Positions 1 to 64,000 of a stretch of 64,000 nt of DNA are shown piece by piece. Numbering within the stretch: the first letter of the stretch is position 1; every line of letters begins with the position of its first letter. The position numbers were made by a program, and so were the translations under genes. Source of the stretch: a virus; the IMG/VR virus record IMGVR_UViG_3300028030_000005, positions 1-64,000 of that record, one strand, 5' to 3'. The notes under the pieces were generated by a model. The model was not told where the DNA came from and ran no database searches. It worked only from the letters and a program-made list of their open reading frames with translations.

Positions 1-157
1 AATTTATCGTCTTTACTCTACCAAAATGTGTACAGGTTTCTGGATGACATCCACAAGGTATTTGTTTATCGGCACTAACCTTTAAACATAAAACACCATT
101 TTTCATAACTACGATGCCAATGTCGTTTGTATTTATATTATCTCTACATTCACTCAT
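1..157 (-). CDS. Hypothetical Cys-rich protein, truncated at the window edge
   Basis: ATG at 157; reads MSECRDNINTNDIG...PCGCHPETCTH and stays open to position 1. Read by hand. Confidence 0.5.
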   Translation of the reverse strand, partial: MSECRDNINTNDIGIVVMKNGVLCLKVSADKQIPCGCHPETCTHFGRVKTIN

Positions 158-170
158 TTTAAAAAATTTA

Positions 171-557
171 TTAATTATTTTTAATTACGTTAAGTAACTT
201 CAATTCAATAAATAGCGGCATTTGGTCAACTTTGTCTGTGATTACTTTTGTATGCACTACTCGTTCAAAATAATCACTGTCAGCCAATTTAACCACAAAT
301 CCGTCAATATACTTAGCTGCTATGTGTTTAATATCAATATATTGACCTTTCTCAACATCGTACAACGGTCCGAGTCCATTCTGCATTGAGATTAATGATG
401 TGAGTGTTTCGTCATCAATGGGTTCTATTTGTCTATATTGAACGACACCTATCTCTCCAACATCAACAGACGTTACCATCAAATCTACGTCAACAAATTT
501 CTTGTGAAGTTTGAGATAAATCTTTCTTAAAATTTTGTTATACAGTCTTTTTACCAT
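171..557 (-). CDS. Hypothetical protein (128 aa)
   Basis: ORF track; co-oriented and tightly packed with its neighbours. Confidence 0.6.
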   Translation of the reverse strand: MVKRLYNKILRKIYLKLHKKFVDVDLMVTSVDVGEIGVVQYRQIEPIDDETLTSLISMQNGLGPLYDVEKGQYIDIKHIAAKYIDGFVVKLADSDYFERVVHTKVITDKVDQMPLFIELKLLNVIKNN

Positions 558-823
558 AGTGCTATTAGTTTTTGTTTATACCACATAGTGGTAACTTCGT
601 AGTGTTTATCTGTTAGTTTTAACAATGACTCAGCGACGTCAAGTTTTATCTGTTGCTGAGTCACTTGATGTGTTTTGGATAATGAATTTAGTACAAATAG
701 TAGGGTGTCGAATTCTGGGGACGATATTTTTCGTCCTGTTATCTGTTGAAGTATTTGAATCGTTGTTGACAGGTCTATCAACATACGACTCCTTAGTTGT
801 AGATATTGTTTTCTCGGTAACAT
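551..823 (-). CDS. Hypothetical protein (90 aa)
   Basis: ORF track; starts where the lysozyme-like domain of the upstream gene ends and overlaps that gene's tail. Confidence 0.5.
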   Translation of the reverse strand: MLPRKQYLQLRSRMLIDLSTTIQILQQITGRKISSPEFDTLLFVLNSLSKTHQVTQQQIKLDVAESLLKLTDKHYEVTTMWYKQKLIALW

Positions 824-1223
824 ATTGACGATACTTTAACCAGTACTTTTTAGTAGAATCGATACGGTAACCTACATAGATACCTCCATTCCACATTCGT
901 ACAATATGTTGAATATCAGGATTTTTTGAATACTTTTTCTGATATCTATCGATTCCCATCTTAATGTACAGATGAAATACTTCTATTGCACAGACAGAAT
1001 CAAACATTTCCTCGTGTACATACGTCGTTTTGTAGTAACGATTGACATCATCAACAACTTCCTTGTGAATTTGCAGAAGTCCATATGCCTTGCCATTATC
1101 TCCGATTGCGTTGGAATTAAAATTGCTCTCTATTTTTGCAATACCAACGACTATACTATCGAGATTAAATGCTGCTGACGTGAGTGTTGTCAGCAGCAAA
1201 ATTGTTGTTATTATTCTTTTCAC
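639..1223 (-). CDS. Secreted lysozyme-fold / SLT-like lytic transglycosylase
   Basis: Signal-peptide-like N-terminus MKRIITTILLLTTLTSAA; catalytic IAKIES motif, GDNGKAYGLLQIH, MWNGG and TKKYW. Confidence 0.75.
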   Translation of the reverse strand: MKRIITTILLLTTLTSAAFNLDSIVVGIAKIESNFNSNAIGDNGKAYGLLQIHKEVVDDVNRYYKTTYVHEEMFDSVCAIEVFHLYIKMGIDRYQKKYSKNPDIQHIVRMWNGGIYVGYRIDSTKKYWLKYRQYVTEKTISTTKESYVDRPVNNDSNTSTDNRTKNIVPRIRHPTICTKFIIQNTSSDSATDKT

Positions 1224-2011
1224 TGTGCTAATTTTAATGTTTGTCCATTTTTAATCGCTTTCGATAATTTTGTCGATTTTCCGGTAGCATATCCTTTCGC
1301 ATAGGCATCTTGATTGCTACCTATTTTCACTTTTGTTTTGGATTGAGACAAGTTTTTATACTTATCACTAAGATAATTTTCAATCGCCAAATTCGTGTTG
1401 GTAACTACTAATGCAAATTTATTATCTGTTTGAGCAGATTGTTGTTGCATTTGTTTCTTTTGTTCGGAAAGTTGCTTATTCAAACCGAGTACTGCTCCTT
1501 TCAAAAATGCACGAATCCACGGCATTCTATATGGAAGAACCTTCGCTTTTGACATCTCTAAGTCAGTCATATAAGGATATTCAGCTTTGGTTTGTTTTCT
1601 CATCGTGTTGTACGCGTTTTTACTCGCTTTTCTAAAGATGTTACGCGCTACTTCGAACTGATAAATCACAATTTCAACGTTTTCTGCCTTACCGACTACA
1701 CTAATAGTACCTCCTTTGATTCCGCTAATAGTGTGGTTTATACTTTGACAGAAGTTGTGATTCGCGATTACTGACATTAACATCGTTTCCCAGTTACCTT
1801 CCTCTTTAACCACTCCAAATTCGATACCTTCGGTTTCAGATATGTCTTTTTGGATAGCGCCTACACTAACATCTGTCATAGATAGATTGTGTTTGGCGAG
1901 TAGTCTGTTGGCGTGTTTAAGAGCCAATTCTGCTTCTGCACTTGAAGCTGCACTGTCGTTTGCTAATGCTAACAGTTTTGTAATTCTTTCGATAATGTTT
2001 TGATGTGTCAT
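1220..2011 (-). CDS. DUF2786-domain protein
   Basis: N-terminal IIERITKLLALA...AEAELALKHANRLLAKHNLS signature; C-terminal AYAKGYATG. Confidence 0.8.
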   Translation of the reverse strand: MTHQNIIERITKLLALANDSAASSAEAELALKHANRLLAKHNLSMTDVSVGAIQKDISETEGIEFGVVKEEGNWETMLMSVIANHNFCQSINHTISGIKGGTISVVGKAENVEIVIYQFEVARNIFRKASKNAYNTMRKQTKAEYPYMTDLEMSKAKVLPYRMPWIRAFLKGAVLGLNKQLSEQKKQMQQQSAQTDNKFALVVTNTNLAIENYLSDKYKNLSQSKTKVKIGSNQDAYAKGYATGKSTKLSKAIKNGQTLKLAQ

Positions 2012-2027
2012 AGGTCTCTATTTTTAT

Positions 2028-2074
2028 GATTTCTACAATGTAAAGATACTCAATAGATATCTTTTAGACAACAG
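2028..2074 (-). promoter_or_regulatory. 47-bp phage promoter/operator repeat, copy 1
   Basis: Minus strand GTTG-N20-TATCTTTA-N4-GTAGAAATC, with an internal inverted repeat AAAGATA-N9-TATCTTT; lies just upstream of the ATG at 2011. Confidence 0.8.
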
Positions 2075-2121
2075 ATAAGCAATATATTTTCTCTTATCGG
2101 GGGTGTTAGTACTGTCATATA

Positions 2122-2979
2122 TTAAGACAATGGGGTTATAAGGTTCGGTAATCTGCGGTATAGGACACCATCACGTTGAAAATGATTGTGAGCTATTTTT
2201 TTGAATGATTCGAAATCAATAGATAAAGATATAGGAACGATTCTCTGTTTAACATCTATTAATTTAATCGATTTTAACCGCTGAACAATGTTATGAGCAG
2301 ATGATGTGTTAGATAATCCAAATAAATTCATTATACCATATAAAGACAGTGTAATATCTGGATTTACTAATTGATGTTTCTGCTTTTGATTAAATTCATC
2401 GTATTTTGAACTTTCAATAGTTTCATCATATAAACGAATCGTTTGCACGTTATTGCGAAATTGATTTTTTAAAGCTGCTTTTTTTGCAGAGAGTATCACG
2501 GTACGCGAGATTGCGGCGTGCCGATAACGTTTATCTTTGATAATTTTATTGAATGCTGCGTGTGTTTGTTTATTGAGATTGTCTCGTAAATCTACATAAG
2601 CAATCCACTCTTTGATGTTATTGAAAGTAGATTTTGAAACTGTTATTTTATGAATTTTAAAACTGCCAAATCGTTTTCTGCCGTTACGACCAGTAGTTAC
2701 AGACATATCATATTGTAGTAGTGTCCATAGTTTATCATAAGAAATAAGTTGATATCCGTTTCGATGCTTTTTCATCAGTCCTACAGATATCAACTTGTTT
2801 ATTCTACGCCACAATGTTGAAGTTGAAATGTTTAATGTTGTTGTTTGCTGAGAAACTTGACCTGATTTAAAAAATCCGTGGTCATTAAGTGCTTTGAATT
2901 GATAGTACCAAACAACTTCGTTTAGTATATTCAAATCTTTTGCATTTCGGTAAGTTTTCTCAGCAATCTTTATTGTCAT
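2122..2979 (-). CDS. Putative DNA-binding protein with two winged-HTH-like segments (regulator or origin-binding)
   Basis: LNISTSTLWRRINKLISVGLM and SLYGIMNLFGLSNTSSAHNIVQRLKSIKLI both resemble HTH motifs. Confidence 0.55.
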   Translation of the reverse strand: MTIKIAEKTYRNAKDLNILNEVVWYYQFKALNDHGFFKSGQVSQQTTTLNISTSTLWRRINKLISVGLMKKHRNGYQLISYDKLWTLLQYDMSVTTGRNGRKRFGSFKIHKITVSKSTFNNIKEWIAYVDLRDNLNKQTHAAFNKIIKDKRYRHAAISRTVILSAKKAALKNQFRNNVQTIRLYDETIESSKYDEFNQKQKHQLVNPDITLSLYGIMNLFGLSNTSSAHNIVQRLKSIKLIDVKQRIVPISLSIDFESFKKIAHNHFQRDGVLYRRLPNLITPLS

Positions 2980-3209
2980 AACTGTCGTAAAATGTAGAGC
3001 AATCCTTGAGTAAAAATTAGTTCATCAAATTCTGATTTGTTTATCGGTGGCATTATCTCTTTTATAATAGCATCAACATAACCTTGCATATATACGATTG
3101 ATTCTTTTATATGCTGTTTGGTAATTCTGTCGTATGCTTCGGGATAAACCACTCTCTTTGATGAGAGAAATTTACGAAATTTTTTACGATTTATAGAATA
3201 CTTATCCAT
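2976..3209 (-). CDS. Hypothetical protein (77 aa)
   Basis: ORF track; start and stop codons overlap those of neighbours. Confidence 0.6.
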   Translation of the reverse strand: MDKYSINRKKFRKFLSSKRVVYPEAYDRITKQHIKESIVYMQGYVDAIIKEIMPPINKSEFDELIFTQGLLYILRQL

Positions 3210-3492
3210 TCGCTAAATATTTTACATAAGCAGTGTTCTTATGAAATTGACGACGGCGTTGTTTCATTACAGATATCTTATCAACCAACTCACGTTGACG
3301 AAGTTTGTCCAGTCCAAAAGTATTCGGCTGATTTTCGATGATACTGGTAACGTTTTTACCGATTAACGATATCTCGGTAATTACATCGTCTGGAATTTGA
3401 AAGTCTGTGTAAATGTAGTAGGTGTTATCGATATACACTACATTATATCCTAAATCATTGATGATTTCAATAAAACTTACATTTGATGTCAT
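3202..3492 (-). CDS. Hypothetical protein (96 aa)
   Basis: ORF track; translationally coupled. Confidence 0.6.
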   Translation of the reverse strand: MTSNVSFIEIINDLGYNVVYIDNTYYIYTDFQIPDDVITEISLIGKNVTSIIENQPNTFGLDKLRQRELVDKISVMKQRRRQFHKNTAYVKYLANG

Positions 3493-3791
3493 TATAGTTT
3501 GTTTTTTAATTCTTGTTTTGTTCGTTGTTTTTTCAAAGCTACTTGTTCAACAGTACGAGCGTGTTTCTTTGAGATTTCCGCGATTTTTTTTGCAGTTTCT
3601 ACAACTACAGTATGTTTGTCCGAAAACACTTGAATTGACGAAGGTATTGTACTGATTTTCGTTAAAACAATGCCGCACTCATCTTTTAGAATGTTGCCGT
3701 CTAAATCTGTGTAGATTACTTCGCCGTTAACAACCTTTGTTTTGAATTGTGTTATGTTAACGATTTTATCTGTGCTTGTTTTGAATTGCAT
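3492..3791 (-). CDS. Hypothetical protein (99 aa)
   Basis: ORF track; translationally coupled. Confidence 0.6.
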   Translation of the reverse strand: MQFKTSTDKIVNITQFKTKVVNGEVIYTDLDGNILKDECGIVLTKISTIPSSIQVFSDKHTVVVETAKKIAEISKKHARTVEQVALKKQRTKQELKNKL

Positions 3792-3794
3792 AGT

Positions 3795-4283
3795 TTATAG
3801 TGTTTTTGATGCGTAGTATGCGATTAGTGCAGCATCTACTAATCCATCGTGAGCATTTCGAGCTCGCGAACTTGATAAGAAGCTTTCAGTCGGAAATAGT
3901 CGCTTTGCTGCGATTAAGCTGGTTTGTTTGGTTGTTTTTTGTTTTGTCACTCCTTGCCACGCTACTTTTTGCCACGCTTTCGCATTGACCAGTGCATATG
4001 GGATTTCCAATCCTTCGACCAATCCTTGTAAAATTCCCTTACCAAATCCAAAAGAGAAATTACTACTGTTACCAATGTTTTTGCCTTGAATTGCGTGTAC
4101 ATTCTCAATCGCAACGAATGCATTTGAATACGATGTTAAAATCTGTTTCAGTGCTTGAATATCATATTCTTTACCTACCATAGGCATCACATACTTTGCA
4201 ATGATTTTGTTATTACTTATAACGACAATCCCCCCTTTCTTTCCAGGGTCAATTCCTATATATTCAATACTAATCGATACCAT
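3795..4283 (-). CDS. ruvC: RuvC-like Holliday junction resolvase
   Basis: YIGIDPG, VAIENV, FSFG, WQK and HDGLVDAALIA motifs. Confidence 0.85.
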   Translation of the reverse strand: MVSISIEYIGIDPGKKGGIVVISNNKIIAKYVMPMVGKEYDIQALKQILTSYSNAFVAIENVHAIQGKNIGNSSNFSFGFGKGILQGLVEGLEIPYALVNAKAWQKVAWQGVTKQKTTKQTSLIAAKRLFPTESFLSSSRARNAHDGLVDAALIAYYASKTL

Positions 4284-4536
4284 AATCTAATTCTGTGTCA
4301 TTTTGTTGTTTAACATCCCACAATTCCTCGTGTAATGCAATTGATTCTAATATTTCTTGATGGTTCCACTTTTCGTGAGCTCTTTCTGTTATCTTAATCT
4401 TACCCGGAGTTCGTCCACGCAATGTTATGCTGTCCATTATGCGAATACATTGATAATCTGGATATCTTTGCTGTTCGTCGAGAAATTCCTGTGAATCTGC
4501 ACAATGTATATATAAAAACGGCTTCTGTTTTGTCAT
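4270..4536 (-). CDS. Hypothetical protein (88 aa)
   Basis: ORF track; coupled to its neighbours. Confidence 0.55.
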   Translation of the reverse strand: MTKQKPFLYIHCADSQEFLDEQQRYPDYQCIRIMDSITLRGRTPGKIKITERAHEKWNHQEILESIALHEELWDVKQQNDTELDYGID

Positions 4537-6422
4537 ATTATTGTTGATTTTGCATTTTTCTTTTCGACAGTGATAATATACGGATAATTTTTATTAAAAC
4601 TTCCGTGCGTTACGGCCAGTATAGTTTGGTTGAGTTTGTTGAGCAAGTCCATCATTTTAACGACACCAAGTTCGTCAGACGACTCAATGATTTCGTCTAA
4701 AAACAACAAATCTAATCCAATTGATGCGTTGCGATTGATAAGTTGTTGTAGGGCTAATATGGTAGCAACCTTAATCCTTGTTCGCTCTCCTGACGAATAT
4801 CGTGCATACATTCCTTCAACTAATCCATTTCTCAACACTTTGACACTGATATTCTCGCGAATCTTGCCAGTTTTAGTGATTTTATATCCATCAAATTGAA
4901 TTGTTATATTAGAACCAAATTGTTGCAGGTATTCATTGACGTATGCTTGAATCACTGCTATCGCCTTGTTGGATAGGTGTGTTTTGAATCGCGTAACTAT
5001 TGTATTCCATTGATTGGCATCAAATAGTTTCTGTTCAACAACTTGCTTTTGTGTTTGCAATTCTCCTAACTCCTTTGTTAGATTGTCGATGTTCTGTTGA
5101 TATTCAGCCGTTTTGTCTTGAATTACTTGTGTTTGTAAATTGACCAGCGAAGTTTCGGTTTGTCTAATCTGGTCGGTTAGTGATTTAATTGCATTGTCAG
5201 CACGAGTAATTTGCTGTTCAATTGTATTGTATTGACTACGTAATCGCATTCGTTTTTCGTGATTGCTTTGCTGTAATTGCCGTTGTTTACGAATTTGTTG
5301 TTCGATATTATCTATCTCAGAATGTACACGTCCTATATCAGCATCAATCTCTGCAATAACAGAAATGAATTCAGATTGACTGTCTTTCGCAGCTATCAAA
5401 TCAAAACTATCGTCCGTAACACTGAATTCGTGACCACATTTTGGACAAGTTGTCGTTCCTTGTAACGCCACTTCAATTTCGGCTTGTAATTTTTGAATTT
5501 CAGAGCGCTCGATTTTCCATTGATTTATTTGAGCTTCGAGTTTCTCGATTTCTGATTGCAATTTCGATTGCTGAGAATTATCAACTTTTGGTAGTGATAT
5601 TAACTCTTTTTCCAGTTGTTTTAATTGAGATTGAAAATTGACAATGTCGTTTTTGAATGCACTGATTTGCTTGTTGTAACTGGCGATATTTGTTTTTAGT
5701 ACTAATTTTCGACGCTCAACTTCTTGTTTTATCTCGTTCAAATCAAAATTATTGATTTCATCTTTATAAACATCAATTTTGCTTTGTGTAGATGTCATTT
5801 GATGCTCAATAGAGTGCAAATCAGCATTGTTTTTATCAATTCTTTGTTGAATCAAATCATATGCAGGGTCAACCAAATCAGCTTGACTAAATCGACTTAT
5901 TACCTGTTTTTTCTCTGTATCGCTCATCGCGAGAAACGACTTGAACTTTTCCTTACTAACAAGATAATAGTTTAGCAAGTCTGACCGACTAATGCCTATA
6001 TGATTCAATATCCAGGCATTTCCTTGCTTAACATCAATTTTACCAGCAGAATTCACTTGTAATGTTGGTGGTATCTTTTTATTCAATTCAATATATAATT
6101 CTGCTGATTTAGTGTTTGACCATACAACTCGTCTTATGTATAGTATATCGTTTTTTGATTTCAGCGTCAATTCAATATCCATTGATTTAGCGTCGTCTTG
6201 TACCAAATCTTTGACACTGACTCCGCGCAAAGGACTTCCAGTCAATGCAATTGCAATTGCTTCAAGTAGTGCTGATTTACCGCTCCCATTACTTTGCTGA
6301 CCATCATCAGTTAGATTACGACCTTGCACCATTACGGCGTGTTTGTTGTCAAATTGATAACTTTGGTCGTCAAATGACATCAATCTTTGTATGCGTAGGT
6401 TCGTAGGTTTATACATTTTCAA
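4533..6422 (-). CDS. sbcC: SbcC/Rad50 (T4 gp46-like) ATPase
   Basis: Walker A NGSGKS, coiled coils with a CPKC zinc hook, YSSGE signature, LLFLDE Walker B, VTH. Confidence 0.92.
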
Positions 6423-7368
6423 GTATTTTTTGAGTTAGTTCGTCGGATAATTCCGGGTTATCTTGCAATAATTGGATGACTGACACTCTTCCTTGTCCGA
6501 GTTTAGTATCTTTATAACTAAACCAACTTCCTGCTTTTTCTATAATATCGAGCTCAACCGCCAAATCGAGTATCTCTTTTTCTCGAATAAATCCTTTGCC
6601 GTACTCGATATATCCATCGACAACTTGATAAGGTCGTCCGGTTTTGTTTTTTACAATTTTGATTTTGACATCATTGCCAACAACAGTTTTCCCATCTTTA
6701 ATCTGTGTTGACCTACGAACATCTAATCTAACAGATGCTGCAAATTTTAACGCATTTCCTCCTGAAGTCGTTTCGGGATTGCCAAACATTACGCCAATTT
6801 TCATACGAATCTGATTAATAAATATAATTGTGGTTCCTGATTTACTCGCAGCACTCGGTAATTTTCGCATCGCCTGACTCATCAAACGCGCTTGTTTACC
6901 GACAGAAGCGTCGCCCATCTCTCCTTCCAACTCTGATTTTGGCACTAATGCACTCACACTATCAATAACAATGATATCAACTTCTTTTGACCGTGCCAAC
7001 ATATCAGCTATTTCCAATGCTTGTTCTCCATAATCTGGCTGAGAAACGATAAGTGCGTCAGTGTCGATACCGAGTGCTTCGGCATATTCTAAGTCTAATG
7101 CGTGTTCTGCATCAATAAAAGCGGCATTTCCTCCATTTCTTTGTATCTCAGCAATTGAGTGAAGTGCCAATGTTGTTTTGCCTGATGACTCAGGTCCATA
7201 GATTTCGATGATTCGTCCACGCGGATATCCTCCTTTCAATGTCATATCGAGTTTCAAACTTCCTGTACTTATCCGCTCAATCTCCATTGCATCTAAGTCC
7301 TTAACACGATTGATTGTGTTTTTACCATAGGTTTTATTGATTTTTTCTAAAATTGTAGATAATGCCAT
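6409..7368 (-). CDS. recA: RecA recombinase
   Basis: [29 protein letters not shown] and [15 protein letters not shown]. Confidence 0.98.
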
Positions 7369-8396
7369 TATAATACTTTTTTTAATAATTTTTCTCCAGT
7401 CTCTTTATCAATGTCAGGATTGTTGTCAGCAAATTCCTTCCATTCATCTAAAATCTTATTTCGGTCAAATCCGTCAAAATTTTGAGCTGATTGGTAGTCG
7501 ACGTGCACTTCAACATCTGTTTGTTCTATCTTAACATCAATTCCAACAGATTCGAATATGTGCTTATCTATCGATTTCACTTTTTCAGCTGAACCTTGAA
7601 ATTTGAACCGAATATTATCTTTTGAATTGGCATATTGAGCTGCAAGTGTTTGAACTTGCTTTATGTCAGTTTTATCCAGGTCAATTTTGACAGTTTTGTA
7701 GCGTTGAAAGTCCGGGATAAATAATTCGTGTGAACCATCATTGTAAAAAATAGTAAATCCTTTCAGGTCGTCCTCTCCGTAATTTCGTTGACGGATTGAA
7801 CCTACGTAGAATATATTGGTTCCTACTTGTTGTTTGTCGTGATAATGTCCAACGAGTACTTTAAAAAACGCATTAAAGTCTGTCGGGTCCAACACATCAT
7901 CTACAACAGAACCGTCGTTATTACGGACACCATCAACTGCTACGTGAGTGATTAAAACGTTGTCAGGATTATCCAACACACAAAGATTGAGATATTTAGA
8001 ATATGTCGTTTTTTCATCGAAAAACGGAACGAGATGAATGTTCCAATTATTGATATCTACTCGCGAATATCTATCAACTAATGTAAATCCAGGAACGTCT
8101 TTAAAGACATCGAGATAACTACTTTCGCTCTGATAATCGAGTTTGTCGTGATTGCCTGGAATTGCAATTATTCGTACTCCTGCGTCATTGGCATATTTTA
8201 ACACTGCTTTAAATGCGAGTAGTACTTCGAGATACTGAGATTTTCTACTGTTAAAGATATCGCCTGCAATAAATATAGTGCCAATGCCATCAACAACTGC
8301 TTTATCAACTGCTTGTATAACGACACTTTGTGTTTGTTCTAAATCTTGAATGTCGTAGTGTAGGTCTGTAATGACCATAAAAATTGAGTCCCTCAT
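7368..8396 (-). CDS. sbcD: SbcD/Mre11 (T4 gp47-like) metallophosphoesterase nuclease
   Basis: TDLH, AGDIF, PGNHD and GHYH motifs; adjacent to recA and sbcC. Confidence 0.9.
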
Positions 8397-8413
8397 CTTT
8401 TGTATTTTTATAG

Positions 8414-8492
8414 GTCTCTCGACGAGATTCGAACTCGCATCTCTCAGTCACTTGCGTGGCTAAGCGCTTTACCTCATTAAGCTACGAGAGAC
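8414..8492 (-). tRNA. tRNA-like RNA (His-like G-1:C73 acceptor) with a non-canonical anticodon arm
   Basis: Minus strand folds as GTCTCTCG TA GCTT-AATGAGGTA-AAGC G CTTAG-CCACGCAAGTGA-CTGAG AGAT GCGAG-TTCGAAT-CTCGT CGAGAGAC. Intact D and T arms; 12-nt anticodon region; no encoded CCA. Confidence 0.75.
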
Positions 8493-8507
8493 TACCGGGT
8501 TATGGGA

Positions 8508-9803
8508 TTACTTTTTCACTTTATCGCGTAGGTTTCTTAAACGACTTCCGGCTGTAGTCGCTTTTTTACCTATATCAGAGCTGCCCGGAACGTTATTAGC
8601 AGCTTCCGATTCTGCAGCTTGTTTTTCTGCTTCCAACATTTCTAATTCCTCACTGATAAACTGTCGAACCATATCGACTGTGTATGAAGGTAGAATTCTG
8701 ATTGAAAGCTGTTTTTCTTTAATGTACGCTTTCAATTGTCGCATATTCATCTGGTCGATTGAAGGCTCGACATCAAACGGAAGGTCGTTGTCGTCATCAA
8801 CAGGAGTGTCGTCTCTGTAATTATCTTGGTCGTCGTGATTGGTGGTAGTGTCGTTATCAGACTCATCGTCGTCTCCATAATACTCAGCAATTTGTTCAGC
8901 GATGTCTAAAAATTCATCGTGAGTAAATACTTCGTATCCTGACGAGAATCCAAATTGACGAAGCACTTCAGCTGACTCCTCATCGAATCGTTTTAGTCCT
9001 TCCATCGCCAACATAAAGTCACGATACTTATATACTCCAACATACATTGATTCTAATGAAGGTTGTTCTGACAACCATTCAAATTGTTCATCTGTTAGGG
9101 GAGTCGGTCCTTTCAAGTCAATCGCTACCTGATACTTTTTGCCCGGGTCTTTTTCGGATTTATTGTACGTTACAAGTACTTTACGTCCGTCATCGATTCC
9201 GGTGAAGGGGTCAACTGCGATTACTCCGTCATCGTCGTCCTGTCCGGCTGCAATTTCATTCAGTTTGTTTTTCACACTGGTAGGTAATTCAACTCGTCCA
9301 TTGGTTCCGTTCAGATTTCCATAAATGATGTAACGTGTTTGCGCTTTGATTCCGGGATGAAATCGTCCGTTTTCTTTCCAACCTTCGATTGGTCGTAAGT
9401 ACTTTTTGCGAGTATCATCATCTTGAATTTCATCGTACGCTTTTTTGTACACAAAGTTGATATACTCATCAATGATGTCTTTTTCAGTATTCCCGTGAAT
9501 ACGGCTATTGAAAATCGGTTTTTTCCCAATTTTTTGATTGCCGTTGTCATCTTTAACGGGATTGCCGTCTTTGTCAGTATAAGCCACTTTCAAAAAGTGA
9601 ACTGACCGTGGATATGCCCACATTCGTGTTCCAGGATGTTTTGGAAAGATTCTGAGTTTGTTTTTTGACCCATCTTTCTTTAACTCTAACACTTTTGCTC
9701 TGTCAGAATTTCCGGTTCTAATCTTAGATTCAACTTCCTCTTGTTGTTCTTTTAATACATCGACCTTAGTTGCTTTAAATTGGTCACGTCTGAACTTTGC
9801 CAT
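8508..9803 (-). CDS. Single-stranded DNA-binding protein, T4 gp32-like
   Basis: KNKLRIFP, DPFTGIDDGRKVLVTYNK...KYQV pattern; acidic DDDNDLPF tail; position in the recombination module. Confidence 0.7.
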   Translation of the reverse strand: MAKFRRDQFKATKVDVLKEQQEEVESKIRTGNSDRAKVLELKKDGSKNKLRIFPKHPGTRMWAYPRSVHFLKVAYTDKDGNPVKDDNGNQKIGKKPIFNSRIHGNTEKDIIDEYINFVYKKAYDEIQDDDTRKKYLRPIEGWKENGRFHPGIKAQTRYIIYGNLNGTNGRVELPTSVKNKLNEIAAGQDDDDGVIAVDPFTGIDDGRKVLVTYNKSEKDPGKKYQVAIDLKGPTPLTDEQFEWLSEQPSLESMYVGVYKYRDFMLAMEGLKRFDEESAEVLRQFGFSSGYEVFTHDEFLDIAEQIAEYYGDDDESDNDTTTNHDDQDNYRDDTPVDDDNDLPFDVEPSIDQMNMRQLKAYIKEKQLSIRILPSYTVDMVRQFISEELEMLEAEKQAAESEAANNVPGSSDIGKKATTAGSRLRNLRDKVKK

Positions 9804-9822
9804 AATTTAATTGTTTTTATGA

Positions 9823-10383
9823 TTATTGTTTAATAAGTTTTTCTTTAACACGGATTAAAATTCCGTTAAATTTTCCTTCAACAAGCTCTTTTTCGAGCTC
9901 CTCAGGATGAAAGGATAAATTGTCTGATATTTTATTGAGTTTTTGTTCCTTTGATTTAACAGCCCAATAAATTGCATCCATCACATCTGCTTCTTTTTTC
10001 AATCTTAACAACTTACGATAGTGTAGCTGTACTTGTCGATTTAATGTGATTTCTTCCTCTACTTCAGGATTTGATTTCGCTTTTGAAACCATTTCTCCTT
10101 TTGAATTTGGCACTAACTTAAATTTTTTACGAGCCTTTCGAGCAACTTCAGCTTTAAATACCTCGTAATCGAGTTTGAATTCAGCGTATGCGTTCTCTGC
10201 TTCCGCTTTCCATAACCCCACTCTATTCATAAGAGCGGGGATGGTAATGATTTCAGCGTGTAAATTCGTCCAATCGATAGATGTGAGCTGGTCAATATCA
10301 ATCTCGTCGTCAAAATCCTCAAAAAACAATGTGATGATATGGTCTTTAAACGAGATTTGAATTTTTTGCTTATTCTGCATCAT
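9823..10383 (-). CDS. UvsY-like recombination mediator
   Basis: Helical protein with IDxxNLxxE...AVKSKEQKL pattern; lies next to the SSB and RecA genes. Confidence 0.5.
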   Translation of the reverse strand: MMQNKQKIQISFKDHIITLFFEDFDDEIDIDQLTSIDWTNLHAEIITIPALMNRVGLWKAEAENAYAEFKLDYEVFKAEVARKARKKFKLVPNSKGEMVSKAKSNPEVEEEITLNRQVQLHYRKLLRLKKEADVMDAIYWAVKSKEQKLNKISDNLSFHPEELEKELVEGKFNGILIRVKEKLIKQ

Positions 10384-11239
10384 AACTCGCTTTGGCTTTG
10401 TTTATCAAAGTGATGCAAAAACTACGATGAATATCAAGTCCGTGCAGCTGTTTCAGTTTTTTCATCACGTCTCCGGATGTAAATGCTTGTCCATCGTCCA
10501 TAAACTTGTGCACGATTGCAATTACTTTTTGAGATTTACTTTGCGGATTTACCGGTTTTCTGCCAGAACTTGTTGATTTTTTAGCCGGTTTTTTAGCTGC
10601 TTTTTTGACAAGTTTTTTGTCTTTTTCGTCACTTTCTTTCTTGAAGTGATTTAGTGCTTCGCCAAGATTTTTGAATCCGTAGTCTGCTGCAAACTCTTTG
10701 TTGACGTGCTTGTAAATCTCTTTTTTATCTTTGAGATATCCATCCTCATCGGTTGAAACATAACCAAATCGTTGCATCACTTCGCGATGAATGCGTTGAT
10801 AAACGTTTCGAGCTGCTTTTTCATTTTTCAGTTTTTTGAACTGTTTTGGCTCTGATGGTTCCGGCATTTTTTCAGAAAATCCTGCGTGATTGGTTTTTGT
10901 GTACTTTGTGAGAAAGTCATCAACTAATTCAGGTTTTTGATTTCCATCTTTGTCGGTTAATTCAACGTACTCATCAACCAAATCGGTCTCAGGAACCAAT
11001 CTAACTTTATATTCAATGCCTTCAGCATCTTTATAAATCAGATTTTCATTAATACCTTTATTTTCGTCGATTGATTGTTGTTTCTCGGCGTGAGATTTCA
11101 ATATCAAATCAATCAACTGTTGTTTGTTTAACTGCGATACTCCTTTCGTGATGTTAAAACCTTTGAATAGGATAGTGCGTAGCGCAGCTTCATCTTTCTT
11201 TTGCAAGAATTCTTGCGTGTAGTTTACTAATAGGTCCAT
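10370..11239 (-). CDS. Hypothetical basic nucleic-acid-binding protein
   Basis: Rho-N-like N-terminus (VSQLNKQQLIDLIL), KKAAKKPAKK segment, HTH-like C-terminus. Confidence 0.5.
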   Translation of the reverse strand: MDLLVNYTQEFLQKKDEAALRTILFKGFNITKGVSQLNKQQLIDLILKSHAEKQQSIDENKGINENLIYKDAEGIEYKVRLVPETDLVDEYVELTDKDGNQKPELVDDFLTKYTKTNHAGFSEKMPEPSEPKQFKKLKNEKAARNVYQRIHREVMQRFGYVSTDEDGYLKDKKEIYKHVNKEFAADYGFKNLGEALNHFKKESDEKDKKLVKKAAKKPAKKSTSSGRKPVNPQSKSQKVIAIVHKFMDDGQAFTSGDVMKKLKQLHGLDIHRSFCITLINKAKASYDAE

Positions 11240-11251
11240 AATAGTGGGTTT

Positions 11252-11644
11252 TTATAATTCTTTTAATTTATACCAATATGGCAATACTTTTTCATTATAG
11301 TACTGCTCTAACTCGTCATAATCCTCGTCACACAACATTCCATCCTCAAAATAATACTCTGGAATCAAGTTATCTATACAAGCTAACGCTGTTAATGTTG
11401 AGTTGCTTGATTCTTTGTACGATATGTCTGGAGTTTGGCTGTATATCCAATCTTTGATGTCTTCATAGTTTTCGTCTTTTTTATAATTGTCGGACGTTTG
11501 TTTTCTCCACTCATCAAGAGTGATTTCTCCTCGATAAAATTTTTCAATGATTTGCAAATCGATTACTGTTCTATCGATTACCGCTTTTAATTCTTGTTTG
11601 AGTTGATTTCTTAACTCTTTTTTGTCTTGAACTGAAGTTGTCAT
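11252..11644 (-). CDS. Hypothetical protein (130 aa)
   Basis: ORF directly downstream of promoter repeat copy 2. Confidence 0.65.
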   Translation of the reverse strand: MTTSVQDKKELRNQLKQELKAVIDRTVIDLQIIEKFYRGEITLDEWRKQTSDNYKKDENYEDIKDWIYSQTPDISYKESSNSTLTALACIDNLIPEYYFEDGMLCDEDYDELEQYYNEKVLPYWYKLKEL

Positions 11645-11662
11645 AACTTTGGTTTTTTATTT

Positions 11663-11709
11663 GATTTCTACACTATAAAGATACCCTATAGTTATCTTTT
11701 ATGCAACAG
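11663..11709 (-). promoter_or_regulatory. 47-bp promoter/operator repeat, copy 2
   Basis: gatttctacactataaagataccctatagttatcttttatgcaacag. Confidence 0.8.
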
Positions 11710-11733
11710 TTTTGTCAAAAAATTTTTATTTTT

Positions 11734-14700
11734 TTAAAACACCTGATAAACCGGTCCATCAATGCGGTCAGTCAAGATAATTTCATTGCGATTCGTGTAG
11801 TCTGACCATTGCATTTGTCCTCTGAAAACAACCAATCTACTCTTATTCTCTGATAAAAACGACTTCAATCCTTTGAATCTTTCATCAAATAATTCGTCAT
11901 CTGGATTCAATTGCTGTGGCCATACTCTAACCATAAAATCGTATTCATCTTGAATTATTTTTATCACTGCATAATCGCGCTTATCTTTGGTTTGACGAAT
12001 CACAGCTTCTTGAATCGTTCCTGCGACCATCACTTTTACTCTTTTCCCGGGTGGTAGTGGGTGTGATATTTCCTCGCTTGAAATGTATTCATCTGAATAC
12101 TTTGCGAATTGCGATTGATTGAACAACTTATAATAGTCAAGATTGCTCAATTTACTTATCTCTGATTGACGAATTGACCAGTAGTGGTCGATATTTTGAT
12201 TGTCTCGATATTCTTTTGGAATTTCATCTTTACGATATTCAAAGAATTCTTTCAATATACCATATCGCTCACTCGGCAATTTCACTTTGTACAGTTCATC
12301 GAAACATCCTGATAGCACTAAGTGTTCAACAGTACGTTTATTGACTGCCCTACTCGGAATTCTTTCTGCGAATTCTGTTATTGAAAAGAATCTACCATTT
12401 TCATTACGTTCATCGATAATTGTTTGTGCTGCTACGTCTCCGACGTATTTAATCTGACTAAGGTTCCAGTAAATTTTAAACTGTTTATGGTCAGAATAAA
12501 ATCTTAGTCCTGATTTATTAATGTCCGGAGATACAATTTGTATATGTCCCATTCTTTTTATCTCAGAGACAAAATCTTGAATCTTTTCGGTTTTTGCATA
12601 TTGAAATGCAACTGTCCAGAATTCGAGTGGATAGTAATGTTTTAACCAATTACATTGGTATCCAATTGTACTATAAGCTGCTGCGTGTGATTTATTGAAT
12701 CCGTATCCTGCGAATACCTCCATTTTATTCCAAATCTGATGTGCTTCGGCAACAGGACATCCTTTCTTAATCGCTTCGCTAACAAATTGCTCTTTGTACG
12801 CATCCATTTTATCTTTGATTTTCTTACCCATTGCCTTACGAACTCCATCTGCTTCGGCAAGCGAAAATCCTCCTAAAATTTGCGCGGCTTTCATAATCTG
12901 TTCCTGATATATGTACAATCCATACGTATCTTTTGTCACTTCCTCCAACATATAATCGTAATGTGGTTGAAGTTCTCCTCTTTTTAACTTTACGTAATCT
13001 GTGTGTGCATTTGATGCCATTGCTCCAGGTCGATATAGTGCAATTGATGCTACTAACTCGTCAATGTTTTCTGGTTGCACTTCTTTTAGATAATTTGTCA
13101 GTCCAACAGAACCGAAGTGAAACACATCTTGATTTAGTCCTTTCTTGAACAAGTCGAACACATTTTTGTCATCAATGTCTATATTGTCGAGATTTGGACG
13201 TACTCCTGTTCGAGACTCAATCATATCTAACATTGCGCCAAACTTAGCCATCTGTTTGGTTGATAGGATATCCTCTTTTAAAAATCCTGCTGACGCCATA
13301 ATATCTCCCTCCCATTCACTAATCAACATTCCGTTTTCATCTTTTCTTACAGGGATTTGTTCAAAAATGTCAAGTACACGTCCATTTTCATCTTTTGTTT
13401 TTGGCACTATGATAGTCGCACACGCGTGCATTGATGCTGATTTTATCGCGTTTAATGCAATTTTAGAATCGTTTATGATGTGTGGATTATCTTTGATGAA
13501 TTTCTTTAATAACGGCTGTTTTACTGCGTCTTTGAATAGCGGTTGCCAATGTTCGTTGTCCTCACTAACTAATTTTGTAACGAAGTTCATATTGTAACGC
13601 TCTCCTTGCGTTCCGTATGCTCTCGCTAATTCTTTTACCACACCTCTCATCTGAAGCGTTCCGTAAGTTCCTACTCGACAAACGAAATCGTGTCCGTATC
13701 GAGTTTTCATATAATCAATCACACGGTCTCTCTTATCACTCGCAAAATCGATATCAATGTCAGGTAACTCGTGTTTAATACGCGATTCGTTGAGAAATCG
13801 CTCGAATATAAGGTCAAATCTTAACGGATTAATTCTAACAATCCCGAGCAAATAACTAACCAAACTTCCTGCTGCCGAACCCCTACCAGGACCTACTTGG
13901 ATTTTATTTTTATCACAGTAATTAACGATATCCCACAATATTAAGAAGTAGTCGACGAATTTACCTTTCTTTATAACAGACACCTCACGGTCAATTCTAT
14001 CGTGAATTTGTTGAAGTTGGTCGGTAGTTGCATTTGGAAACCTTTGTTTGATTCCTTGCTTGATTAACGAGTCAAACATATTTTCCGTCGTTCCATACGT
14101 TCTTTTCTCAATTGACGTCATCTCGTACACAGGCAAGTGTAGTTTCGATGTTTCTATTTCAAAGGTAGTGTCATCAATCACTTGTTGGATTGATTGCATT
14201 GAATCTATGAATAATTGCTCTAATCGCTCGTCATCATCACGAAATAGCGGTGCCAATTCTAAGAACAACTCATCTAAACTACGCAGATAATGATTGGTTG
14301 TGCTGTGAGTGAATTGAGCTTTGCCCTGCTTATTCAGTACACTTTTGATATGAACATCTGATTTATCGATTACATACGCATCGCTAATCAGTATTGGTGG
14401 TAATAAATCTCTCTGATTTTCGAGATATCTTTTGATTGATAATAATATTTCTTTGTCTTTGAGATTATCACGAAACTGATTGGTTGTTATTTGGAAGTAG
14501 CAATGTTTAAAATTACGTGTGAATTTTTGTATGAATTGAGATGTTGTGTGTGCTGAAGGCGGAATCACTACTATCAATCCATCACTCAACTCAAACAATT
14601 GTTGTTCTGTAATGTACTTATCTTGGTCAATATTGATAAGTTTGTTTATTTTTAATAAATTGCGCCATCCATCTGAATTCTGTACAAGTAACTTTACTTC

Positions 14701-15264
14701 CAGAAGGTCGTTAACTCCTTTAAATTCGACGTCGACAGTATATCCGAGAACAGACTTAATGTCGTTTTTTTTACAAGCAATCTGAAATGGTAACGTTCCT
14801 GCCAATGTATGTTTCTCTACAATCGCTAATGACTGGTACTTTAAGAACTTAGCCTTAGCAATCCAATCTTTATAATCTCTGGTTCCACTCATCATCTCAT
14901 ATCGTCCGTGTATTCCAAAGAATCCTCGACCGAATTCAGGAATCATACTGTCGTCGTATTCTCCTATATATTTCAATGGTTTCAGTTCTACATCAATCAT
15001 TTTTGCAGGAGTTGTGTAGTAAAAGTGTCCACCAAAATTATATATAATGTAGTCGATTTGCTGTCTCAATATAGATGTGGTTACTTTTTCATCAATATTA
15101 AGAGTTAGTAATCCATCTGACGTCAATAATGTTGGACGCATATTTTTGGGTTGCAGCTCAATCGCTACTCCGAATTTATCTATATGAACGGTTCCGTTGT
15201 GTAAGTCGTCGTAAACTATATAATTATCTGCGAGCCATTGCTCGAGTTTTTTAGTAATTGCCAT
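11734..15264 (-). CDS. dnaE: DNA polymerase III alpha subunit (family C)
   Basis: GPGRGSAAGSLVSY, FERFLN, PDIDIDF, YQEQIM, GYGFNKSHAAAY and PDINKS. Confidence 0.97.
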   Translation of the reverse strand: MAITKKLEQWLADNYIVYDDLHNGTVHIDKFGVAIELQPKNMRPTLLTSDGLLTLNIDEKVTTSILRQQIDYIIYNFGGHFYYTTPAKMIDVELKPLKYIGEYDDSMIPEFGRGFFGIHGRYEMMSGTRDYKDWIAKAKFLKYQSLAIVEKHTLAGTLPFQIACKKNDIKSVLGYTVDVEFKGVNDLLEVKLLVQNSDGWRNLLKINKLINIDQDKYITEQQLFELSDGLIVVIPPSAHTTSQFIQKFTRNFKHCYFQITTNQFRDNLKDKEILLSIKRYLENQRDLLPPILISDAYVIDKSDVHIKSVLNKQGKAQFTHSTTNHYLRSLDELFLELAPLFRDDDERLEQLFIDSMQSIQQVIDDTTFEIETSKLHLPVYEMTSIEKRTYGTTENMFDSLIKQGIKQRFPNATTDQLQQIHDRIDREVSVIKKGKFVDYFLILWDIVNYCDKNKIQVGPGRGSAAGSLVSYLLGIVRINPLRFDLIFERFLNESRIKHELPDIDIDFASDKRDRVIDYMKTRYGHDFVCRVGTYGTLQMRGVVKELARAYGTQGERYNMNFVTKLVSEDNEHWQPLFKDAVKQPLLKKFIKDNPHIINDSKIALNAIKSASMHACATIIVPKTKDENGRVLDIFEQIPVRKDENGMLISEWEGDIMASAGFLKEDILSTKQMAKFGAMLDMIESRTGVRPNLDNIDIDDKNVFDLFKKGLNQDVFHFGSVGLTNYLKEVQPENIDELVASIALYRPGAMASNAHTDYVKLKRGELQPHYDYMLEEVTKDTYGLYIYQEQIMKAAQILGGFSLAEADGVRKAMGKKIKDKMDAYKEQFVSEAIKKGCPVAEAHQIWNKMEVFAGYGFNKSHAAAYSTIGYQCNWLKHYYPLEFWTVAFQYAKTEKIQDFVSEIKRMGHIQIVSPDINKSGLRFYSDHKQFKIYWNLSQIKYVGDVAAQTIIDERNENGRFFSITEFAERIPSRAVNKRTVEHLVLSGCFDELYKVKLPSERYGILKEFFEYRKDEIPKEYRDNQNIDHYWSIRQSEISKLSNLDYYKLFNQSQFAKYSDEYISSEEISHPLPPGKRVKVMVAGTIQEAVIRQTKDKRDYAVIKIIQDEYDFMVRVWPQQLNPDDELFDERFKGLKSFLSENKSRLVVFRGQMQWSDYTNRNEIILTDRIDGPVYQVF

Positions 15265-15892
15265 AGGTTATTATCTTTCTGTTTGAAATTATGTCAAATA
15301 TTTCGCTGAATAGTAGGTATCTAACAAGTAATCCACGAACGTGGTCTTTATCACCATAAAAATAATCTAATCTCCAGCGCCGAGAAGTTACGTAATGTTC
15401 AGGAAAGTTGTCGAGCAAGTCCGTTGATTTATATCTACAAAAACATACTGTTGTTGAGTAGTCTGCAATGCCATCGACTGCTCTAATCTCTGATACGTCT
15501 AACACCAATCCGACGTCGTCGTAAAACTTAATTCCTCTCGGACTTAGTTGATAATTTAAGTCAGGATGTAGTTTTAGCACTTTGTTTGCAAACTCAATTA
15601 CTATTTTTTTATCCGTTTCTGCATATAATGGAATCAGTCGATGTCCTATTCTATCGTAATGGACGTCAGATGACTTTAATAATTGAAGCACATCTCGAGT
15701 CAGTACTGATTCGACATCAACATCACTATAAATTGTACTTAATTCTAACAACGTTACAATGTCAGAGTCGTCGACGACTAAATCGATAGCATCATTTTGT
15801 CTCAAAAAGTCTAACAACTCTGCCTTCGCTGATTGAAGTGATTTTGGTCTAATTTTCGTTATTTTGAATACTGCATCAAATACTGGCTTCAT
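15251..15892 (-). CDS. Hypothetical protein (213 aa)
   Basis: ORF track; coupled to dnaE. Confidence 0.65.
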   Translation of the reverse strand: MKPVFDAVFKITKIRPKSLQSAKAELLDFLRQNDAIDLVVDDSDIVTLLELSTIYSDVDVESVLTRDVLQLLKSSDVHYDRIGHRLIPLYAETDKKIVIEFANKVLKLHPDLNYQLSPRGIKFYDDVGLVLDVSEIRAVDGIADYSTTVCFCRYKSTDLLDNFPEHYVTSRRWRLDYFYGDKDHVRGLLVRYLLFSEIFDIISNRKIITYGNY

Positions 15893-16377
15893 TATTTCGT
15901 CATATTTTTAACAAATGTTGAGTAGTTTGATTCTGCTGTTTGTTCGTCTTTTATTCGCTTCAGTAACCGAGCGACGTATCCGCTGTTTGTTCCTATTTTT
16001 CGTGCAATTGCGGTTGGAGACGTTTCTCCACGACGAACAAAATCTTTGACTTGTTCGTATCTACTTTTACCACCCTTCGCTTTGCTATGTTTTTTCGGCC
16101 TATTTGGTGGTATTGGCAGTTTTTCGTCAACTACGTAATAGCGAATTTTACTGTACGTTTCGCCAGACGAATCCGGCCAGTTTTTCAAATACTGCGATTT
16201 CGACAACATTATGGCGTCGTGTACCATATCCTGAGTAATTTTCTCATCTATATCAGGAATAACTATTACAGTTGCTCCTGATACTCCTGAAGGTTGTTTG
16301 AAAAATAGCGTTACGTCGTTGTTGTCTGATACCATAAACTCTCGTTGTTGAATAATGTACTTAACGTCTAATACCAT
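15892..16377 (-). CDS. Hypothetical protein with a C-terminal HTH
   Basis: SPTAIARKIGTNSGYVARLLK; first gene after promoter repeat copy 3. Confidence 0.6.
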   Translation of the reverse strand: MVLDVKYIIQQREFMVSDNNDVTLFFKQPSGVSGATVIVIPDIDEKITQDMVHDAIMLSKSQYLKNWPDSSGETYSKIRYYVVDEKLPIPPNRPKKHSKAKGGKSRYEQVKDFVRRGETSPTAIARKIGTNSGYVARLLKRIKDEQTAESNYSTFVKNMTK

Positions 16378-16391
16378 AATAAATTGTTTTT

Positions 16392-16438
16392 GATTTCTAC
16401 ATCTTAAAAATACTAAATGTTTATCTTTTAAACAACAG
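16392..16438 (-). promoter_or_regulatory. 47-bp promoter/operator repeat, copy 3
   Basis: gatttctacatcttaaaaatactaaatgtttatcttttaaacaacag; overlaps the end of the DpdA-like gene. Confidence 0.75.
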
Positions 16439-17219
16439 ACTGTCTTAGAAAATCAATGTTGTTTTCAAAAGTAGTGGTGACTTGTAGTAACTTGTCAGAT
16501 TCGATTTTTCTTTCAAAATAGTTTTTTGGAGTCGGAATCCGTCGGAATCGTCCTTTAGTCCAGTCGATATCGTTCATTGCACTCCAAACTGAATTTGCAC
16601 TGTCAGAACTTCGAATGTACTTACTATACTCATCTTGTTGATAGTATGCATATTCGCGCGGGTCACCCATTCCGAGTAAGTGAAGTGGTTTTTGAAGTTT
16701 TCCATTTGCCTTCAACATATTGAATGCTATGTGTCGTGCTTCTTTGATGAATGTATCGTTTTCTTTATCTAACAACGCTTTTGGTACTGCGATTTTTGAT
16801 AGTCCTATTGTTTTAATCCACGGCTGTTCCAATCCCCATAAATAAGATTCAAACCAGTCGTCAGCAGTCTCTCCTTGTGGACAGAACAAAATTTCGATTT
16901 TATCATCCAATCCGGCTTTCTGCATTCTTTTATAGAATTTTTCTGCATTCTTTTTTGTTGTTTTTGCATCAAACAATACGTCTGGTGGAATCACTTCATT
17001 CGGCATTAATTCTGACATCACGTCAAATAAAATGTCCTCAGTAACTAATGAATGGTCTCCAGCGCCATTGTCGAGAGTAACCCACGCATTGGTAGGTAGT
17101 CGTTTAAAGAAATCACTATACTCTTTTGATTCTACATATAATTGAGCGAGACAAAAGTATCTATCTCCACTATGCATTAAACTCAAATGCTCTATTGGCG
17201 GTATTACGTAAAAATCCAT
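16428..17219 (-). CDS. dpdA: Divergent tRNA-guanine-transglycosylase-like protein (DpdA family, DpdA3-like)
   Basis: TGT-barrel motifs LDNGA, IPPD, PQG, HLLG and RSSDS; near folE/queD/queE. Likely start MDFYVIPP at 17219 (ORF track gives 17276). Confidence 0.75.
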   Translation of the reverse strand: MDFYVIPPIEHLSLMHSGDRYFCLAQLYVESKEYSDFFKRLPTNAWVTLDNGAGDHSLVTEDILFDVMSELMPNEVIPPDVLFDAKTTKKNAEKFYKRMQKAGLDDKIEILFCPQGETADDWFESYLWGLEQPWIKTIGLSKIAVPKALLDKENDTFIKEARHIAFNMLKANGKLQKPLHLLGMGDPREYAYYQQDEYSKYIRSSDSANSVWSAMNDIDWTKGRFRRIPTPKNYFERKIESDKLLQVTTTFENNIDFLRQSVV

Positions 17220-17673
17220 ATGTTTTGTTTTTAAATGTTCTACAATGTGGTCCCATTCCGTATTGAATAGATTCAATGTCCGTTAGTTTTCTGCCGCACT
17301 TTATACATTTTCCAGTATGATGATATTCTCCTACCTTCAACATTGCAGAAATATCATTTTCTACAATTTTCTTTAACAACCATACTGCACCTTGAACATA
17401 TTCACTTTGCGAATTTTGAAATTTTTTAAATCTCTTAACGATACGACTTTTTGTATTGTACAAAGCACATTGAGTGTATGAATCGTATCCTATTTCGTAT
17501 CCAACAAATACTGTGTATCCCCAATCATCGCTCTTGACTGATTTCAATTGAAATGTTATGTCTTTACCAGTTCTTTTCGACTTCACAACAATTGTTGACT
17601 TGATTTTCTTTTCAGCTTTGATGTATTGACTCAGTTTAGATAGTGCCGAAGGATTGATTACAGTGTTTTTCAT
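17170..17673 (-). CDS. DUF6011-domain protein
   Basis: C-terminal GKCIKCGRKLTDIESIQYGMGPHC zinc motif. Confidence 0.8.
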   Translation of the reverse strand: MKNTVINPSALSKLSQYIKAEKKIKSTIVVKSKRTGKDITFQLKSVKSDDWGYTVFVGYEIGYDSYTQCALYNTKSRIVKRFKKFQNSQSEYVQGAVWLLKKIVENDISAMLKVGEYHHTGKCIKCGRKLTDIESIQYGMGPHCRTFKNKTYGFLRNTANRAFEFNA

Positions 17674-17689
17674 TTTCTCGATTTTTATT

Positions 17690-17736
17690 GATTTCTACAC
17701 TGTAAAGATACACAATTCATATCTTTTAGACAACAG
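17690..17736 (-). promoter_or_regulatory. 47-bp promoter/operator repeat, copy 4
   Basis: gatttctacactgtaaagatacacaattcatatcttttagacaacag. Confidence 0.8.
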
Positions 17737-18126
17737 TTATGTTAATTGATTGTATTTTTTTATTGATGATGCAACTTGTCGAAAGCTATTCGAGCGTTGA
17801 TATAGACTATCGACAAACGCTTGTAGTTTATCAAAGTCTTTTGTTTTGAAATATCCTTTACTATCAGCTATCAGATTGTCAACTAATCCATTGACACGAA
17901 TGTGATGAATCAATTTTCGCATTCGTGGACCGTTGACTTTAGCAATCTTTTTACCGTTTTTAATTCCCTTATTTGCAAGGAACGTGTTAGTCGCTCTTAT
18001 CATTTGCTTCATTGTGATGTATTCATCATAAGAGCGACGTTGCCACGCTTTAACAATAATTGGCAGAATTTGTTGTTTTTCAAATTCTGTTAACTCATTT
18101 GTGTAGGGTTCAAATGTTTTTACCAT
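17737..18126 (-). CDS. Hypothetical winged-helix-like protein
   Basis: PRMRKLIHHIRVNGL...IADSKGYF pattern. Confidence 0.55.
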   Translation of the reverse strand: MVKTFEPYTNELTEFEKQQILPIIVKAWQRRSYDEYITMKQMIRATNTFLANKGIKNGKKIAKVNGPRMRKLIHHIRVNGLVDNLIADSKGYFKTKDFDKLQAFVDSLYQRSNSFRQVASSIKKYNQLT

Positions 18127-19223
18127 TATTCATAATCTCTAATTGCAACTACTACCGGAAATCTTGGCTTTCCGTCTGGAGTCCAATTTTGGAATCTTAC
18201 GGTAGCTTGCTTCCCGATATAAATGTCTTTGTTTCTCAATAATTCTTTCCAATAAGCGTGCGAACCTCGTGCATTTGCATCAAATCCGTCGAATTTAATG
18301 CGTCCCATCATTCCGCTACGATTTCCTGTACCCTCCTCAATATCAATAATCGTGAATTCTTGGTCGATGAATTCCTTTCTTTTTAATAGATTTCTGCTAC
18401 GACCATTTTTGTACTCACTATTTGATATTCGGATTATTTGTCCCTCGTATCCTTGTTCAAGGTATTGTTGATATAATTTATCTAACAGTGCACTTGTTTT
18501 GTTGGCCAGAAAGATGGTTTTCACTAACACAACCTTTCTCTGTGGAAATGCAAAGAGCTCTATCAGCGACTGATATCTCATAGCAAAACTTCCTGGAGCA
18601 TCGATATCATATACGTGATATTGTATCAAACTCTCTGCAAGTTCGATATCTTTTTCTGTTGGCTTTTGTTTGCGAACGATTGATGTTATTTTATTGAAAT
18701 CATCTTTGAGTTCGTGATTATATAATTCACCGTCAAGATAATAATTTTCAGGTAATCCTTCGAGAATTTTCTTGACTTCTTGTTCAATGTGCGGCACTGC
18801 TACAATTCGCTTTCCTTTGCGAGTGAATAATCCGTTTTTTGTACCTATACAACGGATTCCGTCCAATTTTGGCTGACTTGCTAATGGCTCATCATCACTC
18901 ACCTTACTTTCATAATCTCGCCACTTATGCGCTAACATAGGGTCTATTATGTGGACGTCGTCGATGAAATCAATGTGCGGAGTGTATCCTCGCTCTTGTT
19001 TCTTTTTCCATTTTGAAGTCGCTTCACGAACAGCTTGTTGTTTTGCAGTAACTTCATTCGACTTTCCTACATTTTTTGCAGTACAAACGGTCCATTTCGA
19101 AGTTGTTATCTGTCCATTGACGTATCCTTCGTGAGTACGATACTTATCGTCTCGCACTTCAATTGTCCATTGTTGAATTTTGCCGTTTTTTGCTCTTTTG
19201 TATAGTGTTTTCATATTAGTCAT
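18126..19223 (-). CDS. lig: ATP-dependent DNA ligase
   Basis: QPKLDGIRC (motif I), LDGELY, YHVYD, YEGQIIR, LLKRK and PRFP. Confidence 0.95.
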   Translation of the reverse strand: MTNMKTLYKRAKNGKIQQWTIEVRDDKYRTHEGYVNGQITTSKWTVCTAKNVGKSNEVTAKQQAVREATSKWKKKQERGYTPHIDFIDDVHIIDPMLAHKWRDYESKVSDDEPLASQPKLDGIRCIGTKNGLFTRKGKRIVAVPHIEQEVKKILEGLPENYYLDGELYNHELKDDFNKITSIVRKQKPTEKDIELAESLIQYHVYDIDAPGSFAMRYQSLIELFAFPQRKVVLVKTIFLANKTSALLDKLYQQYLEQGYEGQIIRISNSEYKNGRSRNLLKRKEFIDQEFTIIDIEEGTGNRSGMMGRIKFDGFDANARGSHAYWKELLRNKDIYIGKQATVRFQNWTPDGKPRFPVVVAIRDYE

Positions 19224-19500
19224 TGATTAAGAGTAGATTGTAAAGTCCGCACGTAGAGACGTATCGATATCCTGCGATGTCGCCACCACTCGTAGTGTCG
19301 ATTTTTGTACGAGTAAATGTTGCCGACTTTCCTGTTTTAAAATTTTTAATCTCTATAAGATGAGTTGGAACGACATCTCTCAACATCGATAATTCTTGAA
19401 CGAAGGTCGATGTTTCAGAATACCAACTAAATGCTTTGATATCGATTACTTGTCGATTTATGTCGTAAACGTCGTTTTCTAATATTGATAGTGCTGGCAT
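19216..19500 (-). CDS. Hypothetical protein
   Basis: ORF track 19216..19518; the ATG at 19500 (MPALS), right after the upstream stop, is the likelier start. Confidence 0.55.
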   Translation of the reverse strand: MPALSILENDVYDINRQVIDIKAFSWYSETSTFVQELSMLRDVVPTHLIEIKNFKTGKSATFTRTKIDTTSGGDIAGYRYVSTCGLYNLLLIND

Positions 19501-19501
19501 A

Positions 19502-19681
19502 TTATTGGTTTTTAGCAATTCTCATATCTCTAAACACCTCACCACGTAAGAGTCCGTGCTCTGCTCGAAATTGGTCAATCTTTTGGCTTAGACGAGTATT
19601 AAATTCTCTAACAGTGATTTCTTTACGAGTACATTTTTTCAATTGCTCGTTTTCGTACTTGATTAAATCTTGAATTGTCAT
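19502..19681 (-). CDS. Small hypothetical protein (59 aa, below the ORF-track cutoff)
   Basis: MTIQDLIKYENEQ...RIAKNQ read by hand; first ATG after promoter repeat copy 5. Confidence 0.6.
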   Translation of the reverse strand: MTIQDLIKYENEQLKKCTRKEITVREFNTRLSQKIDQFRAEHGLLRGEVFRDMRIAKNQ

Positions 19682-19698
19682 AACTATTGGTTTTTATT

Positions 19699-19745
19699 GA
19701 TTTCTACACCATAAAGATACTCAATAGTTATCTTTTATGCAACAG
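19699..19745 (-). promoter_or_regulatory. 47-bp promoter/operator repeat, copy 5
   Basis: gatttctacaccataaagatactcaatagttatcttttatgcaacag. Confidence 0.8.
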
Positions 19746-19968
19746 TTTTTCGAATTATTTTAAAAATTTTTTCAACATCTGTTAATTTAACACTGCCGTT
19801 GTGATATTGCAGGGCGATAACAAACCCGTGCTCAGACTGAAATTTCTGTCGCACGGGTCGATTACACACACTAACTAAATAAATCCACGGATAATTATTG
19901 ACAAACTTGAGATGAATTCCGATAGATTTTAATCTATTATAAAGTACGTCAAGTTCATTCACGCTCAA
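19735..19968 (-). CDS. Hypothetical protein (77 aa)
   Basis: ORF track; NYPWIYL motif. Confidence 0.6.
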   Translation of the reverse strand: MSVNELDVLYNRLKSIGIHLKFVNNYPWIYLVSVCNRPVRQKFQSEHGFVIALQYHNGSVKLTDVEKIFKIIRKTVA

Positions 19969-20842
19969 AAATATACTTTTTAACTTGTAACAGTCCTAAC
20001 TCCTCGTCGCGTTGATTCAACTCATTGAATGTGACTAAATCTTTTGTTTTATCCTTAGATGAGCGTTCGTAACGCAGATATCTTGTGATTGATGGCGACT
20101 GCACCCACATCATATCTGCAAGTGGAAATGTTTTGAGTATCTCTACTTGACGAACTCCACTAACAACTACAAAATCATATGAACGAGCTGCCTTAGTAAT
20201 CTCTGCAACTATTGGTTGCAACAATTCCGGATGTCCTTGCAAATGTTTTCTCTCTGTCGCAGATACGTATTGCTTAACAATATCTGAAACTTCGAGTAAA
20301 ATTACTTTCTTGCCTCTGGCGAGTAGTTCTTTGTAATATCCACGAGCAACAGTAGATTTGCCACTTCTCATATAACCACAAACAAAAGCAATGTTAAAAT
20401 CCTTAACATTGGGATTGATTTGTTGTGGTTTTTCAATTTTCTCAAATTCAATCTTACTCAAATCAACGTCAATTCGAAACGGACTTTCGTACGACACAGT
20501 AGCTCCGTTTTCGCCATCCTCTAATACAGTACATTTTGAAAGTTGAAATCGGTCAACTAACTTTTCGGCAATCATCTCACACGACATCTGTCCAAAATCT
20601 GCTAATTGCAATTCGTCGTCCCACCAACTTTCGTGTAAAAATTTATACATTTGGTTTTGTAGGTCGATAATCTCAATATCTCTATCAGCGTGACTCACAT
20701 ACTTTTCAGCAGTGATTTTGAATATATGTCTATGTACGAATTGTAAGTATCCTTGATTCTTATGATACTTTGTTTTCGTTACTCCTGGCCACGCGTGAAT
20801 TCCGGGCATTTGAAAGTTTACTACTACATTAGTTGTTTTCAC
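19955..20842 (-). CDS. Fusion of a QueD-like T-fold domain (candidate CDG decarboxylase, DpdL-like) and a P-loop nucleotide monophosphate kinase
   Basis: N-domain GIHAWP...HRHIF...DRDIEI...SCEM...EDGENG; C-domain AFVCGYMRSGKST...VVSGVR...E...RYLR. Likely start GTG at 20842, overlapping the upstream stop. Confidence 0.7.
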   Translation of the reverse strand: MKTTNVVVNFQMPGIHAWPGVTKTKYHKNQGYLQFVHRHIFKITAEKYVSHADRDIEIIDLQNQMYKFLHESWWDDELQLADFGQMSCEMIAEKLVDRFQLSKCTVLEDGENGATVSYESPFRIDVDLSKIEFEKIEKPQQINPNVKDFNIAFVCGYMRSGKSTVARGYYKELLARGKKVILLEVSDIVKQYVSATERKHLQGHPELLQPIVAEITKAARSYDFVVVSGVRQVEILKTFPLADMMWVQSPSITRYLRYERSSKDKTKDLVTFNELNQRDEELGLLQVKKYIFERE

Positions 20843-21347
20843 GTTGCTTATCTTTTTGAAATTGTCCGTTATATAAGTCATCTTTATCAACAGCATCGTG
20901 TTGATATACAAGTGCTTGCGCAATTCTCGCACCATATTCAATTACAATCGGAACAAAAACTTGCATAACTGTTCCCATTTGTTCTGTCTCAAATCCAGGG
21001 TCAAAAACACTGGAATGTAGGTTTACACCATTTCTCAATAAAGAGCTGCGTTGACGGATTAGCAACGTTCGATTGTCTGGAATTTTACATCCTTGTTCAA
21101 ATGTTACGTCATATACTCCTGGCTCCAACACCCAAACGGCATTTTCTAATCCAATTTCTTTTCCAGATTGTTTCGGAACCAGCTCTTTTTGTCCGAGTTT
21201 AGTCTTTCCTTTCTCAGGAATAATACCTCCACCATAAATTCTTTGAATTTTGAGTACGTTAAGGTCGATTCCTACTTGTTGAATGTTGTCATCACGTAAC
21301 TGCCCTGTGATAATACCTTCGTTTACAATTTGTCTTGCTGTTAACAT
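20829..21347 (-). CDS. dut: Trimeric dUTPase / dCTP-deaminase-family protein
   Basis: GIDL, RSSLLR, FDPGF, RIAQ and YNGQFQ; lacks the TLE motif of deaminases. Confidence 0.8.
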   Translation of the reverse strand: MLTARQIVNEGIITGQLRDDNIQQVGIDLNVLKIQRIYGGGIIPEKGKTKLGQKELVPKQSGKEIGLENAVWVLEPGVYDVTFEQGCKIPDNRTLLIRQRSSLLRNGVNLHSSVFDPGFETEQMGTVMQVFVPIVIEYGARIAQALVYQHDAVDKDDLYNGQFQKDKQRENN

Positions 21348-21348
21348 A

Positions 21349-21891
21349 TTATTTATTTTTATTTAAAATTTTAACATAAGGTAGATTGCGATAAACTTGA
21401 TTTCCGAATGAATTTTGTAAATCCATACCAAAGCCATATAACCACAATCCGTCTTTCACGATTCGTCCTATATAATCTACGTGAAACTCTGCACTTTCAC
21501 GTTTTAATAAAGCAGACGTTCTTACAATAGCACCTTTCTTTTCAAATAACTGCTTTATTTTAATCATCGTTTCTGCCGTATCTACAATATCATCGAATAA
21601 AATCACTTGTGTACCGCTTTTAATGTTTTTTGGCATATTTTCTATTTTTAGTTTTCCTTTCGAAAATATGCCGTTATAACTCGATGCTTTGATATACTCG
21701 ACTTCTATCGGAACAGTTACTTTTGACAATACTAAGTTCATCCACGGAACCGCTCCACTCAATATCCCAACAGCAACTACATTTGATAAGCTGAATTGCT
21801 CATAATATTCGTTGATACTGTTTGCAACCCTTTCAGCGTATTGATTAATTCGCTTAAATCCTACTAATGTTTTGTCGTTATTTATTTTCAT
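21349..21891 (-). CDS. hpt: Purine (hypoxanthine-guanine-type) phosphoribosyltransferase
   Basis: GILSGA, SSY, VILFDDIVDTAET PRPP loop, GFGMD and YRNLPY. Confidence 0.88.
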   Translation of the reverse strand: MKINNDKTLVGFKRINQYAERVANSINEYYEQFSLSNVVAVGILSGAVPWMNLVLSKVTVPIEVEYIKASSYNGIFSKGKLKIENMPKNIKSGTQVILFDDIVDTAETMIKIKQLFEKKGAIVRTSALLKRESAEFHVDYIGRIVKDGLWLYGFGMDLQNSFGNQVYRNLPYVKILNKNK

Positions 21892-22544
21892 CTTTTGCGT
21901 GCTTTATCAATCAAACTGAATAATTCATTTCTCGATGCTGTGACATCAAAGAAATAGCCACTCAATTGTGATGTCATCATTGTACTGTCGTGATGAAGTT
22001 GACGACACTTAACACATCCGTGTTGTGCTTCAATTACGACAGCGATTCCACGATTACCTTTAATCAATTGGTCGAGTTTGTCGTGAATTTGTTTAGTCAA
22101 TCCTTCTTGTAGCTGCGGTCTTTTTGCATACCAGTTCACAATACGATTGAGTTTAGATAATCCAATCACAAGGTCGTCAGGACCTGTACCTGGAATGTAT
22201 GCAACGTGAGCAAGTCCTTCAACTTCTCTGTGATGATGACTACACATTGAATGAACCGGAATGTTTGTTTGGATTACTAATCCATTATATCCTTCATCAT
22301 TTGGAAATGCTGTTACTTTTGGCATCGGATTGACACATCCCCAGATGAAGTCATCAACAAAAGACTTTGCGTATCGATACGGTGTCTTTTTGGTGTTTTC
22401 ATCAGCTTGCCAATCAAATCCCAATGCAGTTAAAAAATCACCGTAGTGTTTAGCTGCTTCGTCAATCATTTGTTGTTTTTCTGCTTCTGTACGAACCAGA
22501 TTGCCATTCGCTCTTTCGAGCAATTTTAATTCTTTGCTATTCAT
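21888..22544 (-). CDS. folE: GTP cyclohydrolase I
   Basis: TPYR, SMCSHH, GLSKLNR, RPQLQE and HGC. Confidence 0.95.
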   Translation of the reverse strand: MNSKELKLLERANGNLVRTEAEKQQMIDEAAKHYGDFLTALGFDWQADENTKKTPYRYAKSFVDDFIWGCVNPMPKVTAFPNDEGYNGLVIQTNIPVHSMCSHHHREVEGLAHVAYIPGTGPDDLVIGLSKLNRIVNWYAKRPQLQEGLTKQIHDKLDQLIKGNRGIAVVIEAQHGCVKCRQLHHDSTMMTSQLSGYFFDVTASRNELFSLIDKARKR

Positions 22545-22561
22545 CTTAAAACTTATTTTTA

Positions 22562-23317
22562 TTAAACTCCTCTTTTATTACCGTACGCAACTATATGAAT
22601 ACGGTCAGTGTAATTATATCCGTTTTGCCACGCATATTGCATAAGCCATCCGCGCGTTTTTTGAAGCTCATCATTCGTTCCTCCAGCAGGCATCAACCAA
22701 ACTTTTTCGTTTGGAATGTGTAATTTCTGCTGAAGTTCTTGTAATTCTTGCAACATCTGAGTATTTGAAATTACTGGTTTGAGTTGATAGTCCCGAGAGT
22801 CTATCATACTATATAACATCGCATCATAATTCTTGCGATTGGTTTCGTGTAATTTATAGTGTGTAGATGTAACTTTTTTACCGTCTGGTGCAGCAGTTCC
22901 TATTCTCGGACTACTATTCGATAACTTTGGACTCAATGACAGTAAATCCACTTTCAGTCCTTCGACAAACTTGCTTCCTTCAGTTTCTAATGTTACGTAA
23001 TGGTCGTAAGACTTTGCGATGTGAATCAAATCTTTTAGCAGTTTTTCGTGTAACGTCGGACTACCTCCAGTAATCATCGTATGTTTTATCTGTGGATTTT
23101 GCTTATAAATTGCAATCACGTCGTTAAGTGTGAATGAGCCCTTCTCTGGATTCCAGCTTGTATATGCACTATCACAGAAATCTGTATCGCTGAATTGACA
23201 TCTTAACGGACATCCTGTTGTTCTTATTAAGATGTGTGGGATTCCAGTCAGTTTACCTTCACTTTGTAAACACGGATACACTTCAACTATTGGCTGTGGC
23301 TTCTGATATTTTGTCAT
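22562..23317 (-). CDS. queE: 7-carboxy-7-deazaguanine synthase (radical SAM)
   Basis: LQSEG, RTTGCPLRC...FCDS, ITGG, ETEG, SLSPK and RIH...GNKRGV. Confidence 0.93.
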   Translation of the reverse strand: MTKYQKPQPIVEVYPCLQSEGKLTGIPHILIRTTGCPLRCQFSDTDFCDSAYTSWNPEKGSFTLNDVIAIYKQNPQIKHTMITGGSPTLHEKLLKDLIHIAKSYDHYVTLETEGSKFVEGLKVDLLSLSPKLSNSSPRIGTAAPDGKKVTSTHYKLHETNRKNYDAMLYSMIDSRDYQLKPVISNTQMLQELQELQQKLHIPNEKVWLMPAGGTNDELQKTRGWLMQYAWQNGYNYTDRIHIVAYGNKRGV

Positions 23318-23630
23318 CTAAATATTTTTTGAATTCGTTTAATTTTTTATGTGCAGTGGCTAAATCTGCTACTGCAGCCGCTTTAACGGTCGTAGCAAAT
23401 TCCTCATTACCTGGAAATTTTTCTCCAGCAGGAATAACAATCCCACTTGGAGTCGTTATATCGTGCTTTCTTACAGGAATGATGAATACTTCATAATCTA
23501 ATGCAGGAGTAAATTCACCATCGCGACGCGAATAAATCGCAATTGACTTTCCTGAAGCTGCGTGTAGTTCTCGATATTCTTGTTGATAAGTAAATCGATT
23601 TTTTCTTAATGTTTTTTGTAGTGTGACCAT
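23283..23630 (-). CDS. Hypothetical protein (115 aa) inserted between queD and queE
   Basis: ORF track; preceded by its own promoter-like repeat. Confidence 0.6.
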   Translation of the reverse strand: MVTLQKTLRKNRFTYQQEYRELHAASGKSIAIYSRRDGEFTPALDYEVFIIPVRKHDITTPSGIVIPAGEKFPGNEEFATTVKAAAVADLATAHKKLNEFKKYLDDKISEATANS

Positions 23631-23635
23631 TCTAT

Positions 23636-23700
23636 ATGTTTTGTGTAAAGATACTAAATGTTTTGTGTAAAGATACTAAATGTTTATCTTTTTTACAACA
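23636..23700 (-). promoter_or_regulatory. Variant promoter repeat (copy 6) with a 22-bp tandem duplication
   Basis: (atgttttgtgtaaagatactaa)x2 at 23636-23679, then AAAGATA-N9-TATCTTT and caac. Confidence 0.7.
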
Positions 23701-24270
23701 TTAAAAAGAGACCTTACAATGTGATTTTGGCGTCTCCCAAAATTCAACTGCACTCACGACTACACCAATTTTCTGCATTTTCTCGCGTGCAATGTCCAAT
23801 AACCAACTGGTTAAATTTTCGCTTGTAGGAACGAAATCAACAAAAACCATTCCTTCGTACTTCTCATATACTGCAGGATGAACCGATTGTAATTGGTTTA
23901 AGTCAGGAAGCCAAAATCCTTGTGAAAATTTGTGTAGTTTATTGAAATCAAGCTTTCCGTCCTTACATAATTCCGGTACCTCGTGCCAAATAATAGGGTC
24001 GTTGATGTCCATAATAAATTTGTGGTCGAGCGTATCATCAATAAAATCTTTGAACCATCCTAAGTGCTTGAAGTCAGTTACCATTCCTCCTTCTAATATA
24101 GGAGCTTTCAGATGTACTTTGATTTTTCCTTGATGTCCGTGTAGATGGCGGCACTTTAAGCATTGGTCTCCATTTGAAGTGTATTCACTGTTTAATTTTT
24201 GGTTGTGGACTCTATGTCCATAACAGAAATCGAATTGTTTGTCGATTTCCCACATTCTTTGATTTTCCAT
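23701..24270 (-). CDS. queD: 6-carboxy-5,6,7,8-tetrahydropterin synthase
   Basis: FCYGHR, CRHLHGH, GMVTDF, LDH, PTSENL and WETP. Confidence 0.93.
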   Translation of the reverse strand: MENQRMWEIDKQFDFCYGHRVHNQKLNSEYTSNGDQCLKCRHLHGHQGKIKVHLKAPILEGGMVTDFKHLGWFKDFIDDTLDHKFIMDINDPIIWHEVPELCKDGKLDFNKLHKFSQGFWLPDLNQLQSVHPAVYEKYEGMVFVDFVPTSENLTSWLLDIAREKMQKIGVVVSAVEFWETPKSHCKVSF

Positions 24271-24283
24271 TCTTTATTGTTTT

Positions 24284-24802
24284 TTATAAAATTCTTGCAA
24301 TGTTTTTAATTAATATAGGCACAATCTTACTACTGTGTCGGAATTTAACCTCTACCACATCTTTTGAGTGGTCTATTATAACAGCATTCGGACTATCATA
24401 AAATCTATTGCGAATAAAAGTGTTGTCAATTATATGCCCAATACGTATTCGCTCGCCGTCTTTGATTTTTATCTCTGATGTTGTTGCAAAATAATTTATC
24501 ACATCCCACTTACGAAATTCTTGAATCTCTTGTTGATTTCTGTACAGAAAGTTCGGTAATCCAAACTCTCTATAAACCAATGCATATATTCGTGTTTTTT
24601 CATCATCGTTAGAGAATATAGTAGGTAATCCATTTCTGGTTGCGATGTCGTTTATTTTTTGCTTTTTGTGCTGCATCACTCTTTGATGATACTTTTTGTC
24701 TTTTACAATTGGATATATCTTTTTACGTAATTCTGCGTTGATATACTCTATTTGAAGTGATTCTAAATATTGAAATAATGTTTGATGTCTTGTTTTGCTC
24801 AT
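24284..24802 (-). CDS. Hypothetical protein (172 aa)
   Basis: ORF track; coupled to the primase gene. Confidence 0.6.
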   Translation of the reverse strand: MSKTRHQTLFQYLESLQIEYINAELRKKIYPIVKDKKYHQRVMQHKKQKINDIATRNGLPTIFSNDDEKTRIYALVYREFGLPNFLYRNQQEIQEFRKWDVINYFATTSEIKIKDGERIRIGHIIDNTFIRNRFYDSPNAVIIDHSKDVVEVKFRHSSKIVPILIKNIARIL

Positions 24803-25833
24803 AATTTGTACTTTTGTACTTTATCTGTGTCAAAAATTATTGGCGATACTGCTGTAGAAATTGCTTGAATTAACTCATCAGCATTTGCTTCGCCAGGGTC
24901 CTTTTCGTGTAAATATCCTACTTTTACGTCGGAAAACAAAGTGGTTAGTTGATTTGAGTATTTCTTAGACGCATTGACGGCGTCAGGGTCGTATAGTAAG
25001 GTAATTTTACTAACTCCTTTGTTGTGAAGCTTTGTCATTTGTTCGACTGACATCTTTTTACCAAATGTACATAAACACTTTGTTTCAGACGATTGGTACA
25101 AATTGAGCTGTTTGTCTGTGTTTGATTTATCTGTGACTCCTTCTACCAATATCACGTGCTGCGTTTGCTCTGTTACTTCATCAATTCCAAATAACAACTT
25201 CCCAAAATCAACTCCAGCTTCATTGATGTATTTTGTCAATTTCTTGCCAGTTCTCAATTCATATTGTTGCTGCTGTTGTTTTGTCATCTCCAATCTCGCT
25301 ACATATCCTTTATTCTTTTGATTTTCTCGAATCAAGAATATGACATACTGTTTTAATTTTGGAACTAATTTTGTTTTCCCTATATAATACGTATCAAATT
25401 GCCACGACTGAAATCCACGAGATTCAAGATAGTTGTTTGTTTTTATTCTACGAAATCCAAATGGTGGATGTCTATCTGGCAGGTCTAATTCAAGTTTCTT
25501 TTGTTCTGTACTAAATATTTGTTTTTTCTCGAGTCGCTGCTTATCTCCAATAAATTCTCCGACCTGAATGATGTGTAACATATCGAGTTGCTTCAACAAC
25601 TTATATTCTGTTCCCTTTGCTTGACAACTTCCGTGAAAACAATTGAATGATATGTGATTTTTATGTGACGTTCGGTCAAAATTTAACTTCACTCCAAACT
25701 TATCGCTACGATTGCAAAACGGACAGGTCGCTCCATATATCCATCCCTTAGGCGATGTATTGTTTAAATCAAGATTTAAAATCTCAACAATTTTTTGCTG
25801 TCGATATGTTAAATTCTTACTCATAAAGTCCAA
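24799..25833 (-). CDS. dnaG: DNA primase (zinc finger + TOPRIM)
   Basis: CPFC...FNCFHGSC, YLESRG, ILVEGVTD, LLYDPD and KDPGE. Confidence 0.9.
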   Translation of the reverse strand: MDFMSKNLTYRQQKIVEILNLDLNNTSPKGWIYGATCPFCNRSDKFGVKLNFDRTSHKNHISFNCFHGSCQAKGTEYKLLKQLDMLHIIQVGEFIGDKQRLEKKQIFSTEQKKLELDLPDRHPPFGFRRIKTNNYLESRGFQSWQFDTYYIGKTKLVPKLKQYVIFLIRENQKNKGYVARLEMTKQQQQQYELRTGKKLTKYINEAGVDFGKLLFGIDEVTEQTQHVILVEGVTDKSNTDKQLNLYQSSETKCLCTFGKKMSVEQMTKLHNKGVSKITLLYDPDAVNASKKYSNQLTTLFSDVKVGYLHEKDPGEANADELIQAISTAVSPIIFDTDKVQKYKL

Positions 25834-27175
25834 ATTTTTGCATTGTTTTCTTATGATTGTAGAATCTTTCGTGCTCGAAGTTAGTAACGATATGAATTAG
25901 TCTATTGCTCGCAGCATACTTTCTAATTTTATCAATATACAATCGCATTATGTTATTCTGTTCCTCATCTGAAGTTCTGTTCAATGTAACCATATATGAG
26001 AAGGGCTGCAATAGTTTTTTGTTTTCTGAAGTATTGCCACGCTTTAACACAAATTCAGGATTTTCCTTATCAGCGTCTTTAATATCATTTGCTTGAGTTG
26101 CGGTTGCACCTGCTGAATCGAATTCAACACAAATATTTTTAAACTTTTTAGCAGATGCACGCTTTTGTAACCGCAATCCGTCTTGATTCTTGAAATATCG
26201 ACCATCTCCAGGTTCTACTTCGTCAAGATAATCCAGTACAATCAGGTCTATCTCTCCGTATTTGTCTTGAATTTGTTGACAAAATGCGTGCACATCTCGC
26301 ATATTGCCGCTATCAAACTGTTCAAATGCTTTGATATGAATTTCTCCTCCTTGTGATGTTAGTATGTGAAGTGCATCGTCAATCTGTTGACGTTGTTGTT
26401 TAGTAAGATTGCCGGTTTCAATATCGTGAATCGTCACTCCTGCAATTGCTGCATCATACGCTTCAGTAGCTTCGGACAACGTTCCTTCTGCTTGAATATG
26501 CACTACTCGATATCCGCGACGGGCTGCCGACAATCCAATGTGTTTCAACATCTTAGATTTTCCAACACCACTGTCTGCGAGAATCAACATCGTATCGCCT
26601 TTATCAATTCCGCCGTGGAGTTTACGGTCAAGCGGATAGATTCCGGTAGGAACCTTACGCTTCATTAAAAACTCTGCTTTCTGCTTTAATGTTGTGACTC
26701 TATCGTCTTGACGCTTATTGAAGTCTGCAAAAACTCTATGCTCTCCAACTTTCTGAAATATTTGAAAGTTTTTGAGTTGTTCTGCTACACTACCCATCAA
26801 TTCAAATGCAGCTTGTTTATCGTCTTTATTGAATTTTTCGTAAAGCTGGTCGTATGCGTCAATAAACATCTTATTCTTGATGAACGTTTCTAATTGAGAA
26901 ACTATGTCGTCTGCATCTGGAGTTTGTGCTTTATTGATGTTGTTGATGACATCTATCACTTTTGGTTTGTGACTAAATTTCTGAGACAGCAATCCAATTG
27001 TCATTAGTTTTTCAGTCAAGTCGTAATATTCTATCATCGATTGCCATATTTCTTTATATGGCTCTGAAGGAAGGTAGTTGTATTTGATGTGTTGGCGTGC
27101 AATCTCAAATACTTGTTTGTTTCTTAACGAGAGCTTGAATAACTCGTTTATGAAGTTGTCTGTCAGTTGTTTCAT
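25817..27175 (-). CDS. dnaB: DnaB-like (SF4) replicative helicase
   Basis: ADSGVGKS Walker A, LIVLDY, ATQ and KIR. Confidence 0.9.
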   Translation of the reverse strand: MKQLTDNFINELFKLSLRNKQVFEIARQHIKYNYLPSEPYKEIWQSMIEYYDLTEKLMTIGLLSQKFSHKPKVIDVINNINKAQTPDADDIVSQLETFIKNKMFIDAYDQLYEKFNKDDKQAAFELMGSVAEQLKNFQIFQKVGEHRVFADFNKRQDDRVTTLKQKAEFLMKRKVPTGIYPLDRKLHGGIDKGDTMLILADSGVGKSKMLKHIGLSAARRGYRVVHIQAEGTLSEATEAYDAAIAGVTIHDIETGNLTKQQRQQIDDALHILTSQGGEIHIKAFEQFDSGNMRDVHAFCQQIQDKYGEIDLIVLDYLDEVEPGDGRYFKNQDGLRLQKRASAKKFKNICVEFDSAGATATQANDIKDADKENPEFVLKRGNTSENKKLLQPFSYMVTLNRTSDEEQNNIMRLYIDKIRKYAASNRLIHIVTNFEHERFYNHKKTMQKFGLYE

Positions 27176-27187
27176 TCTTTACAATCT

Positions 27188-28870
27188 TTATAAAAATGAA
27201 AAATCAAAATCGTCAACAGTTCCTTTCGCAGCTCTAACTGCATTCCATAGCGACATCGAAGTATCGTCGTGTTGACTGGTCGATTCTAATTTTCCAGTGT
27301 CTTGAATATACGTAATTGAATTTAATTCTGCAAAATATAAATCAGTTAAATCTTTCGCTCTTTGAGTTCCATACGGAAACTTGATACGAAAAGTTTCAAA
27401 CAATACAGCGAGTGACGGAATTCCTTTGTATAGAGACTTCTTATTAATTGTATTTGTTGTTTTCCCTACAACCGGCAGATTCGCGTCCTGCATCATTTGA
27501 ATAAATATCTCTTGCATTCCATTGTCTTCTGCGTAGATTACATCTGGCCTAAAATCGTAATTTATCTTTTTTAACGCTGCTATTTGTTGTGAATAATTAG
27601 CTCCACGTTTTCTCCACGTATTTAGTATATGATAATTACCCAAATCATCTACACCTAAAATCGTAAATACTGTGTAATCTGCTGCTATATTTGATGATAT
27701 GGCAAAATCTGCTCCTACTACAATTTTTGTAAATTTCCTTTCTGAATTATCGATGTTTGTTATCACATCAACACTATCTTGTCCCTTGATTGCATTACGT
27801 AGTATGCTGTATGGAAATATCGTTGCCATATCAGATACCGGCTTGACAAGTATTTCTCTTGAAAACACCAACGACCCGAGTATGTTTCGCTTACTCATCA
27901 ATGACTTGAATGAGTGCCGTTGTGGAAATAGTAGTTGTCCGTCCGGAAATATTGCAGGGTATTCAAATACAGGAAATTCGCCTGTCGATTTCAGGTATGC
28001 ATATAAATCTTTTTCGAAGAAAGGCGTTCCTACTACTAACATTTGTCCTCCTGGAGATAATGCAGGTAAAATTACACCAGTAAATACATTTTGATATTTA
28101 TCTCGCTGTTCTTGACTGTATAGAGACGATTCATTCAAAAAGTCATCGAGAATGATATATGTCGGGTGATAACCTCTAATTTTGGAACCTGCTGATTTAA
28201 TTGCTAATGAAGCTCCGTTTTTGCAAATGATTTTTTCTTTACCCCACCCCTCACGCTTTGATTCTGGCATCAATCGTTCGCGTAGTATAGGATTGTTCGC
28301 AATTTCCTCTTTAATCATCGCAAGAAAATGTCGTGCAAGATTGAATTCGTTTGTAATCAACAATCCTTCACGAGCCATCTGAAGCTCTTTTGGAACGTAT
28401 TTACCACGCTGACGTCGTCTGTATCGATACATTTGCCATAGTGGATATGCAAAACTGAAATGATATGATTTACCGTGGTCTCTCGCGGCAAGAACGCACA
28501 AAAATCGGTTGATTTGTATTAAATTGGACCACTCTATGTTGTGCCATCCTAATATAAAATCTGGTAGTACGGTTAGAATAAAGTAGTTCAAACTCTTTAC
28601 TCGCAGTGTTTCCTCGACTTCCTTTGCAAATGTATCGAGATAATTAAGTTCAGCTGTTTCTGCTGGATTTTTTGTCGCTACTACCTGAGCTGCCTCGTCA
28701 ATTAAAATGGCTATCAAGTGGTCAGTATCTTTGATTCCTCCCGACAGCAATTCCGAAATAGCGAGTTCGTCAAGATTTTCAACAATATCACTCACTAAAT
28801 CATAGACGTCTGACATCTGATTTAGTGATAGAATTGAATGCTCTGTTTGCAGTAACTTCTGTTGTGCCAT
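27188..28870 (-). CDS. terL: Terminase large subunit
   Basis: ARDHGKS, IRGYHP, ILDD, VGTP, nuclease VGADFA...ADYT and HDD. Confidence 0.9.
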   Translation of the reverse strand: MAQQKLLQTEHSILSLNQMSDVYDLVSDIVENLDELAISELLSGGIKDTDHLIAILIDEAAQVVATKNPAETAELNYLDTFAKEVEETLRVKSLNYFILTVLPDFILGWHNIEWSNLIQINRFLCVLAARDHGKSYHFSFAYPLWQMYRYRRRQRGKYVPKELQMAREGLLITNEFNLARHFLAMIKEEIANNPILRERLMPESKREGWGKEKIICKNGASLAIKSAGSKIRGYHPTYIILDDFLNESSLYSQEQRDKYQNVFTGVILPALSPGGQMLVVGTPFFEKDLYAYLKSTGEFPVFEYPAIFPDGQLLFPQRHSFKSLMSKRNILGSLVFSREILVKPVSDMATIFPYSILRNAIKGQDSVDVITNIDNSERKFTKIVVGADFAISSNIAADYTVFTILGVDDLGNYHILNTWRKRGANYSQQIAALKKINYDFRPDVIYAEDNGMQEIFIQMMQDANLPVVGKTTNTINKKSLYKGIPSLAVLFETFRIKFPYGTQRAKDLTDLYFAELNSITYIQDTGKLESTSQHDDTSMSLWNAVRAAKGTVDDFDFSFL

Positions 28871-29523
28871 TAAAACATAAAACTTTCTCTAAATGATGAT
28901 TCAGTCTTTGTTTGTGTCGACGTTGCGTTTGACCTCATACTTTTTAGAAAGTAGCGTAGCAATTCTGTATTGGCTTCCACGTCATTAATTGCGCGGTGAG
29001 CATCAATTAATTCGATTCCTGCCTTCTCACACGCAGTTCCGAGTTGATGATTCAAAATATCTCCATCTTGCGGCCAACGTAGTCGTGTCATCCATAATGT
29101 ATCTAACGGCCATCCTTGAAACAAATCGTCGTATTTGATTTTATGAATAGCCAAAAAGTGTTTGAGAAATGGAATGTCAAATTTTTCAATATTATGTCCT
29201 GCAGAAATTGGTTTTCCATTACCATACCGCAAAGGAATGGTGTGTTGTTTGACAAATTGCTGAATTTCCTTCGCGACGGTTTTTGCATCTTTACCAGATT
29301 TGATACGTCTCATAGTTAGTCCGTTATAATCCAATGCCTTCTGAACGTACTCAACGTCAGTTCCATCTGCTTGTTTGTATGGCGCTATAATTGTTTCATA
29401 TCTACCAATTTCGTCAAGAGTTACAGAATTTATCGCTATCATTGCTATCTCAGCAATAGCATTACGCTCTGCTTTAAGACCTCCTGTTTCAAGGTCCCAA
29501 ATAATAATATTTGCTACTTTCAT
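28870..29523 (-). CDS. DEDDh 3'-5' exonuclease (DnaQ-like)
   Basis: WDLETGGL, GHNIEKFD and AHRAINDV. Confidence 0.9.
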   Translation of the reverse strand: MKVANIIIWDLETGGLKAERNAIAEIAMIAINSVTLDEIGRYETIIAPYKQADGTDVEYVQKALDYNGLTMRRIKSGKDAKTVAKEIQQFVKQHTIPLRYGNGKPISAGHNIEKFDIPFLKHFLAIHKIKYDDLFQGWPLDTLWMTRLRWPQDGDILNHQLGTACEKAGIELIDAHRAINDVEANTELLRYFLKSMRSNATSTQTKTESSFRESFMF

Positions 29524-29529
29524 ATGTTT

Positions 29530-29769
29530 TTATTTTACTGTCTTTGAAAAATCTACACGAATAAGCCTGATTCCTACTTTATCGCTATTAATGCGAGTTA
29601 TTGGATGATGTCCGTACGGTTTAGGTAGATATCCTCTACGCAAATATTGTTGAATATCTCCCAGTGTAAACGGCTTTCCTGTTTTCTTTTTACCATACTT
29701 TTCGTTAAGATATTCAACCAACGCACTCGTTGTGAAATCACTATCCTCGTTCAAAATTATTTTACTCAT
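29530..29769 (-). CDS. Small putative DNA-binding protein
   Basis: Basic, helix-turn-helix-like segment FTLGDIQQYLRRGYLP. Confidence 0.5.
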   Translation of the reverse strand: MSKIILNEDSDFTTSALVEYLNEKYGKKKTGKPFTLGDIQQYLRRGYLPKPYGHHPITRINSDKVGIRLIRVDFSKTVK

Positions 29770-29781
29770 ATTGTTCTGTTT

Positions 29782-30318
29782 TTATAAAAATCTAATAGAC
29801 CTATAATCAGCCAGTCTTTGTTTCAATCGGTCAAGTTCTCGGTCTCTTTGTTGTTCAGAATAATAATCGATGGTGACGTTAATATTTTTTACACCCTTGA
29901 TTGATGTGATTTTATCGTCGATATGGTTTATTTTTATTTGAAATATTTGTCTGTTTGTATAGACGTCTGCTTTACAAATGCAGAAAAAATCGTTTGGGTC
30001 GTATAAGCTCCCTGCAATTTCAATTAAGTCTTTATTGCACGGAACAGATTGTTTCTCGTTATCTGTAGGCTCATCGTCGTATAGCTCGTCGTCATCAATC
30101 ACTTCATCGCGAAGCTGATTTATTCGACTCAATAGCTGTTTATCTGACACCAACTTCCAATTGGTTAGTATGTTTGCCAGTTGTGGGTCAGTTAATTGTA
30201 ATCTACTGATAATCTTGTATATGATATCGACATCTGATTTACTTATCGGAAACACACCTCGTTCATCAGATGACTGGTCATATTCGTTTGCTATATAATC
30301 AAGATGACTTAATTTCAC
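29782..30318 (-). CDS. Hypothetical protein (178 aa)
   Basis: ORF track. Confidence 0.6.
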   Translation of the reverse strand: MKLSHLDYIANEYDQSSDERGVFPISKSDVDIIYKIISRLQLTDPQLANILTNWKLVSDKQLLSRINQLRDEVIDDDELYDDEPTDNEKQSVPCNKDLIEIAGSLYDPNDFFCICKADVYTNRQIFQIKINHIDDKITSIKGVKNINVTIDYYSEQQRDRELDRLKQRLADYRSIRFL

Positions 30319-30799
30319 TTTTCATTACTTTTAGTTCATAATATTCAATGTCCAATTCTTTGATTGATTGCTTTACCAATTCTCCATCCAATAATTCATC
30401 GTACTTTCCTGCTTCTGCTTTTGTATGACACCCTACTATTCCATCTCCATCCATACAGTGAATGTGTATGTTTTTCTTAACGGTGGTCAAATCAGGACGT
30501 CGACTCCGCGGAATCAAATGACTGAAACTCAATCGCTCAGTTGTTCCACATCCTTGACACACCATTCCTCTTTCATCTGCTATTTCACGAATTATCTCCG
30601 CGTATTTTTTGTCTTTTATCCTTTGCTTAGTCGAATTACTCAACTTTTTTATTTTAAGCGTTTTTTGATGTGGATTTTTTGTTTTTTGTAATCGTTCTTG
30701 ATTCTTTTGATGACACAAATAATGTGTTTTGTTAACGATTAGCCGCTTCTCTCCACAATCACACTGACTGCAATGGTCTATTATTGTTTTTCCTAACAT
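30299..30799 (-). CDS. HNH/NinG-like zinc-finger endonuclease
   Basis: CQGC...SHLIPRS...NIHIHC...CH. Confidence 0.7.
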   Translation of the reverse strand: MLGKTIIDHCSQCDCGEKRLIVNKTHYLCHQKNQERLQKTKNPHQKTLKIKKLSNSTKQRIKDKKYAEIIREIADERGMVCQGCGTTERLSFSHLIPRSRRPDLTTVKKNIHIHCMDGDGIVGCHTKAEAGKYDELLDGELVKQSIKELDIEYYELKVMKSEIKSS

Positions 30800-31346
30800 A
30801 TCTATCTATATATATCGCCTTGTAATTTTGTCGCAATAATTCTTTGCACTGCTTTCTGAATCTACACGTTTGACATAGACCACTTCTCTTATCGTAGAGA
30901 GTCGTCATTTCAATACAATTAGCGAATCCTTTATTTGTATTATGAAATCGCACACGTTCAATGTCATCATATGTAGTTGATGATTGCTGTTTTTTACGAA
31001 ATTGATATAGGATGTCATCTCCAATATCAAACTGTTTTAAAGATAATTTTGCATTGTACCAGTTAAATTTGTCGGAGCGAGAGAAATATCGTTGCAATGA
31101 TTTCTTTGCAAAAATTTTCTTAGCAGACATTCTATTGCCGTGATGAACATTCTTGCTTTTCCAATAATCAAATTGGAAAATTAAATAATTGTAAATCCAT
31201 TCAGCAGATATCGAATTTAAGTTGATTTTCTTATGAACTTCTATTAAAAAATCAACTATTAAATTATCATCTATAACAGCGTTGCTGTTATAATATCTGC
31301 GAATAAACTCCCCGTACATTTGCCTTACAATCATTCGTAATTTCAT
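30759..31346 (-). CDS. Hypothetical protein with a C-terminal Cys cluster
   Basis: C...CQTC...C; likely start MKLRM at 31346, just after a promoter. Confidence 0.6.
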   Translation of the reverse strand: MKLRMIVRQMYGEFIRRYYNSNAVIDDNLIVDFLIEVHKKINLNSISAEWIYNYLIFQFDYWKSKNVHHGNRMSAKKIFAKKSLQRYFSRSDKFNWYNAKLSLKQFDIGDDILYQFRKKQQSSTTYDDIERVRFHNTNKGFANCIEMTTLYDKRSGLCQTCRFRKQCKELLRQNYKAIYIDRYVRKNNNRPLQSV

Positions 31347-31351
31347 ATTCG

Positions 31352-31385
31352 TAAATATACGATGATTATCTTTTATTTGCAACAG
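31352..31385 (-). promoter_or_regulatory. Bacteroidota-type promoter at the start of the replication module
   Basis: Minus strand CTGTTG-N20-TATATTTA containing AAAAGATA; related to the 47-bp repeat. Confidence 0.65.
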
Positions 31386-31390
31386 GGATA

Positions 31391-32296
31391 TTATGATTCG
31401 TCGAAAATCAAAGAAGTTTTTTCTAACGTTTCGTCAAAAATGTTGTTTTGATGAAAGTTAGTAACAATCTTAAAAGTAGTGTTGTCGGTAGAAGTTGGGG
31501 GATTGACTGGAACATTTGTCAATATTTCGACCTCCAATACTTGTGGATTTCCTAATGCAGTTACTTTGATTTCTCCCCGAGACTCTACGATGGTTTTTAA
31601 CTGCTGGACAGTTTTATCTCTCGCGCGCTCTTTATTGATTTCATCATCTACAACTATTTTTATTGGCTCTCTGAATTCAAAAGTGCGAATATCTGTAGGG
31701 TCAGTTGTGTAGTAGATAGCATATTTACTATTTTCTGTATCAAAAAACCATTGACTTGATGTGAATTGTGATTTTATTTTTACTGTAAACTTGTGATTTT
31801 CTATCGGAGTGTCGGCGCTCATAACATCGCAATTCATAGTCTGTCTGACCTTACTTACGTTGATATATCTACTTATCCATAACACTACATAAGATTGTGG
31901 CTGTACCGTAATATATACAGCATTGTCGTTGGTTCGATTGTCTATCCAACTCGCATTGACTGGTAATTGATTGGCACTATCAATTTTTTCTACATATTGC
32001 TCTCCACAATCTGTTGTTGCTGGTAGAGCAAATGCCATTTTGTAGCTTGTGATTGGATTAGCTGAATCGTTTGTATAGTAGATTTTGTATGTTTTTGTAA
32101 TGTCACTATCATTGTACAATGCAACTGCTTTAGTTTCAACCTGTGGATTTTGCAATGCTCTTTGAGATAGTGATGAGAATAATGCTCCAACCGTATCATT
32201 CGCTACTTCACTACTTGAAATATATCCTCCTAACGAAAGTCGTGGGTCTGTTTGGGTATCTTTAAAATTGTTTGCACCTGTATAGTATAGCTTCAT
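31391..32296 (-). CDS. Putative virion structural protein
   Basis: End of the tail module; MKLYYTGA...SLGGYISSS N-terminus. Confidence 0.5.
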   Translation of the reverse strand: MKLYYTGANNFKDTQTDPRLSLGGYISSSEVANDTVGALFSSLSQRALQNPQVETKAVALYNDSDITKTYKIYYTNDSANPITSYKMAFALPATTDCGEQYVEKIDSANQLPVNASWIDNRTNDNAVYITVQPQSYVVLWISRYINVSKVRQTMNCDVMSADTPIENHKFTVKIKSQFTSSQWFFDTENSKYAIYYTTDPTDIRTFEFREPIKIVVDDEINKERARDKTVQQLKTIVESRGEIKVTALGNPQVLEVEILTNVPVNPPTSTDNTTFKIVTNFHQNNIFDETLEKTSLIFDES

Positions 32297-32607
32297 TTCT
32301 TTTGCTTTTGTTTTTCAATTTGTTCTGGAATAAAATCTGCGACAACGTCGTCGATACTGAATGAATGATTGATTGATTCACTGCCATACTTCACGACATC
32401 AATATTACCATCAATATATCTGATTAGTGTGTTTGAATTCTTATAACTTAGAGTGGCAAACATATCAATTAATAGCATCGCGTCTGAAACTTGAAACGTC
32501 ACTCCATCTATAATAATTTCATTCGAATCTACTTGAATTTGTTCGATATTATTAATCAACGTTGCTGATTCGCCGCCTTCTGTAATTTTGTAATAAAACG
32601 ATATCAT
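32293..32607 (-). CDS. Hypothetical protein (104 aa)
   Basis: ORF track; coupled to the tail fibre gene. Confidence 0.55.
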   Translation of the reverse strand: MISFYYKITEGGESATLINNIEQIQVDSNEIIIDGVTFQVSDAMLLIDMFATLSYKNSNTLIRYIDGNIDVVKYGSESINHSFSIDDVVADFIPEQIEKQKQKK

Positions 32608-34490
32608 AGTTTCATAATTTTTCTGAGCACCATATATGGTTGTAGATTTTGATGACCTTGACCACCTCCACCGAGATTGACGGTGATATCTATTGTTTCG
32701 TATGACGTTTCATTGTCGTATGTTCCGTCATAGTTTTCTCCTTGACGCGCTACGTCGTGACTATTTCCAGTAGCGTTTGATGTATCCATAGCTCCGTGTC
32801 TGTGCGGATTTTGGTCGATATCTAATTCATAATTAGGTAAGTGGTCTCTCGTCAGGACTACTTTTTTAGTACCTCCCGTTTGTTTGAGAACGTGAAAATC
32901 GTTGTCTGCTGTCTTGAGTCCAACTGATACTCTACCACGTAGGTCTGGTGCGTGTGTACCATCAAAGATACTACCTGGTGCGTTGATTAAATCTCCATTA
33001 CACTCTACCCATCCATCCGGAATGTCTGCTGATTCTCCATTGAAATCCCAGATTACTCCCGGAAATACAACACGAGATAATACGTTGAAAAAGCTATTAT
33101 TTGATTGTTGAATATTAATCTCTCCGTCTGATGACGAATAATACTGAATCTGACCGGTCTGTAAGTATCCGTCGTCATCAAAACTTTGTTCGGTATAATA
33201 ATCGTTATCCTGAATCTTTCTCCATTGAGATACTTTTTTGCCATCTATTAGTCTGTATTCTACAATAAAATCTCCAGGTGGTAATTCAATGTATCCCAAT
33301 CCTTGAAATCCTAAAAATAGATTTCTATAATAAAAGTTTTTGGTCTTATGCTTTATCTTTATATCTATCAAAGCTAATGGCGCAATCACAATATTTCCGG
33401 AAGTCTCATACTCACTCTGATACTCTAATTCAAGTTCTACAACACCTGAATTTAGTTGAGCGCTGATTATTTTCGCAGATTGTCCGTTTTCAAACACAAC
33501 ATAGTGGCCGACAACCTGATTTACGTCAAACATTCCGATTGTCTTCCACGTTCCTCCAGACCCACCATACAATCTTAATATTCTTGTTGCAGGATTCATA
33601 CTCCAACTGTCACTAAAAAAAGCAAATTCTAACTTAATAACACTACTATCAATTGGTCCTGGAGTGTGTTTGAATTTAGCTTCAGTCACTGTAATCATCG
33701 GACTCTGTTCATTGAGAGTATTTATCGTATCAGTTTCTTTTGATAGAAAGGCAAATATATTTCTTATTCTCAAATCAACAATTGTAAGATTGCCAGCATT
33801 ATTAGTAACTTTTGCTAATAAAAATTCCTTACCATCGATAACAACATCACTTGCACGTAGTTCTACTTGATAGTGGTCATTGATGAATGGGAACTCATCA
33901 CTAACTGATTGAATCGTTCCTGGAGTGAATGTTCCTATGATTCGATACTTTTGAGATTGTTCGTTTTGTAAGATATCGGCAGCAACATTTAACGCTGCTA
34001 TTGTATCTGACTGTACGGATTGTATTATGTACTTGCCAGTATTCTTTGTTGAGTACGGAAAGTCTATTACAGATGCAAAGTTTGGCAATCCTCTCAGTCG
34101 CTCTGTAAACTGCGTCGACGTTCCCATTATCGTGCCATCTTGCTGAATGTCAACTAATCCTTGCTCTATTGACGTTTGTTTATAAGAAACTACCACATAT
34201 CTTGGAATGTTGTCAGGTGGTACTGTCAAAACGTCAACTAAGTCTTGTTTGATATCTATAACGTTAAGCTCGTCGTCGATGGCAATTCCTGCTCTCACAG
34301 TCAGTTTTCCCAGAGCAGAATCGACTACCTGTAAATTCTCAAAACTTTGCGAATGATATGGCTTAACTACTCCATATGACGATATCATCTGTTTTAATAT
34401 CTTTTCATATCCTTCGTATTTTACAGAATTAATCAAATGTTTTATTTCTTGCAGACCTAAAAATAGGTCGTTTGAAAGTTTTAGATTCAT
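32604..34490 (-). CDS. Baseplate/tail fibre protein with a tail-collar domain
   Basis: PGVIWDFNG...IPDGWVECNG...PDLRGRVSVG...HQNLQPY..L.KIMKL collar signature. Confidence 0.8.
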   Translation of the reverse strand: MNLKLSNDLFLGLQEIKHLINSVKYEGYEKILKQMISSYGVVKPYHSQSFENLQVVDSALGKLTVRAGIAIDDELNVIDIKQDLVDVLTVPPDNIPRYVVVSYKQTSIEQGLVDIQQDGTIMGTSTQFTERLRGLPNFASVIDFPYSTKNTGKYIIQSVQSDTIAALNVAADILQNEQSQKYRIIGTFTPGTIQSVSDEFPFINDHYQVELRASDVVIDGKEFLLAKVTNNAGNLTIVDLRIRNIFAFLSKETDTINTLNEQSPMITVTEAKFKHTPGPIDSSVIKLEFAFFSDSWSMNPATRILRLYGGSGGTWKTIGMFDVNQVVGHYVVFENGQSAKIISAQLNSGVVELELEYQSEYETSGNIVIAPLALIDIKIKHKTKNFYYRNLFLGFQGLGYIELPPGDFIVEYRLIDGKKVSQWRKIQDNDYYTEQSFDDDGYLQTGQIQYYSSSDGEINIQQSNNSFFNVLSRVVFPGVIWDFNGESADIPDGWVECNGDLINAPGSIFDGTHAPDLRGRVSVGLKTADNDFHVLKQTGGTKKVVLTRDHLPNYELDIDQNPHRHGAMDTSNATGNSHDVARQGENYDGTYDNETSYETIDITVNLGGGGQGHQNLQPYMVLRKIMKL

Positions 34491-36034
34491 AATAAATTTA
34501 ATTTTGTTGTCATTCTATATGGTAACAGAGTATTGTTCATCACTTCCTGCAAACACACTTCATTCAACGAAGCATTGTTTTTTATCCACGCCTCAATGAA
34601 TGGATTATTGGTTGCTTTAGAATAGGCTGTTTTTAGCGGCTTAAACTCTACATTACGAACTTGTATTTTTGAATCAGCATCAGCATCGAGTAAAATTTCA
34701 ACAAACGTTTTAACAGCATCTATGTGCTGTTTTAAATTACTTCCGTAACCAATACTCGGAACTGCCGTAGATGGGTCTGTTTGAATTGCGATATCAGCTC
34801 CCCACAATATTACCCTAACTTCATACCAATTTTCTAACTTTGCAAATTTCATTTGGTCAATTGCTATGTTAGATAGCCCTCCTTGAATAGATGCAGGATT
34901 CACGTCGTTATTCAATACATCTTTTGACCACATTTTAACGGTGAGCCTTGAATTATTGTCTAACGCCCTTACTTGAAATTGCAGTTGGTAGCTTAGTAAA
35001 CTGTCTGTCGTTGTCCAGAACTTGTTAGCTGTCGCACTATCAATAGAAATTCCTTTGGCAGGACCTCCGGCTTGTTGTTTTATATTCAAAATAGCATCCA
35101 TTTCGTTTGGTTGCCAATCTACGTCACAAAAACTCTCATCTATTGGAAAGTTTGCTCCATCTGCTCTATCTCTGTATAGTTGAAACAGCTTTACGTAGTC
35201 ACGGTTATTTTCAATTCCTTTATATAAAGGACTGTGATGATTCAACCACCATCCTGTATTGTGTCCTTTATTGATTGCTATTAAAAATTCATCGTAATCT
35301 TGTTTGTTGATGATTCGAAACAATTCGTCAGTGAAACGACGCGTTCCTCTATAATTATATTGACGAAATCTGTTTTTTGATAGAGTTTGTAATCTCGTTA
35401 AGTCAACATCTCCTGTATTTATGTCCCTAACTTGTAGGTATTTTCGAAGTAATGTAGAATCGTTGTTTGTTTTTTCGAAATATCTCGCATATATAACAAA
35501 CATTGCGTAGTAACACGCGATACTACGCCAAAAATCAATGTAGTCTCTATCCTCGTCATTTTGGTTTTGATTGGTGTTACGAGTCATTGCTTTCATTACA
35601 ATTCCCGGTTGATAAAGCTTGTTTGTTACGTTAAGACACCAATCTAATATATCGGGCTGACAACAAGTGAATACAGATGAAAATACAGATGAGTTGAAAC
35701 TATCACCACACTCTCTTTCTATCGATTGATATTCAATTGTTGTATAATCCCAACGAATTGTTCCTGATGCAGAACCTTCTCTGGTGTATCGAAATTCGAT
35801 ATCAAAATCAAATTGTGGTTGAATAGGTATGTCTTGTAACGATTGCTGAGTTAGTGACTGAAACTCTGTCCAGTTTATTCCATCAATTGTATAGCGAAAT
35901 TCGCGACGCAACGTATGTGTAGCATCTTCTCCTATCACAGATTCAGTATATCCTGTGATAGATTGAATACCACTCGTTGGATGGTCGAGTTTGAACAGTC
36001 TTATATCTCCTACGTTAACAAATACGTTATTCAT
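34487..36034 (-). CDS. Putative baseplate wedge / tail protein
   Basis: Position between the baseplate J region and the fibre gene; likely start MNNVF at 36034. Confidence 0.55.
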   Translation of the reverse strand: MNNVFVNVGDIRLFKLDHPTSGIQSITGYTESVIGEDATHTLRREFRYTIDGINWTEFQSLTQQSLQDIPIQPQFDFDIEFRYTREGSASGTIRWDYTTIEYQSIERECGDSFNSSVFSSVFTCCQPDILDWCLNVTNKLYQPGIVMKAMTRNTNQNQNDEDRDYIDFWRSIACYYAMFVIYARYFEKTNNDSTLLRKYLQVRDINTGDVDLTRLQTLSKNRFRQYNYRGTRRFTDELFRIINKQDYDEFLIAINKGHNTGWWLNHHSPLYKGIENNRDYVKLFQLYRDRADGANFPIDESFCDVDWQPNEMDAILNIKQQAGGPAKGISIDSATANKFWTTTDSLLSYQLQFQVRALDNNSRLTVKMWSKDVLNNDVNPASIQGGLSNIAIDQMKFAKLENWYEVRVILWGADIAIQTDPSTAVPSIGYGSNLKQHIDAVKTFVEILLDADADSKIQVRNVEFKPLKTAYSKATNNPFIEAWIKNNASLNEVCLQEVMNNTLLPYRMTTKLNLL

Positions 36035-36035
36035 A

Positions 36036-36173
36036 TTACCACTTACCAATTAAGTTTTTTTCATCATCACTATAATAAGGATACGAATTGCCTTGATGAA
36101 TAGTGTGAGTAACTGATTGAATTGTCTTTACTAATACATAAGCAACTATAAAAATTAAAAATAACTTCCCCAT
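36036..36173 (-). CDS. Small single-pass membrane protein (45 aa, below the ORF-track cutoff)
   Basis: MGKLFLIFIVAYVLVKTIQS...LIGKW read by hand; fills the gap exactly and follows a promoter repeat. Confidence 0.55.
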   Translation of the reverse strand: MGKLFLIFIVAYVLVKTIQSVTHTIHQGNSYPYYSDDEKNLIGKW

Positions 36174-36196
36174 ATGTAATTTTTGTGTAAACTTAC
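36170..36196 (-). repeat. 27-bp exact repeat containing a TAAGTTTA -7-like element and ATG, copy A
   Basis: ccatatgtaatttttgtgtaaacttac, identical to 41752-41778. Confidence 0.8.
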
Positions 36197-36978
36197 AATT
36201 TTTTCATCAAATTCCGATATATTATCGGATAGTTTTGTCGGAAACGGTCATCAATTCGTTTTTTCCATACATCTTTGTACTTAGAAATTCCGTATAAATG
36301 AACATATCCTTTCTCAATAGCTTGTTGATTTTGTTGTTCAAGTGTGTGTCCTGGCAATAATACATCGACGCTCCATTGATTTTGTTGAGATAAACACGCC
36401 AACAAGTACTGTTCGATTATAATATTGGGCTCTGACATTTGTTTGGCTACTGATTTTAATTGATTCATCCAAACATTGTAATTTTCGATATAAACGGTTT
36501 TTTTATTTGAATCAGCGAATCCTACCACGCCGTGATTAAAACTGTAATCTAACATAGTGAAAAACGGTAATTCTTGTAAATGATGAGCTATTCTATTCAA
36601 CTGAGAGAGATAGTGTTTATTGAATTGCTGTTTTTCAACTCTTTCTACAATAATTCTATCAAAATCAGGTAGTGGTTTAGATAGAAATACGTCTCCGTCA
36701 ATATGAATAAATTTACCTTGTGTTCGTTCAATCGCTTCTATTTTCGAAGTTGTCCAAAATAAATTATTTGGTGGATTGTTTAGTGTTTTTATATCAGCAG
36801 GAAGCGAATCAAATAAAAACGCATCACTATCTGATATGTATAACTCAATGTCGTGAAATCTACTCGCTTGTAATATAGATAGCTGAAACATTTTAATTGT
36901 CTCGATATATTTATCACCTTGATTCCATCTCCCTTGTCGGATTGGTTGTGTGTGTAAACTGTAAACTAACTTTCCCAA
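36193..36978 (-). CDS. GT-A-fold glycosyltransferase-like protein (DUF6734-like)
   Basis: FWTTSKIEAI, FIHIDGDVFL (DxD), FNHGVVG, IIIEQYLL and YVHLYG. Confidence 0.7.
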   Translation of the reverse strand: MGKLVYSLHTQPIRQGRWNQGDKYIETIKMFQLSILQASRFHDIELYISDSDAFLFDSLPADIKTLNNPPNNLFWTTSKIEAIERTQGKFIHIDGDVFLSKPLPDFDRIIVERVEKQQFNKHYLSQLNRIAHHLQELPFFTMLDYSFNHGVVGFADSNKKTVYIENYNVWMNQLKSVAKQMSEPNIIIEQYLLACLSQQNQWSVDVLLPGHTLEQQNQQAIEKGYVHLYGISKYKDVWKKRIDDRFRQNYPIIYRNLMKKL

Positions 36979-38492
36979 TTTCCTAATACTTGTGAATCGT
37001 TATTATAGTAACAATCAGCGTCTGATTTTATTTGCATATCTATCTGAGCAACATTGCTCCACGCTTGTCCGTCACTTGCTTGATAGTCAAAAATATATTC
37101 TCTCAAATCGTCAGAATCTGATTGATATGAAATGTCGTCAATTTGAGATGTCGTGAATTCTTGTCCAGAAACAATCGGTGTATTGTTGTATAATAACTGT
37201 CCTGCTGCTGGTAGTGTATTAAATCTTATTTTAGCCAACGAATCGCCATCTTGGTCGTCAAATTCGTCGATAAATAATTGTTGATAAAAATCGAACGTTG
37301 AATTTGGACACATTTGGATTGCAAAATCGCCTGCTTCCGGTGGATGATTTACGTGAGCAACATCGATATTGATTTCTCCCATATTACTTGTTAGTGGTAG
37401 TATCTCACAACTATCTATAATCCTAAAATTGAACTGTGCATATCCATTGCCATACGTATCTTGTTCTGGAATAAATCTCAATAACAAGTTGTTTGTTGGG
37501 TCGATTATTATTTGCTGTCCTACAGAAACCGGCAAGCTATTGTATTCTAAATTCCCTCTATTTGGTAACGACTCTATTATGATTATGTGCGGCAAGTCTC
37601 CGTCTGCATCAATAAATATACCTGTCCAGAATTGATAAGAAAATTCAAAAATGCTGTTTTCATAAATAGCTCTACTTGTACTGGTCACGCTTGGCTTGTT
37701 GTTTGAGTTTATTCTCAGCGTAACTGCGTTACTATACATTGCAGATGTATCATCTGTCACTGCAAATTGAAAGCTGTCTGAAGGACGTCCTATTTGCAGG
37801 GGATGAGATTCATATATCAAATCTCCGCTTTCTATTTGGCTGATTAGTATTTCGTCACCTACATTACACAATATTCCTGCTAACGACAATTCATTGGTAG
37901 GTAGTGTTATTAATTTTATTTTAGTAGGCAGGTTGTTTTGTAAATCAACGTAATTTTGCAAAAAATCTAATTTATTAAACTGATATAAAGTATCAGATTC
38001 AATACAAACATCATTATCACTAATTTGTGGTGGAGTGTTAGCGCGAACATAAACTGTTACTACTGCCTGATTCGACCAGCGATTTGGATTTCCTCCTGAA
38101 TCGGCTATTTGAATAGTAAATTCGTCGTGCGGCATTCCGTATGTATTTGGATTTGGAATGTAGGTAAGGTTGTCTAAATCGTCGTAAGGAATAACCTGAT
38201 TTAATACAACGTCAATATTATTGTATTGAAGCGTTCCTCGAGTAGGTAGCGACGTTATTCTAATTTGCACAATCTGCTCTCCGGCTTGTAGTCCTGAAGT
38301 TGCATTGTCTATCAACGATTCATTAAAATCAAATTCATCGTTCCATTGCATTACAAACCAAAAATCACTCAACGTTGGTGGTGTATTGTGTGTTGTGCTG
38401 TTAGTTGATAAAATCGTTATCGTATCGCCGTTAATTAGCGACGAATATTCAGTTAACGTTTCGTTTATGTGTGTGAGATTTATATAGCTCAT
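36966..38492 (-). CDS. Protein with four tandem cadherin/Ig-like repeats
   Basis: About 115-aa repeats starting NTPP/NTPP/NNKP/NHPP, with DxDGD and I..LP..G.L.YN motifs. Confidence 0.75.
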   Translation of the reverse strand: MSYINLTHINETLTEYSSLINGDTITILSTNSTTHNTPPTLSDFWFVMQWNDEFDFNESLIDNATSGLQAGEQIVQIRITSLPTRGTLQYNNIDVVLNQVIPYDDLDNLTYIPNPNTYGMPHDEFTIQIADSGGNPNRWSNQAVVTVYVRANTPPQISDNDVCIESDTLYQFNKLDFLQNYVDLQNNLPTKIKLITLPTNELSLAGILCNVGDEILISQIESGDLIYESHPLQIGRPSDSFQFAVTDDTSAMYSNAVTLRINSNNKPSVTSTSRAIYENSIFEFSYQFWTGIFIDADGDLPHIIIIESLPNRGNLEYNSLPVSVGQQIIIDPTNNLLLRFIPEQDTYGNGYAQFNFRIIDSCEILPLTSNMGEINIDVAHVNHPPEAGDFAIQMCPNSTFDFYQQLFIDEFDDQDGDSLAKIRFNTLPAAGQLLYNNTPIVSGQEFTTSQIDDISYQSDSDDLREYIFDYQASDGQAWSNVAQIDMQIKSDADCYYNNDSQVLGNWES

Positions 38493-39676
38493 ATTATGGT
38501 AGATTGATAGTCAACGTCTATATTGTTTGGATAGTAAATCGGGTCAATGATACCAGAATTATCAATCATAACATCTCCTTGTAGGTCTCTAATAATAAAG
38601 CTTCGTATTCTCGGTAAATGTCCTGCATATGTAGCTATATCTGCTCGCGGATTAAAAAACTGGTCTGGTACATACTTTACAGCAGAATGTTGCTTTACAA
38701 TTTGTAGTAGGTCATCCCATTGAACTGTTTGCATAGGATTCCAGTAGCGATAATCAAAGTACTTAGCAAATTGTTGCTGAATCTCTTGTCGAACTTGGTC
38801 TGCGTTTGCAGTCTGAATCAACTCTGCTCTAAAATCTATGTCTATCAATTTGTATTCTATGTTTTTCACAACGACGTTGATACTGTTATTACTGATATGA
38901 TTGTAATCTATCAGCGATAAGTAGGGAGATATATCAATTGCGAGCTGATTTAATTCGTTTTGTGTAAGGTCTATTCCGTTTTGTGTCGAGATTGCCAACA
39001 CTAATTGTTGTTGTGCATTTACTCCATAATTATGAACACTGAGAATGTTAGAATTGAATTTCAATAAAACTTGCGTAAGGTAGTCCATCGTTCCTCTTGC
39101 TAATACATTCGGACCTTTCTTTATTCGTTTTCTGAATAATTCGTCTGATTCAATATCACGACCTCCAGTAGCGTGATATTCGTTCACTACATATTGATGT
39201 CCTACAGGTTCAGGAGTTACTTGTGTAATTGATAATGGCGGAACATTGGTTGATTTTCCGGTAGATTGACTTCTTACCTTGGCATATCCATACCCTTCTG
39301 AACCTACTATAAAATCATCTGTAAGTTCGAATACAACACCATTTGCTTGAAATAAATTAGTTGCCGCTTGATATGTGGTTCCTGGGTCTGCCACTAACTT
39401 GATGTATGTCGTAGATTTACTTGCCCCATATCTCGGAGCAATTCCTTCTCTCTCTGCAATATCATCTAAATGATATCCGTACGCATATTCAGGAAACAAA
39501 TGACTTTCTACCAGAGCGATGTCTTTTAATGCTTTTTGTGCAACTTTCGCCGTTCCATAAGCAATTCCATTCAAAATAGATTCGTCAGAAACCTTAGTTA
39601 CTTTGTCGGTTTTGTTTAGTAAAACCTCTATGTAGATTCTTTTTAATTCCTCTACCGTACTTACGCGTGTAATCAT
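38489..39676 (-). CDS. Baseplate J-like protein
   Basis: A.G..LD.IA...GI.PR, GKSTNV and GGRDIESDELFRKRI. Confidence 0.9.
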   Translation of the reverse strand: MITRVSTVEELKRIYIEVLLNKTDKVTKVSDESILNGIAYGTAKVAQKALKDIALVESHLFPEYAYGYHLDDIAEREGIAPRYGASKSTTYIKLVADPGTTYQAATNLFQANGVVFELTDDFIVGSEGYGYAKVRSQSTGKSTNVPPLSITQVTPEPVGHQYVVNEYHATGGRDIESDELFRKRIKKGPNVLARGTMDYLTQVLLKFNSNILSVHNYGVNAQQQLVLAISTQNGIDLTQNELNQLAIDISPYLSLIDYNHISNNSINVVVKNIEYKLIDIDFRAELIQTANADQVRQEIQQQFAKYFDYRYWNPMQTVQWDDLLQIVKQHSAVKYVPDQFFNPRADIATYAGHLPRIRSFIIRDLQGDVMIDNSGIIDPIYYPNNIDVDYQSTII

Positions 39677-40581
39677 AGCTGTATTGTTTTTTCTATCTCT
39701 TCTCCGAGACGTGTTCTTACCGTAAAATCAATAAACAAAGCATCTTGCTTGTTTGATATGTTTGTGATATTCAGTGCGGTCAGTGTATCATCTTTTCTAA
39801 ATGTTTGATAAAACTGTCTAAATATCACTGGATATGCGATTGAGTGCCTGTTTTCTCCTATAATTAAGTTTGTTTGCAGTCCGTCGGTGGCAAATTCCGG
39901 AGTGCTACCATACCTCAACTCAGTCAATATATCGACTGCCTGAATAACTGTTTGTTTATACGACAGCGCCTTCAAATCGTCATTTTCAAATGTTATTATT
40001 CGATTTATGTCGATTCCATAAACTCTTTCGCCGTATATATTATCGACAACCGAATCAAGTTTTATTGTCAATTTGCCGAGATATCCTACCAACAAAGAGT
40101 TTCCTCCAGACAAATCATAATCTTGTTCTGACAAGTCATTTCTCAAAGCTATCGTTGCCCATTGATTGTCGTTATCTTTGTATCCAAAATCACTCGATAA
40201 TTGCTCCAATGTTTGTAGCTGTTTCAGTTGACGAATTACCTCTACATTTGGATTAAAGTTGTTTTTGCTTATAGCACTTCTTAGCCACTTACTGCTATTT
40301 TCAATTGTAAGTAAGCTGATGTGCATATTATCCAACAACTCAATCAGTTGCCAAAATTCTGCATTCTGCATTCTATCTCGATGTAGCTCAATTTGCTCCA
40401 ATATATCACGTGATTGTTGTAATAATTTACTTAAATTGTTAAAAGCATTTTTGTCTGCATCAGATACTCCGAGATAATAGTCTAATATTCGTTCTTTATC
40501 GGTATCCATAAACTCAACAAAGTTCGATATATATAATTTTAATGGGTATCTTGTTATATGTATAAACTTATCAATTACCAT
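39673..40581 (-). CDS. Baseplate wedge protein (LysM/gp53-like + gp25-like)
   Basis: TLEQLS...WATIALRNDL segment plus a C-terminal DDL...Q.V...G..P region; precedes baseplate J. Confidence 0.6.
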   Translation of the reverse strand: MVIDKFIHITRYPLKLYISNFVEFMDTDKERILDYYLGVSDADKNAFNNLSKLLQQSRDILEQIELHRDRMQNAEFWQLIELLDNMHISLLTIENSSKWLRSAISKNNFNPNVEVIRQLKQLQTLEQLSSDFGYKDNDNQWATIALRNDLSEQDYDLSGGNSLLVGYLGKLTIKLDSVVDNIYGERVYGIDINRIITFENDDLKALSYKQTVIQAVDILTELRYGSTPEFATDGLQTNLIIGENRHSIAYPVIFRQFYQTFRKDDTLTALNITNISNKQDALFIDFTVRTRLGEEIEKTIQL

Positions 40582-41279
40582 TGTAGATTTCGGATTGAAT
40601 TCGTTAGTTGATTGATTGATTGATTTAACACTCTCATTGACGTTGCTGTTTTTAATGACTTTTTATTTTCAAGAATAATTCTATCAATAGGAGCAATCGT
40701 CGTCATATTCAATGTGTAGTGCCACATCATATTTGATTGAGATTCGTCTTGTCTTAATTGAAAAGCATTGATTTTTACAAGATAATTGTGATTCAGACTC
40801 GGATTGTATAGAAATAACAAGTGTGGTTGTCCATAATCGTCTAACTTTGTTGATTTTTCTTTTATCGACTCTAATACCTTTATTGACCCATATCCTGTTT
40901 TGAATTTTGCATTGAATACATTAGTTTTCACTGACTTATCATCTGAAAAATATCCTTTAGCAGATTGAGTCCTACTCATATCGCTTAACAATAAACGAAA
41001 TTTTCTACCAAAAGTGCCTGTTATCACGTATTTTCTCGGAACAAATGATTCGCTATCTAAAACAGTTACTCCACCTAATGTCTGTTTGACGTTAGTTAAT
41101 GGTTGACTATTGTAGTCAATTGATTTTGGATTGACAGGAAATGTTAAAAACTCTACTGTCTTGCCCTTACTATTGACAAGCTCTAATGTAATAGCATAGT
41201 ACTCAAAGTCATTTGGATACTTTGCTGCCAATCCTGCTCTACCAATATTCGCTAATAACTGCTTTGCTTGTTCAATCAT
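40575..41279 (-). CDS. Baseplate / tail-tube initiator protein
   Basis: F.FPVNP...QTLGG...ITGTFG pattern typical of myovirus tube-initiator proteins. Confidence 0.6.
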   Translation of the reverse strand: MIEQAKQLLANIGRAGLAAKYPNDFEYYAITLELVNSKGKTVEFLTFPVNPKSIDYNSQPLTNVKQTLGGVTVLDSESFVPRKYVITGTFGRKFRLLLSDMSRTQSAKGYFSDDKSVKTNVFNAKFKTGYGSIKVLESIKEKSTKLDDYGQPHLLFLYNPSLNHNYLVKINAFQLRQDESQSNMMWHYTLNMTTIAPIDRIILENKKSLKTATSMRVLNQSINQLTNSIRNLQW

Positions 41280-41755
41280 AAGATGTGTTTCTCATCAATC
41301 CCAATTGAGCGTAACCAACTCGGAACATCGAAACTTGGACACGCCTTATTTGCTAATTGATTATGTCCTACTACCACAATGTCGGGATGTCTTAAAATTG
41401 TGTATTTGACGTACGTTTCTAATGCTTTACGTTGTTCGTCTGTGCGCGTATCTTTTGGCGGATAGTGTTGAAATTCAGCTGGTTTATATTCTGATGCTCC
41501 ACCAACATAAACTACGTGACGTGAATGTGAGTTGTGTCCGCGAACACCATTCGTTAATTCCCACGGCTCTACTAAATCGTCTTGGTCGTATGGTACAAGA
41601 TTTTCTAACTTACCATCAAGATGAATCATATCACTATAACCAACTCTTTTCCATCCTCGCTCTTTTAAATGCCATTTTTCAATATCTTTTCTTGATACAG
41701 GACGTCCTTCAGGTGTGTCTGTACAGTGAATAACTAAATACTTTAACTTTGCCAT
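41276..41755 (-). CDS. N-acetylmuramoyl-L-alanine amidase endolysin (T7 lysozyme-like, Amidase_2)
   Basis: VIHCTDT, RGW..VGY, YVGG, DTRT..Q and GHN...KACPSFDV. Confidence 0.92.
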   Translation of the reverse strand: MAKLKYLVIHCTDTPEGRPVSRKDIEKWHLKERGWKRVGYSDMIHLDGKLENLVPYDQDDLVEPWELTNGVRGHNSHSRHVVYVGGASEYKPAEFQHYPPKDTRTDEQRKALETYVKYTILRHPDIVVVGHNQLANKACPSFDVPSWLRSIGIDEKHIL

Positions 41756-41778
41756 ATGTAATTTTTGTGTAAACTTAC
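41752..41778 (-). repeat. 27-bp exact repeat / endolysin promoter-leader, copy B
   Basis: Identical to 36170-36196; includes the endolysin ATG. Confidence 0.8.
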
Positions 41779-41789
41779 GAAAAAATAAC

Positions 41790-42596
41790 TTATTCTACCA
41801 GCACCTTATTGCTCAATAAAGAATCTATCTTTTGTAAAATATTTGAAAATGTTGATTGGTTGATTGGTGGTGTAGATGTTACAGGAGCTCCTGCTACCAT
41901 TGTGGTTACTTGAATCTGCTGACACGCAGTTATCAAATCTTTTAACAGTTTTTTAAGCTCGTCTCCCAGTACAACCGGATGTTTTGCATTCTTACCTATC
42001 TCAATTTGCTTATCGATTTTGATAGCACTATCAACAGACTCTACCGTCAACTCAATCACTTCTGATGCATCGAGCTCGATTTGTTTTTGTGAAATATTGA
42101 TTGATGATTGTATTTCGTCTGCAATGGCCTTAAATGCAATACTTGACCCTATCGATGGTTGAGAATGTACTACCACACTATACGTTCCTGAAGTTAAATC
42201 AATTGTTCTGCTATAACTAATAGATTCGAATTGCTTATGTTGTACATATCTATTTTCTTGCATTAATTGCGTCTCATCGGCTCGTAAATGAGTTGATACG
42301 ATTGAAACCTGACTATTTTCATCAACAACATATCTGACTAACGTTCCGTATTGTCCTGGTAGTTGTGGAAATGTTAGTTCGTCGATTAATTCTTTTGGAA
42401 TTGACACGTTATTTATCACTTGATTGTAGTTTGTTACTATACTACATAAAAGAGTTGAATATACGTGATTTATATACTGATTTCTTTGTATATCTGATGG
42501 AACGATTACATAGGCAAATCCGCCTTGCTTATTCTTATCAATATCAACGCGCTTCGTTAATTTCAGTGATTTATGTAATCTACGATTTTTTGCCAT
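41790..42596 (-). CDS. Baseplate central spike (gpV/gp5-like)
   Basis: OB-fold-like N-part, beta-rich middle, C-terminal PVVLGDEL...TSTPPIN; likely start MAKNRR at 42596. Confidence 0.6.
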   Translation of the reverse strand: MAKNRRLHKSLKLTKRVDIDKNKQGGFAYVIVPSDIQRNQYINHVYSTLLCSIVTNYNQVINNVSIPKELIDELTFPQLPGQYGTLVRYVVDENSQVSIVSTHLRADETQLMQENRYVQHKQFESISYSRTIDLTSGTYSVVVHSQPSIGSSIAFKAIADEIQSSINISQKQIELDASEVIELTVESVDSAIKIDKQIEIGKNAKHPVVLGDELKKLLKDLITACQQIQVTTMVAGAPVTSTPPINQSTFSNILQKIDSLLSNKVLVE

Positions 42597-45411
42597 AACT
42601 GAATTGCATTTTTCTGATAAAAAATTGCAGTACATCAGAATTTAACTGCATATTTGATTTGTAATTGAATTTATTGCTCACCTTCCCTTTGGTAATTGTG
42701 TCGTAAACTCCTTGCTTCAAATTATCAATATTTACGATATTGAAGTATGATACTGAAATATTCTTTTCGACTCCCTTAATCTTTATTTTAACCGGAATTT
42801 CACGAATATATCGCTTGACCATTCCTCGCTCAACAGTCAACGTAGTAGTACGTTCGATGTTGTTATTTGAAATCGTTATATTATTGCTTACTGACTTAAC
42901 ATAGAACACTTCCTTAGTCGGTCGATAATATATCCAGTGACCTATCTTGATTCTACGGTCACCATTCACAGTAATTGTACCTTCTCTTGTAAATGGTAGA
43001 TAGATGTTACTTTCGACAATATAGCTCAATAATTGTGCTGCTTGTTCTGCGTATAGGTCTATTTGTTTGTTTTGATTTTTGTTGTTGAAAAAGTATTGAT
43101 TGCTGTAATTTGACGTGACTTCGAGCAGTTTATTGCCAAATATCTGCGCGTATTCATCAAAATAAAGAGATGGTACGTGTCCTAATGATACGGTGTTTCC
43201 TGCAAAATTCCCTTTATCTGTTATTTTGTACCACGCATATGCTTCATTACTAAATTGCAAATCCTCACGAATCACGTCGTCAGAATTGATGTTTATTATT
43301 CGTGGGAAATTCGCTGATGACTTAATAACCACTTCGTCAAGCTCTATCCCTTGTTTTGGAATTAATAGGCCATCGTCAGTAACAATAATGTCTGATTTTC
43401 CTGTTTTTTTTGATTGAGTTTTTTGTTGTGATTGTTGAGTTTGTTTGTATTTATTTTTTTGTGTGGCAGTTGCTGTTCCTACAGTAGATTGGGTTGATTT
43501 GTATTGAGAAAAATCTCCCATATCATCAGCATCAATCTGATTAATCATCGCCATTACAGCATCTTGTGTTACTGGCGGTTGTCTGAAATTTAGATAGTAC
43601 TTGTCTCCATACGTATCTGCAAAAAACTCTACAAACGGTCTTTGAGCTATTTTTTGAAACAGCTGTAGAATATTGCCCTTTGGATTCATTATGCTATCGT
43701 CAATGATTCTTAACTGCCGTACATTATCGTCAACAAAAACTTTGATAATCTGCCAAATTCCATTAGTACGTTTTGTTGACTTTATTAAATCGCTGGTAAC
43801 CACTTGCGTTTTATTATTCCACTGACTGAATACCTCGTCAGGAATGTAACCAATCGATGCTATACGATTAGTTATAAATTCTACTTGCTGTTGTATTGTT
43901 CTTGGAATAACCGCGCTTAATAATTTGAATTCGCCGTTTAACATTCGGTCCGATAATTTACCACCGTAAATACTTTGGCTGTGTCCGATGCTATAAGGAT
44001 TAAAATAACTATTATCGTCAGTCAAAACTTTTATCAAATCTCTACCGCGAATTGAAATTGATGATTCATTTGTTGCTGCTGTTATGTCCTTACCCACAAC
44101 ATCTACCATCGCAATCATATCATACCATTTGTTTGAAGGTATTTGGCTTGAATCATTGTCAATGTCTAATTCCTCAAACGATATTAGTAATAGGTCGTTC
44201 TGATGAATCAACTGCTGATAGTAAAATAGTGGTTGAGTATATTCGCTCGATACATTTTCTCCATCAGAATAAACTTTAGACTTATTGACACTACCCAAAT
44301 TCACAACACCATTGTCTGTTTGTATTACAGTAGAGTCTGATATCTTTGCTGGTAGTGTAATTGAAAAGTTCCCTCCAGCATCGAGTGATATATTAGTCGT
44401 AGCACTAACAATATCGTTTGTAATGTTAATCCATCCAGGAAACCCTTGTAGGTGTAGAGCTCTTGACCACAACCAGATATTAAGTTGTGGATAAATTTGT
44501 TTTGCATCAACTCCTCTGTTATATATTGCTGGAACAAATCCAGGGTCGTTGGTTAAGTGACGTAATATCGGAGCAAAATATTGTATAGAGTTGCTTTTTG
44601 TAATCGTTATATTTGATTGTACCAGATTTTCAAGTGATATCCATTCTTGTTTTATATACACAACAGTTCCTACAGCGATTTTATAATCAAACTCAGAATC
44701 ATATTCAATTTTATCTGATTGTTGTTTTCTTTGTTTATTCGACAGCGCATCATATATTCTGCGATGATTTGTCTTGTTTTTATAAGTAAATTGTAAAAAT
44801 TGCTGCTTTTTCACAACAACATTGCGAAATCTGTCTGTTTTTAACAACTCATCGACAGATATTGATTGAGATACTTGATATGGCGTCGTTTTTTCAGCTG
44901 TTGATTGAATGACTTTTACATCGTCGATGCTACTCTTTTCATTTTCGTCGTCACAAGCTGCTTGAAATAAGTTGGTTGGGTTTTGAATAATGTTGTTGAA
45001 TCGCACTTCCAGATGAACGTGATTCGTTATTCCTTTGTATTTTTTGTAAAGATTTTCAGCCGTTCCTATCACATTACCAACTGCAATAGTTTGCCCAACC
45101 ACAACGTTTGGTTTTGCGTATAAAATTTTAACAGTCACTCCTTTAGCACATCCCATTCCTTTAATGATAATAGAATCATATCTATTGTCGTCACTATATG
45201 CTTTTCCTACGTGGATGATTGTTCCTGGAATTGGCGAGCGAATGTCTTGTCCTGTATAGGTCACTATATCGATTCCTTTGTGAGCGCCCGGAACACTGAC
45301 CCACTTACCATTGATTTTTCGCTTTCTACTGGCACCAAATGCGCCCGAACCCGCAGCATCTTTACCGCGGAATCGTTGATTTGGTACTATGTCGTGTAAT
45401 ATTGGTTTCAT
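42580..45411 (-). CDS. Baseplate hub with an N-terminal M23 (LECT2-like) peptidase domain
   Basis: HKGID...HVHLE zinc motifs; hub motifs IRGRDLIKVL, PFVEFF and GTITVNGDRRIKIG. Confidence 0.75.
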   Translation of the reverse strand: MKPILHDIVPNQRFRGKDAAGSGAFGASRKRKINGKWVSVPGAHKGIDIVTYTGQDIRSPIPGTIIHVGKAYSDDNRYDSIIIKGMGCAKGVTVKILYAKPNVVVGQTIAVGNVIGTAENLYKKYKGITNHVHLEVRFNNIIQNPTNLFQAACDDENEKSSIDDVKVIQSTAEKTTPYQVSQSISVDELLKTDRFRNVVVKKQQFLQFTYKNKTNHRRIYDALSNKQRKQQSDKIEYDSEFDYKIAVGTVVYIKQEWISLENLVQSNITITKSNSIQYFAPILRHLTNDPGFVPAIYNRGVDAKQIYPQLNIWLWSRALHLQGFPGWINITNDIVSATTNISLDAGGNFSITLPAKISDSTVIQTDNGVVNLGSVNKSKVYSDGENVSSEYTQPLFYYQQLIHQNDLLLISFEELDIDNDSSQIPSNKWYDMIAMVDVVGKDITAATNESSISIRGRDLIKVLTDDNSYFNPYSIGHSQSIYGGKLSDRMLNGEFKLLSAVIPRTIQQQVEFITNRIASIGYIPDEVFSQWNNKTQVVTSDLIKSTKRTNGIWQIIKVFVDDNVRQLRIIDDSIMNPKGNILQLFQKIAQRPFVEFFADTYGDKYYLNFRQPPVTQDAVMAMINQIDADDMGDFSQYKSTQSTVGTATATQKNKYKQTQQSQQKTQSKKTGKSDIIVTDDGLLIPKQGIELDEVVIKSSANFPRIININSDDVIREDLQFSNEAYAWYKITDKGNFAGNTVSLGHVPSLYFDEYAQIFGNKLLEVTSNYSNQYFFNNKNQNKQIDLYAEQAAQLLSYIVESNIYLPFTREGTITVNGDRRIKIGHWIYYRPTKEVFYVKSVSNNITISNNNIERTTTLTVERGMVKRYIREIPVKIKIKGVEKNISVSYFNIVNIDNLKQGVYDTITKGKVSNKFNYKSNMQLNSDVLQFFIRKMQFSYGKKS

Positions 45412-47138
45412 TAATCGAGTTTACCTATTAATTGGTCGAGCTTGTGTACGATTTTTTCAACATCCTCTCCAATTGGCGATATTAAGTCCTTAAATTTTTC
45501 TGCAAAGTTCAATAATTCAGCTTGCGCTCCAGACGATGAACGCAATGCTCGTCCTTTGTAATCAAGTTCGTGTGTTTTGGCTCCTAAATCAATATCATCC
45601 AATGATTTTGACCCTGATAATAGTGCCCAGATATCTTTCTTACGCATACTACCGCCTGTCAAGCTGTCAAACAATAATGCTTGTGAGTTCAAGTCTCCTC
45701 CCGAACCCTTAACAAAATCAAATAATCCAGACAAATATCCCTTACTCGCAACACCCTTCTCCATCTCCATTTGGAGTTCGAAATATGATTTGTTCGGATT
45801 TTTACGACGCAAGACATCGAATTTAATTGCTTGTGCTTCAGGAGAGCCAGCAGACGTTAATCCTGAATTCAATCTACGCATTGTATCGAATGTATAGTCG
45901 TCAGAATTAAAATTACCACCCATTCCGTATAGGTGCCTCATCAATCCCATTGTTCCAGTTGTTGATGTAGCTCCAGATGACATTAATAAGCTGGTCTGAA
46001 AGTTAGCGAATCCTGACATAACTGCATCCATACGTGCCATATCACTGCCATCTTTTCCAAACACACCAGTGCGATAAAGTGACGAGAATACTCGGGTCGT
46101 CAGTTGTTGAGAGTCTGATGTTCGTGCTAATACTCGCGTTAATTTTTCTAACGTCGTGATTGTTGATTGACTGGTTCCTGTTGATTTCTCTAATTCCAAT
46201 GCATTCATTGTAGCGTCATATCCACCAGCACTTCTACCACGAGCTCTTATAATAGCAGGCATTGATTGAGAAAGGAAGTCCTCACGAGATACACCTAATC
46301 TGCGCGGACCATAATCTCCATATCCTGTCCTACCTATTCCTCCATCAATAATATCGTCAACAGACATCCCTGATAATGCTGCTAATGACGTTGCGCTATT
46401 TTCGCGATTTGCTCTTATTGCTAATGCTCCGACAGATGCTCCAATAATAGCTGTAATTGCGCCTAAAAACGGAAAATCATTCGCTTGTTCGAGTTCTTGA
46501 TTGATGGCAGTTACTCCATCACTACTATTCGTAAATCTACGCGCACTTTGCGCAGCACGAACATAAAACGGACTTCGACGTCCTCCCTTTCCTCCTCCGC
46601 CACTGCCTGAACCTGCAGATTGTTCGTCGTTTTCTTGTGAAAGAGAATCTGCTAATCCAATATATCCTTCTCCTGCATCTGCTAACATAGCTCTATCGAG
46701 CATAGCCTGTTCACGAATTGAATTTGATGTATCAGACTTAATCTCTTGTTGAGATGTTCGTTTGACTGTTTCAATTAATTCGCGAAGTAAATCAATCTGA
46801 ATCTGGTCCTCTTTACTGGATTGACGTAATTCAGAGACTTGTTGTCTGTATTGTTGTTTAAGTGCTGATTGGTCAGCTCCTTCAACTTGAGAAAGTGATT
46901 GGTATCGTCTATCTATCGCAGCACGACGCTGCTTTGCTTCGAGTTTATTTCGCTGTTCGAGAAGTTTTATCTGCTGTTCTATATATTGAACAGACTCACG
47001 TGCATTTTGAGAATTTTGCTGAGCTTCTCTTATTAGCTCATCACCGAGCTCATTTGCTGATTGCCTTAGCTTAGACATTAGGTCAGCTACTCCATTATCT
47101 CTGGCACTAAAAACTATTTCCTTGCGAGTTGAGCTCAT
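45411..47138 (-). CDS. Tape measure protein
   Basis: Follows the tube and chaperone genes; coiled-coil N-part and Gly/Ala/Ser-rich helical remainder. Confidence 0.65.
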   Translation of the reverse strand: MSSTRKEIVFSARDNGVADLMSKLRQSANELGDELIREAQQNSQNARESVQYIEQQIKLLEQRNKLEAKQRRAAIDRRYQSLSQVEGADQSALKQQYRQQVSELRQSSKEDQIQIDLLRELIETVKRTSQQEIKSDTSNSIREQAMLDRAMLADAGEGYIGLADSLSQENDEQSAGSGSGGGGKGGRRSPFYVRAAQSARRFTNSSDGVTAINQELEQANDFPFLGAITAIIGASVGALAIRANRENSATSLAALSGMSVDDIIDGGIGRTGYGDYGPRRLGVSREDFLSQSMPAIIRARGRSAGGYDATMNALELEKSTGTSQSTITTLEKLTRVLARTSDSQQLTTRVFSSLYRTGVFGKDGSDMARMDAVMSGFANFQTSLLMSSGATSTTGTMGLMRHLYGMGGNFNSDDYTFDTMRRLNSGLTSAGSPEAQAIKFDVLRRKNPNKSYFELQMEMEKGVASKGYLSGLFDFVKGSGGDLNSQALLFDSLTGGSMRKKDIWALLSGSKSLDDIDLGAKTHELDYKGRALRSSSGAQAELLNFAEKFKDLISPIGEDVEKIVHKLDQLIGKLD

Positions 47139-47503
47139 ATTATAAGTTCGTCTGATTCATCTTGAATATCTGTGATTGATATTTTATCATAAATATCGTC
47201 AATTTCATCGTTGGTCAGTTGTTGTTGGGTAGATTTTTTTAACCACACTCCCCTACCTGGCACGTATTGTGATATTGGTTGCTGTTCATACAATAGCTGT
47301 TTGTAAAATCTATCCTCCTCCCATTCCATCCGCATATCAATTATTCGTGTGTTGCGATGCTGTTCACTGTTTAGCGCAACTTTATACTTTTCTCTCCACC
47401 AACGGTCTATTGGATATAACTGATTCCACCTGACAATAAAATCACGCAAATGTTGTGATGTAAATGCAGCGACGTCCCTCTTTAATTCAGAAGGACGTCG
47501 CAT
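47135..47503 (-). CDS. Tail assembly chaperone 2
   Basis: RWWREKYK...P motif; lies between chaperone 1 and the TMP; likely start MRRPSE. Confidence 0.55.
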   Translation of the reverse strand: MRRPSELKRDVAAFTSQHLRDFIVRWNQLYPIDRWWREKYKVALNSEQHRNTRIIDMRMEWEEDRFYKQLLYEQQPISQYVPGRGVWLKKSTQQQLTNDEIDDIYDKISITDIQDESDELII

Positions 47504-47519
47504 ATTTGGCTTTATTAGA

Positions 47520-47897
47520 TTATTTGTTCTCACCTTCGTCCTTAGTTTCTACATCTCGAAGTGCTTTGGTAAATTGTTCAAACCACGGAACAAATTGTTG
47601 TTTATATGCTTTTTTTAACTCGGCTAAATCAAATGGGTCGAGCTCTCTCCACGAATTGACTGCAAGGTCCTTCATTAATTGTGGTACCAATATTGATAAA
47701 TAGGCAAACATATCAATATTATCGAGATTGTATTCAGCCCAAACAGTTCTGTTATTCAGCACATCTCCATACCGGCCATTGGCTAAAACAGCCTTCATTT
47801 CCTCTACATCCCACAATTGTCCTGCTGTAGGAGTTTTAACGTGATATGTGTTGTCTTTGATTGTTAATTGTAACGGTGTTCTTAAATTTACGTTCAT
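47520..47897 (-). CDS. Tail assembly chaperone
   Basis: Position right after the tail tube gene; size. Confidence 0.6.
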   Translation of the reverse strand: MNVNLRTPLQLTIKDNTYHVKTPTAGQLWDVEEMKAVLANGRYGDVLNNRTVWAEYNLDNIDMFAYLSILVPQLMKDLAVNSWRELDPFDLAELKKAYKQQFVPWFEQFTKALRDVETKDEGENK

Positions 47898-47916
47898 TTT
47901 GTTTTATTTTAACGGT

Positions 47917-48399
47917 TTATTTTGAATATATCATCGGAGTCAAATATGTGAAGTCTTGATTGTGTCCACTGATTTGACCTTCACTGATTGTTAGTCCTTC
48001 ACGGTCTATAAAAGCCTGATTAATTGTTGCGTGCTTTTTCAATTTTGATTTGATTAGTCCGGTTTGCGGGTCAATAAAATCTTTGGTTTTTTTGAAAACC
48101 ACAACGTCAATTCCGTCCTCTTGTAACAGCATATTGTCGACGAACTCTTGTACAGAACCGGCAGTTCGTTTTATAGCGTCAGGAAGTCCTGTTTTTCGAA
48201 AATCGATTTCATAAAATTCAGCAGAGATATTTCCATTGAATTCTAATGCAGGCACCTCTGATGCGTTGAGTTCTCCGATTCCACTAACACGACCTCGTCT
48301 GTAAGTTTCTGTTATTCGAAGGTTTTTCATCTTACCGACTGTAATTCCTTTAACCTTAATCAAAGCTAATGGTGCGGTTAAAACTTTTTTATCTGACAT
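47917..48399 (-). CDS. Tail tube protein
   Basis: Follows the sheath; IKVKG..VG...V.GIGE...E pattern and FTYL C-terminus. Confidence 0.8.
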   Translation of the reverse strand: MSDKKVLTAPLALIKVKGITVGKMKNLRITETYRRGRVSGIGELNASEVPALEFNGNISAEFYEIDFRKTGLPDAIKRTAGSVQEFVDNMLLQEDGIDVVVFKKTKDFIDPQTGLIKSKLKKHATINQAFIDREGLTISEGQISGHNQDFTYLTPMIYSK

Positions 48400-48411
48400 T
48401 TTTAACGTTTT

Positions 48412-50028
48412 TTAGTTTAAGTTGGGGTCTAATATCAATCCTGTGAAAAATAACTTATTTACTTCGAAATTTGGAACGAATCCATAATCGATACAATAAG
48501 CATCTTGTTTTATCTCAACGGTTATATCTTGATATGATAATATCAGATTGTCTTGCGTTGATGTTGCTGTTCTTTTGTTTAAATAAGAATCGACCCATTC
48601 CGCTACCACTTCCGGAGACAATGTAGCTCTGTTTGGACCTTGTTGTTGATTTCCAAGTAGGTCAATTTTCGCATTGACGATTATTTCTTTGTTTAATTGA
48701 GCGGCAATTCTCATCAATTGCCAACTGTGAGAAGTACCGTCAGGATTTACAACGTTTTTGTTATTTTTAAGCGTTGTAATTCCTTGTGTGATTACAAAAG
48801 AGTTTAAATCGTCGTCGTAGTGTGTAGTCAATACACCATTATCGAGAGCAAGCGTCAATTCTTTATCGTTCATTTTATGACGCTCACCTGCATATGCTAA
48901 CGCCTTAAATGTTGGTGGTGTTTGTGGTGGTAATCCTGCGACTCTACCGAGCACATAAGCAGCGTGATATTTACTGTTTTTAATCCACTCACCCATATTG
49001 ATGTTATTTTCAATACATCCTGCGTGAACCACAACAGCTTTCTCGCTATTCAGTGTGTTTGCTGCTGTTATTGATTGAGAGTGGAATGTGTTTCTGTCAT
49101 TTCCTCCACCAACAATAATAGTTTTGTCGAAACGAGCTTCTTGATGTACGTGTGCGAGAATTTTTAAATTATCTACACTAACTGCATCCGCTTCACTATC
49201 TAAACTCAAAATATTCGAATAATCAAGATTTTTGACAGCATCAAGTACATCATCAATTCTGTCAGTATTATAAGTTTGAGTTGCTCCTGCAAATAACTGA
49301 TATCCTGCTAATGACGTAATGTCTGCTGCAACGATTGCTCCTCCTGTTGTTGAAATCAGTTTGAAGTTGTTGTTGAAATCATAATCGACTGATGCCCAAT
49401 CAGCAAATTCGCTGATATCCGCTATCTCCGGACTCGAAGCTATTAATACCGGCTGAACGTCGTTTTGAGATATTCCATCGTATAAAACGCCATTTTCATC
49501 AACTCCTTTATATCCACCTCTCCAAAATTTGAATCTGAACTTGTTTGTATCAACAGTACCTGCTTCTAATGTGACAGCAAATCCTGTTTGTAATTGTCCT
49601 ACCTGGACATCTCCATTTGCTGTAAGTCCTTCGTGCTTGGTTTTTAACGCAATGCTACCATTTGTTAAGTTTAGTGTTAAACTTGCAGCGGTTGTTTTTA
49701 GCGCGCGAACATACCACAAAACAGATACTCCAGGATATCCAGGACCGTTCGGTCTGAATAGTGGCTTAGCTAAGTCATACAACTCACCTCCACCAACAAA
49801 TTTTCTAAAATCGCGAATATTGTCGAATCCATAGATTGAATCTTGTCCTTGTGAGAATTCGCCATCAATTCCTGCACCTCCACCATATTTACTTGTATCA
49901 TCTTTGTCGATGATTAGCACATTGCCGTAAGACAATTTTAACGGTGGATTATTTACTCCTGACGATATTTTTGAATAACTACCGGGTAGTTTAATCAATT
50001 TTCCGTTGAAAATGTATTCTGTTGCCAT
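48412..50028 (-). CDS. Contractile tail sheath protein
   Basis: FNG...PGSYS N-terminus, AA...G..AG...P.TFK and ITQGITT. Confidence 0.9.
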   Translation of the reverse strand: MATEYIFNGKLIKLPGSYSKISSGVNNPPLKLSYGNVLIIDKDDTSKYGGGAGIDGEFSQGQDSIYGFDNIRDFRKFVGGGELYDLAKPLFRPNGPGYPGVSVLWYVRALKTTAASLTLNLTNGSIALKTKHEGLTANGDVQVGQLQTGFAVTLEAGTVDTNKFRFKFWRGGYKGVDENGVLYDGISQNDVQPVLIASSPEIADISEFADWASVDYDFNNNFKLISTTGGAIVAADITSLAGYQLFAGATQTYNTDRIDDVLDAVKNLDYSNILSLDSEADAVSVDNLKILAHVHQEARFDKTIIVGGGNDRNTFHSQSITAANTLNSEKAVVVHAGCIENNINMGEWIKNSKYHAAYVLGRVAGLPPQTPPTFKALAYAGERHKMNDKELTLALDNGVLTTHYDDDLNSFVITQGITTLKNNKNVVNPDGTSHSWQLMRIAAQLNKEIIVNAKIDLLGNQQQGPNRATLSPEVVAEWVDSYLNKRTATSTQDNLILSYQDITVEIKQDAYCIDYGFVPNFEVNKLFFTGLILDPNLN

Positions 50029-50031
50029 AAA

Positions 50032-50208
50032 TTACTTTTTTTCAATTATTTTTTTGCGAACAAACTCTGCTTTCCATTTTTCAAGAGTCTGCAATTGCTT
50101 TCCATACAACTTTGCAACAGCAAAGATGTTTCTATTGCCCAGACCTAATGTTTGAGCGGCGGTAGATGCAGTTATTGTAACATCTTTTTTTGTATTGTTA
50201 TTCGCCAT
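50032..50208 (-). CDS. Small hypothetical protein (58 aa) preceding the sheath
   Basis: MANNNTKKDV...KIIEKK read by hand; fills the gap. Confidence 0.6.
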   Translation of the reverse strand: MANNNTKKDVTITASTAAQTLGLGNRNIFAVAKLYGKQLQTLEKWKAEFVRKKIIEKK

Positions 50209-50863
50209 CGTTAATGATTTTATTTGATTTACATAAAATTATGTCAGCAATGTTTTCGCTTCCCCACCACCTCGGAACCTCTACTTCATAGAAAAACGAG
50301 ATACCTATGCTACGCATAAAAATATTTTCAGGGACAAGGTCCGAATTTATTCTCAATTCTTGACCGGTTAGTGTAGCATTTTGCAATCCAGATAGTGATA
50401 ATGTTTCTAATACAGTAATCAATCCTGCTCTAATCAGATGATACATCAACAACACCTCTGCGCTGTTATCGCTGGTAATTACCAATTGAAATGTTGATTG
50501 AAAATTTTTTCTATATGCTACTGAGCTTCCTGACATTAATTCAAATAACGTATCGCTATCTGACTCATCATTTGATAGCGTACCGTTTGTTTGATTTTCA
50601 CTCGGAATAGTTATATGTACAGTTGGAATTCGAGCTCTTTCTGCATCAAATGCTGTTCTTACTTCTATTTTACGTGGATGCTCTTGTTCTCTGGTAAACA
50701 AATCAATCGCTTGTTCGAGATACTCACGTTTTTCGTCCACAACGCTATCGAAATAATGATGTAATAACGTTTTACTTTTATCAGTAGCTGATATGTAATC
50801 GTTTTTAATGTGCTTCAATAACGCCTCTACTATATGCCTTAAAATAACTTCTGGTATTATCAT
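50198..50863 (-). CDS. Tail terminator / tail completion protein
   Basis: MIIPE N-terminus; position in the neck cluster. Confidence 0.55.
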   Translation of the reverse strand: MIIPEVILRHIVEALLKHIKNDYISATDKSKTLLHHYFDSVVDEKREYLEQAIDLFTREQEHPRKIEVRTAFDAERARIPTVHITIPSENQTNGTLSNDESDSDTLFELMSGSSVAYRKNFQSTFQLVITSDNSAEVLLMYHLIRAGLITVLETLSLSGLQNATLTGQELRINSDLVPENIFMRSIGISFFYEVEVPRWWGSENIADIILCKSNKIINDGE

Positions 50864-51624
50864 AATCCTAAATGTGCTAAGTAACTATCTATTGCGACAT
50901 CAACAATATGTGGAACGTCCGTTTTTTGTAACGCTTTTTCGGCTAATTTTTTTGGTTGAAATCCTGGATGAATCCATCTGTCCGCATCTGAATTTACGCT
51001 AACGCGCCTAAACATTACATATCCACCCCCCTTATTGCTTCCTAATCCTTCATATATTGATGTCATTGCTGTTCCTTTCGGTATTGATGTCATTGCTCCA
51101 CTCTTTAACTTTCTACGCAGAGTTGCTGATTGCGGAATGTGATATTTTGTTGGAATGTCAGATAGTGACAACTGAGCTTTGCCTTGTAGAGCCTTTGCTT
51201 TTTGATGTATTATCGTCGGCATTACTCCTGCAAATGCATTGTTTTCTCCTAATGACGATGGTATTGCAAATCGAAATCCTATTGTCAAGTACGGCAATCC
51301 ATTTTTAGTGTATTTTACTTTCCTACTTGACAAAAATCCGCGTTTCATATCGAACTCACTCGCTCCCATTTCAAGTGCGTTTGCAATCCAAACTGCCGGA
51401 TTGAGATATACTACTCCGGTAAATTTATCACGCTTTTCAACTTGTATTGCTTGTCGATACTGCTCTCGTGTACTTTTTAACGTTGTTTTTGCTTGCGTAT
51501 CCCAATTGCGCGCAAATTGCGCTGTTACCTCATCGACAACAAATTCCAACATATCATCAACTTCTTTTTGTGAGAGTTGAAATTCCGCTGATATATCTCT
51601 TGTGTCGATGGATAAGTCTATCAT
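50860..51624 (-). CDS. Neck / tail completion protein
   Basis: E.GAS.FDMK, Y..FRRVS.NS....WIHPG pattern of Herelleviridae-like neck genes. Confidence 0.6.
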   Translation of the reverse strand: MIDLSIDTRDISAEFQLSQKEVDDMLEFVVDEVTAQFARNWDTQAKTTLKSTREQYRQAIQVEKRDKFTGVVYLNPAVWIANALEMGASEFDMKRGFLSSRKVKYTKNGLPYLTIGFRFAIPSSLGENNAFAGVMPTIIHQKAKALQGKAQLSLSDIPTKYHIPQSATLRRKLKSGAMTSIPKGTAMTSIYEGLGSNKGGGYVMFRRVSVNSDADRWIHPGFQPKKLAEKALQKTDVPHIVDVAIDSYLAHLGL

Positions 51625-51785
51625 CGTCGCTTCGAAATTATCTTACCGAGATGTGTGATTGTCATTACAGCAGATATCATAAATGTCAAATATATCCATC
51701 CGTTGTACGGGTACAATTTATTCAGATACATTGTTGTTCCCAGCACTGCAGCTGATATGATTGTAATTATTGTATTCCTTTTCAT
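51621..51785 (-). CDS. Small two-TM membrane protein (54 aa)
   Basis: MKRNTIITIISAAVLG...WIYLTFMISAVMTITHLG read by hand; start and stop overlap neighbours on both sides. Confidence 0.55.
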   Translation of the reverse strand: MKRNTIITIISAAVLGTTMYLNKLYPYNGWIYLTFMISAVMTITHLGKIISKRR

Positions 51786-52147
51786 AACAATATAATTATC
51801 AAGTTAAATATCCATAAAATGGCGCTAATTATTGACCATATTACAATTAATTTTTTCTTTAATGCAGGTTCATTTTGTCCTACATAAAACAAATCTTTTT
51901 TCCAGACCCACGAAAAATGCCTATCAAACAGAACAGCTCTCGATAATACTACAAAAGTACCAAATTGCCATCCTACATTAATCCACATTAAGATAGCAAA
52001 TGAGAGATGAAACCAAACGTCCCACTGGTGCCATTTGATGTTGTGTTCACTATCTTTACTGTCTTTCGATACGTGATAATCGTGATACACTTCTATCACA
52101 AAGTACATCGTAAAAACAATCAGAATATTTGCTATTTTTATCAACAT
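51782..52147 (-). CDS. Membrane protein (121 aa)
   Basis: Several hydrophobic segments. Confidence 0.6.
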   Translation of the reverse strand: MLIKIANILIVFTMYFVIEVYHDYHVSKDSKDSEHNIKWHQWDVWFHLSFAILMWINVGWQFGTFVVLSRAVLFDRHFSWVWKKDLFYVGQNEPALKKKLIVIWSIISAILWIFNLIIILL

Positions 52148-52938
52148 CTCTTAAAATTTAGACTGCTATCACACTGTTTGTCGTAACTGTTGTCAAGTAG
52201 GTAGTCTTGATTATAATTCTGAGAATCTAATATGTAATGAGCGGCCCTACCAACTGCACTGACAGGAAAGTCTTTATCGATATCTTTGCCTGCTGTTAAT
52301 TTTTTTGATGTCATAACATCTCTATTGACGTCAAGTATATAATATACTGGATTGTATAGGTATCTTACGCTGATTGTTGGATATTGTTCGTTAACGTTAT
52401 TCAGTTCAATCCATTGATTGTGCTGAATTGAATAATCGTCAGAAGTTAGTTTTATCAACGGACTGTCACTATCTGCAAATCTAAATATATCTACGATATC
52501 AATAATCGGATACGTTGTCATTACTCTGTATTTGCCGTCGGTATGTTGCTTTAAAAATAGCGTTTCGTTTAATGACTGAATCGAATTGATTATCGTAATT
52601 TTATCCATATACGACAATCTCTGTTCGTTAAGTGCAGTAATCTTTGCTGTGCCGAGATTCTCTTTCGACCACTCCTTGTATTGAGTATCTTTGTTGATAC
52701 TTTGGATTACCATTCGTGTTTGGTTCGGATTGTAGAATACCCAACCAGAGCCTCCACAATTACGACAATTTGATAAAGCCATTCCGTCTGGTCTATTTCT
52801 GCAAGGACATTCAATCGCTTTTTCAACAATAACATCATATCCTTTCTGCCAAACTAAAGCATCAAAGTCTGTTTTAACAAGGTCAACACGAGCCTTGCCT
52901 TGTAAATTTGGAGCAGTTGTTTTTACTAATTCTCCCAT
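52141..52938 (-). CDS. Head completion/neck protein with a zinc motif
   Basis: ECPC...CRNCGGSGW. Confidence 0.65.
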   Translation of the reverse strand: MGELVKTTAPNLQGKARVDLVKTDFDALVWQKGYDVIVEKAIECPCRNRPDGMALSNCRNCGGSGWVFYNPNQTRMVIQSINKDTQYKEWSKENLGTAKITALNEQRLSYMDKITIINSIQSLNETLFLKQHTDGKYRVMTTYPIIDIVDIFRFADSDSPLIKLTSDDYSIQHNQWIELNNVNEQYPTISVRYLYNPVYYILDVNRDVMTSKKLTAGKDIDKDFPVSAVGRAAHYILDSQNYNQDYLLDNSYDKQCDSSLNFKRC

Positions 52939-52939
52939 A

Positions 52940-53716
52940 TTACAAACTTGTTATTACCATTCCATCGTATTTAGCTTCAAGCTCATCCTTCATTCGCTTT
53001 AAATCATCGACATATCCTGTTACACGAGCACCGTATCCAGCATTTGTTGCAGACGATGTTGTCGATATACTTTGACTCAGTCCGTCGATTCCGATACTCT
53101 GACTTGCTATTCCAGCACCTAAGATTATATCTCCTAATTGATGAAATATGTTTATCGATGCTAACTTGCCTGCAAAGTCAAGAATGTCGTCAGGCAACTT
53201 TTCAAAACTCGTACAATATTTTGCTGTCCAATAATTTGGAATTGTAGGTTGTCCAAACCATCCAGTATGTGGAGTTATTCCACTGAACACAACGCTATTG
53301 TGAGTCACTGCTCCAGCTGTAGGAACAATGTAAATTGCTCGGTGGAATCCGTGTCCATCCGATGTTTTTTTTGCAGAGAGCCATTCAGTTGGAAATTTGA
53401 TTTGTTCTACGTTACCGAGAAATCCGGTTAGACTGATTGGCTTAACTACTGGATAACTCGTTTGTAGTAGTCCCCAGTGTTTGTAGTCTTGTAGATTGTA
53501 ATTTAGTGTTTCCTCAATTATCTGTTTTTTAACCTTTAAATTCAACCATCCTTCAACATTTTCAATTGCTGCATTGATATAGAATTGAATTTTTTCAGGC
53601 GACATAATATTGCCAGAAGGGTCTTTGATAGGTATTCCAAAAAAATACCTATCAACCAACTCCTCTGCCGATATTGCTGTTTTGTTTTTTTCAAACTTAA
53701 TTGAGTATCGTGTCAT
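52940..53716 (-). CDS. Head-tail adaptor (neck) protein
   Basis: GAGIASQSIGIDGLSQSI.TT.SA...YGA motif. Confidence 0.7.
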   Translation of the reverse strand: MTRYSIKFEKNKTAISAEELVDRYFFGIPIKDPSGNIMSPEKIQFYINAAIENVEGWLNLKVKKQIIEETLNYNLQDYKHWGLLQTSYPVVKPISLTGFLGNVEQIKFPTEWLSAKKTSDGHGFHRAIYIVPTAGAVTHNSVVFSGITPHTGWFGQPTIPNYWTAKYCTSFEKLPDDILDFAGKLASINIFHQLGDIILGAGIASQSIGIDGLSQSISTTSSATNAGYGARVTGYVDDLKRMKDELEAKYDGMVITSL

Positions 53717-53717
53717 T

Positions 53718-54263
53718 TTATTCTTTTGTTAGAATACTGATTGCAAAATCAATCAATGCCGGTTTACCGTCTTTACCTTTGAATTCAGGCTTATTGATTT
53801 CAGCTTCGTCAACACCTGCTTCAACTAACATTTCACGAATCTCAGGCATTGTCATTGCTTGAAGTTCTTTTTTAACTTCGTTATTGTCGGTAGATTCGCT
53901 TGTAATGTCGTTACTATCTTGTGGTTCAACTGCCTGTTTCCCATCCGGTTCGGGATGTGGTGGTGGAGTTGCTGTAGTTGTTTGTGGTTCGAGCGGCTTT
54001 ACTTCGTCAGATTTTGTTTCAGGCAATTCCGGTTCTTTGTTGATTTCATCGATATTTTCGTCCTTTGAAGTACCAGTGGTTTCGTCCGGAATAACCGGTT
54101 CTTGTGACTCGACGAATACTAATGAATACGATGCATTGACCAACTTTTGTGCTTGGTCATCCGGCAACTCTGCGATGCCATTTTCATCAAATTTAATTTT
54201 CCCAAATGATGTCGAACGCTCTTTTCCTCGTTCGTGCAAATGTAATGTTCTAATCTTTGCCAT
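53718..54263 (-). CDS. Hypothetical post-capsid protein with an acidic/Pro-rich linker
   Basis: FDENGIAE N-domain; helical C-domain. Confidence 0.6.
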   Translation of the reverse strand: MAKIRTLHLHERGKERSTSFGKIKFDENGIAELPDDQAQKLVNASYSLVFVESQEPVIPDETTGTSKDENIDEINKEPELPETKSDEVKPLEPQTTTATPPPHPEPDGKQAVEPQDSNDITSESTDNNEVKKELQAMTMPEIREMLVEAGVDEAEINKPEFKGKDGKPALIDFAISILTKE

Positions 54264-54325
54264 TTTACTGTTTTTTTGAATTAATGTTTTGTGAATCTAA
54301 ATATACGAAAAATATCTAATATAAC

Positions 54326-54356
54326 AAAAGCCCACACATTTCTGTGTAGGCTTTTT
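54326..54356 (-). terminator. Rho-independent terminator after the major capsid gene
   Basis: Minus strand AAAAAGCCTACACA-GAAA-TGTGTGGGCTTTT hairpin with U-tract. Confidence 0.85.
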
Positions 54357-54378
54357 GAGAATACAAAAGAGACCGGGT

Positions 54379-55902
54379 TTAGAAATTTCGTCCGATATTT
54401 ACAAATCTTATCATCTTGCTTGGCGCATAAACGATAGGAGTACCGTACAATAATACCATAAAACGGTCGGCAGGGCTTAATTTTGCAAGCGGCATTTTCA
54501 TAAGCGGAGCTAATTGTTTGAATTCAATAACATCTGTATCTCCTTGTAACAATAATGCTTCCTCAGTTCCAGGCAACCAACGGTTTCTGTCACGTACTTT
54601 ACCAGCTGCTGCTCCATCCACTCCATTTGCTAACGAACCACGTTTTGTATCAGTTCCTGCTGCAGGAACGACCATAATCGGATACATTGTGGTTTTGTTA
54701 AATGGTGTTGACGGGTCTTTTAATGAGCGATATACAACATATGCGTTCGGTGTGTAAGCACCTGCAGTTGCTGTAAATGTCAAATCGACACTATCGTCAG
54801 CATTTGCGATGGTTACTGTGTTGCCTACTTGCGTCATTGCACTTTCGCCATATCGGTTAATTGCAGATACTGCATAGTAGTAATCGCCGATTCCGTCAGC
54901 AAATTTGCTGTGTCCGTCATTTGCTACTACATCAGCTGATACTGCTGTAGGTGCAGAAGGTGCTTTGGATGAGCTTGCCGGAGCTACTGAAAGTTTGCCA
55001 GGTGCTTTTGCTGCAAAAATGTCGTATTCGAAATCAATCAAACCGTACATTGATTGGAATTTACTGATGTGCTGACCAGTGGTCATTCCTTTAGTATTAG
55101 CATTTTGACTTCCACCAATCATTACGCGTTGTTTAGCGTAGAATTCGGTTGCAAAGTCAGATAATACTACAGGCGGCGCAATCAATAAGTTCGCTTGGGC
55201 AAATTTGTTCAATAATGTTTGAGCCCCTTTCTCAAGGTTTTCTTGTTTCAAGACACTTCCTCGCAGGTCAATCACTAACTCAGAATCCATATATTCATCT
55301 AAGTTGGCAAATTGGTCGTTGTTCATATGCTGCGCATATAAGCCGTTCCACTCTTGCTTAACGACTTTTTCATCACCGGTAAATAAAGCTCTATCCGCTT
55401 TTCTTAAAATCCACAAGATTCCGTTAGTAGTTTCTCTACGAACGATATCTCCGACGTTGGTATTTACGAGCTGCATTTGATGTGTGACGGATTTGGTAAC
55501 ACCCAAATACTTCACGTGTTCAGCTTTACGAACGTATTTAGAATCCTCTTCTTCCGGCAATTCGCCTTCGTTATTGAATCCTCCACGGTCGCTACCGTAG
55601 CTCGTTAATTGGTTGTACTCCTCAACAGTGTTAAACGCTGCTGTTTTCGGGAAACGTTTCCAGAAGCGAATATCGCTTTCTTTAAACGTAATAAGTTTCA
55701 AAGAGCTTTCCAAACTCTCTGTTTTCAATGCACCACCATTGGTTTGATTTCCGGACATATCTCCACCTTGAAGCTGTCCAGCTTCAAGCGCTTTTGATAA
55801 TTCAGCAAGTTGGTCTGCCGTTAAATTGGCTTGTCCCATTGCTGCTCCGTCAAATCCTGCACCGTGTTGGTAGTCTGCAAGATTTACTGAAAGATTTTCC
55901 AT
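54379..55902 (-). CDS. Major capsid protein (HK97 fold, Herelleviridae-like)
   Basis: LSKAL propeptide, GGALKTESLE, TVEEY, PLMKMPLA and LYGT motifs; followed by a terminator. Confidence 0.9.
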   Translation of the reverse strand: MENLSVNLADYQHGAGFDGAAMGQANLTADQLAELSKALEAGQLQGGDMSGNQTNGGALKTESLESSLKLITFKESDIRFWKRFPKTAAFNTVEEYNQLTSYGSDRGGFNNEGELPEEEDSKYVRKAEHVKYLGVTKSVTHQMQLVNTNVGDIVRRETTNGILWILRKADRALFTGDEKVVKQEWNGLYAQHMNNDQFANLDEYMDSELVIDLRGSVLKQENLEKGAQTLLNKFAQANLLIAPPVVLSDFATEFYAKQRVMIGGSQNANTKGMTTGQHISKFQSMYGLIDFEYDIFAAKAPGKLSVAPASSSKAPSAPTAVSADVVANDGHSKFADGIGDYYYAVSAINRYGESAMTQVGNTVTIANADDSVDLTFTATAGAYTPNAYVVYRSLKDPSTPFNKTTMYPIMVVPAAGTDTKRGSLANGVDGAAAGKVRDRNRWLPGTEEALLLQGDTDVIEFKQLAPLMKMPLAKLSPADRFMVLLYGTPIVYAPSKMIRFVNIGRNF

Positions 55903-55966
55903 TGTAATAATTAATTTTTGTTTTTAAATTCCGTCCTCTCTTTTCTTACACAATCTTTCAATATTT

Positions 55967-57400
55967 TTACTTCACTAATGTGATGCCTAATTGTTGAGCT
56001 TTAGCAATTAAATTTTTACCAACTGCACCGGCTTGCTCAAACATCATAATTTCAGATGCTACAACTTTATCAGTAATTCCTTCGTCGGTTGTAATTGCTT
56101 TTGTCAATGTGTCGAGAATCTGTCTTTTATCTTTTGTGACCGACAAAACGTTTCCGGCTGGCTTTTTGTTCAAATCGTCATCAAAAGATTTTTCAACATA
56201 ACTCTTTGTAGTGACACTTTTTCGTTGAACGGGCTGAGATTCGATACTGTCTAATCTTTCATTCAAATCACTGATTTGGTCCATCAATGATTTTTGAATC
56301 GTTCCTACAGCTTCGAATTTCTCATCAAGTTCGTCGTGAAGGTGCTCGTTATGTTCTTTTAACAATACACCAATTCCTTTGAGCAATTTACTTGAATCCA
56401 CTTCACCATCAGAAATATCTTTCGATGCAATTTGTCCTTTCAAAACTTCGATTTCAGCTAACGCTTTTTCTAATTTTTGTTCAACAACAGAAGCTACGTC
56501 CGTTGCTTGTTCAGTATTTACATCAGCTCCTACTTCAGTAGTGGCTGTATCGTCCGGAGTTTGTTCTGTTGTAGCAGCCTCTGCTGGTTCGTCAGTTAAT
56601 TCTAACGCTTGTAATGCTTTTTCAATTGCTTCCTCAGAAACTTCTTTGATGGTTTTTTTATCTTTTGCCATATTGATTGATTTTTCAATTTTTAATGTAA
56701 GTTCGTATAATTTTTCGGCACCTACAATTGATATATGTGGTAAATCTCGGAAAATTTTTTCAAAGAATGCACCTTTAGAAAAAGTTTTTTTAACTCCCTC
56801 TATCAAATCCTCCTTTGCTAATGCACGTCCGCTTGCTGATTCTGCCGACAGCGCTTTTTCACGAGTTTCGTCGTCCATATTTTCGTATGCCGATAATTTA
56901 TTAAAATTATGTGATTTGATAATTTCTGTTACTGTATCACTATTTTTGGGGTTTGGAGTGATTGCACATCCTGTAATTCTTGCTTCAAGCACTTTCGCAG
57001 GATTGTCTTTATCTCGTTTTAAAACTTCTCCTTCGATAGATAATCCGAGAGCCATCCCTTGTGCTTCAAGTAATTTTTGAAGTTCGTAAATCTGTTGTGC
57101 TTTAACACTATCTGGAAATAAGTAGAATTCAATAACCAACTGCCCTTTACTGTTTACTTTTGCAGATATAGGTCGTCCAACTAATGCGAGTGGGTCTTTA
57201 TTGGTTTGATGATTCCAGTTCATATATCCGTACTTCAAAAAGTACGAGACATCAAATCCTTTCGGGTCAAGATATTCTCCGTCCGCATCCAACGAAGGTG
57301 TTGATGCGATTCCTCGCATTTTCATCACCTTAGAATTGCCTTCACCTGCTTTTACCAGGTGTAGTGTTGCGTTAAACTTTATCGTTGAATTGCTCGTCAT
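55967..57400 (-). CDS. Prohead protease with a C-terminal scaffold region
   Basis: GIAST...D.DGE, NWNH, LSIEG and AIT..P.N; long coiled-coil C-terminus. Confidence 0.88.
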   Translation of the reverse strand: MTSNSTIKFNATLHLVKAGEGNSKVMKMRGIASTPSLDADGEYLDPKGFDVSYFLKYGYMNWNHQTNKDPLALVGRPISAKVNSKGQLVIEFYLFPDSVKAQQIYELQKLLEAQGMALGLSIEGEVLKRDKDNPAKVLEARITGCAITPNPKNSDTVTEIIKSHNFNKLSAYENMDDETREKALSAESASGRALAKEDLIEGVKKTFSKGAFFEKIFRDLPHISIVGAEKLYELTLKIEKSINMAKDKKTIKEVSEEAIEKALQALELTDEPAEAATTEQTPDDTATTEVGADVNTEQATDVASVVEQKLEKALAEIEVLKGQIASKDISDGEVDSSKLLKGIGVLLKEHNEHLHDELDEKFEAVGTIQKSLMDQISDLNERLDSIESQPVQRKSVTTKSYVEKSFDDDLNKKPAGNVLSVTKDKRQILDTLTKAITTDEGITDKVVASEIMMFEQAGAVGKNLIAKAQQLGITLVK

Positions 57401-57941
57401 AACTTTCGTCTAAAAACCACTTATTCAATCTCTGCTTCAATACCTTCAATACAAACGATGTTTCTGTTAATCCTAATTTGTCGAGATTTTCAAAAACACT
57501 TATCAATAGTTGAACAATAATCATATTGAATACTGCATAAAATAGCCATTTGTGTATATTGATATCGAAATCAAAGACTTCAGGAGTTGGCAGATGTTTT
57601 GCAAATATATTCAATACTCCTAATATAACTGTATATGCCCCTATCTTTATAATCATTCTACCGAATTTCCTCGATTGAATTTTTTGACCTTGTTTCAGAG
57701 ATGCCATTATGCCGGTCACAAACTCTCCTACAAGTAAAATTATAAATGCTACGTAAACCAATGCTGTCACACCTATATACTCCTCTATTAATGTTGCTAA
57801 ATAACCGGTCAGTGTGATTAGCAACACTCCAAAAGCAGATAGGTGCTTATAGTGAAATGTGCTATTTAGAAAATCGTCTATATTTCTATATCCGAATCCT
57901 TGTAACCAATAGGTTACCCAGTATATAACACTATTAATCAT
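57372..57941 (-). CDS. Holin (phage holin 4-like)
   Basis: TM segments; FVTGIMAS...IQSRK...K...LISVFENL..LG. Confidence 0.75.
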   Translation of the reverse strand: MINSVIYWVTYWLQGFGYRNIDDFLNSTFHYKHLSAFGVLLITLTGYLATLIEEYIGVTALVYVAFIILLVGEFVTGIMASLKQGQKIQSRKFGRMIIKIGAYTVILGVLNIFAKHLPTPEVFDFDINIHKWLFYAVFNMIIVQLLISVFENLDKLGLTETSFVLKVLKQRLNKWFLDESYDEQFNDKV

Positions 57942-57943
57942 AT

Positions 57944-58246
57944 TTATTGTGAAGGTGTTGTTGCGGTTACAATCTCTGTAGCATCATCCTCATTAATGTC
58001 TATCACCGTTAATGATAAATTCAAGTCTTGTGCTACTTTTTTCATTGTTTGCCAATCAAAATCCATTTCTTGAAATCCTAAACCAGCAATAATTGCATTG
58101 TCGTCGCGAACAATCTCCATATTGGTAAATTTCGTGTCAAATCCTTCGGTGGCTAATTCGTCGTTGGTTGCGAATATATCAACCTTTACTTCCGCTCTTA
58201 CTTCGGGAGTTACTCCGTTTGCTGATTTATAAACTAATGTTTTCAT
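57944..58246 (-). CDS. Hypothetical protein (100 aa)
   Basis: First gene after the consensus promoter. Confidence 0.65.
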   Translation of the reverse strand: MKTLVYKSANGVTPEVRAEVKVDIFATNDELATEGFDTKFTNMEIVRDDNAIIAGLGFQEMDFDWQTMKKVAQDLNLSLTVIDINEDDATEIVTATTPSQ

Positions 58247-58266
58247 ATGCTAATGTTTTTACTTGA

Positions 58267-58297
58267 CAAATATACAAAATTATTCTCGGTCACCAAA
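58267..58297 (-). promoter_or_regulatory. Consensus Bacteroidota sigma-A promoter
   Basis: Minus strand TTTG-N19-TATATTTG, an exact -33/-7 consensus match. Confidence 0.8.
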
Positions 58298-58469
58298 CCG
58301 GTTGCTTCAATAATTCAATTTCAATTTGCGCTTCAATCGCTTCTGTACGAAGTCTTATCAGCTCAGCTTTACATTTTTCGTACTTTTCTGCTGCTTTAAT
58401 TAGCTGTAAATTGCGCTTTTTTAGTTCCATTCTCGCTGGACATATCCAGTTTTTAATTTTTTCAATCAT
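58290..58469 (-). CDS. Small coiled-coil protein (59 aa)
   Basis: MIEKIKNWICPARME...KQPVW read by hand; ATGA overlap with the MuF stop. Confidence 0.5.
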   Translation of the reverse strand: MIEKIKNWICPARMELKKRNLQLIKAAEKYEKCKAELIRLRTEAIEAQIEIELLKQPVW

Positions 58470-59431
58470 ATCTCTGTTGTTTTTCCGTTTACAGTTACTT
58501 TTACTTTACTACGTCTTTTAACTTTTCGAGTCCATTTTGTCTTATCGTGAACAAATTGACTACCGTCCCAATACCATTCTCCTGTTTTTAATCCTTCTAA
58601 CGTAAATCCATTTGGTACGTCCATTAGCGTACATCTGCAGTAGGGATGTGTCGGTCCCACTACCGGTTTTAGCTCTTTTACCTTTCGACCTACATTAGTG
58701 CCATTTTGTTTCAGGTCATATAATTTGAATAATATTGGTTGCGAACCCACCCCTGCTGTTGTGTATAATCTTTGACAGTGCGGACACGCACCTGCATATA
58801 CATCTTTATAAACTAATGCATCTGCTCCTTTCTTTCGTTGTACCATCATTGCCCTACCTTCATCAAATGCTGTGTGCATTACGTAGTCAGAGATTCTTGC
58901 TAAATCACGATTCCATTGTTGTGTTTTCTTTCCTATTGTTGACGTTACTTCTGTCACTGACTTTCTATCTGCAATTGCTTTTGCAGCTGCGTCAGTGACG
59001 AGTTTACTGTGCTTTACAGTATGTCGTTTTTTATCTGCAAATACTAATTCATCTGCAATTTGAGACTTGATTCGATTCGTTAATCGTGTAACGTCGTTAT
59101 ATGTTTGAGACTTAATGTTTTTCAGAGCAGCTCTTTCTAATGGATTCAACTTAAACATTTTGCCAGAGCTGATATATTGTTTAAGCTGCTTGTAGTCCAT
59201 ATTCATCACAGCAGCTTTCCCTAATGCTTCTGACAACAATCCAAACTTGAATGCGTGTTCAACGACACTTGTATCTTTCGCAATCGATTTATAGTTTATT
59301 CCTGCGTTTGTTAAGATAGATTTATCTTTTGATGATAGTACTTCTGTTCCTACATTATAAGCAATGAAGGTTAGTGTGTATCTATCTAAAATAGACAATA
59401 ACTCTTGTATTTGATTTGGATTTAGAATCAT
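58466..59431 (-). CDS. MuF / SPP1 gp7-like minor head protein
   Basis: ACPHC...PTHPYCRC. Confidence 0.85.
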   Translation of the reverse strand: MILNPNQIQELLSILDRYTLTFIAYNVGTEVLSSKDKSILTNAGINYKSIAKDTSVVEHAFKFGLLSEALGKAAVMNMDYKQLKQYISSGKMFKLNPLERAALKNIKSQTYNDVTRLTNRIKSQIADELVFADKKRHTVKHSKLVTDAAAKAIADRKSVTEVTSTIGKKTQQWNRDLARISDYVMHTAFDEGRAMMVQRKKGADALVYKDVYAGACPHCQRLYTTAGVGSQPILFKLYDLKQNGTNVGRKVKELKPVVGPTHPYCRCTLMDVPNGFTLEGLKTGEWYWDGSQFVHDKTKWTRKVKRRSKVKVTVNGKTTEI

Positions 59432-59646
59432 AATTTATCTAACTCATCTAATACAATGTAGTAGAAAGAATACATTTCGTATTCCAACAACACGTCTGCA
59501 AGATTATCCAGAACTACCTCCTGAGAAAATTGTGTGTTGTTTATTTTTAGCCATTGTCTGAATTCAGACATCGACATATCGCTTAACAATAATCGTGGGT
59601 CTGTTTGCAATTTAGCAGCTTTATTATTTATTTGCTCAACTGTCAT
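59428..59646 (-). CDS. Hypothetical protein (72 aa)
   Basis: ORF track; translationally coupled. Confidence 0.55.
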   Translation of the reverse strand: MTVEQINNKAAKLQTDPRLLLSDMSMSEFRQWLKINNTQFSQEVVLDNLADVLLEYEMYSFYYIVLDELDKL

Positions 59647-60161
59647 TGTATCTCAGATATCGTGATTAAATCATCGCCGTCACCATTACTTTCTTGATAC
59701 CAGTTATCTATCACTTCCTCTAAGCTATCAGCGCCCCACTCGTCTAATAAATCATCAATCTCATCCTGGCTATATCCTTGAAATCTGTTATGCAATAAGT
59801 GTTGAATCACATCACTCCCTCTCCCAATATAAACTTCATTGCCTTCTCCAGGACCGTATCTTTCGTAAGGAGTTATTGTGATTGCATACGTTTTGTTCAA
59901 ATCAATGTCTTTAACTGATTTAACGTCCTTTAAACCTTTGGTTGATGGCGCTCGATTAATGTTTTTAGCACTATATAACTCTTTTTTAGATATTGATTTC
60001 GGTTTTTTGTCTTTTTTAACAGGAACCCACTTACCTTCTGCAACCTTCTTAAATCCACGAGAAACGGTTCCTATAGGAACCTTTCTCCCCTTCTCTATGT
60101 TACCTAAAGTAGATATCTGCTTTACTACAGATTCTTTATGATGTTTAATAGTATTATCCAT
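59643..60161 (-). CDS. Putative head-cargo protein: shared IEKG-PIGT leader plus an acidic C-domain
   Basis: N-terminal ~58 aa are near-identical in part to those of 61313..61786. Confidence 0.65.
   Translation of the reverse strand: MDNTIKHHKESVVKQISTLGNIEKGRKVPIGTVSRGFKKVAEGKWVPVKKDKKPKSISKKELYSAKNINRAPSTKGLKDVKSVKDIDLNKTYAITITPYERYGPGEGNEVYIGRGSDVIQHLLHNRFQGYSQDEIDDLLDEWGADSLEEVIDNWYQESNGDGDDLITISEIQ
59988..60043. repeat. 56-bp direct repeat, copy 1
   Basis: One mismatch versus 61613-61668. Confidence 0.9.
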
Positions 60162-60273
60162 TTTTAGACTGTTTTTTACGTTTTACTAATTCAATTCCTA
60201 TCATTTTTTTATAAATACCGTCGTCCATACTACGATATGCTGTTAATAATTGTTGTGTTGTGTATTTTTCCAT
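60154..60273 (-). CDS. Small hypothetical protein (39 aa)
   Basis: MEKYTTQQLL...QSKNG read by hand; fills the gap. Confidence 0.45.
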   Translation of the reverse strand: MEKYTTQQLLTAYRSMDDGIYKKMIGIELVKRKKQSKNG

Positions 60274-60285
60274 AACTTTTTGATT

Positions 60286-61308
60286 TTATGCCATCATTGC
60301 TACAGCAACTTCTTTCCAATCTAAATTCGAACCAGATTCTGTTACTTTTTTCTTGATTAGTGCTATTTGTCCTAATGTTCGCGCATTCAAATCGCCTATA
60401 TCGATTTTGTCAGAAATCTCTTCTAAGAAGTCGATTGCTGCTTCTCTATCATCAGCACTAACCTGAATCGGATTGCCGTGATTGTCTTGAAACGGCATCT
60501 TGTGAATGAACGTTCTCATTCGCTCGATTGTTTCTTTTGGAGTCATTGAAAGGTCGATTGTTAGTGAGCGCGACCTTAGTGGCTGCGGCATTTCTTTTGC
60601 TGATAAATTGCTGATGAATATTACCTTTCCTGCGAATGTGAACCTTTGTGGAATTGGCTCTCCGTCAGAATCCTTAATTTTCTTTGCAGAACCATACGAA
60701 ATTGTACCATCTCCTGTAGTATCTAACGCTCCTTTCAAAATATTAATTGATGTTGGGTCCTCCAGTACACTATCACAATCGTCAAATATTAATAACTTAC
60801 CATTATGTTCGTACAACGCTTTGTATAGTGCTGTCGGAGTTGATTTTCCTGTGATTTTGATATAATCATAGCTATCAGAACCAGGCAAGTGTATGTCCTC
60901 GAGATATTCTTGTAGGTTGTGACGTTTCAGCGATTGTGTGACTGTGTACGTCTTTCCTACACCACCTATACCATATGAAATTGCACTTTTACCAAGTCCA
61001 TCGATTACCATATCGATAAACAACTCATAACTTTGCCAACGTTCGTGTACTCCTACAGGCGGTAATTTACTGACTGCTTTATCAAGTTCTTGTAGCTCTT
61101 TTTCTACTGAGTCATCTTTCGATTGATTATTCGAAGGTAGTGGTGAGTGATATTTCCATCCTTGTGCTGTTTTGATGAACATTCCATTCGGACGCTTTTT
61201 GATAGTTCCTATAGGTAGTGCGCGTGCTTTTTCAATAACATTACCAATATTTGACTTCACAATATTGTTAATTACTTGTTGTTTATGTTTTCTTATAATA
61301 TCGTCCAT
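60286..61308 (-). CDS. AAA+-type ATPase carrying the IEKA-PIGT leader
   Basis: GIGGVGKT Walker A, LLIFDDCD Walker B, NILKGALD, IFISN and LRSR. Confidence 0.8.
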   Translation of the reverse strand: MDDIIRKHKQQVINNIVKSNIGNVIEKARALPIGTIKKRPNGMFIKTAQGWKYHSPLPSNNQSKDDSVEKELQELDKAVSKLPPVGVHERWQSYELFIDMVIDGLGKSAISYGIGGVGKTYTVTQSLKRHNLQEYLEDIHLPGSDSYDYIKITGKSTPTALYKALYEHNGKLLIFDDCDSVLEDPTSINILKGALDTTGDGTISYGSAKKIKDSDGEPIPQRFTFAGKVIFISNLSAKEMPQPLRSRSLTIDLSMTPKETIERMRTFIHKMPFQDNHGNPIQVSADDREAAIDFLEEISDKIDIGDLNARTLGQIALIKKKVTESGSNLDWKEVAVAMMA

Positions 61309-61312
61309 TATT

Positions 61313-61786
61313 CTAAATTTTCTTTTTTATAATTATAGCTGGCATTTCGGTTCCGTACGCTCTACCCCTACCAGCTGTTTGAATCGTTATCGTTTCCCAT
61401 ACATCGAATCCTAATTTTTTAGCATAGTTTTTTATCTTTTTGTATTTTGGATTATTTAAGAAAATAGTAACAGTTAATATATTTTTATTTTTCCCACTAA
61501 AAAGTTTTTTGTAATGGCCGCTATACAACTTCCCGTATTCTTTTATTTTACTCCAATCTTGATTTAGTATTTCTTTATTTCGAGTTTGGATATCGTCGAG
61601 AGTGTCTTCTACAGATATTGATTTTGGTTTTTTGTCTTTTTTAACAGGAACCCACTTACCTTCTGCAATTTTCTTTAAACCATTATGAACTGTTCCTATA
61701 GGCACTTTTCGTCCTTTCTCAATATCGTTCCCTAACGACATAATTTGTTGAGTTATTGCTAACCTATGTTTTTGAATGTTATCCAT
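61313..61786 (-). CDS. Putative head-cargo protein: shared IEKG-PIGT leader plus a basic C-domain
   Basis: Leader paralogous to that of 59643..60161. Confidence 0.65.
   Translation of the reverse strand: MDNIQKHRLAITQQIMSLGNDIEKGRKVPIGTVHNGLKKIAEGKWVPVKKDKKPKSISVEDTLDDIQTRNKEILNQDWSKIKEYGKLYSGHYKKLFSGKNKNILTVTIFLNNPKYKKIKNYAKKLGFDVWETITIQTAGRGRAYGTEMPAIIIKKKI
61613..61668. repeat. 56-bp direct repeat, copy 2
   Basis: agatattgattttggttttttgtcttttttaacaggaacccacttaccttctgcaa. Confidence 0.9.
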
Positions 61787-62613
61787 TACTGCTTGATTTT
61801 CAAAGTTCCATTATCGTTCCACAAAGCTCCTACTGGCAATCCACTATCTGATGTCGGCAATTCCGGCATAATTATCTTTGGAGTGTTGAATGTTAGATGC
61901 TTAGCTCCTCCCATCATTATCCCTTCAATGATAGATTTGAGTCCATCTGTTTGGTCAGGATTTCCTATTTTAATCACACCAATTTTGTTTGGACCTGATG
62001 CAAATAGTCTATGTCCTATATACAAATTGTATGACCCTGTCTGCAATCCGTTTCCTGCTTCATTGCCAATGGCAATATTGTGATGTCCAGTAGTTATACT
62101 TCGTAAAGTGGACACTCCTAAAGCAATGTTATGATATCCTGAGCATCTCCATAAAGTTTCTTTTCCAATAGCAATATTGTAGTTTCCGGTTATTCTTTGT
62201 CCAGCACTATATCCAATTGCAACGTTGTGGTGTCCTGCTGTATTCATATATAACGAATAGCTACCAAAACTCGTATTTCCGTTACCGGTTTTATTAGAAT
62301 ATTGAGAACCATATCCTATTGCCGTGTTATTATCTCCAGAAAGCTGTTTATTCATCGTCCAGTGACCTATGAATGTATTATATTTGTTCTTTGTTGCTAT
62401 AAGGTCGGTATCAGTTGCTCCAACTATCAAATCTTTATTGTCTTCTAAACTCTGCAATCCTGTTGCGATAATTCTCCCATCATCGTTCAATGAAGGAAAT
62501 TGCGAAATTATCCAGTATAACTGCTTTTTCAATTCGTCGTCAGTCTCTTGCAGTGAATACTTGCTCTTACTTATTGCTTGAATTGCTTCTAATATTACAT
62601 CTATTCTTGCCAT
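61786..62613 (-). CDS. Fibre/adhesin-like protein with N.AIG (YadA-head-like) repeats
   Basis: Repeats of G..N.A(I/L)G about every 13-14 aa; C-terminal LPTSD.GL..GALWND.GTLKI. Confidence 0.7.
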   Translation of the reverse strand: MARIDVILEAIQAISKSKYSLQETDDELKKQLYWIISQFPSLNDDGRIIATGLQSLEDNKDLIVGATDTDLIATKNKYNTFIGHWTMNKQLSGDNNTAIGYGSQYSNKTGNGNTSFGSYSLYMNTAGHHNVAIGYSAGQRITGNYNIAIGKETLWRCSGYHNIALGVSTLRSITTGHHNIAIGNEAGNGLQTGSYNLYIGHRLFASGPNKIGVIKIGNPDQTDGLKSIIEGIMMGGAKHLTFNTPKIIMPELPTSDSGLPVGALWNDNGTLKIKQ

Positions 62614-63011
62614 TATTTAATCATTTTTAATACATCTAAATTCAAAGATAAAATTTCTTTCGGTAATTTACTCAACTCAAACCATTTCATCTGTGAGAAT
62701 TCGTTATTTGGCGTTAATTTCGGTTTTTTATCGTTTGTTTTTAAAACGAAAAACGCAACGAATGGTTTAGTCGGGTGTACAATCATTGGCAATCTCAAAG
62801 GATGTGCTATGATGCCAGCTTCCTCATATGTTTCACGAATTGCACTTTGAAGTGGATATTCGTTTCCATCAACTCCACCTCCAGGAAAAACCCACTTTCC
62901 GTCTCGTTCATCGTTTTGTCCTACTGACATTCCAAGAAGCAGGTTGTTATCATTATCAAATACGATAGCGACTGCTGCTTTTATTTCTTGCTTAAATCCT
63001 TTGAGTATCAT
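62613..63011 (-). CDS. Nudix hydrolase
   Basis: Nudix box GGGVDGNEYPLQSAIRETYEEAG. Confidence 0.92.
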   Translation of the reverse strand: MILKGFKQEIKAAVAIVFDNDNNLLLGMSVGQNDERDGKWVFPGGGVDGNEYPLQSAIRETYEEAGIIAHPLRLPMIVHPTKPFVAFFVLKTNDKKPKLTPNNEFSQMKWFELSKLPKEILSLNLDVLKMIK

Positions 63012-64000
63012 TAGTAAATTGTTCTAATATATTCCGCAACTTTTTTTGGACTGCGGTAGGTCTTTATTGCACTGTTGTAATGCTTTTTCATCATATTATC
63101 CACATCCTTCGGATTATTTCCGTATTTAACCAACAACTCTCTTACCTTTGATTTATGTTGCGCCAAAACTTCATCAGATTTCTTTAAAGTTAGTTCGTGA
63201 ATATTATCATCGATTTCTTTTCCTACAACATATTCCTTTCCATTATGTTTAATAGTTTCGCCTGGTTTGTAGAGTTTTTCCTCTGTATCGGGGTCGAGAA
63301 CATCGATTGTTAATTTTCCTCCATCATCAATTACGAAAGGATGTTCGTCAAACGAAGCCAGTTCGTCTTTGTATAGTTTCTTAGCGTCCGCATCGATTTT
63401 AGCTGCTTTGTCAGGATATTTTTCTTTCAGCTTTTTAATTTCTTGCTCTACTGCGTACGGAATATCGTGTTTGTCTGATGCTGCTCTATCGAGCGCAGTT
63501 TTTAACTCATTGATAGAGTATTTTGATGAGTTAGATTTCTTTTGTTTATTATTCATATGGTCAGACACAAGGTTTCTCAAGGTAGATGACTTCATTGTGT
63601 CTGTATGATACACTCCATTTTTCTTAGCATATTCTGTCAACTCATCTCGTGACATCGATGCTGCAGTTTTCTTATCAGACTTACTCGCTTGATGATGTTG
63701 TTGAGCTTTTTGACCAGTTCCTTTGCCGTAATATTTCCAACCAGACGATGTTTTTATGTATTGACGTCCACCAAACTTTTTAACTGTTCCGATTGGATGA
63801 ATTGTTCGTGCTTTTTCGATACCGAGAAGTTCAAATGCTTTTGAGACTTTGTCATCAAAAATATTTTCGTTGTTTATAGTTTTTGCTCGTACGAGACCTT
63901 CAACTATATCGACAACGTCATCTTTTGAAAGATTTTCGTGCCACGAACCTTCTTTGATGTTGTGTTTAGCTATCGACAAAGACAATCCTCTTATAGCAGC
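63011..64000 (-). CDS. Putative head-cargo protein with an internal IEKA-PIGT module; 5'-truncated by the window edge
   Basis: Frame is open to 64000; contains GIEKARTIHPIGTVKKFGGRQYIKTSSGWKY. Confidence 0.6.
   Translation of the reverse strand, partial: AAIRGLSLSIAKHNIKEGSWHENLSKDDVVDIVEGLVRAKTINNENIFDDKVSKAFELLGIEKARTIHPIGTVKKFGGRQYIKTSSGWKYYGKGTGQKAQQHHQASKSDKKTAASMSRDELTEYAKKNGVYHTDTMKSSTLRNLVSDHMNNKQKKSNSSKYSINELKTALDRAASDKHDIPYAVEQEIKKLKEKYPDKAAKIDADAKKLYKDELASFDEHPFVIDDGGKLTIDVLDPDTEEKLYKPGETIKHNGKEYVVGKEIDDNIHELTLKKSDEVLAQHKSKVRELLVKYGNNPKDVDNMMKKHYNSAIKTYRSPKKVAEYIRTIY

Follow-up and report, generated by a model that had tools for sequence, protein, structure and literature searches.

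A tRNA-shaped, putatively non-decoding RNA gene ahead of sbcD in an uncultivated phage and in its divergent relatives

Background

The usual explanations for tRNA genes in phages are codon supply and the replacement of tRNAs that host defences have cleaved. At the locus described here, a selected tRNA body that seems to be without decoding ability holds a fixed slot in a recombination operon of very divergent phages. It lies in the window, by which we mean the whole stretch of 64,000 nt analysed, part of the 97.6-kb (~98 kb) IMG/VR virus record, judged 94% complete, of an uncultivated phage that occurs at hydrothermal-vent sites. A preliminary description, made from the sequence of the window, had noticed a tRNA-shaped RNA whose anticodon loop is replaced by a GNRA-capped hairpin, and had offered three roles for it: a decoy against anticodon nucleases, a sponge for enzymes such as tRNA-guanine transglycosylase (TGT), or a processing signal for RNase P and RNase Z. 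No description of the sbcD-slot element family was found in the literature; papers on AcrIIIA1 and on jumbo phages speak of tRNA-like RNAs in other senses only, and a 2023 catalogue of candidate structured RNAs from IMG/VR mentions tRNA-like candidates only generically.

Results

Anatomy of the element

The element is encoded on the minus strand (Table 1), its RNA reading 5' to 3' from window position 8492 to 8413, with G-1 at 8492, C73 at 8414 and C74 at 8413. From G-1 it runs through UCUCUCG, U8 A9, the D arm, G26, the anticodon arm, a variable loop of 4 nt (AGAU) and the T arm to CGAGAGA, C73 and C74. The acceptor helix has exactly 8 bp, all of them Watson-Crick, and the A at -2 and C74 are unpairable. 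The anticodon stem, which contains one U.G pair, encloses 12 nt (C, CAC, GCAA, GUG, A), in which CAC pairs with GUG and GCAA forms the cap. The tertiary-core features U8, A14, G18 G19, A15:U48, G53-C61 and the UUCGAAU loop are all kept.

Table 1. Features of the element and its surroundings in the window
Feature	Position	Strand	Evidence or remark
tRNA-shaped RNA gene, putatively non-decoding	8413-8492	minus	Rfam tRNA; cloverleaf MFE fold; ARAGORN; our own model R1, 64.1 bits
Acceptor 5' strand GUCUCUCG, including the extra G-1	8485-8492	minus	perfect pairing with 8414-8421
Acceptor 3' strand CGAGAGAC, last base C73	8414-8421	minus	C73 paired to G-1
D arm GCUU / AAUGAGGUA / AAGC	8466-8482	minus	with A14 and G18 G19
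Anticodon arm: 5-bp stem CUUAG/CUGAG, C.A mismatch, 3-bp CAC/GUG, GCAA tetraloop	8443-8464	minus	
GCAA tetraloop	8452-8455	minus	
GUG	8449-8451	minus	
T arm GCGAG / UUCGAAU / CUCGU	8422-8438	minus	
Upstream gene, 431 aa, gp32-like SSB by structural lead only	8508-9803	minus	precedes sbcD in related loci
Spacer, 15 nt, upstream stop codon to G-1	8493-8507	minus	
Spacer, 16 nt, A/U-rich, C74 to sbcD ATG	8397-8412	minus	
sbcD-like nuclease gene, directly downstream	7368-8396	minus	Metallophos; PHROG 100 SbcD-like
recA	6409-7368	minus	Pfam RecA, 5.8e-119
sbcC-like gene	4533-6422	minus	PHROG 77 SbcC-like, 1.5e-70

The minimum free energy (MFE) fold of the element (-27 kcal/mol, z = -2.3) is a cloverleaf in which the 3 additional bp and the tetraloop are present, and the Rfam tRNA model (RF00005), whose curated cut-off is 29 bits, scores it at 48.1 bits (E = 3e-7 over the whole window), treating the anticodon region as an 11-nt insert. 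The anatomy given in the preliminary description was thus found feature by feature in the sequence of the minus strand, in agreement with both the MFE fold and RF00005. An undetermined or pseudogene call had been expected from ARAGORN, which instead returned a forced 'tRNA-Ala(cgc)'.

A 7-nt anticodon loop, a U33 and a free triplet are all absent from the element. The sole U among the 12 enclosed nucleotides is the middle base of the paired GUG, so that no 5-base deletion yields a loop with U33, and to judge by its sequence the RNA cannot present an anticodon or read codons. It carries one hallmark of tRNA-His, the G-1:C73 pair closing an 8-bp acceptor (GUCUCUCG/CGAGAGAC), and lacks another, a GUG at positions 34-36 of an open loop, its GUG being paired with CAC. 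It also differs from tmRNA and from Y RNAs: pair 3:70 is U:A rather than the G3:U70 of tmRNA and there is no message domain, and with regard to Y RNA and YrlA, the element ends at its acceptor and the phage genome gave no TROVE match.

Comparison of strains

Contigs from DNA sequencing runs, the only kind of run listed as containing the sequence, were compared with the window over 8250-8650. Those of run X2, from another study, cover 8335-8493 and 8464-8637 and show zero differences within 8413-8492, while in their flanks sbcD differs at 7-13 positions per 115 nt and the upstream gene at 7-11 per 144 nt (about 5-11%), and both short spacers are changed as well (a T inserted after 8404 and A>G at 8494). 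At a divergence of ~6%, about 5 changes would be expected in the 80 nt of the element; since X2 has none, the element is more constrained than its neighbours. It is also no assembly error, a flaw in the loop that had been named earlier as a possible refutation, given that the X2 contigs are identical to the window across the whole element. Run X4, from a third study, has one change in the element, A72 to G72, by which U1-A72 becomes U1.G72 and the pair is kept; a second X4 contig has three more differences in 8440-8493, whose exact sites are unplaced.

Genomic context

The element is packed between genes of the same orientation (Table 1). Of the SSB and sbcD genes between which it was first described, the sbcD-like gene matches Metallophos and PHROG 100, and the SSB label of the other is only a structural lead to T4 gp32. 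The upstream 431-aa protein had no match in Pfam and no sequence match in the PDB, and its gene was found ahead of sbcD in more than 100 related loci by tblastn. An ESM Atlas search gave a structural lead to clusters of T4 gp32-type SSBs, with a TM score of 0.83 measured on the hit, so that we regard the label SSB as plausible but unproven.

A sigma-70-type motif scan found no promoter or terminator beside the element, and the Bacteroidota -7 motif TAnnTTTG was not found on its strand in a scan of 7300-11700. The element and its neighbours are most simply read as one putative transcript. Elsewhere the genome encodes tRNA-Ile(GAU) and tRNA-Met(CAU), both ordinary, as well as a tmRNA near 72 kb. 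Searches of the phage genome for Thg1, a CCA-adding enzyme, RtcB, peptidyl-tRNA hydrolase (Pth) and Ro/TROVE were all negative, as was a search of the 94%-complete record for a tyrosine integrase. The tmRNA is of the standard kind (Rfam 80.2 bits; L001:864-1573, about 71.9-72.6 kb of the record) and lies between tRNA-Ile(GAU) and tRNA-Met(CAU).

Elements in the sbcD slot of relatives

Relatives were fetched through SbcD (80 IMG/VR loci, 80 metagenome loci and six GenBank phages) and scanned with ARAGORN, our own helix scan, Rfam and a purpose-built covariance model, R1, constructed from acceptor, D and T pairs only. Six of them carry an element in the sbcD slot, namely five tRNA look-alikes and one ordinary tRNA-Met (Table 2).

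Table 2. Elements in the sbcD slot of six relatives
Locus	SbcD identity to window	Anticodon region or arms present	Pair -1:73	Remark
L011	51%	9 nt, UUUUUAUAA	G:C	ARAGORN 'tRNA-Stop' (tta)
L013	42-43%	36-nt insert	A:U	
L004 (IMGVR_UViG_3300028029_000001)	41%	4-nt loop GAAU	G:C	permuted tmRNA 5 nt on, then terminator
L122	37%	4-nt loop UUGA	C:G	
L099	43%	8-bp acceptor and T arm only; D and anticodon arms missing	G:C (outermost pair)	
L127	41%	ordinary tRNA-Met (CAU)	U:A	

Common to all seven elements, that of the window included, are an 8-bp helix with a Watson-Crick N-1:N73 pair, a 5-bp T stem, a UUCGANU loop and then C, while the anticodon regions of the six look-alikes (again with the window) are unrelated to each other or, in L099, missing. 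The next ATG follows within 16-31 nt in 6 of the 7 elements, L004 having its permuted tmRNA in between, and the 5' gaps of the relatives' elements measure 6-35 nt with the exception of L122, in which the nearest long upstream ORF ends 259 nt away. A possible further relative, L128, has a normal-looking tRNA(UCU) with a G-1:C73 end 20 nt before another gene. In other tRNA-like genes checked (the tRNA-Ile of G000, those of L173 and L136, and two in Chryseobacterium phage MA9V-3), N-1 and A73 are unpaired.

Six full cloverleaves (window, L011, L013, L004, L122 and L128) were aligned with their arms cut by coordinates. Paired bases occupy 130 of 132 stem cells (120 Watson-Crick and 10 G.U), and at 20 of 22 positions in the stems both sides have changed. 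Anticodon stems have 5 bp throughout, with unrelated sequences. These counts uphold the earlier view that the RNA is non-decoding for reasons other than random decay. On the other hand, the GNRA hairpin with its paired GUG, which had been presented as the defining trait, is not conserved: the homologues have GAAU, UUGA, UUUUUAUAA or a 36-nt insert, and L099 lacks the anticodon arm altogether. On present sequences, both the GNRA cap and the paired His anticodon are private to this phage and its strains, which argues against roles that need recognition of the anticodon region.

In the SbcD tree the window and L011 are sisters, as are L013 and L004, and both pairs fall in one supported clade, which also includes members without an element (L012, L093, L016, L100 and L017), suggesting that the element is old but dispensable. 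A blastn search with a 301-nt region found no match among 50,697 GenBank phage records. An exact-pattern scan for the acceptor type (GTCTCNCG ... CGNGAGAC plus T loop) recovered from IMG/VR only the phage of L011 and a near-identical record, and the same pattern was absent from 185,579 prokaryote species genomes, so that no host tRNA ancestor can be named.

Discussion

A putative processing module

We tentatively favour, with a rough probability of 0.45, the reading that the element serves as a handle for processing by RNase P and RNase Z and at the same time releases a small non-decoding RNA. It would be a tRNA-shaped module within a polycistronic replication and recombination transcript, in which host RNase P would cut on the 5' side, where the 8-bp G-1:C73 end would probably remain, as it does in tRNA-His, and RNase Z or another 3' tRNA-end enzyme would cut behind C73. 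Such cleavage would split the SSB-like message from the sbcD-recA-sbcC message, the latter gaining a short A/U-rich leader of ~16 nt, and an RNA of ~80 nt would be released, putatively non-decoding because its anticodon loop is sealed into the hairpin C-CAC-GCAA-GUG-A. We infer the transcription, the cleavages and the role of the released RNA from a fold, a conservation and a packing of genes that are observed.

The acceptor-T helix with its elbow is the part of a tRNA that is read by RNase P, RNase Z and the CCA-adding enzyme. Processing is suggested in the first place because only this acceptor-T core (8-bp acceptor, 5-bp T stem, UUCGANU loop and C74) is invariant, which amounts to a minimal RNase P/Z substrate, and because L099 retains the minihelix only. 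The tight packing of the element between co-oriented genes (15 nt and 16 nt), with no promoter or terminator motifs, points the same way, as does the presence of an element in the same slot in L011, L013, L004, L122, L099 and L127. Moreover, an ordinary tRNA-Met can fill the slot (L127), the element of L004 abuts a permuted tmRNA, itself an RNA needing end processing, and no Thg1, CCA-adding enzyme, RtcB, Pth or Ro partner is encoded. The absence of any change in 80 nt against ~6% in the flanks, together with compensatory changes that keep the helices, also speaks for this reading. Among the three roles put forward in the preliminary description, the processing signal seems to be the best fit to the co-oriented packing, the lack of promoter and terminator motifs and the invariance of the acceptor-T part alone.

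Several observations speak against a processing handle. A complete D arm and tertiary core, kept by most members, are unneeded for a pure cutting signal, and the constant N-1:N73 pairing is left unexplained by a handle alone. The same is true of the sealed or non-canonical anticodon loop of every look-alike, the tRNA-Met of L127 being the sole sign that an ordinary tRNA fits the slot. Close relatives (L012, L093, L016 and L100) have no element at this junction, hence it is dispensable. A sealed loop with a paired discriminator would keep the RNA from most synthetases and from the ribosome, which fits a harmless by-product and a dedicated trans-acting mimic equally well.

Known RNAs of similar shape

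Bacterial tRNA-His shares with the element an 8-bp acceptor with a genome-encoded G-1:C73, normal D and T arms, a 4-nt variable loop and an Rfam tRNA score, but the element lacks the 7-nt loop and U33, its GUG is paired, and its homologues have A:U, C:G or U:A instead. At the vertebrate mascRNA and MEN-beta tRNA-like elements, cleavage by RNase P and RNase Z generates transcript ends. The t-elements of plant mitochondria are of the same type: tRNA-shaped modules within longer transcripts, without a working anticodon, at which these two enzymes cleave and so create mRNA or ncRNA ends (PMC1920247). Conservation in both centres on the acceptor-T part, as in L099; however, they belong to organelles and eukaryotic nuclei, whereas the element sits in a phage operon, is mostly a full cloverleaf with an 8-bp acceptor, and has a cleavage that is putative.

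Among phages, the species 1 and 2 stable RNAs of T4 (RNA C and RNA D) and the stable RNAs of T5 are small, have tRNA-like ends and play no decoding role; to our knowledge they have no known function. They are found in tRNA gene clusters, whereas the element stands alone between protein genes. The 3' tRNA-like structures of plant RNA viruses are viral mimics too, non-decoding, with an N-1:N73 pair and accepted by HisRS (PMC9976931), but they form genome 3' ends with pseudoknots, while the element has an ordinary cloverleaf and is encoded internally in the genome of a DNA phage. YrlA and other bacterial Y RNAs (PMC4201824), like the tRNA-like domain of tmRNA, are non-decoding copies of the acceptor, T and D part. 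YrlA, however, ends on the anticodon side and works with Ro, and no TROVE gene occurs here, while tmRNA carries G3:U70 and a message part, and the genuine tmRNA of this phage lies elsewhere (~72 kb). Phage tRNA-like stable RNAs and tRNA-shaped processing elements are known kinds; the present element stands out by its 8-bp acceptor of tRNA-His type, its fixed position ahead of sbcD and an anticodon arm that is freely replaceable.

Should the element indeed be a processing handle, tRNA shapes would serve as punctuation in the operons of phages with Bacteroidota-type hosts, much as they do in organelles. This would bear on the annotation of such genes (ARAGORN calls tRNA-Ala here and tRNA-Stop in a relative) and on leader formation in hosts that do not use Shine-Dalgarno sites. 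Whether the released RNA acts or not, nature provides in this family examples of a tRNA scaffold with interchangeable inserts.

Alternative readings

While processing remains the reading we favour, the released RNA might itself be a trans-acting tRNA mimic, either charged by HisRS through its G-1:C73 pair and 5' phosphate or bound by proteins that recognise the tRNA body, a possibility that we hold to be less likely. Its role might be to titrate a host factor or an effector of tRNA-directed defence, or else to carry histidine non-ribosomally, the sealed loop barring it from decoding. The complete L-shape core is kept, G-1:C73 is found in the window, L011, L004 and L128, and the anticodon hairpin is unchanged in an independent strain. 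In addition, HisRS charges mini- and microhelices bearing G-1:C73, without any anticodon, and viral tRNA-like structures with an N-1:N73 pair, such as those of plant viruses, are HisRS substrates (identity review, PMC9976931). Against such a mimic, no anticodon-arm sequence or loop type is conserved and hence no conserved partner surface lies there, L099 consists of acceptor and T arms only, no partner gene travels along, and several close relatives are without the element.

Neither is His identity family-wide. The reading as tRNA-His in the preliminary description agrees with G-1:C73 here, in L011 and in L004 and with the outermost G:C pair of L099, and disagrees with A:U in L013, C:G in L122 and U:A in L127. 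Because of these versions, the sequences show a family that apparently conserves the -1:73 pairing and not the identity of the pair, while a His identity for this phage and the other G-1:C73 members is possible. A trans-acting RNA would amount to a new kind of small phage effector and, if charged by HisRS, would parallel the tRNA-like structures by which plant viruses accept histidine.

A more specific form of this proposal, which we consider doubtful, takes the 8-bp acceptor with paired discriminator and the sealed arm as joint adaptations of a trans-acting RNA. RNase P would release it with a tRNA-His-type end, and HisRS would charge it in members with G-1:C73, after which the RNA would either occupy a tRNA-binding protein of the host, such as HisRS or an immune effector directed at tRNA, or donate histidine off the ribosome, its loop keeping it out of translation.

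That the element is a dying tRNA pseudogene, drifting neutrally after loss of its anticodon loop, seems improbable to us. Its patchy presence among relatives, the freely varying anticodon regions and the loss of D and anticodon arms in L099 would all suit decay, but 130 of 132 stem cells remain paired, with compensatory changes at 20 of 22 positions, across SbcD proteins only 41-51% identical. Furthermore, there is zero change in 80 nt against ~6% in the flanks, the sole placed X4 change keeps its pair, and anticodon stems stay 5 bp long despite unrelated sequences.

In favour of the decoy for anticodon nucleases (PrrC, RloC or PARIS type) and of the TGT sponge, both proposed earlier, phages do counter tRNA-cleaving defences and the element does contain a GUG triplet. 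These roles are now very improbable: the GUG is base-paired, the 12 nt offer no U33-G34-U35 loop such as TGT would need, the homologues all lack GUG and share no conserved loop, and an enzyme that reads the anticodon loop would thus find no target or conserved mimic.

Only slight credence can be given to a decoding tRNA after all, whether of an expanded-loop or frameshift type or with the loop insert removed as a mini-intron; the anticodons assigned by ARAGORN (Ala cgc here and 'Stop tta' in L011) and the normal CUUCUAA loop of the possible relative L128 are in its favour, but the 4-nt loops of L004 and L122 are too small for an anticodon and no RNA ligase (RtcB) is encoded. As for a mini-intron, no removal of 5 nt from the 12 gives a loop with both U33 and a purine at 37. 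Phage att sites often overlap tRNA genes, but a remnant or target of site-specific integration (an attP overlapping a host tRNA gene) is very improbable here, where the whole cloverleaf and not the 3' part alone is present and where no tRNA of this acceptor type occurs in 185,579 prokaryote species genomes. The attP reading was also rejected on the search for a tyrosine integrase, none being found in the 94%-complete record.

Further tRNA-shaped genes in related phages

Unusual tRNA-shaped genes were also seen near the slot or elsewhere in related phages. A circularly permuted tmRNA of the two-piece type (L004:2598-2939; Rfam RF04321, 60.6 bits) directly follows the look-alike of L004, with the predicted tag AKVIQMNPFQAVATAA and, next to it and before sbcD, a hairpin and T-run terminator. 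The same phage has a second odd tRNA at ~41.8 kb (L173:1500-1575, minus strand), with a 7-bp acceptor, A73 and an 8-nt anticodon loop, UAAGUAGU, without U33. The phage of L011 carries a tmRNA (71 bits) beside a tRNA-Gln. The tRNA of L128 (L128:317-392) combines a canonical CUUCUAA loop (UCU, Arg) with a G-1:C73 8-bp acceptor and is without A20; judged by the identity rules of E. coli, it would resemble a HisRS substrate more than an ArgRS substrate.

In Chryseobacterium phage MA9V-3 (PV245944.1), sbcD is preceded by a non-coding stretch of ~900 nt (L006:1570-2480) with several tRNA-shaped modules. One of these, at 1647-1735, is unannotated and scores 57.7 bits with the Rfam tRNA model, with a 23-nt insert in its anticodon loop; the annotated 'tRNA-Gln' measures 98 nt and has a G3:U70 pair, A73, a variable arm of 9 bp and a loop of 9 nt; and a further T-arm motif lies near 2303-2335. 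A 100-nt tRNA look-alike with a 7-bp acceptor and A73 lies 0.7 kb before sbcD in L136 (L136:669-770), its anticodon arm being a hairpin of ~12 pairs with an internal loop. In L013, the 36-nt insert of the anticodon loop (L013:2299-2334) holds a second T-arm-like hairpin, UCGG-UUCGAUU-CCGA.

Follow-up and report, generated by a model that had tools for sequence, protein, structure and literature searches.

A phiST-type 7-deazaguanine module with a DpdL~kinase fusion in an uncultivated phage, and a possible nucleotide-level route to its product

Described systems

FolE, QueD and QueE convert GTP into 7-carboxy-7-deazaguanine (CDG). In Cellulophaga phage phiST, whose DNA is fully dDG (100%), these three enzymes are accompanied by the MazG-like gp039, DpdL (gp040), an "ATPase" (gp041) and DpdA3 (gp042) (Cui, Hutinet et al., NAR 2023; PMC10516641). 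According to the proposal in the literature, DpdL strips the carboxyl group and DpdA3 exchanges guanine for the deazapurine, forming a new glycosidic bond. The discoverers of dDG concluded that its insertion is post-replicative and set aside the kinase, CGPG_00066 by gene order, as not conserved; when DpdL and DpdA of phiST or ACP17 were expressed in E. coli, no dDG was formed, and the genes named as expressed include no kinase (PMC10516641). A phage-made modified dGTP had been floated in 2019 for Campylobacter phages (PMC6884629) and was dropped in 2023 (PMC10516641).

Two other systems are relevant here. The Z-genome (2-aminoadenine) of cyanophage S-2L and its relatives depends on PurZ, MazZ and DatZ (PMC8342488, PMC8065100). 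In tubercidin biosynthesis, the purine-type PRTase TubE takes CDG and PRPP, and decarboxylation occurs later, at the nucleotide level (PMC6112128).

Gene content of the module

The window analysed in this work is a stretch of 64,000 nucleotides (positions 1 to 64,000 of IMG/VR record IMGVR_UViG_3300028030_000005) from an uncultivated phage with a genome of 97,645 bp (about 98 kb) and a CheckV completeness of 94%. Short-read data read dDG as G. The gene run named in the original prediction (queD, an ORF, queE, folE, a PRTase, a dUTPase-family gene and a T-fold plus kinase gene) was recovered in full, all on the minus strand, and the coordinates place a DpdA/TGT gene downstream of it, between ligase and DnaE, as had been stated:

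23701..24270, minus strand: queD, CPH4 synthase (189 aa; Pfam PTPS 1.6e-25; TIGR03367 3e-14; catalytic CxxxHGH motif)
23283..23630, minus strand: ORF115, no assigned family (phmmer 3e-24 to L003 and 2e-18 to L004)
22562..23317, minus strand: queE, radical-SAM CDG synthase (251 aa; Radical_SAM 2.7e-07; TIGR03365 QueE 1.9e-18)
21888..22544, minus strand: folE, GTP cyclohydrolase I (218 aa; PF01227 2.4e-41)
21349..21891, minus strand: divergent Hpt-like 6-oxopurine PRTase (180 aa; Pribosyltran 5e-16; best NCBIfam match HGPRTase)
20829..21347, minus strand: putative dNTP pyrophosphatase of the DCD/DUT family, trimeric dUTPase fold (172 aa; PF22769 1.7e-13)
19955..20842, minus strand: DpdL~kinase fusion, QueD-like T-fold plus P-loop kinase (295 aa)
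18126..19223, minus strand: ATP-dependent DNA ligase, between the fusion gene and DpdA3 (PF01068 1.6e-15; PF14743 2.4e-07)
17170..17673, minus strand: DUF6011 protein, its 3' end overlapping the start of DpdA3 (PF19474 1.8e-09)
16428..17219, minus strand: DpdA3-type transglycosylase (263 aa; minimal TGT TIM barrel without the zinc subdomain)
11734..15264, minus strand: phage DnaE, Pol III alpha, the replicative polymerase (PF07733 8.7e-64; PF17657; PF02811)

folE and the PRTase gene overlap by 4 nt, a single nucleotide separates the latter from the DCD-like gene, and this in turn shares 14 nt with the fusion gene; DpdA3 lies 2.7 kb beyond the run. ORF115 gave no match in Pfam, NCBIfam and PHROG profile searches, and is kept at the equivalent position in the sister loci L003 and L004. 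As for the last gene of the run, the fusion stands, but its start is more likely the GTG at 20842 than the TTG at 20941 read previously. The absence of queC, queF and gat-queC, previously noted for the window, extends to the whole 97.6-kb genome: QueC (PF06508) and QueF (PF14489) had no match there, with positive controls, and the QueC model would have caught Gat-QueC as well. RNR genes of classes I, II and III are all missing from the same genome, and no HD or MazG gene or further dUTPase was found in it.

The window thus combines FolE, QueD and QueE, without QueC or QueF, with the DpdL signature and a protein of the DpdA3 subfamily, which is the composition of a phiST-type system. The predicted QueC-less passage from CDG to 7-deazaguanine through DpdL- and DpdA3-type proteins is supported by the DpdL motif, the 45% identity of DpdA3 to phiST gp042 and the TGT fold described below. 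The two phages share homologous DpdL, kinase and DpdA3 proteins, a matching gene order and a downstream DnaE, and neither has QueC; identity to the phiST counterpart is 44% for QueE, 44% for FolE and 37% for DnaE. The window differs from phiST in three features. DpdL and the kinase form one polypeptide, instead of the separate gp040 and gp041; a DCD/dUTPase-fold enzyme occupies the position of MazG; and an Hpt-like PRTase, of which phiST has no counterpart, is placed between folE and the DCD-like gene. Moreover, the ligase gene and three small genes stand between DpdA3 and the run, unlike in phiST.

The N half of the fusion protein aligns with phiST gp040 and the C half with gp041. A DpdL is recognised as a QueD paralogue in which LxxxHRHxF replaces CxxxHGH; the N-terminal T-fold reads LQFVHRHIF, and H37, R38, H39 and F41 are invariant across 31 homologues. 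The AF2 model (pLDDT 87.8) retrieved QueD (4ntk) and the AMP-bound, AK-related 3lw7 in Foldseek; the kinase domain came closest to 3lw7 and also matched 3h0k and AK1. This domain has a GxxxSGKS motif, with G161, K162, R231 and R257 invariant and R198 and R254 nearly so. Judging from sequence and predicted structure, it is an adenylate-kinase-like P-loop NMP kinase, and its sequence identifies it as homologous to phiST gp041 (CGPG_00066, assigned by gene order). The family is small, with about 107 cluster representatives.

The DpdA3 of the window is 45% identical to phiST gp042 over 266 aa and matches phrog_20335 (3e-67); Pfam TGT misses it, as reported for DpdA3 generally. Its AF2 model (pLDDT 95.7) has ArcTGT 1j2b and TGT 4giy as top Foldseek matches (TMq about 0.6). 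D50, D80, Q115, R162, H180 and D206 are invariant, and the family alignment contains no conserved Cys. The family is uniformly acidic, with a median net charge of -7 and few conserved basic residues, a weak hint that it may not act on DNA.

The DCD-like protein matches the archaeal-type dUTPase model NF002598 (6e-27; 94 bits, under the cut-off of 130), dCTP_deam (33 bits against a cut-off of 92.8) and PDB 9w59 (4.7e-10); the position of the dCTP deaminase Glu, read by eye, is occupied by Gln. On the basis of these two scores and this replacement, an assignment as dCTP deaminase or dUTPase equivalog was rejected, while the fold family is clear. It is the sole gene of a dNTP-hydrolase fold found in the genome.

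The PRTase scores 101 bits (5e-29) with the HGPRTase model TIGR01203, under the cut-off of 150, and is hence no equivalog. It aligns over its full length with HGXPRT 1hgx (6e-15) and keeps the PRPP motif DDIVDT, the Lys of LLKR and the stacking Trp. It is very divergent: among 5.8 billion proteins, a single relative, from a sister phage, exceeds 32% identity. The Asp of DDIxD(S/T)G, specific to 6-oxopurine PRTases, acts on N7, an atom missing from 7-deazaguanine; in CDG, the 7-carboxylate would lie opposite this residue. Of 38 locus PRTases examined, 37 keep the Asp, as does the PRTase of the window.

Genomic neighbourhood of DpdA3 in IMG/VR

A P-loop kinase family stands beside DpdA3 in all eight strong-DpdA3 loci of a first survey. 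In a DpdA3-anchored survey, 68 of 80 loci had a kinase no farther than 2.8 kb away (median distance 1.26 kb), and since the loci share ancestry, raw locus counts of this kind overstate independence. Clustering DpdA3 at 70% identity gave 38 clusters; a kinase occurs in 29 of them and a dNTPase in 31. No kinase lies within 10 kb in the remaining 12 of the 80 loci, two of which are truncated. Three unrelated families supply the kinase beside DpdA3, namely the AK-like P-loop kinases, DUF3310/T7 gp1.7-like proteins (which match PHROG "nucleotide kinase" families) and PF21448 T4-gp1-type DNMK. As a control, none of 63 DpdL loci without DpdA3 has a kinase of these kinds, and only one has a dNTPase. 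Of the 80 DpdA3 loci, 59 carry a dNTPase, either DCD-like or MazG; among the other 21 are the minimal modules, a trio of DpdL, kinase and DpdA3 without que genes that recurs in at least 14 loci. The kinase is therefore conserved with DpdA3, contrary to the view taken in the phiST paper.

Many clusters have a fused DpdL~kinase. Each of two separate clades of fused proteins (support 0.93 and 0.90) branches from within unfused kinases; the fusion arose twice.

PRTases are less regular, occurring in 22 of the 80 DpdA3 loci and 14 of the 38 clusters. Two families, Hpt-like and Gpt-like, have been recruited into que operons, and a block of PRTase, DCD, DpdL and kinase genes recurs in other lineages (L098, L101, L105, L107 and L149). 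Some DpdL loci with neither DpdA3 nor the kinase have a PRTase as well; PRTases thus go with the que genes rather than with the kinase. Co-occurrence with DpdA3 is near-universal for the kinase and limited for the PRTase. In support of the original prediction, the kinase and the dNTP pyrophosphatase recur as integral parts of DpdA3 modules, and this points to a step in the nucleotide pool.

Nucleotide-level exchange and its alternatives

That genes for a nucleotide kinase, for cleavage of dNTPs and for purine salvage are wired into the module suggests that the base may enter free nucleotides before copying. In what we consider the best explanation, to which we give an even chance, the module is of phiST type and the base exchange is pre-replicative, on a free deoxynucleotide and not on finished DNA; the possible steps are the following:

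i. The DCD/dUTPase-fold enzyme (MazG in phiST) would convert dGTP into dGMP, removing the competitor and supplying the acceptor.

ii. DpdA3 would swap the base of dGMP.

iii. The DpdL-fused kinase would take the product to the diphosphate.

iv. Host NDP kinase would yield dDGTP.

v. The phage DnaE would incorporate dDGTP.

In a side loop, the most likely role of the Hpt-like PRTase would be guanine salvage, with the expelled guanine recycled to GMP and then to GTP for FolE; by analogy with tubercidin, an auxiliary entry in which it acts on CDG or DG and PRPP is possible. The joining of DpdL to the kinase suggests that the DpdL product is the kinase substrate, and this, in turn, would place decarboxylation perhaps at the monophosphate level. 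To our knowledge, the characterised TGT and DpdA enzymes all act on polynucleotides, and we know of none acting on a mononucleotide. DpdA3 would thus be the first enzyme of the TGT superfamily to exchange the base of free dGMP, together with a dGTP pyrophosphatase, a dDGMP kinase and guanine recycling by the PRTase, a combination that we propose tentatively and rate somewhat below an even chance.

The published scheme, in which DpdA3 swaps guanine for 7-deazaguanine or CDG in replicated DNA and DpdL acts on the free base, appears to us less likely, though likelier than the other alternatives. The other genes would then serve ordinary nucleotide supply, with a kinase for dNMP or GMP, a dUTPase, and guanine salvage to GTP for FolE. 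Kinases and dUTPases are common nucleotide-metabolism genes of phages and could be adjacent for regulatory reasons. The TGT fold of DpdA3, whose known relatives all act on nucleic acids, agrees with this scheme, as do the PRTase, which retains all residues canonical for 6-oxopurine PRTases, the Asp contacting N7 among them, and the DCD-like enzyme, the only one of dUTPase fold in the genome and best matched by a dUTPase model; furthermore, DpdL in 63 kinase-less loci implies that it can work without the kinase. Nevertheless, the scheme leaves unexplained why three unrelated kinase families stand beside DpdA3 and are absent from the DpdL loci that lack it, why fusion happened twice, and why the bare trio recurs. 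Complete replacement would also be demanding for such an enzyme, expression of just DpdL and DpdA in E. coli yielded no dDG, and the acidity of DpdA3 hints weakly in the same direction. Considering the DpdA3-linked kinases and dNTPases and the double origin of the fusion, we favour the nucleotide-level route over the published post-replicative one.

A tubercidin-like route, with the PRTase and not DpdA3 at its core, seems improbable. The PRTase would join CDG or DG to PRPP, DpdL would decarboxylate the NMP, the kinase would give 7-deaza-GDP, and host RNR and NDP kinase would produce dDGTP for DnaE, with the DCD-like enzyme clearing dGTP and DpdA3 left as a back-up or proofreading exchanger. 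Tubercidin and toyocamycin clusters (TubE/ToyH PRTase, TubF decarboxylase) likewise combine QueC-less FolE/QueD/QueE with a PRTase of purine type and a decarboxylase; the TubE precedent, the position of the PRTase abutting folE and the DCD-like gene, the recurrent four-gene block, the recruitment of two PRTase families and the divergence of this one speak for the route. On the other hand, the proposed decarboxylase is a T-fold DpdL and not a UbiD enzyme, the run has no GMP-reductase-like or Nudix tailoring gene, and the product would go into DNA. The scarcity of PRTases in DpdA3 loci, their absence from phiST with its complete replacement, their association with que genes and the kept Asp all argue against it, and the universal DpdA3 would have no necessary role. 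The original prediction had the base pass from PRTase to ribonucleotide, kinase and reductase; as a core this finds no support, given the PRTase frequency, the kept Asp and the lack of RNR, and a reductase outside the window, one of the two sources that it allowed for the deoxy-forming step, is absent from the 97.6-kb genome. Finally, the cluster might boost host queuosine precursors, as raised by Hutinet 2019 for phages with que genes but without DpdA, or make a free deazapurine metabolite unrelated to phage DNA. This is very improbable, given a DpdA3 so close to that of phiST and a gene order matching that of a phage with fully dDG DNA; moreover, without QueC no preQ0 would be made for queuosine.

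Returning to the exchange on free dGMP, at the even chance given above for the whole, the window would hold a QueC-less dDG module that replaces dG by 2'-deoxy-7-deazaguanosine, a variant of a known system. Like T4 gp1 and T7 gp1.7, the phage dNMP kinases of pre-replicative modification pathways, its kinase would phosphorylate a non-canonical or dG-type dNMP on the way to the triphosphate, but it belongs to a third, adenylate-kinase-like family and is fused to DpdL. The logic would be that of the Z-genome, in which a dNTP pyrophosphatase makes dGMP, a dedicated enzyme the modified dNMP, kinases the dNTP, while the canonical dNTP is cleared and a phage polymerase copies. The window would differ in replacing G instead of A, in its unrelated enzymes and in a bond-forming step by TGT-fold base exchange, where the Z-genome uses purine-ring chemistry. 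If true, this would be a Z-genome-like pre-replicative pathway building an all-7-deazaguanine genome, with a decarboxylase fused to a dDGMP kinase.

Organization of the module in the phage genome

The phage genome consists of a single IMG/VR record of 97,645 bp, with the window as its first 64 kb; it is 94% complete (CheckV), has a G+C content of 36%, and carries nearly all of its genes on the minus strand. When the region was compared by megablast with 50,697 deposited phage records, zero matches were retrieved; the phage thus lacks a cultured close relative. The whole gene run of the original prediction, from queD to the fused QueD-like and kinase gene, was recovered on the minus strand, and the DpdA/TGT gene placed between ligase and DnaE was confirmed:

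23701–24270, minus: queD, with the catalytic CxxxHGH motif
23283–23630, minus: unknown ORF of 115 aa between queD and queE, without a Pfam, NCBIfam or PHROG match
22562–23317, minus: queE
21888–22544, minus: folE
21349–21891, minus: phosphoribosyltransferase (PRTase)
20829–21347, minus: DCD/dUTPase-fold gene
19955–20842, minus: two-domain protein (DpdL and kinase)
16428–17219, minus: TGT-like gene (DpdA3), 263 aa
15251–16377, minus: two genes between DpdA3 and DnaE, 161 and 213 aa, without a family match

Read in the 5' to 3' direction of the minus strand, the genes follow this order; the four from folE to the two-domain gene overlap or abut one another. Two small ORFs, an ATP-dependent ligase and two small genes (one DUF6011) separate the two-domain gene from the TGT-like gene, which is followed by the two unassigned genes and then DnaE. 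The 115-aa ORF keeps its position in the sister loci L003 and L004, which also carry ORFs of similar length at the place equivalent to 15251–16377. A scan of 15–25 kb for sigma-70 promoters and terminators gave matches at chance level, uninformative on operon limits.

The absence of queC and queF, noted for the window, extends to the whole 97,645 bp; the suggested search elsewhere in the genome yielded neither queC nor a ribonucleotide reductase (RNR) of any of the three classes. Nucleoside deoxyribosyltransferase, HD domain, MazG domain and a second dUTPase are likewise absent from the whole genome.

The DCD-like protein is nearest to archaeal-type dUTPases, with a score below the cut-off; a role as dCTP deaminase was rejected, the deaminase glutamate being replaced. 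The PRTase can be aligned over its full length with 6-oxopurine PRTases; the PRPP motif, the 6-oxo lysine and the stacking aromatic residue are all retained, and its score lies below the Hpt cut-off. A single sister phage provides the only relative above 32% identity; the identity of the PRTase to any cellular Hpt is at most 32%, and a recently captured host hpt was therefore rejected.

The two-domain protein, DpdA3 and their phiST counterparts

The N-terminal half of the two-domain protein has the QueD fold with the published DpdL signature LxxxHRHxF, while the C-terminal half is a P-loop domain whose predicted structure most closely resembles a relative of adenylate kinase with bound AMP, and AK1. 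In the alignment with the Cellulophaga phage phiST, gp040 (DpdL) spans the former and gp041 the latter; gp041 is annotated only as 'ATPase', and from the gene order we take it to be CGPG_00066. This AK-like kinase family is small (107 representatives among 1.84 billion), and its members stand alone or behind DpdL and in no other arrangement; none of the 107 is fused to DpdA3. In the kinase-domain tree the fused forms make up two distinct clades, with support of 0.93 and 0.90, and both lie within unfused kinases; the fusion hence arose at least twice.

The TGT-like protein shares 45% identity with phiST gp042, the founding DpdA3, and its model (pLDDT 95.7) matches TGT/ArcTGT barrels. Conserved cysteines that could form a zinc site are absent, and Asp is invariant at three barrel positions. 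DpdA3 escapes the Pfam TGT model, and searching the PDB sequences with a profile built from 38 DpdA3 sequences gave no match; the TGT kinship is thus visible by fold search only. The net charge of DpdA3 is acidic, a property dropped as too weak to decide between a DNA and a nucleotide substrate.

Every dG of phiST DNA is replaced by 2'-deoxy-7-deazaguanosine (dDG), and the study that named DpdL and DpdA3 concluded that insertion is post-replicative; CGPG_00066 was set aside for its reported absence from other phages, and expression of DpdL and DpdA in E. coli gave no dDG (PMC10516641). A phage-made modified dGTP had been floated for Campylobacter phages in 2019 (PMC6884629) and was dropped in 2023 when DpdA3 was found. 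In the papers searched we found neither a described kinase or pre-replicative route for dDG nor a link of kinase, dNTPase or PRTase to DpdA3.

The phiST order is QueD-QueE-FolE-MazG-DpdL-ATPase-DpdA3-...-DnaE; on the basis of this order and of the DpdL, kinase and DpdA3 counterparts, the module of the window is, as judged from sequence, of the phiST dDG type. It differs from phiST in the fusion of DpdL and kinase, in the replacement of MazG by a DCD-fold enzyme, and in the presence of a PRTase, which phiST lacks. The window thus adds the DpdL-kinase fusion as a twice-evolved architecture and an Hpt-type PRTase inside the operon.

Distribution of the companion genes among DpdL and DpdA3 loci

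A survey anchored on DpdL covered 80 IMG/VR loci, phiST and the Chryseobacterium phage MA9V-3 (82 in all). DpdA3 was found in 19 of them, 17 of which have an adjoining kinase, either AK-like (8) or DUF3310 (9), the latter matching PHROG 'nucleotide kinase' families. Neither kinase occurs in any of the 63 DpdL loci devoid of DpdA3, and a dNTPase occurs in one. A second survey, anchored on DpdA3, covered 80 further loci: a kinase lies within 2.8 kb in 68 (median 1.26 kb), a DCD-like or MazG gene is present in 59, and DpdL in 70. In one locus with neither kinase family, a T4-gp1-type dNMP kinase (PF21448) fills the slot. After collapsing DpdA3 at 70% identity, the kinase is kept in 29 of 38 clusters and the dNTPase in 31. 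The kinase, dismissed in the phiST study, is the most faithful companion of DpdA3.

In at least 14 loci the module comprises only DpdL, kinase and DpdA3, with que genes absent. This trio lies at 6961–9915 in L012, with about 14 similar loci (L102, L114–L135), and folE, queD and queE are absent within 10 kb; these phages may draw 7-carboxy-7-deazaguanine (CDG) from the host. In L012, ThyX is placed between DpdL and kinase, and DpdA3 is followed by a glycosyltransferase. At 10786–11733 in L139, a FolE2-type (PF02649) GTP cyclohydrolase, flanked by DpdA3 and the DCD-like gene, replaces FolE. In several distant loci, zinc-finger proteins (DUF4379/CapR, one with T5orf172/MUG113) directly adjoin DpdA3 (L144, 11557–12663; L153, 9210–9974; L156, 9237–9986) and look like inserted homing-endonuclease-type genes.

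Most IMG/VR DpdL loci beside FolE, QueD and QueE (63, among L005–L082) have no DpdA3 within 10 kb. A search for the transglycosylase of such loci gave no candidate in five of them: the records of L064, L069, L071, L052 and L050, one of them 92% complete, matched neither the Pfam TGT model nor the DpdA3 profile. In MA9V-3 (PV245944, 8530–9432), the DpdL domain makes up the C-terminus of a protein of 293 aa that has an additional region at its N-terminus, and the cluster also carries a B12-dependent RNR, ThyA and RecA. This cultured phage can serve as a laboratory model of the module.

Possible routes to dDG and their meaning

For the complete replacement of G by 7-deazaguanines, we propose from the gene association that exchange might occur on free dGMP before replication, a reading to which we give roughly an even chance. 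According to it, dGTP would be converted to dGMP, on which DpdA3 would exchange the base; decarboxylation by DpdL and phosphorylation by the kinase would follow, and host NDP kinase and then the phage DnaE would finish the route. The sequences themselves give no information on enzyme specificity. The conclusion of the phiST study, exchange by DpdA3 in finished DNA only, agrees with the fact that we know of no TGT-family enzyme acting on mononucleotides. It is hard to reconcile with unrelated kinases substituting in one slot, with two unrelated dNTP pyrophosphatases substituting likewise, and with the repeated fusion of the kinase to the decarboxylase; these same features favour exchange on free dGMP.

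The original prediction also envisaged a nucleotide-pool route, in which the PRTase and/or DpdA would turn the deazapurine base into a nucleotide, with a deoxy-forming step supplied by DpdA or by a reductase encoded outside the window. The kinase and dNTPase of that prediction recur beside DpdA3 in the surveys, whereas the PRTase as a core step was not supported: a PRTase is present in only 22 of the 80 DpdA3 loci, about a quarter, and is missing from phiST. The link of PRTases to que operons appears real, as two families sit inside them (Hpt-like in the window, L003, L004 and L070; Gpt-like in T4-like loci) and the association with the kinase noted for the window recurs as a PRT-DCD-DpdL-kinase block; PRTases are found as well where both DpdA3 and kinase are missing. 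The Asp with which 6-oxopurine PRTases contact N7 is kept in the enzyme of the window and in 37 of 38 PRTases examined from the loci, and the phage has no reductase to convert the ribonucleotide to a deoxynucleotide. A precedent comes from tubercidin, where TubE couples CDG with PRPP and the carboxyl group is removed afterwards, at the nucleotide stage (PMC6112128). Overall, we regard this route as a minority option. Given its scarcity, the retained Asp and the lack of a reductase, the PRTase is rather read as a putative salvage enzyme, which would recycle the guanine expelled by the exchange to GTP and so feed FolE.

A kinase tied to DpdA3, replaced by unrelated kinases and twice fused to DpdL offers a testable reason for the failed reconstitution in E. 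coli. If the route is pre-replicative, the Z-genome would be joined by a second natural purine system with full substitution, and a compact set of enzymes would be at hand for producing 7-deaza-dGTP, which already serves as a reagent for sequencing and PCR.

Follow-up and report, generated by a model that had tools for sequence, protein, structure and literature searches.

A viral DNA stretch of 64,000 nucleotides (positions 1 to 64,000 of IMG/VR record IMGVR_UViG_3300028030_000005, hereafter the window) carries one open reading frame in which a QueD-like T-fold domain is joined to a P-loop kinase. Does this kinase take part in the modification of guanine in this phage and, if so, does its presence mean that the base enters DNA by way of a mononucleotide, before replication? 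A preliminary description made from the sequence had taken the fusion to imply exactly this. Phages of the DpdA3 type replace G completely, those of the phiST type reportedly by 2'-deoxy-7-deazaguanosine, and the view stated in the field is that 7-deazaguanine is inserted post-replicatively (PMC10516641).

A two-domain protein composed of DpdL and a P-loop kinase

The fusion gene occupies positions 19955..20842 on the minus strand, from a GTG start at 20842 to a TGA stop at 19955-19957, and encodes 295 aa within a single open frame that the ORF list extends over 19955..20941 (minus strand). This extent, already assigned in the preliminary description, is right because the GTG at 20842 encodes the residue with which homologues start, and the window protein is likewise 295 aa long in the database. 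A longer version starting from the TTG at 20941 was ruled out, as the homologue starts align with the GTG. At its start, the fusion gene shares 14 nt with the 3' end of the upstream dUTPase/DCD-like gene. In the AlphaFold2 model (pLDDT 84), two folded domains are connected by a disordered linker of approximately residues 121-147 (20402..20482, minus strand; pLDDT 45-59). Length and sequence of the linker differ between homologues, and alignment columns ~135-195 are gapped and unconserved. The same fusion is present in ~80 protein clusters of 25-66% identity and in 33 IMG/VR loci, and the many phage contigs that carry it are independent and 50-106 kb long. The ~80 clusters, the divergent linkers and the independent contigs exclude a lost stop codon in the linker as well as a sequencing or assembly artefact. 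Hence, the two domains are genuinely parts of one protein.

The N-terminal domain (residues 1-120; 20483..20842, minus strand) belongs to the published DpdL family, defined by the motif LxxxHRHxF replacing the CxxxHGH of QueD (PMC10516641). In the window protein this signature reads L33-Q-F-V-H37-R38-H39-I-F41, and L33, H37, R38, H39 and F41 are invariant in an alignment of 32 diverse homologues, in which R54-D55-x-E57, S87-C88-E89 and E108-D109-x-E111-N112 are also invariant or nearly so. The modelled domain matched E. coli QueD (4ntk; Foldseek on the AF2 model, TMt 0.69, E 3e-5) and the PTPS structure 2dj6 (Z 11.0, rmsd 1.9 over 92 residues). It has the T-fold, three His at zinc-ligand positions (H16, H37, H39) and acidic residues in common with QueD and PTPS, whereas the catalytic Cys of QueD is changed to Leu and a canonical QueD paralogue of the PTPS family is encoded separately at 23701..24270 (minus strand; Pfam PTPS, E 1.6e-25). 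The Pfam PTPS model did not match the fusion protein even at E 0.1, and the domain was identified from its fold and the DpdL motif, not from Pfam. By tblastn it detected the DpdL proteins of phiST (CGPG_00067; E 1e-10) and ACP17 (E 4e-7); its profile matched phiST gp040 at E 1e-33, and it matches phrog_17812. DpdA3, FolE, QueD and QueE are encoded in the window genome, which thus carries a DpdL-type gene set, and the 97.6-kb record, estimated to be 94% complete, yielded no PF06508 match for QueC. DpdL of Cellulophaga phage phiST is a proposed, unvalidated CDG decarboxylase (PMC10516641), and by homology the domain in the window is proposed to convert 7-carboxy-7-deazaguanine to 7-deazaguanine by decarboxylation. 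The preliminary description rightly set the T-fold apart from the QueD at 23701, but needs correction in that the domain is not an undescribed one.

The C-terminal domain (residues 148-295; 19958..20401, minus strand) is a P-loop kinase domain of the adenylate kinase fold. Its Walker A motif GxxxxGK[ST] reads G156-YMRS-G161-K162-S163, with G161 and K162 present in 100% of 108 unique sequences. In the same set, G161, K162, G229, R231, Q232 and R257 each reach a conservation of 99% or more, and the P-loop Lys, the Arg of the GxRQ motif and both Arg of the lid RxxR (R254, R257) one of at least 92%; Arg residues thus occupy NMP-site-like and lid positions (R198, R231, R254, R257). In the 'SDIV(R/K)' motif the Asp varies, the position being D, E, N or S. 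Conservation of the Lys, the GxRQ Arg and the RxxR together with lack of conservation of this Asp would suit an anionic phosphate acceptor. The motifs quoted for both domains in the preliminary description are all present and invariant or nearly so in the 32 diverse homologues, where G229-x-R231-Q232, R254 and R257 are conserved as well, and the AF2 model and fold matches bear out its reading of a single ORF that joins a second QueD-like T-fold to a P-loop kinase.

Among solved structures, NMP kinases are closest to the kinase domain. Profile comparison with the PDB matched 3lw7, the adenylate-kinase-related Sulfolobus protein SSO1041 with AMP bound (E 2.7e-8), and adenylate kinase 1 and UMP/CMP kinase (E ~1e-3), and the best fold matches were 3lw7 (Z 13.7) and uridylate kinase 1ukz (Z 12.7). 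Besides fold and P-loop, the short RxxR lid is common to these enzymes, and the 'GDLLR' and 'DGxPR' motifs of adenylate kinase resemble (S/G)DIV(R/K) and GxRQ of the kinase domain. However, identity to the solved NMP kinases is only 14-28%, and unlike them the domain is linked, by fusion or within an operon, to enzymes of the T-fold and TGT-like types. Only 2-4 Z units separate the NMP kinases from uridine kinase, gluconate kinase, Kti12/PSTK and T4 polynucleotide kinase. T4 gp1 does not appear among the top 50 fold matches, an absence that is not telling. Neither sequence nor fold fixes the identity of the phosphate acceptor of the predicted kinase. Pfam AAA_18 (PF13238) scored 23 bits with the window protein, below the gathering threshold of 29.4 bits that is exceeded by the orthologues of phiST (gp041, 29.7 bits) and of locus L012 (39.2 bits); guanylate kinase (PF00625) was not matched at E<=0.1, and NCBIfam gave no match.

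Linkage of the kinase to DpdA3

Profile homology and a conserved place between dpdL and dpdA3 indicate that the kinase domain is orthologous to phiST gp041 (CGPG_00066). The kinase-domain profile detected gp041 at E 5e-26 and a gene of Chryseobacterium phage MA9V-3 at E 9e-36; pairwise BLASTP of the window protein with gp041 gave only E 0.004, and the PHROG HMM of gp041 (phrog_19196) did not match the window protein at E<=1e-3. Concordant with the earlier view of the fusion as a Rosetta stone, the two proteins are encoded by separate adjacent genes in phiST (gp040, gp041), MA9V-3 and 27 IMG/VR loci. In a tree of the DpdL domain built from few columns, a single origin of the fusion is possible, and the split form of phiST groups with the gut-type fused clade (SH-aLRT 93). 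Other DpdL fusions (L020, L076, L057 and an N-terminal extension in MA9V-3) contain no Pfam domains, and some may be over-extended ORFs.

DpdA3 of the window (16428..17219, minus strand; 263 aa) is a minimal TGT-like TIM barrel with 45% identity to phiST gp042 (CGPG_00065; E 6e-79) and a match to phrog_20335. Its AF2 model (pLDDT 95) retrieved tRNA-guanine transglycosylases in Foldseek (E ~1e-6); a sequence profile search of the PDB gave no match, and the relation to TGT comes from the fold search only. To our knowledge, the characterised relatives with this fold all exchange bases on polynucleotides.

The kinase was found in 63 of the 66 IMG/VR loci with a strict phiST-type DpdA3, fused to DpdL in 33 and split but adjacent in 27. 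These 66 loci form 35 clusters at 90% identity, all but two of which (33/35) include the kinase. The usual gene order dpdL, kinase, dpdA3 is kept across sequences that are only 25% identical, and in 43 of the 63 loci the kinase stop codon and the dpdA3 start are -8 to +20 nt apart. Conversely, a TGT-like DpdA3 is encoded at every kinase-bearing locus analysed, and among 82 DpdL loci the kinase occurred only alongside strict DpdA3 (9/9). Some phages retain a minimal trio among unrelated genes, without FolE, QueD and QueE. One of these is an 85.5 kb phage record with direct terminal repeats (G007), in which DpdL-kinase and DpdA3 were found but no FolE, QueD or radical-SAM gene; assignment of this phage to the crAss-like group was unsupported. 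No dGTP-removing enzyme or PRTase was found near the gut-type minimal modules. In Campylobacter phage CP220 and in T4-like phages with DpdL and DpdA3-like proteins, the search for a kinase orthologue gave only marginal P-loop matches (E ~1e-3) in unrelated longer ORFs; these phages may use a gp1-type dNMP kinase instead. The kinase family counts 573 representatives. Standalone kinases (~110) outnumber fused ones among database representatives, and for three standalone kinases a search of IMG/VR gave no relatives.

Altogether, the kinase is a near-universal, overlooked partner of DpdA3, and the trio is the conserved three-part core of phiST-type systems. In phiST, gp041 was labelled 'ATPase containing protein', given no role and said to be without homologues in other 7-deazaguanine phages (PMC10516641). 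The fusion and the near-universal trio thus identify a third core component that this founding paper had discarded. The DpdL family was already known, while the kinase as third component is new; in line with the preliminary description, which knew of no account of the fusion, we found no paper that describes the fusion, and none that gives the kinase a role.

Entry of the modified base into DNA

The genes upstream of the fusion, all on the minus strand, encode a dUTPase/dCTP-deaminase-family NTP pyrophosphatase-like protein directly adjacent to it (20829..21347; Pfam DCD, E 1.7e-13; archaeal-type dUTPase NF002598, E 6e-27 but below the NCBIfam cut-off), an HGPRT-like purine phosphoribosyltransferase (21349..21891; Pfam Pribosyltran, E 5e-16; HGPRTase TIGR01203, E 5e-29 but below the cut-off), FolE (GTP cyclohydrolase I; 21888..22544, Pfam E 2.4e-41) and a QueE-like radical SAM enzyme (CDG synthase; 22562..23317, Pfam Radical_SAM, phmmer to phiST QueE E 9e-64). 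Two unrelated NTP-pyrophosphatase families occupy the position just upstream of dpdL: a DCD/dUTPase-like gene in the window, MA9V-3 and 20 IMG/VR loci, and a MazG-like gene instead in phiST and two IMG/VR loci (L110, L119). Phosphoribosyltransferases recur near dpdL in six further loci (L003, L004, L055, L070, L013, L030). The recurrent upstream pyrophosphatases and HGPRT-like enzymes hint at the nucleotide pool and thereby speak for entry before replication.

We tentatively favour a pre-replicative route, which we regard as quite possible: a 7-deazaguanine nucleotide would be the substrate of the kinase and would be phosphorylated for incorporation. The kinase would form the diphosphate of a 7-deazaguanine (deoxy)nucleoside from its monophosphate, and cellular NDP kinase would go on to the triphosphate for use by the phage DnaE-type polymerase. 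The monophosphate could be made from base and PRPP by the HGPRT-like enzyme, or by base exchange on (d)GMP released from (d)GTP by the adjacent dUTPase/MazG-type pyrophosphatase, and fusion of the kinase to a hexameric DpdL would keep base production and nucleotide capture together. Expression of dpdL and dpdA3 in E. coli, without the kinase, did not yield dDG, and CP220-infected cells contained ADG nucleoside in their cytoplasm (PMC10516641); for Campylobacter phages, modified dGTP had already been suggested as the route (PMC6884629). Against entry before replication stand the TGT fold of DpdA3, the post-replicative view in the field and the ATPase partner of bacterial DpdA. The minimal modules without dGTP-removing enzyme or PRTase, the missing kinase in CP220 and T4-like phages, and the window genome, in which no ribonucleotide reductase was found, also argue against it. 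Thus, the fusion and the NMP-kinase-like relatives of the preliminary description stand, but passage through a mononucleotide and timing before replication do not follow from the fusion, since DpdA3 is encoded at every kinase locus and neither sequence nor fold reveals the acceptor.

A more specific version, a closed cycle before replication, appears unlikely. Here, the dUTPase/MazG-type enzyme would convert dGTP to dGMP, DpdA3 would act on the free mononucleotide and not on DNA, replacing its guanine by 7-deazaguanine, the DpdL-linked kinase would phosphorylate the product and lead on to dDGTP, and the PRTase would recycle the guanine set free. If true, no TGT-family enzyme before DpdA3 would be known to use a mononucleotide as substrate.

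The activity of bacterial DpdA depends on DpdB and ATP (PMC10164549), and this need for an ATPase partner makes a helper role of the kinase a serious rival, although we consider it somewhat unlikely. The P-loop domain would then be an ATPase helper of DpdA3, with ATP hydrolysis driving or licensing a post-replicative swap of G for 7-deazaguanine or CDG on DNA and DpdL supplying the free base. Such a role would fit the TGT fold of DpdA3 and the post-replicative insertion argued for in PMC10516641, the kinase gene abutting dpdA3 in most loci, the persistence of the trio as minimal module and the omission of the kinase from the failed heterologous test. The basic kinase domain (pI 9.3) and the acidic DpdA3 proteins (pI 4.7-6.9), and the adenylate-kinase-fold proteins acting on macromolecules among the fold matches (hCINAP/Fap7, Kti12, PSTK, T4 PNK), point in the same direction. 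However, the kinase is fused to DpdL and not to DpdA3: the search among longer proteins gave only two intein/LAGLIDADG-bearing DpdA3 and none joined to the kinase or a DNA-binding domain. Nor is a DNA-binding module visible in the ~150-aa kinase domain, which shares neither fold nor family with DpdB (a protein of ParB/SspE-like fold carrying a DGQQR motif), a difference that still allows an analogous role. Phage DpdA1 and DpdA2 are without a reported ATPase need, and the helper role would leave the recurrent NTP pyrophosphatase and PRTase unaccounted for.

Three further roles of the kinase have less in their favour. Salvage of guanylate, in which modification is post-replicative, DpdA3 frees one guanine per exchange, the HGPRT-like enzyme forms GMP and the kinase forms GDP (then GTP) for FolE or general supply, would make use of the PRTase two genes upstream in the window and of those recurring elsewhere, and is consistent with the NMP-kinase-like fold and with GTP being the FolE substrate. 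It is improbable, as the kinase is kept in phages without FolE, QueD, QueE and PRTase, among them G007, where the trio occurs without FolE, QueD and the radical-SAM gene and which implies that the kinase is not simply feeding FolE, and in many other loci; moreover, hosts have their own guanylate kinase, Pfam guanylate kinase was not matched, and neither the DpdL fusion nor the tight coupling to dpdA3 would be explained. That the protein serves phages as a general kinase of (d)NMPs or nucleosides, not specifically linked to deazapurines and fused to DpdL only through clustering of nucleotide-metabolism genes, might be suspected from the commonness of dNMP kinases in phages, a sequence that does not reveal the substrate and the predominance of standalone forms among database representatives. 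The near-perfect two-way co-occurrence with phiST-type DpdA3 (63/66; 9/9), the fixed gene order at 25% identity and the retention in minimal modules amid unrelated genes make this decidedly improbable. A polynucleotide 5'-kinase healing base-exchange nicks in DNA together with the nearby DNA ligase is highly improbable: TGT transglycosylation leaves the backbone unbroken, the position of the PNK general-base Asp reads D/E/N/S here, and the ligase, which in the window and L003 is encoded between fusion and dpdA3, adjoins in few loci only. What suggests it, apart from this ligase, is that the fold search retrieved the kinase domains of T4 PNK and bacterial Pnkp (Z ~10) and that phiST gp041 has a weak bacterial Pnkp match (E 2.7e-4).

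Related systems and implications

T4 makes its hydroxymethylcytosine DNA with gp56 dCTPase, gp42 dCMP hydroxymethylase and gp1 dNMP kinase, and the Z-genome phages employ MazZ, DatZ and PurZ. The set favoured above, consisting of an NTP pyrophosphatase, a maker of a non-canonical mononucleotide and an NMP kinase, with complete base replacement as the outcome, resembles these established pathways in the logic of its gene set; here either a TGT-like barrel or a PRTase would install the base, a step that would have no precedent at the level of nucleotides. The closest system is that of phiST, with the same trio in the same order (gp040, gp041, gp042), QueD, QueE and FolE upstream, an NTP pyrophosphatase just before dpdL and a DnaE-type polymerase in both phages. 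It differs in that dpdL and the kinase are separate genes overlapping by 41 nt instead of one polypeptide, that its pyrophosphatase is MazG-like and that of the window DCD/dUTPase-like, and that an HGPRT-like PRTase is added in the window. The bacterial DpdA/DpdB system (PMC10164549) likewise comprises a TGT-family transglycosylase with an obligatory NTP-using partner encoded alongside, but DpdB is a ParB-fold ATPase of the dimeric clamp type and the window partner a ~150-aa domain of the adenylate kinase fold, and bacterial DpdA modifies <0.1% of G where DpdA3 phages replace all of it.

The trio makes the question of pre- versus post-replicative entry in DpdA3 phages tractable by simple assays, and omission of the kinase would immediately explain the failed reconstitution with dpdL and dpdA3. 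In host-associated phages, the occurrence of the trio without CDG-synthesis genes points to modified DNA made from host queuosine precursors, which such phages probably use. Furthermore, the kinase family provides an annotation handle for hundreds of 'hypothetical' phage genes, many of them in host-associated metagenomes.

Architecture and distribution of the DpdL-kinase fusion

One open frame spans window positions 19955..20941 on the minus strand, in which GTG 20842 is the start according to homologues and to this protein's own database entry. The resulting 295-aa product (19955-20842, minus strand) begins within the upstream gene, overlapping its stop by 14 nt. The preliminary description had seen a QueD-like domain and a P-loop kinase in this single ORF; AlphaFold2, Foldseek, VIA and profile search recovered both domains, and all motifs quoted at that time were found and are invariant or nearly so across the family. 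With 32 homologues as input, AlphaFold2 gave a model (pLDDT 84) in which both domains are folded and residues ~121-147 between them form a disordered linker. With a TMt of 0.69 in Foldseek and a Z of 11.0 in VIA, the N-terminal domain resembles PTPS T-fold enzymes such as E. coli QueD, while profile search and VIA placed the C-terminal domain among adenylate-kinase-like P-loop kinases. Its best match there is the AMP-bound crystal structure of Sulfolobus SSO1041 (profile E 2.7e-8, Z 13.7); uridylate kinase (Z 12.7) comes next, ahead of adenylate kinases. A search of 5.8 billion proteins for the same fusion detected ~80 clusters of relatives (273-332 aa, 25-66% identity, query coverage 86-91%) encoded on numerous phage contigs 50-106 kb long. 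Across these homologues both domains are conserved, with linkers of differing length and sequence between them, which rules out the sequencing artefact considered earlier.

By its sequence, the N-terminal domain belongs to a known family, DpdL. This name was given to the QueD paralogue CGPG_00067 of Cellulophaga phage phiST by Cui, Hutinet et al. (NAR 2023, PMC10516641), who reported LxxxHRHxF as its hallmark where QueD has CxxxHGH, and proposed its reaction to be the decarboxylation of 7-carboxy-7-deazaguanine (CDG) to 7-deazaguanine. This activity is putative, as E. coli with dpdL and dpdA of phiST or ACP17 contained no 2'-deoxy-7-deazaguanosine (PMC10516641). The fusion reads LQFVHRHIF at the signature and matches the DpdL proteins of both phages. 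FolE, QueE, QueD and DpdA3 are encoded in the window's genome, and no QueC was found there.

A kinase between dpdL and dpdA3

In phiST, dpdL is followed by gp041 (CGPG_00066, annotated 'ATPase containing protein', PF13238) and then by dpdA3; homologues of CGPG_00066 were said to be absent from other 7-deazaguanine phages (PMC10516641). The two domains of the fusion are orthologous to phiST gp040 (DpdL) and gp041: the profile of the window kinase domain matched gp041 with E 5e-26 and a separate gene following that of DpdL in Chryseobacterium phage MA9V-3 with E 9e-36. The kinase was present in 9 of 82 DpdL loci, all nine of which carry phiST-type (strict) DpdA3. Reciprocally, 69 IMG/VR loci were retrieved with a DpdA3 alignment, 66 of them with strict DpdA3. 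Here dpdL and kinase were fused in 33 loci and separate in 27, and the kinase lay at the contig end in 3; of those without kinase (3/66), two are copies of a single sequence and the third is a truncated contig. Clustering at 90% identity left 35 clusters, 33 of them with kinase. The kinase stop is located -8 to +20 nt from the dpdA3 start in 43 of 63 loci, and conservation of the catalytic residues is 92% or higher over 108 unique sequences, fused and split. Searching 1.84 billion representatives with a profile yielded 573 family members, with ~36 fused and ~110 standalone proteins among the best 150. Altogether, these data establish dpdL > kinase > dpdA3 as a conserved trio.

Prior publications cover DpdL and DpdA3 and record that gp041 exists. 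The literature searched did not report the fusion, which the preliminary description had not known as described, the kinase orthology across phages or the kinase as a core component, and neither Pfam, PHROGs nor NCBIfam holds a functional name for these proteins. What is new here is the kinase.

The window DpdA3 (263 aa) was modelled as a bare TGT-like TIM barrel (pLDDT 95), and its homologues are acidic. Its longest frame (16428-17276, minus strand) opens at TTG 17276, a start ruled out by the homologues, which support ATG 17219 (MDFYVIPP); a DUF6011 protein (17170-17673, minus strand) overlaps the 5' end of this frame. Two database homologues, P0260 and P0261 (463 and 490 aa), contain LAGLIDADG homing-endonuclease or intein domains (PF14528, PF14527). 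The only kinase-less type of strict-DpdA3 locus (L112:4578-6780 and L114) is ordered FolE2 (GCHY-1, PF02649) > weak DpdL-like ORF (E 1e-10) > 72-aa ORF > dpdA3. In MA9V-3, DpdL (L001:7554-8435) has an N-terminal extension of ~180 aa without Pfam match, and the separate kinase gene starts at the DpdL stop.

Gene neighbourhood and minimal modules

The transcription order in the window is queD, an ORF, queE, folE, an HGPRT-like PRTase gene, a dUTPase/DCD-like gene, dpdL-kinase, small ORFs, a ligase gene, two ORFs, dpdA3 and a DnaE-type polymerase gene. The gene preceding dpdL is DCD/dUTPase-like in the window, MA9V-3 and 20 IMG/VR loci, and MazG-like in phiST, L110 and L119, so that two unrelated pyrophosphatase families occupy one slot (window 20829-21347, minus strand; L002:7505-8092; L110:4620-5186; L119:4111-4701). 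PRTases are encoded near dpdL in several lineages. By eye and unaligned, the window DCD/dUTPase-like copy apparently has Gln ('VMQVF') at the position of the dCTP deaminase catalytic Glu. The phiST-like cluster of L110 includes a flavodoxin gene between queE and folE (L110:3335-3838), plausibly encoding the reductant for the radical-SAM enzyme QueE.

Fused loci that have dpdL-kinase > dpdA3 only form a large group (L086:8794-10493; also L022, L036, L130-L157; GC ~33%), placed amid replication genes on contigs of which many stem from one IMG sample, 3300045988. These records lack FolE, QueD and radical-SAM genes, and no pyrophosphatase or PRTase was detectable. The full record of L086 (G007; 85.5 kb, 85,565 bp, direct terminal repeats) likewise encodes neither FolE nor a PTPS or radical-SAM protein. 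This implies that the trio is the minimal module and that its 7-deazaguanine precursors must be host-derived, presumably being taken by these phages from the host. A more distant T4-like clade (L013, L030, L043, L044, L049, L055, L057, L068, L074, L075, L079) shows the conserved order folE > dpdL > dpdA3-like > DCD-like with genes for the gp45 clamp and gp44 clamp loader close by. The AK-like kinase is absent from this clade, and the kinase is also absent from CP220. L013 and L030 additionally encode an RNase_T-like exonuclease and a PRTase.

Possible role of the kinase

We tentatively propose that the kinase transfers a phosphate onto a 7-deazaguanine (d)NMP, and that the base would thereby enter DNA as a triphosphate. 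The NMP-kinase-like fold with its arginine pattern and the recurrence of an NTP pyrophosphatase and a PRTase are consistent with this role, as are the complete replacement of G in DpdA3 phages, the ADG nucleoside reported in the cytoplasm for CP220, the modified-dGTP route suggested earlier, and the failure of reconstitution without the kinase. The main alternative, to which we give distinctly less weight, is that the domain would serve as a DpdB-like ATPase helper of a DpdA3 exchanging the base on DNA. Bacterial DpdA requires DpdB, and such a helper would account for the close coupling of kinase and dpdA3 as well as a (d)NMP kinase does, but it leaves the pyrophosphatase, the PRTase and the fusion to DpdL unexplained.

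Guanylate salvage is an improbable function given the modules devoid of FolE or PRTase, and a generic dNMP kinase appears slightly less probable still, as the two-way co-occurrence weakens it. That the domain acts as a polynucleotide kinase is very unlikely, since the Asp is not conserved.

In Faecalibacterium phage Roos (PP479939.1; L091:5300-7896), DpdL is orf77. Its neighbours encode a ParB_N-domain protein (orf76), an unannotated 303-aa product that is possibly a DpdA (orf78), and a Vut_1/YhhQ-family transporter (orf79). This transporter family includes the preQ0/preQ1 importer; for a phage that imports its deazaguanine precursor, one may ask whether CDG is the sole substrate of DpdL.

Follow-up and report, generated by a model that had tools for sequence, protein, structure and literature searches.

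The window analysed here, a stretch of 64,000 nucleotides, is the first part of a phage record of 97,645 bp. Four minus-strand genes, referred to as P1 to P4, lie between the portal gene (PF04860, 98 bits) and the genes for a MuF-like minor head protein, a prohead protease and the major capsid protein, which is a late/virion setting, and their products have a module of about 45 residues in common (Table 1). A search with profile A4, made from 43 aligned module copies, identified exactly six copies in the whole genome, with E-values from 1e-20 to 1e-14; all six are found in these four genes, from the portal to the MuF-like gene, and none elsewhere, which excludes chance. P1–P3 are single-unit proteins. 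P4 consists of three units, with module copies at residues 1–69, 475–539 and 800–853 (one N-terminal and two internal). The internal module that a preliminary description had placed in the ORF at 63011 was confirmed, but that ORF is cut short by the end of the window. The MD start, the IEK[GA]R..PIGT[VI] stretch and the K...G(K)W motif, described earlier for P1, P2 and P3, are present in each of these ORFs. The N-termini of all four proteins fit MD..I.K[HR][KR]..[VI]...I, those of P1–P3 being MD..I.KH[KR]..[VI]...I, while P4 starts MDFNIINKRKQIIKNI; a short peptide at the extreme N-terminus is shared by four otherwise unrelated proteins.

Table 1. Genes and module copies of the capsid-to-portal region (module E-values from profile A4; a slash marks a putative cut)
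Feature	Position	Strand	Description
Major capsid protein	54379..55902	-	507 aa, SPO1/Twort type; N-terminal L-S-K37/A-L-E-A
Prohead protease (Peptidase_S78) with scaffold-like coiled coil	55967..57400	-	477 aa
MuF-like minor head protein	58466..59431	-	321 aa; CxxC ... HPYCRC
72-aa ORF	59428..59646	-	4-nt overlap each with P1 and the MuF-like gene
P1	59643..60161	-	172 aa; header at aa 1 to about 50, Lys-rich linker, acidic payload
P1 module copy	59994..60146	-	E 4.8e-20
P2	60286..61308	-	340 aa; header and P-loop NTPase payload, phrog_1250
P2 module copy	61120..61290	-	E 9.5e-15
P3	61313..61786	-	157 aa; header and basic payload
P3 module copy	61619..61774	-	E 1.0e-20
GxxNxAIG-repeat protein	61786..62613	-	275 aa, without module; tail-spike / virion-structural PHROGs
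NUDIX hydrolase	62613..63011	-	132 aa, without module; PF00293 62.6 bits (cut-off 21.1)
P4	63011-66250 of record	-	1079 aa, three module copies; window holds C-terminal third, 63011..64000
P4 module copy 3, internal	63701..63871	-	E 8.5e-16
P4 module copy 2	64640-64810	-	Beyond window; profile A4
P4 module copy 1	66050-66208	-	Beyond window; profile A4

The module is composed of a variable helix, a phi-x-K-[GAS]-[KR] site and a basic three-stranded mini-sheet (hairpin) with the pattern P-[IV]-G-[TE]-[IV]...K...G-x-W, and is followed by a Lys-rich disordered linker and then by the payload. In a logo of 353 copies the conserved positions are phi (92%), K (95%), G/A/S (93%) and K/R (87%) at the site, and G (99%), K (98%), G (90%) and W (99%) in the mini-sheet. 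An AF2 model placed the helix at residues 3–18, a coil across the phi-x-K site and the mini-sheet at residues 33–47, with a pLDDT of 83–89 for residues 31–50. No match to the module was found in Pfam (LPD families included), PHROG or the PDB, and a PDB profile search, Foldseek and VIA-align (best Z 2.6) yielded no structural relative of it; as the hairpin thus resembles no fold detected by these searches, it is only its charge and aromatic residues that hint at DNA binding.

Downstream of the module the sequences had been described as completely divergent, and BLASTP showed the payloads of P1–P4 to be unrelated. All modules have a pI of about 10, and the payload values are 4.4 (P1), 5.2 (P2), 9.8 (P3) and 5.5, 9.4 and 8.9 (the units of P4), in agreement with the acidic and basic domains reported previously. 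P1 belongs to no Pfam or PHROG family and its payload retrieved nothing usable from the ESM Atlas, where the P3 payload, with a poor query model, reached a TM of about 0.5 to GNAT-like models. None of the payloads of P4 matches a named effector in Pfam. The P2 payload, first called an AAA+ ATPase, is retained as a P-loop NTPase: it matches phrog_1250 (3.8e-38), a PHROG family without assigned function, and a Walker A (GGVGKT) and a Walker B (IFDDCD) motif were read by eye, but the Pfam AAA models remained below their cut-off (AAA_14 16.4 bits and AAA_22 14 bits, cut-off 27 for both). Against the PDB, ORC1 gave an E of 0.12. An AF2 model of P2 from five sequences again showed a helix, three strands and a linker, at low confidence (pLDDT 52). 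The same ATPase in Bacteroides phage DAC16 bears a DTPxNRKLGRVG tag.

Regarding the neighbouring genes, the Nudix hydrolase assigned to this cluster was recovered by its Pfam family (Table 1). The MuF neighbour proposed earlier corresponds to the right ORF, and the match to PF04233 covers the full profile (positions 3–112) and is the only one in the genome, but it is weak (E 0.077, 10 bits, cut-off 29.6), and the protein is named MuF-like only. It has no PHROG head-morphogenesis match; its HPYCRC motif resembles the C-terminal motif of MuF proteins. The MuF-like homologue in a related viral locus (L027) is fused to an InPase. The N-terminal 200 residues of the protease match Peptidase_S78 (24.7 bits, cut-off 21), and the protein matches phrog_1028 (1.3e-32), has homologues in Herelleviridae and is 34–35% identical to the proteases of CP-51 and kayviruses.

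A profile search identified 2,170 protein clusters with the module at E<=1e-3. Its partners comprise InPase, Zeta toxin, ART-PolyVal, Kinase-PolyVal, NUDIX (the payload in seven of 134 module proteins), LPD1, SAM lyase, Topo IB, ddrB-ParB, PBECR2 and SNF2, many of which act on DNA or nucleotides, and a module protein of 2553 residues in another viral locus (L014) combines InPase, Zeta toxin and SNF2. The suggestion that an HMM of the module would allow its fusion partners to be catalogued, and the claim of one portable module placed before unrelated payloads, were thereby borne out, both here and across these clusters. Of 185 module proteins, 126 begin with the module, 132 hold at least two copies and seven end with it; copies are spaced at about 250 residues, and the usual layout is [module-payload]n. 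Fusions to MuF, portal, protease or any further domain recognised as serving in anchoring or processing were absent from the 134 module proteins scanned; hence no domain architecture ties the module directly to an anchor known from the capsid interior.

The genomic contexts were drawn from IMG/VR loci only. In 23 of 25 such viral loci the module genes lie beside head genes, following the portal in 13 and among capsid/connector genes in ten, and often two to six adjacent module genes are present per locus; a prevalence outside head-gene neighbourhoods, which had been named as an argument against a capsid role, was not observed in these loci. A 95%-complete relative has five copies, all clustered within 14 kb next to the portal. 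In the cultured Chryseobacterium phage MA9V-3 (PV245944) the gene order is the same, and the profile gave five matches, four strong ones in three proteins and a weak, module-like one at the end of its NUDIX homologue (14–19 bits). With whole P4 as a tblastn query, MA9V-3 was the sole match, and the 62-residue module matched nothing in 50,697 phage records; megablast of the region gave no match. Two narrow-pattern scans of 185,579 genomes revealed no module copy, which is weak evidence for the rarity of any copies in prophages. The capsid/protease type of this phage also occurs in CP-51, a kayvirus and Bacteroides phage DAC16, from which the module is absent.

These data bear on the view that the module is a homology block, maintained by recombination or gene conversion as a shuffling linker for late-operon accessory genes and functionless in itself. 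The modules of P1 and P3 have a DNA repeat of 119 nt in common (84% identity), and among close relatives cassette rearrangements were found with their junctions in or near modules, as such a linker would predict. However, identity at the DNA level is restricted to this one pair, and residues are invariant across 353 copies, which are about 50% identical, and 2,170 clusters, which points to purifying selection on the peptide. We regard this explanation as very improbable.

Since toxin-like enzymes and enzymes acting on DNA follow the same header in more than 2,000 clusters, this header probably labels cargo of the phage head. Judged from sequence, the reading to which we lean, by a modest degree, is that the module serves as a cargo header for proteins carried in the capsid of this phage lineage. 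The "address tag" of the preliminary description stands as far as the portable module, the head-gene setting and the effector partners are concerned, but not as simply a T4-like leader that is cut off, because the module recurs internally and some N-terminal copies have only 3–6 residues ahead of the phi-x-K site. What is best conserved, the basic hairpin, follows the putative cut and would thus be retained by the mature cargo protein.

The two halves of the header also differ in how they vary. Helix sequences resemble one another more closely within genomes (0.30) than between genomes (0.19; 0 of 2000 permutations), and for N-terminal copies these values are 0.48 and 0.21, whereas the hairpin shows no such difference (0.52 vs 0.50); the helix is genome-specific and the hairpin is universal across phages. 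Gene conversion alone could account for the similarity of the helices within genomes. Tentatively, and with the odds somewhat against it, a two-part address code may be considered, in which a phage-specific helix would be read by the assembly machinery of its own phage and then removed by a cut at phi-x-K/[GAS], and a universal basic mini-sheet would keep the payload with the DNA. If such a code is true, any enzyme could be attached to it, whether encoded by a gene of its own or as one bead of a polyprotein, and, seen together with the tag on the DAC16 ATPase, lineage-specific cargo headers would represent a general, unrecognised layer of phage biology.

Alternatively, the module could be a small nucleic-acid- or protein-binding domain needed by the payloads in the infected cell and serve neither for loading nor for cleavage, with the proteins virion-borne by other means or just expressed late. 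A basic hairpin (pI about 10) whose aromatic and Lys residues are conserved and which is universal across phages would suit such a domain, as would the internal recurrence, the copies almost without a leader and the numerous payloads acting on DNA or nucleotides. It leaves unexplained, however, the N-terminal bias of the module in each unit and its near absence at C-termini, the genome-specific helix, the invariant phi-x-K-[GAS] in what is predicted to be a coil and the confinement of the copies to the portal-to-capsid block, and we consider it unlikely.

A cut of the Lys-[GAS] bond by the S78 prohead protease appears plausible. The protease itself bears REK/ALSA, IEK/S, IEK/ALQA and LEK/A, K-A-L-x-A occurs four times in the proteome and in capsid, protease and portal only, L-x-K-A-L is present near residue 35 in all capsid proteins of module phages, and [ILV]EK[GAS] is 5.4-fold denser within the head block. 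In PDB entry 9row a kayvirus capsid protein chain of 439 residues starts at Ser25, directly after VVK24, as taken from PDB chain lengths, and we infer that this start reflects processing; a literature search found no paper on the cleavage site of SPO1/Twort-type capsid proteins. On the other hand, helices often contain L-x-K-A, and the role of the phi-x-K site may be a structural one. In two complete module-bearing genomes no phrog_1028 protease was detected, so either the link to the protease does not hold throughout or the enzyme of these genomes has diverged too far to be detected. A T4-like cut at IxE/K was rejected because the Glu is only 49% conserved in the module, compared to 95% for the Lys.

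If the Lys sites are indeed cut, the header might be a recognition and cleavage cassette only, which punctuates polyproteins for a phage or host protease, while loading depends on the MuF-like protein or on the payload. The [module-payload]n layout, the Lys sites common to capsid, protease and portal, and the switching of units between internal and stand-alone forms point in this direction (in a close relative, an internal P4 unit is encoded by a separate gene and begins with a leader of its own), and processing into units has been argued to be a necessity for polyvalent proteins (Iyer et al. 2017, PMC5512222). Yet the single-unit proteins P1–P3 need no punctuation and retain the complete header, and a conserved sheet of 25 residues would be superfluous for a site of six, so that we hold a pure cleavage cassette to be quite improbable.

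Returning to the cargo header, the following sequence of events can be proposed. The header would bring the protein into the procapsid, where the S78 prohead protease would cut after Lys and remove the phage-specific helix; in multi-unit proteins such as P4 the same cuts would release single units. The basic hairpin, left at the new N-terminus, would tether the payload to packaged DNA or to the inside of the capsid, and the payload would leave the head along with the genome. If the header loads and releases cargo in this manner, it would provide a sequence rule for predicting genome-travelling proteins of uncultured phages, and members of more than 2,000 clusters, among which toxin-like enzymes and enzymes modifying DNA or nucleotides are frequent, could act before phage gene expression. 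A large branch of S78 head proteases would then be known to cut specifically after Lys, and the header would be a compact candidate tag for loading chosen proteins into capsids.

Several known systems resemble this arrangement in part. The phage-type polyvalent proteins, multi-unit proteins for which packaging and processing have been predicted (Iyer, Burroughs, Anand, de Souza and Aravind 2017, PMC5512222), share with the module proteins the effectors InPase, ART-PolyVal, Kinase-PolyVal, ddrB-ParB, PBECR2, LPD1, Zeta toxin, NUDIX and SNF2, the late/virion setting and the multi-unit layout. They differ in that each unit here is headed by an unnamed module without a Pfam match and with no recognised anchor among the 134 proteins, and in that the units of this phage are mostly separate small genes and not one giant protein. 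P1–P4 were also devoid of polyvalent hallmark domains (MuF, ART-PolyVal, ddrB-ParB, PBECR, LPD, MPTase and others) in Pfam at E<0.1. If the header acts as proposed, the polyvalent-protein strategy would also exist in a split form that is independent of MuF.

The T4 capsid-targeting sequence is found on the internal proteins IPI–III and on Alt, and I/L-x-E is the motif at which gp21 cleaves it (Mullaney & Black 1996, as cited in PMC12991175; PMC9026906). It is likewise a short N-terminal peptide common to unrelated proteins and adjoins a candidate head-protease site, and the proposed fate (prohead loading, trimming and injection with the DNA) is also alike. There is, however, no sequence likeness, the putative cut here follows Lys and not Glu, the S78 enzyme is not a T4-type protease, and the module also occurs internally and is best conserved after the putative cut.

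In the giant phages SPN3US, phiKZ and 201phi2-1, ejection proteins carry N-terminal propeptides, which the prohead protease cleaves off at a short motif, and portal and protease are cut likewise (PMC10052503, PMC7411985). Similar features are the many head-internal proteins, some of them paralogous, with an N-terminal propeptide and a short motif; these propeptides, however, are 20–254 residues long, belong to paralogue families and have a motif that ends in Glu, whereas here one compact module is found on non-homologous payloads in thousands of clusters.

A further parallel consists in variable toxin-like domains joined to a constant part that is associated with the head, with the gene located after the portal. 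MuF-fused polymorphic toxins of temperate phages, reportedly the subject of work by Jamet et al. in 2017, have this organisation, but the constant part here is a header of 45 residues and not a MuF domain.

Finally, Pfam DUF5661 differs from the module in that it does not match P1–P4 and does not cover the hairpin. In about ten of the 134 module proteins it is located directly upstream of the module start, with a slight overlap, and because of this position DUF5661 may be one lineage's version of the leader.

Four proteins encoded between the portal and the MuF-like gene (P1-P4) share a module of about 45 residues, comprising a variable helix, a phi-x-K-[GAS]-[KR] site and a basic three-stranded mini-sheet (hairpin), followed in each case by a different payload. 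ORF and sequence checks confirmed the common header pointed out in the preliminary description, as well as the unrelated nature of what follows it, with payload pI values of 4.4 to 9.8 versus about 10 for every module. The payloads are a small acidic domain (P1), a P-loop NTPase (P2) and a small basic domain with a weak GNAT-like hint (P3), while the third unit of P4 includes, by eye, a helix-extension-helix-like stretch and weakly matches phrog_3281. The internal module previously described for the fourth protein is indeed present, but the window truncates this ORF: complete P4 carries three copies, one of them N-terminal, and begins with the same MD..I.K.K..I helix as P1, P2 and P3. A 43-copy profile detected six copies in the whole genome (E 1e-20 to 1e-14) and no further match.

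The record (97,645 bp, 94% complete; the window covers its first 64 kb) holds nearly all genes on the minus strand, and 1- or 4-nt overlaps between several adjoining genes indicate that the head genes form one tightly packed block (Table). A holin gene is placed within this block, with the MuF-like gene on one side and the protease on the other. Amid the cargo genes lies a 275-aa protein without the module, which has GxxNxAIG repeats and matches phrog_4636 (tail spike) and phrog_6002 (virion structural protein).

Table. Coordinates of the features discussed, with head-block genes in transcription order (record positions, or locus where named)
Feature	Position	Strand	Remarks
Portal	67147-68859	minus	PF04860, 98 bits
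247-aa protein			between portal and P4
P4	63011-66250	minus	1079 aa
NUDIX	62613-63011	minus
275-aa repeat protein	61786-62613	minus
P3	61313-61786	minus
P2	60286-61308	minus
P1	59643-60161	minus
72-aa ORF			between P1 and MuF-like gene
MuF-like protein	58466-59431	minus
Two small ORFs			between MuF-like gene and holin
Holin	57372-57941		PF05105, 43 bits
Protease-scaffold	55967-57400	minus	phrog_1028, 1.3e-32; Peptidase_S78, 24.7 bits
Major capsid protein	54379-55902	minus	phrog_752, 4.9e-86; SPO1/Twort type
K-A-L-[SEQ]-A, capsid aa 37	55780-55800
K-A-L-[SEQ]-A, protease-scaffold aa 182 and 261	56615-56860
K-A-L-[SEQ]-A, portal aa 547	about 67210
119-nt direct repeat	59980-60098 / 61605-61723		spans P1 and P3 modules
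943-aa protein	42580-45411
DUF5661-module junctions	L014:11845-19503; L027:2447-4861; protein P0010		examples
DAC16_79, P2-ATPase homologue	L036:2809-3108

A logo of 353 distinct copies showed, around the putative cut site, a hydrophobic residue (92%), any residue (Glu 49%), Lys (95%), Gly/Ala/Ser (93%) and Lys/Arg (87%), continuing as x-x-Pro (71%)-[IV]-Gly (99%)-[TE]-[IV], then [YF]-x-Lys (98%), x-x-x-Gly (90%)-x-Trp (99%)-x-x-Val and a Lys-rich tail. AlphaFold2, run on the 43-copy alignment, predicted a helix spanning residues 3-18, coil over the phi-x-K site and a three-stranded sheet at 33-47 (pLDDT 83-89 over residues 31-50); a whole-protein model of P2, of poor quality, repeats the same elements. 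The module is matched by no Pfam or PHROG family, and no similar sequence or fold was found in the PDB.

When 1.84 billion representative proteins were searched with HMMER, 2,170 matched the module at E<=1e-3, 272 of these at E<=1e-10; a single protein holds as many as five copies, and lengths reach 2,551 aa. Among the 185 proteins retrieved, which are the best-scoring set and thus enriched for multi-copy proteins, the module stands at the start in 126 and at the end in only 7, and 132 have two or more copies. Given this N-terminal bias, the copy spacing of about 250 aa and the roughly 235 aa that follow the last copy, the architectural rule is [module-payload]n. Scanning 134 module proteins against Pfam identified NUDIX, InPase, LPD1, DUF5661, ART-PolyVal, Kinase-PolyVal, Zeta toxin, S-AdoMet lyase, topoisomerase IB, ddrB-ParB, PBECR2, SNF2/DEAD helicases, RadC, poly(A) polymerase and HNH payloads. 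This repertoire is the one known from phage polyvalent proteins (PMC5512222); a MuF, portal or protease domain was found in none of the 134. In about ten of the 134, DUF5661 stops exactly at the module start or extends a few residues into it; the domain may represent a version of the leader specific to one lineage.

Units also move. In a close relative (82-89% identity) the P4 homologue has 596 aa, corresponding to P4 residues 1-157, 530-689 and 800-865 followed by a new tail, while part of the third P4 payload (905-967) occurs in a separate 318-aa gene with its own N-terminal leader and module; a unit embedded in a longer protein in one phage can thus form a gene of its own in another. The direct repeat spanning the P1 and P3 modules (84% identity) has unrelated flanks, suggesting that the header cassette was recently exchanged or converted. 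Payloads change header between phages: InPase follows the module in one phage, in another it is fused to the MuF-like protein, and the P2-type ATPase of Bacteroides phage DAC16 lacks the module and bears a different N-terminal tag (..DTPQNRKLGRVG.. / ..YSDTPQNRKLGRVG..). Five DAC16 proteins bear this tag, two of which are encoded in the head block between portal and capsid genes, and it appears to be a second header system, unrelated to the first, for the same payload.

The two parts of the module behave differently. Over the 20 residues ahead of the phi-x-K site, identity was 0.30 within versus 0.19 between genomes (a difference reached by none of 2000 label permutations), and 0.48 versus 0.21 for N-terminal copies only, although paralogues are kin and one pair shares the 119-nt repeat. 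The hairpin showed no genome signal (0.52 versus 0.50; reached by 566 of 2000 permutations). A genome-specific helix and a universal hairpin would fit a helix suited to each phage's machinery and a hairpin binding a common partner; that this partner is DNA or the capsid interior is a tentative suggestion. The helix is not always needed, since some N-terminal copies have merely 3-6 residues ahead of the site.

Evidence that phi-x-K-[GAS] is a head-protease site is circumstantial but consistent, and the chances that cutting occurs after the Lys are about even. The phage encodes a protease of the S78 type, which shares 34-35% identity with its prohead counterparts in CP-51 and a kayvirus. HK97 gp5 is cleaved between Lys103 and Ser104. 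Likewise, the kayvirus capsid gene reads ...QEDVVK24-S25FQTGYGITPDTQ, and its protein has 463 aa in one PDB entry and 439 aa from Ser25 in the newer 9row, a start that we read as the mature end after cutting at Lys. L-x-K-A-L-x-A occupies the equivalent place in all capsid proteins of module phages, CP-51 and SPO1. Across the 31,255 residues of this phage's proteome, the four occurrences of K-A-L-[SEQ]-A all fall in capsid, protease-scaffold or portal; CP-51 shows NK|ALSAG in the capsid protein and EK|ALSAG in the protease. The motif is a candidate recognition site of this S78 branch. Eight of the ten IEK[GAS] occurrences in this phage fall in module proteins or the protease-scaffold, and [ILV]EK[GAS] density is 5.4 times higher in the head block. 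Counting against the protease-site reading, two complete module-bearing genomes (84.9 and 85.1 kb, 99-100% complete, same capsid type) had no phrog_1028 match or detectable S78 protease, and the genes preceding their capsid gene match no protease model. In these two phages the module is carried either close to the C-terminus of a large protein or by a protein of 130 aa.

Among 25 IMG/VR loci retrieved using the P1/P3 module, module genes come after the portal in 13 and amid capsid or connector genes in 10, the other two being short fragments without marker genes. Two to six module genes often stand side by side (six in L010, five in L024), and in a 95% complete relative all five copies fall within 14 kb adjoining the portal. 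The sole cultured carrier found, Chryseobacterium phage MA9V-3, shares the gene order and gave five profile matches, of which that in its NUDIX protein is weak (14-19 bits). Two scans of 185,579 prokaryote genomes with narrow patterns detected no copy. In these viral-contig data the module therefore does not lie mainly outside head-gene neighbourhoods, which the preliminary description had named as evidence against capsid cargo. Taken from sequence and context, the module proteins are probably virion-internal cargo. The concept is already known from the T4 capsid-targeting sequence, giant-phage propeptides and polyvalent proteins (PMC5512222); as far as Pfam, PHROGs, PDB and literature searches show, this module, its two-part design, its position at the head of each unit and the split form that is independent of MuF are undescribed. 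Elsewhere in the window, the N-terminal stretch of a 943-aa protein resembles, by eye, an M23 peptidase motif (..GAHKGIDI..), and this is probably a tail lysin or tape-measure-like protein.
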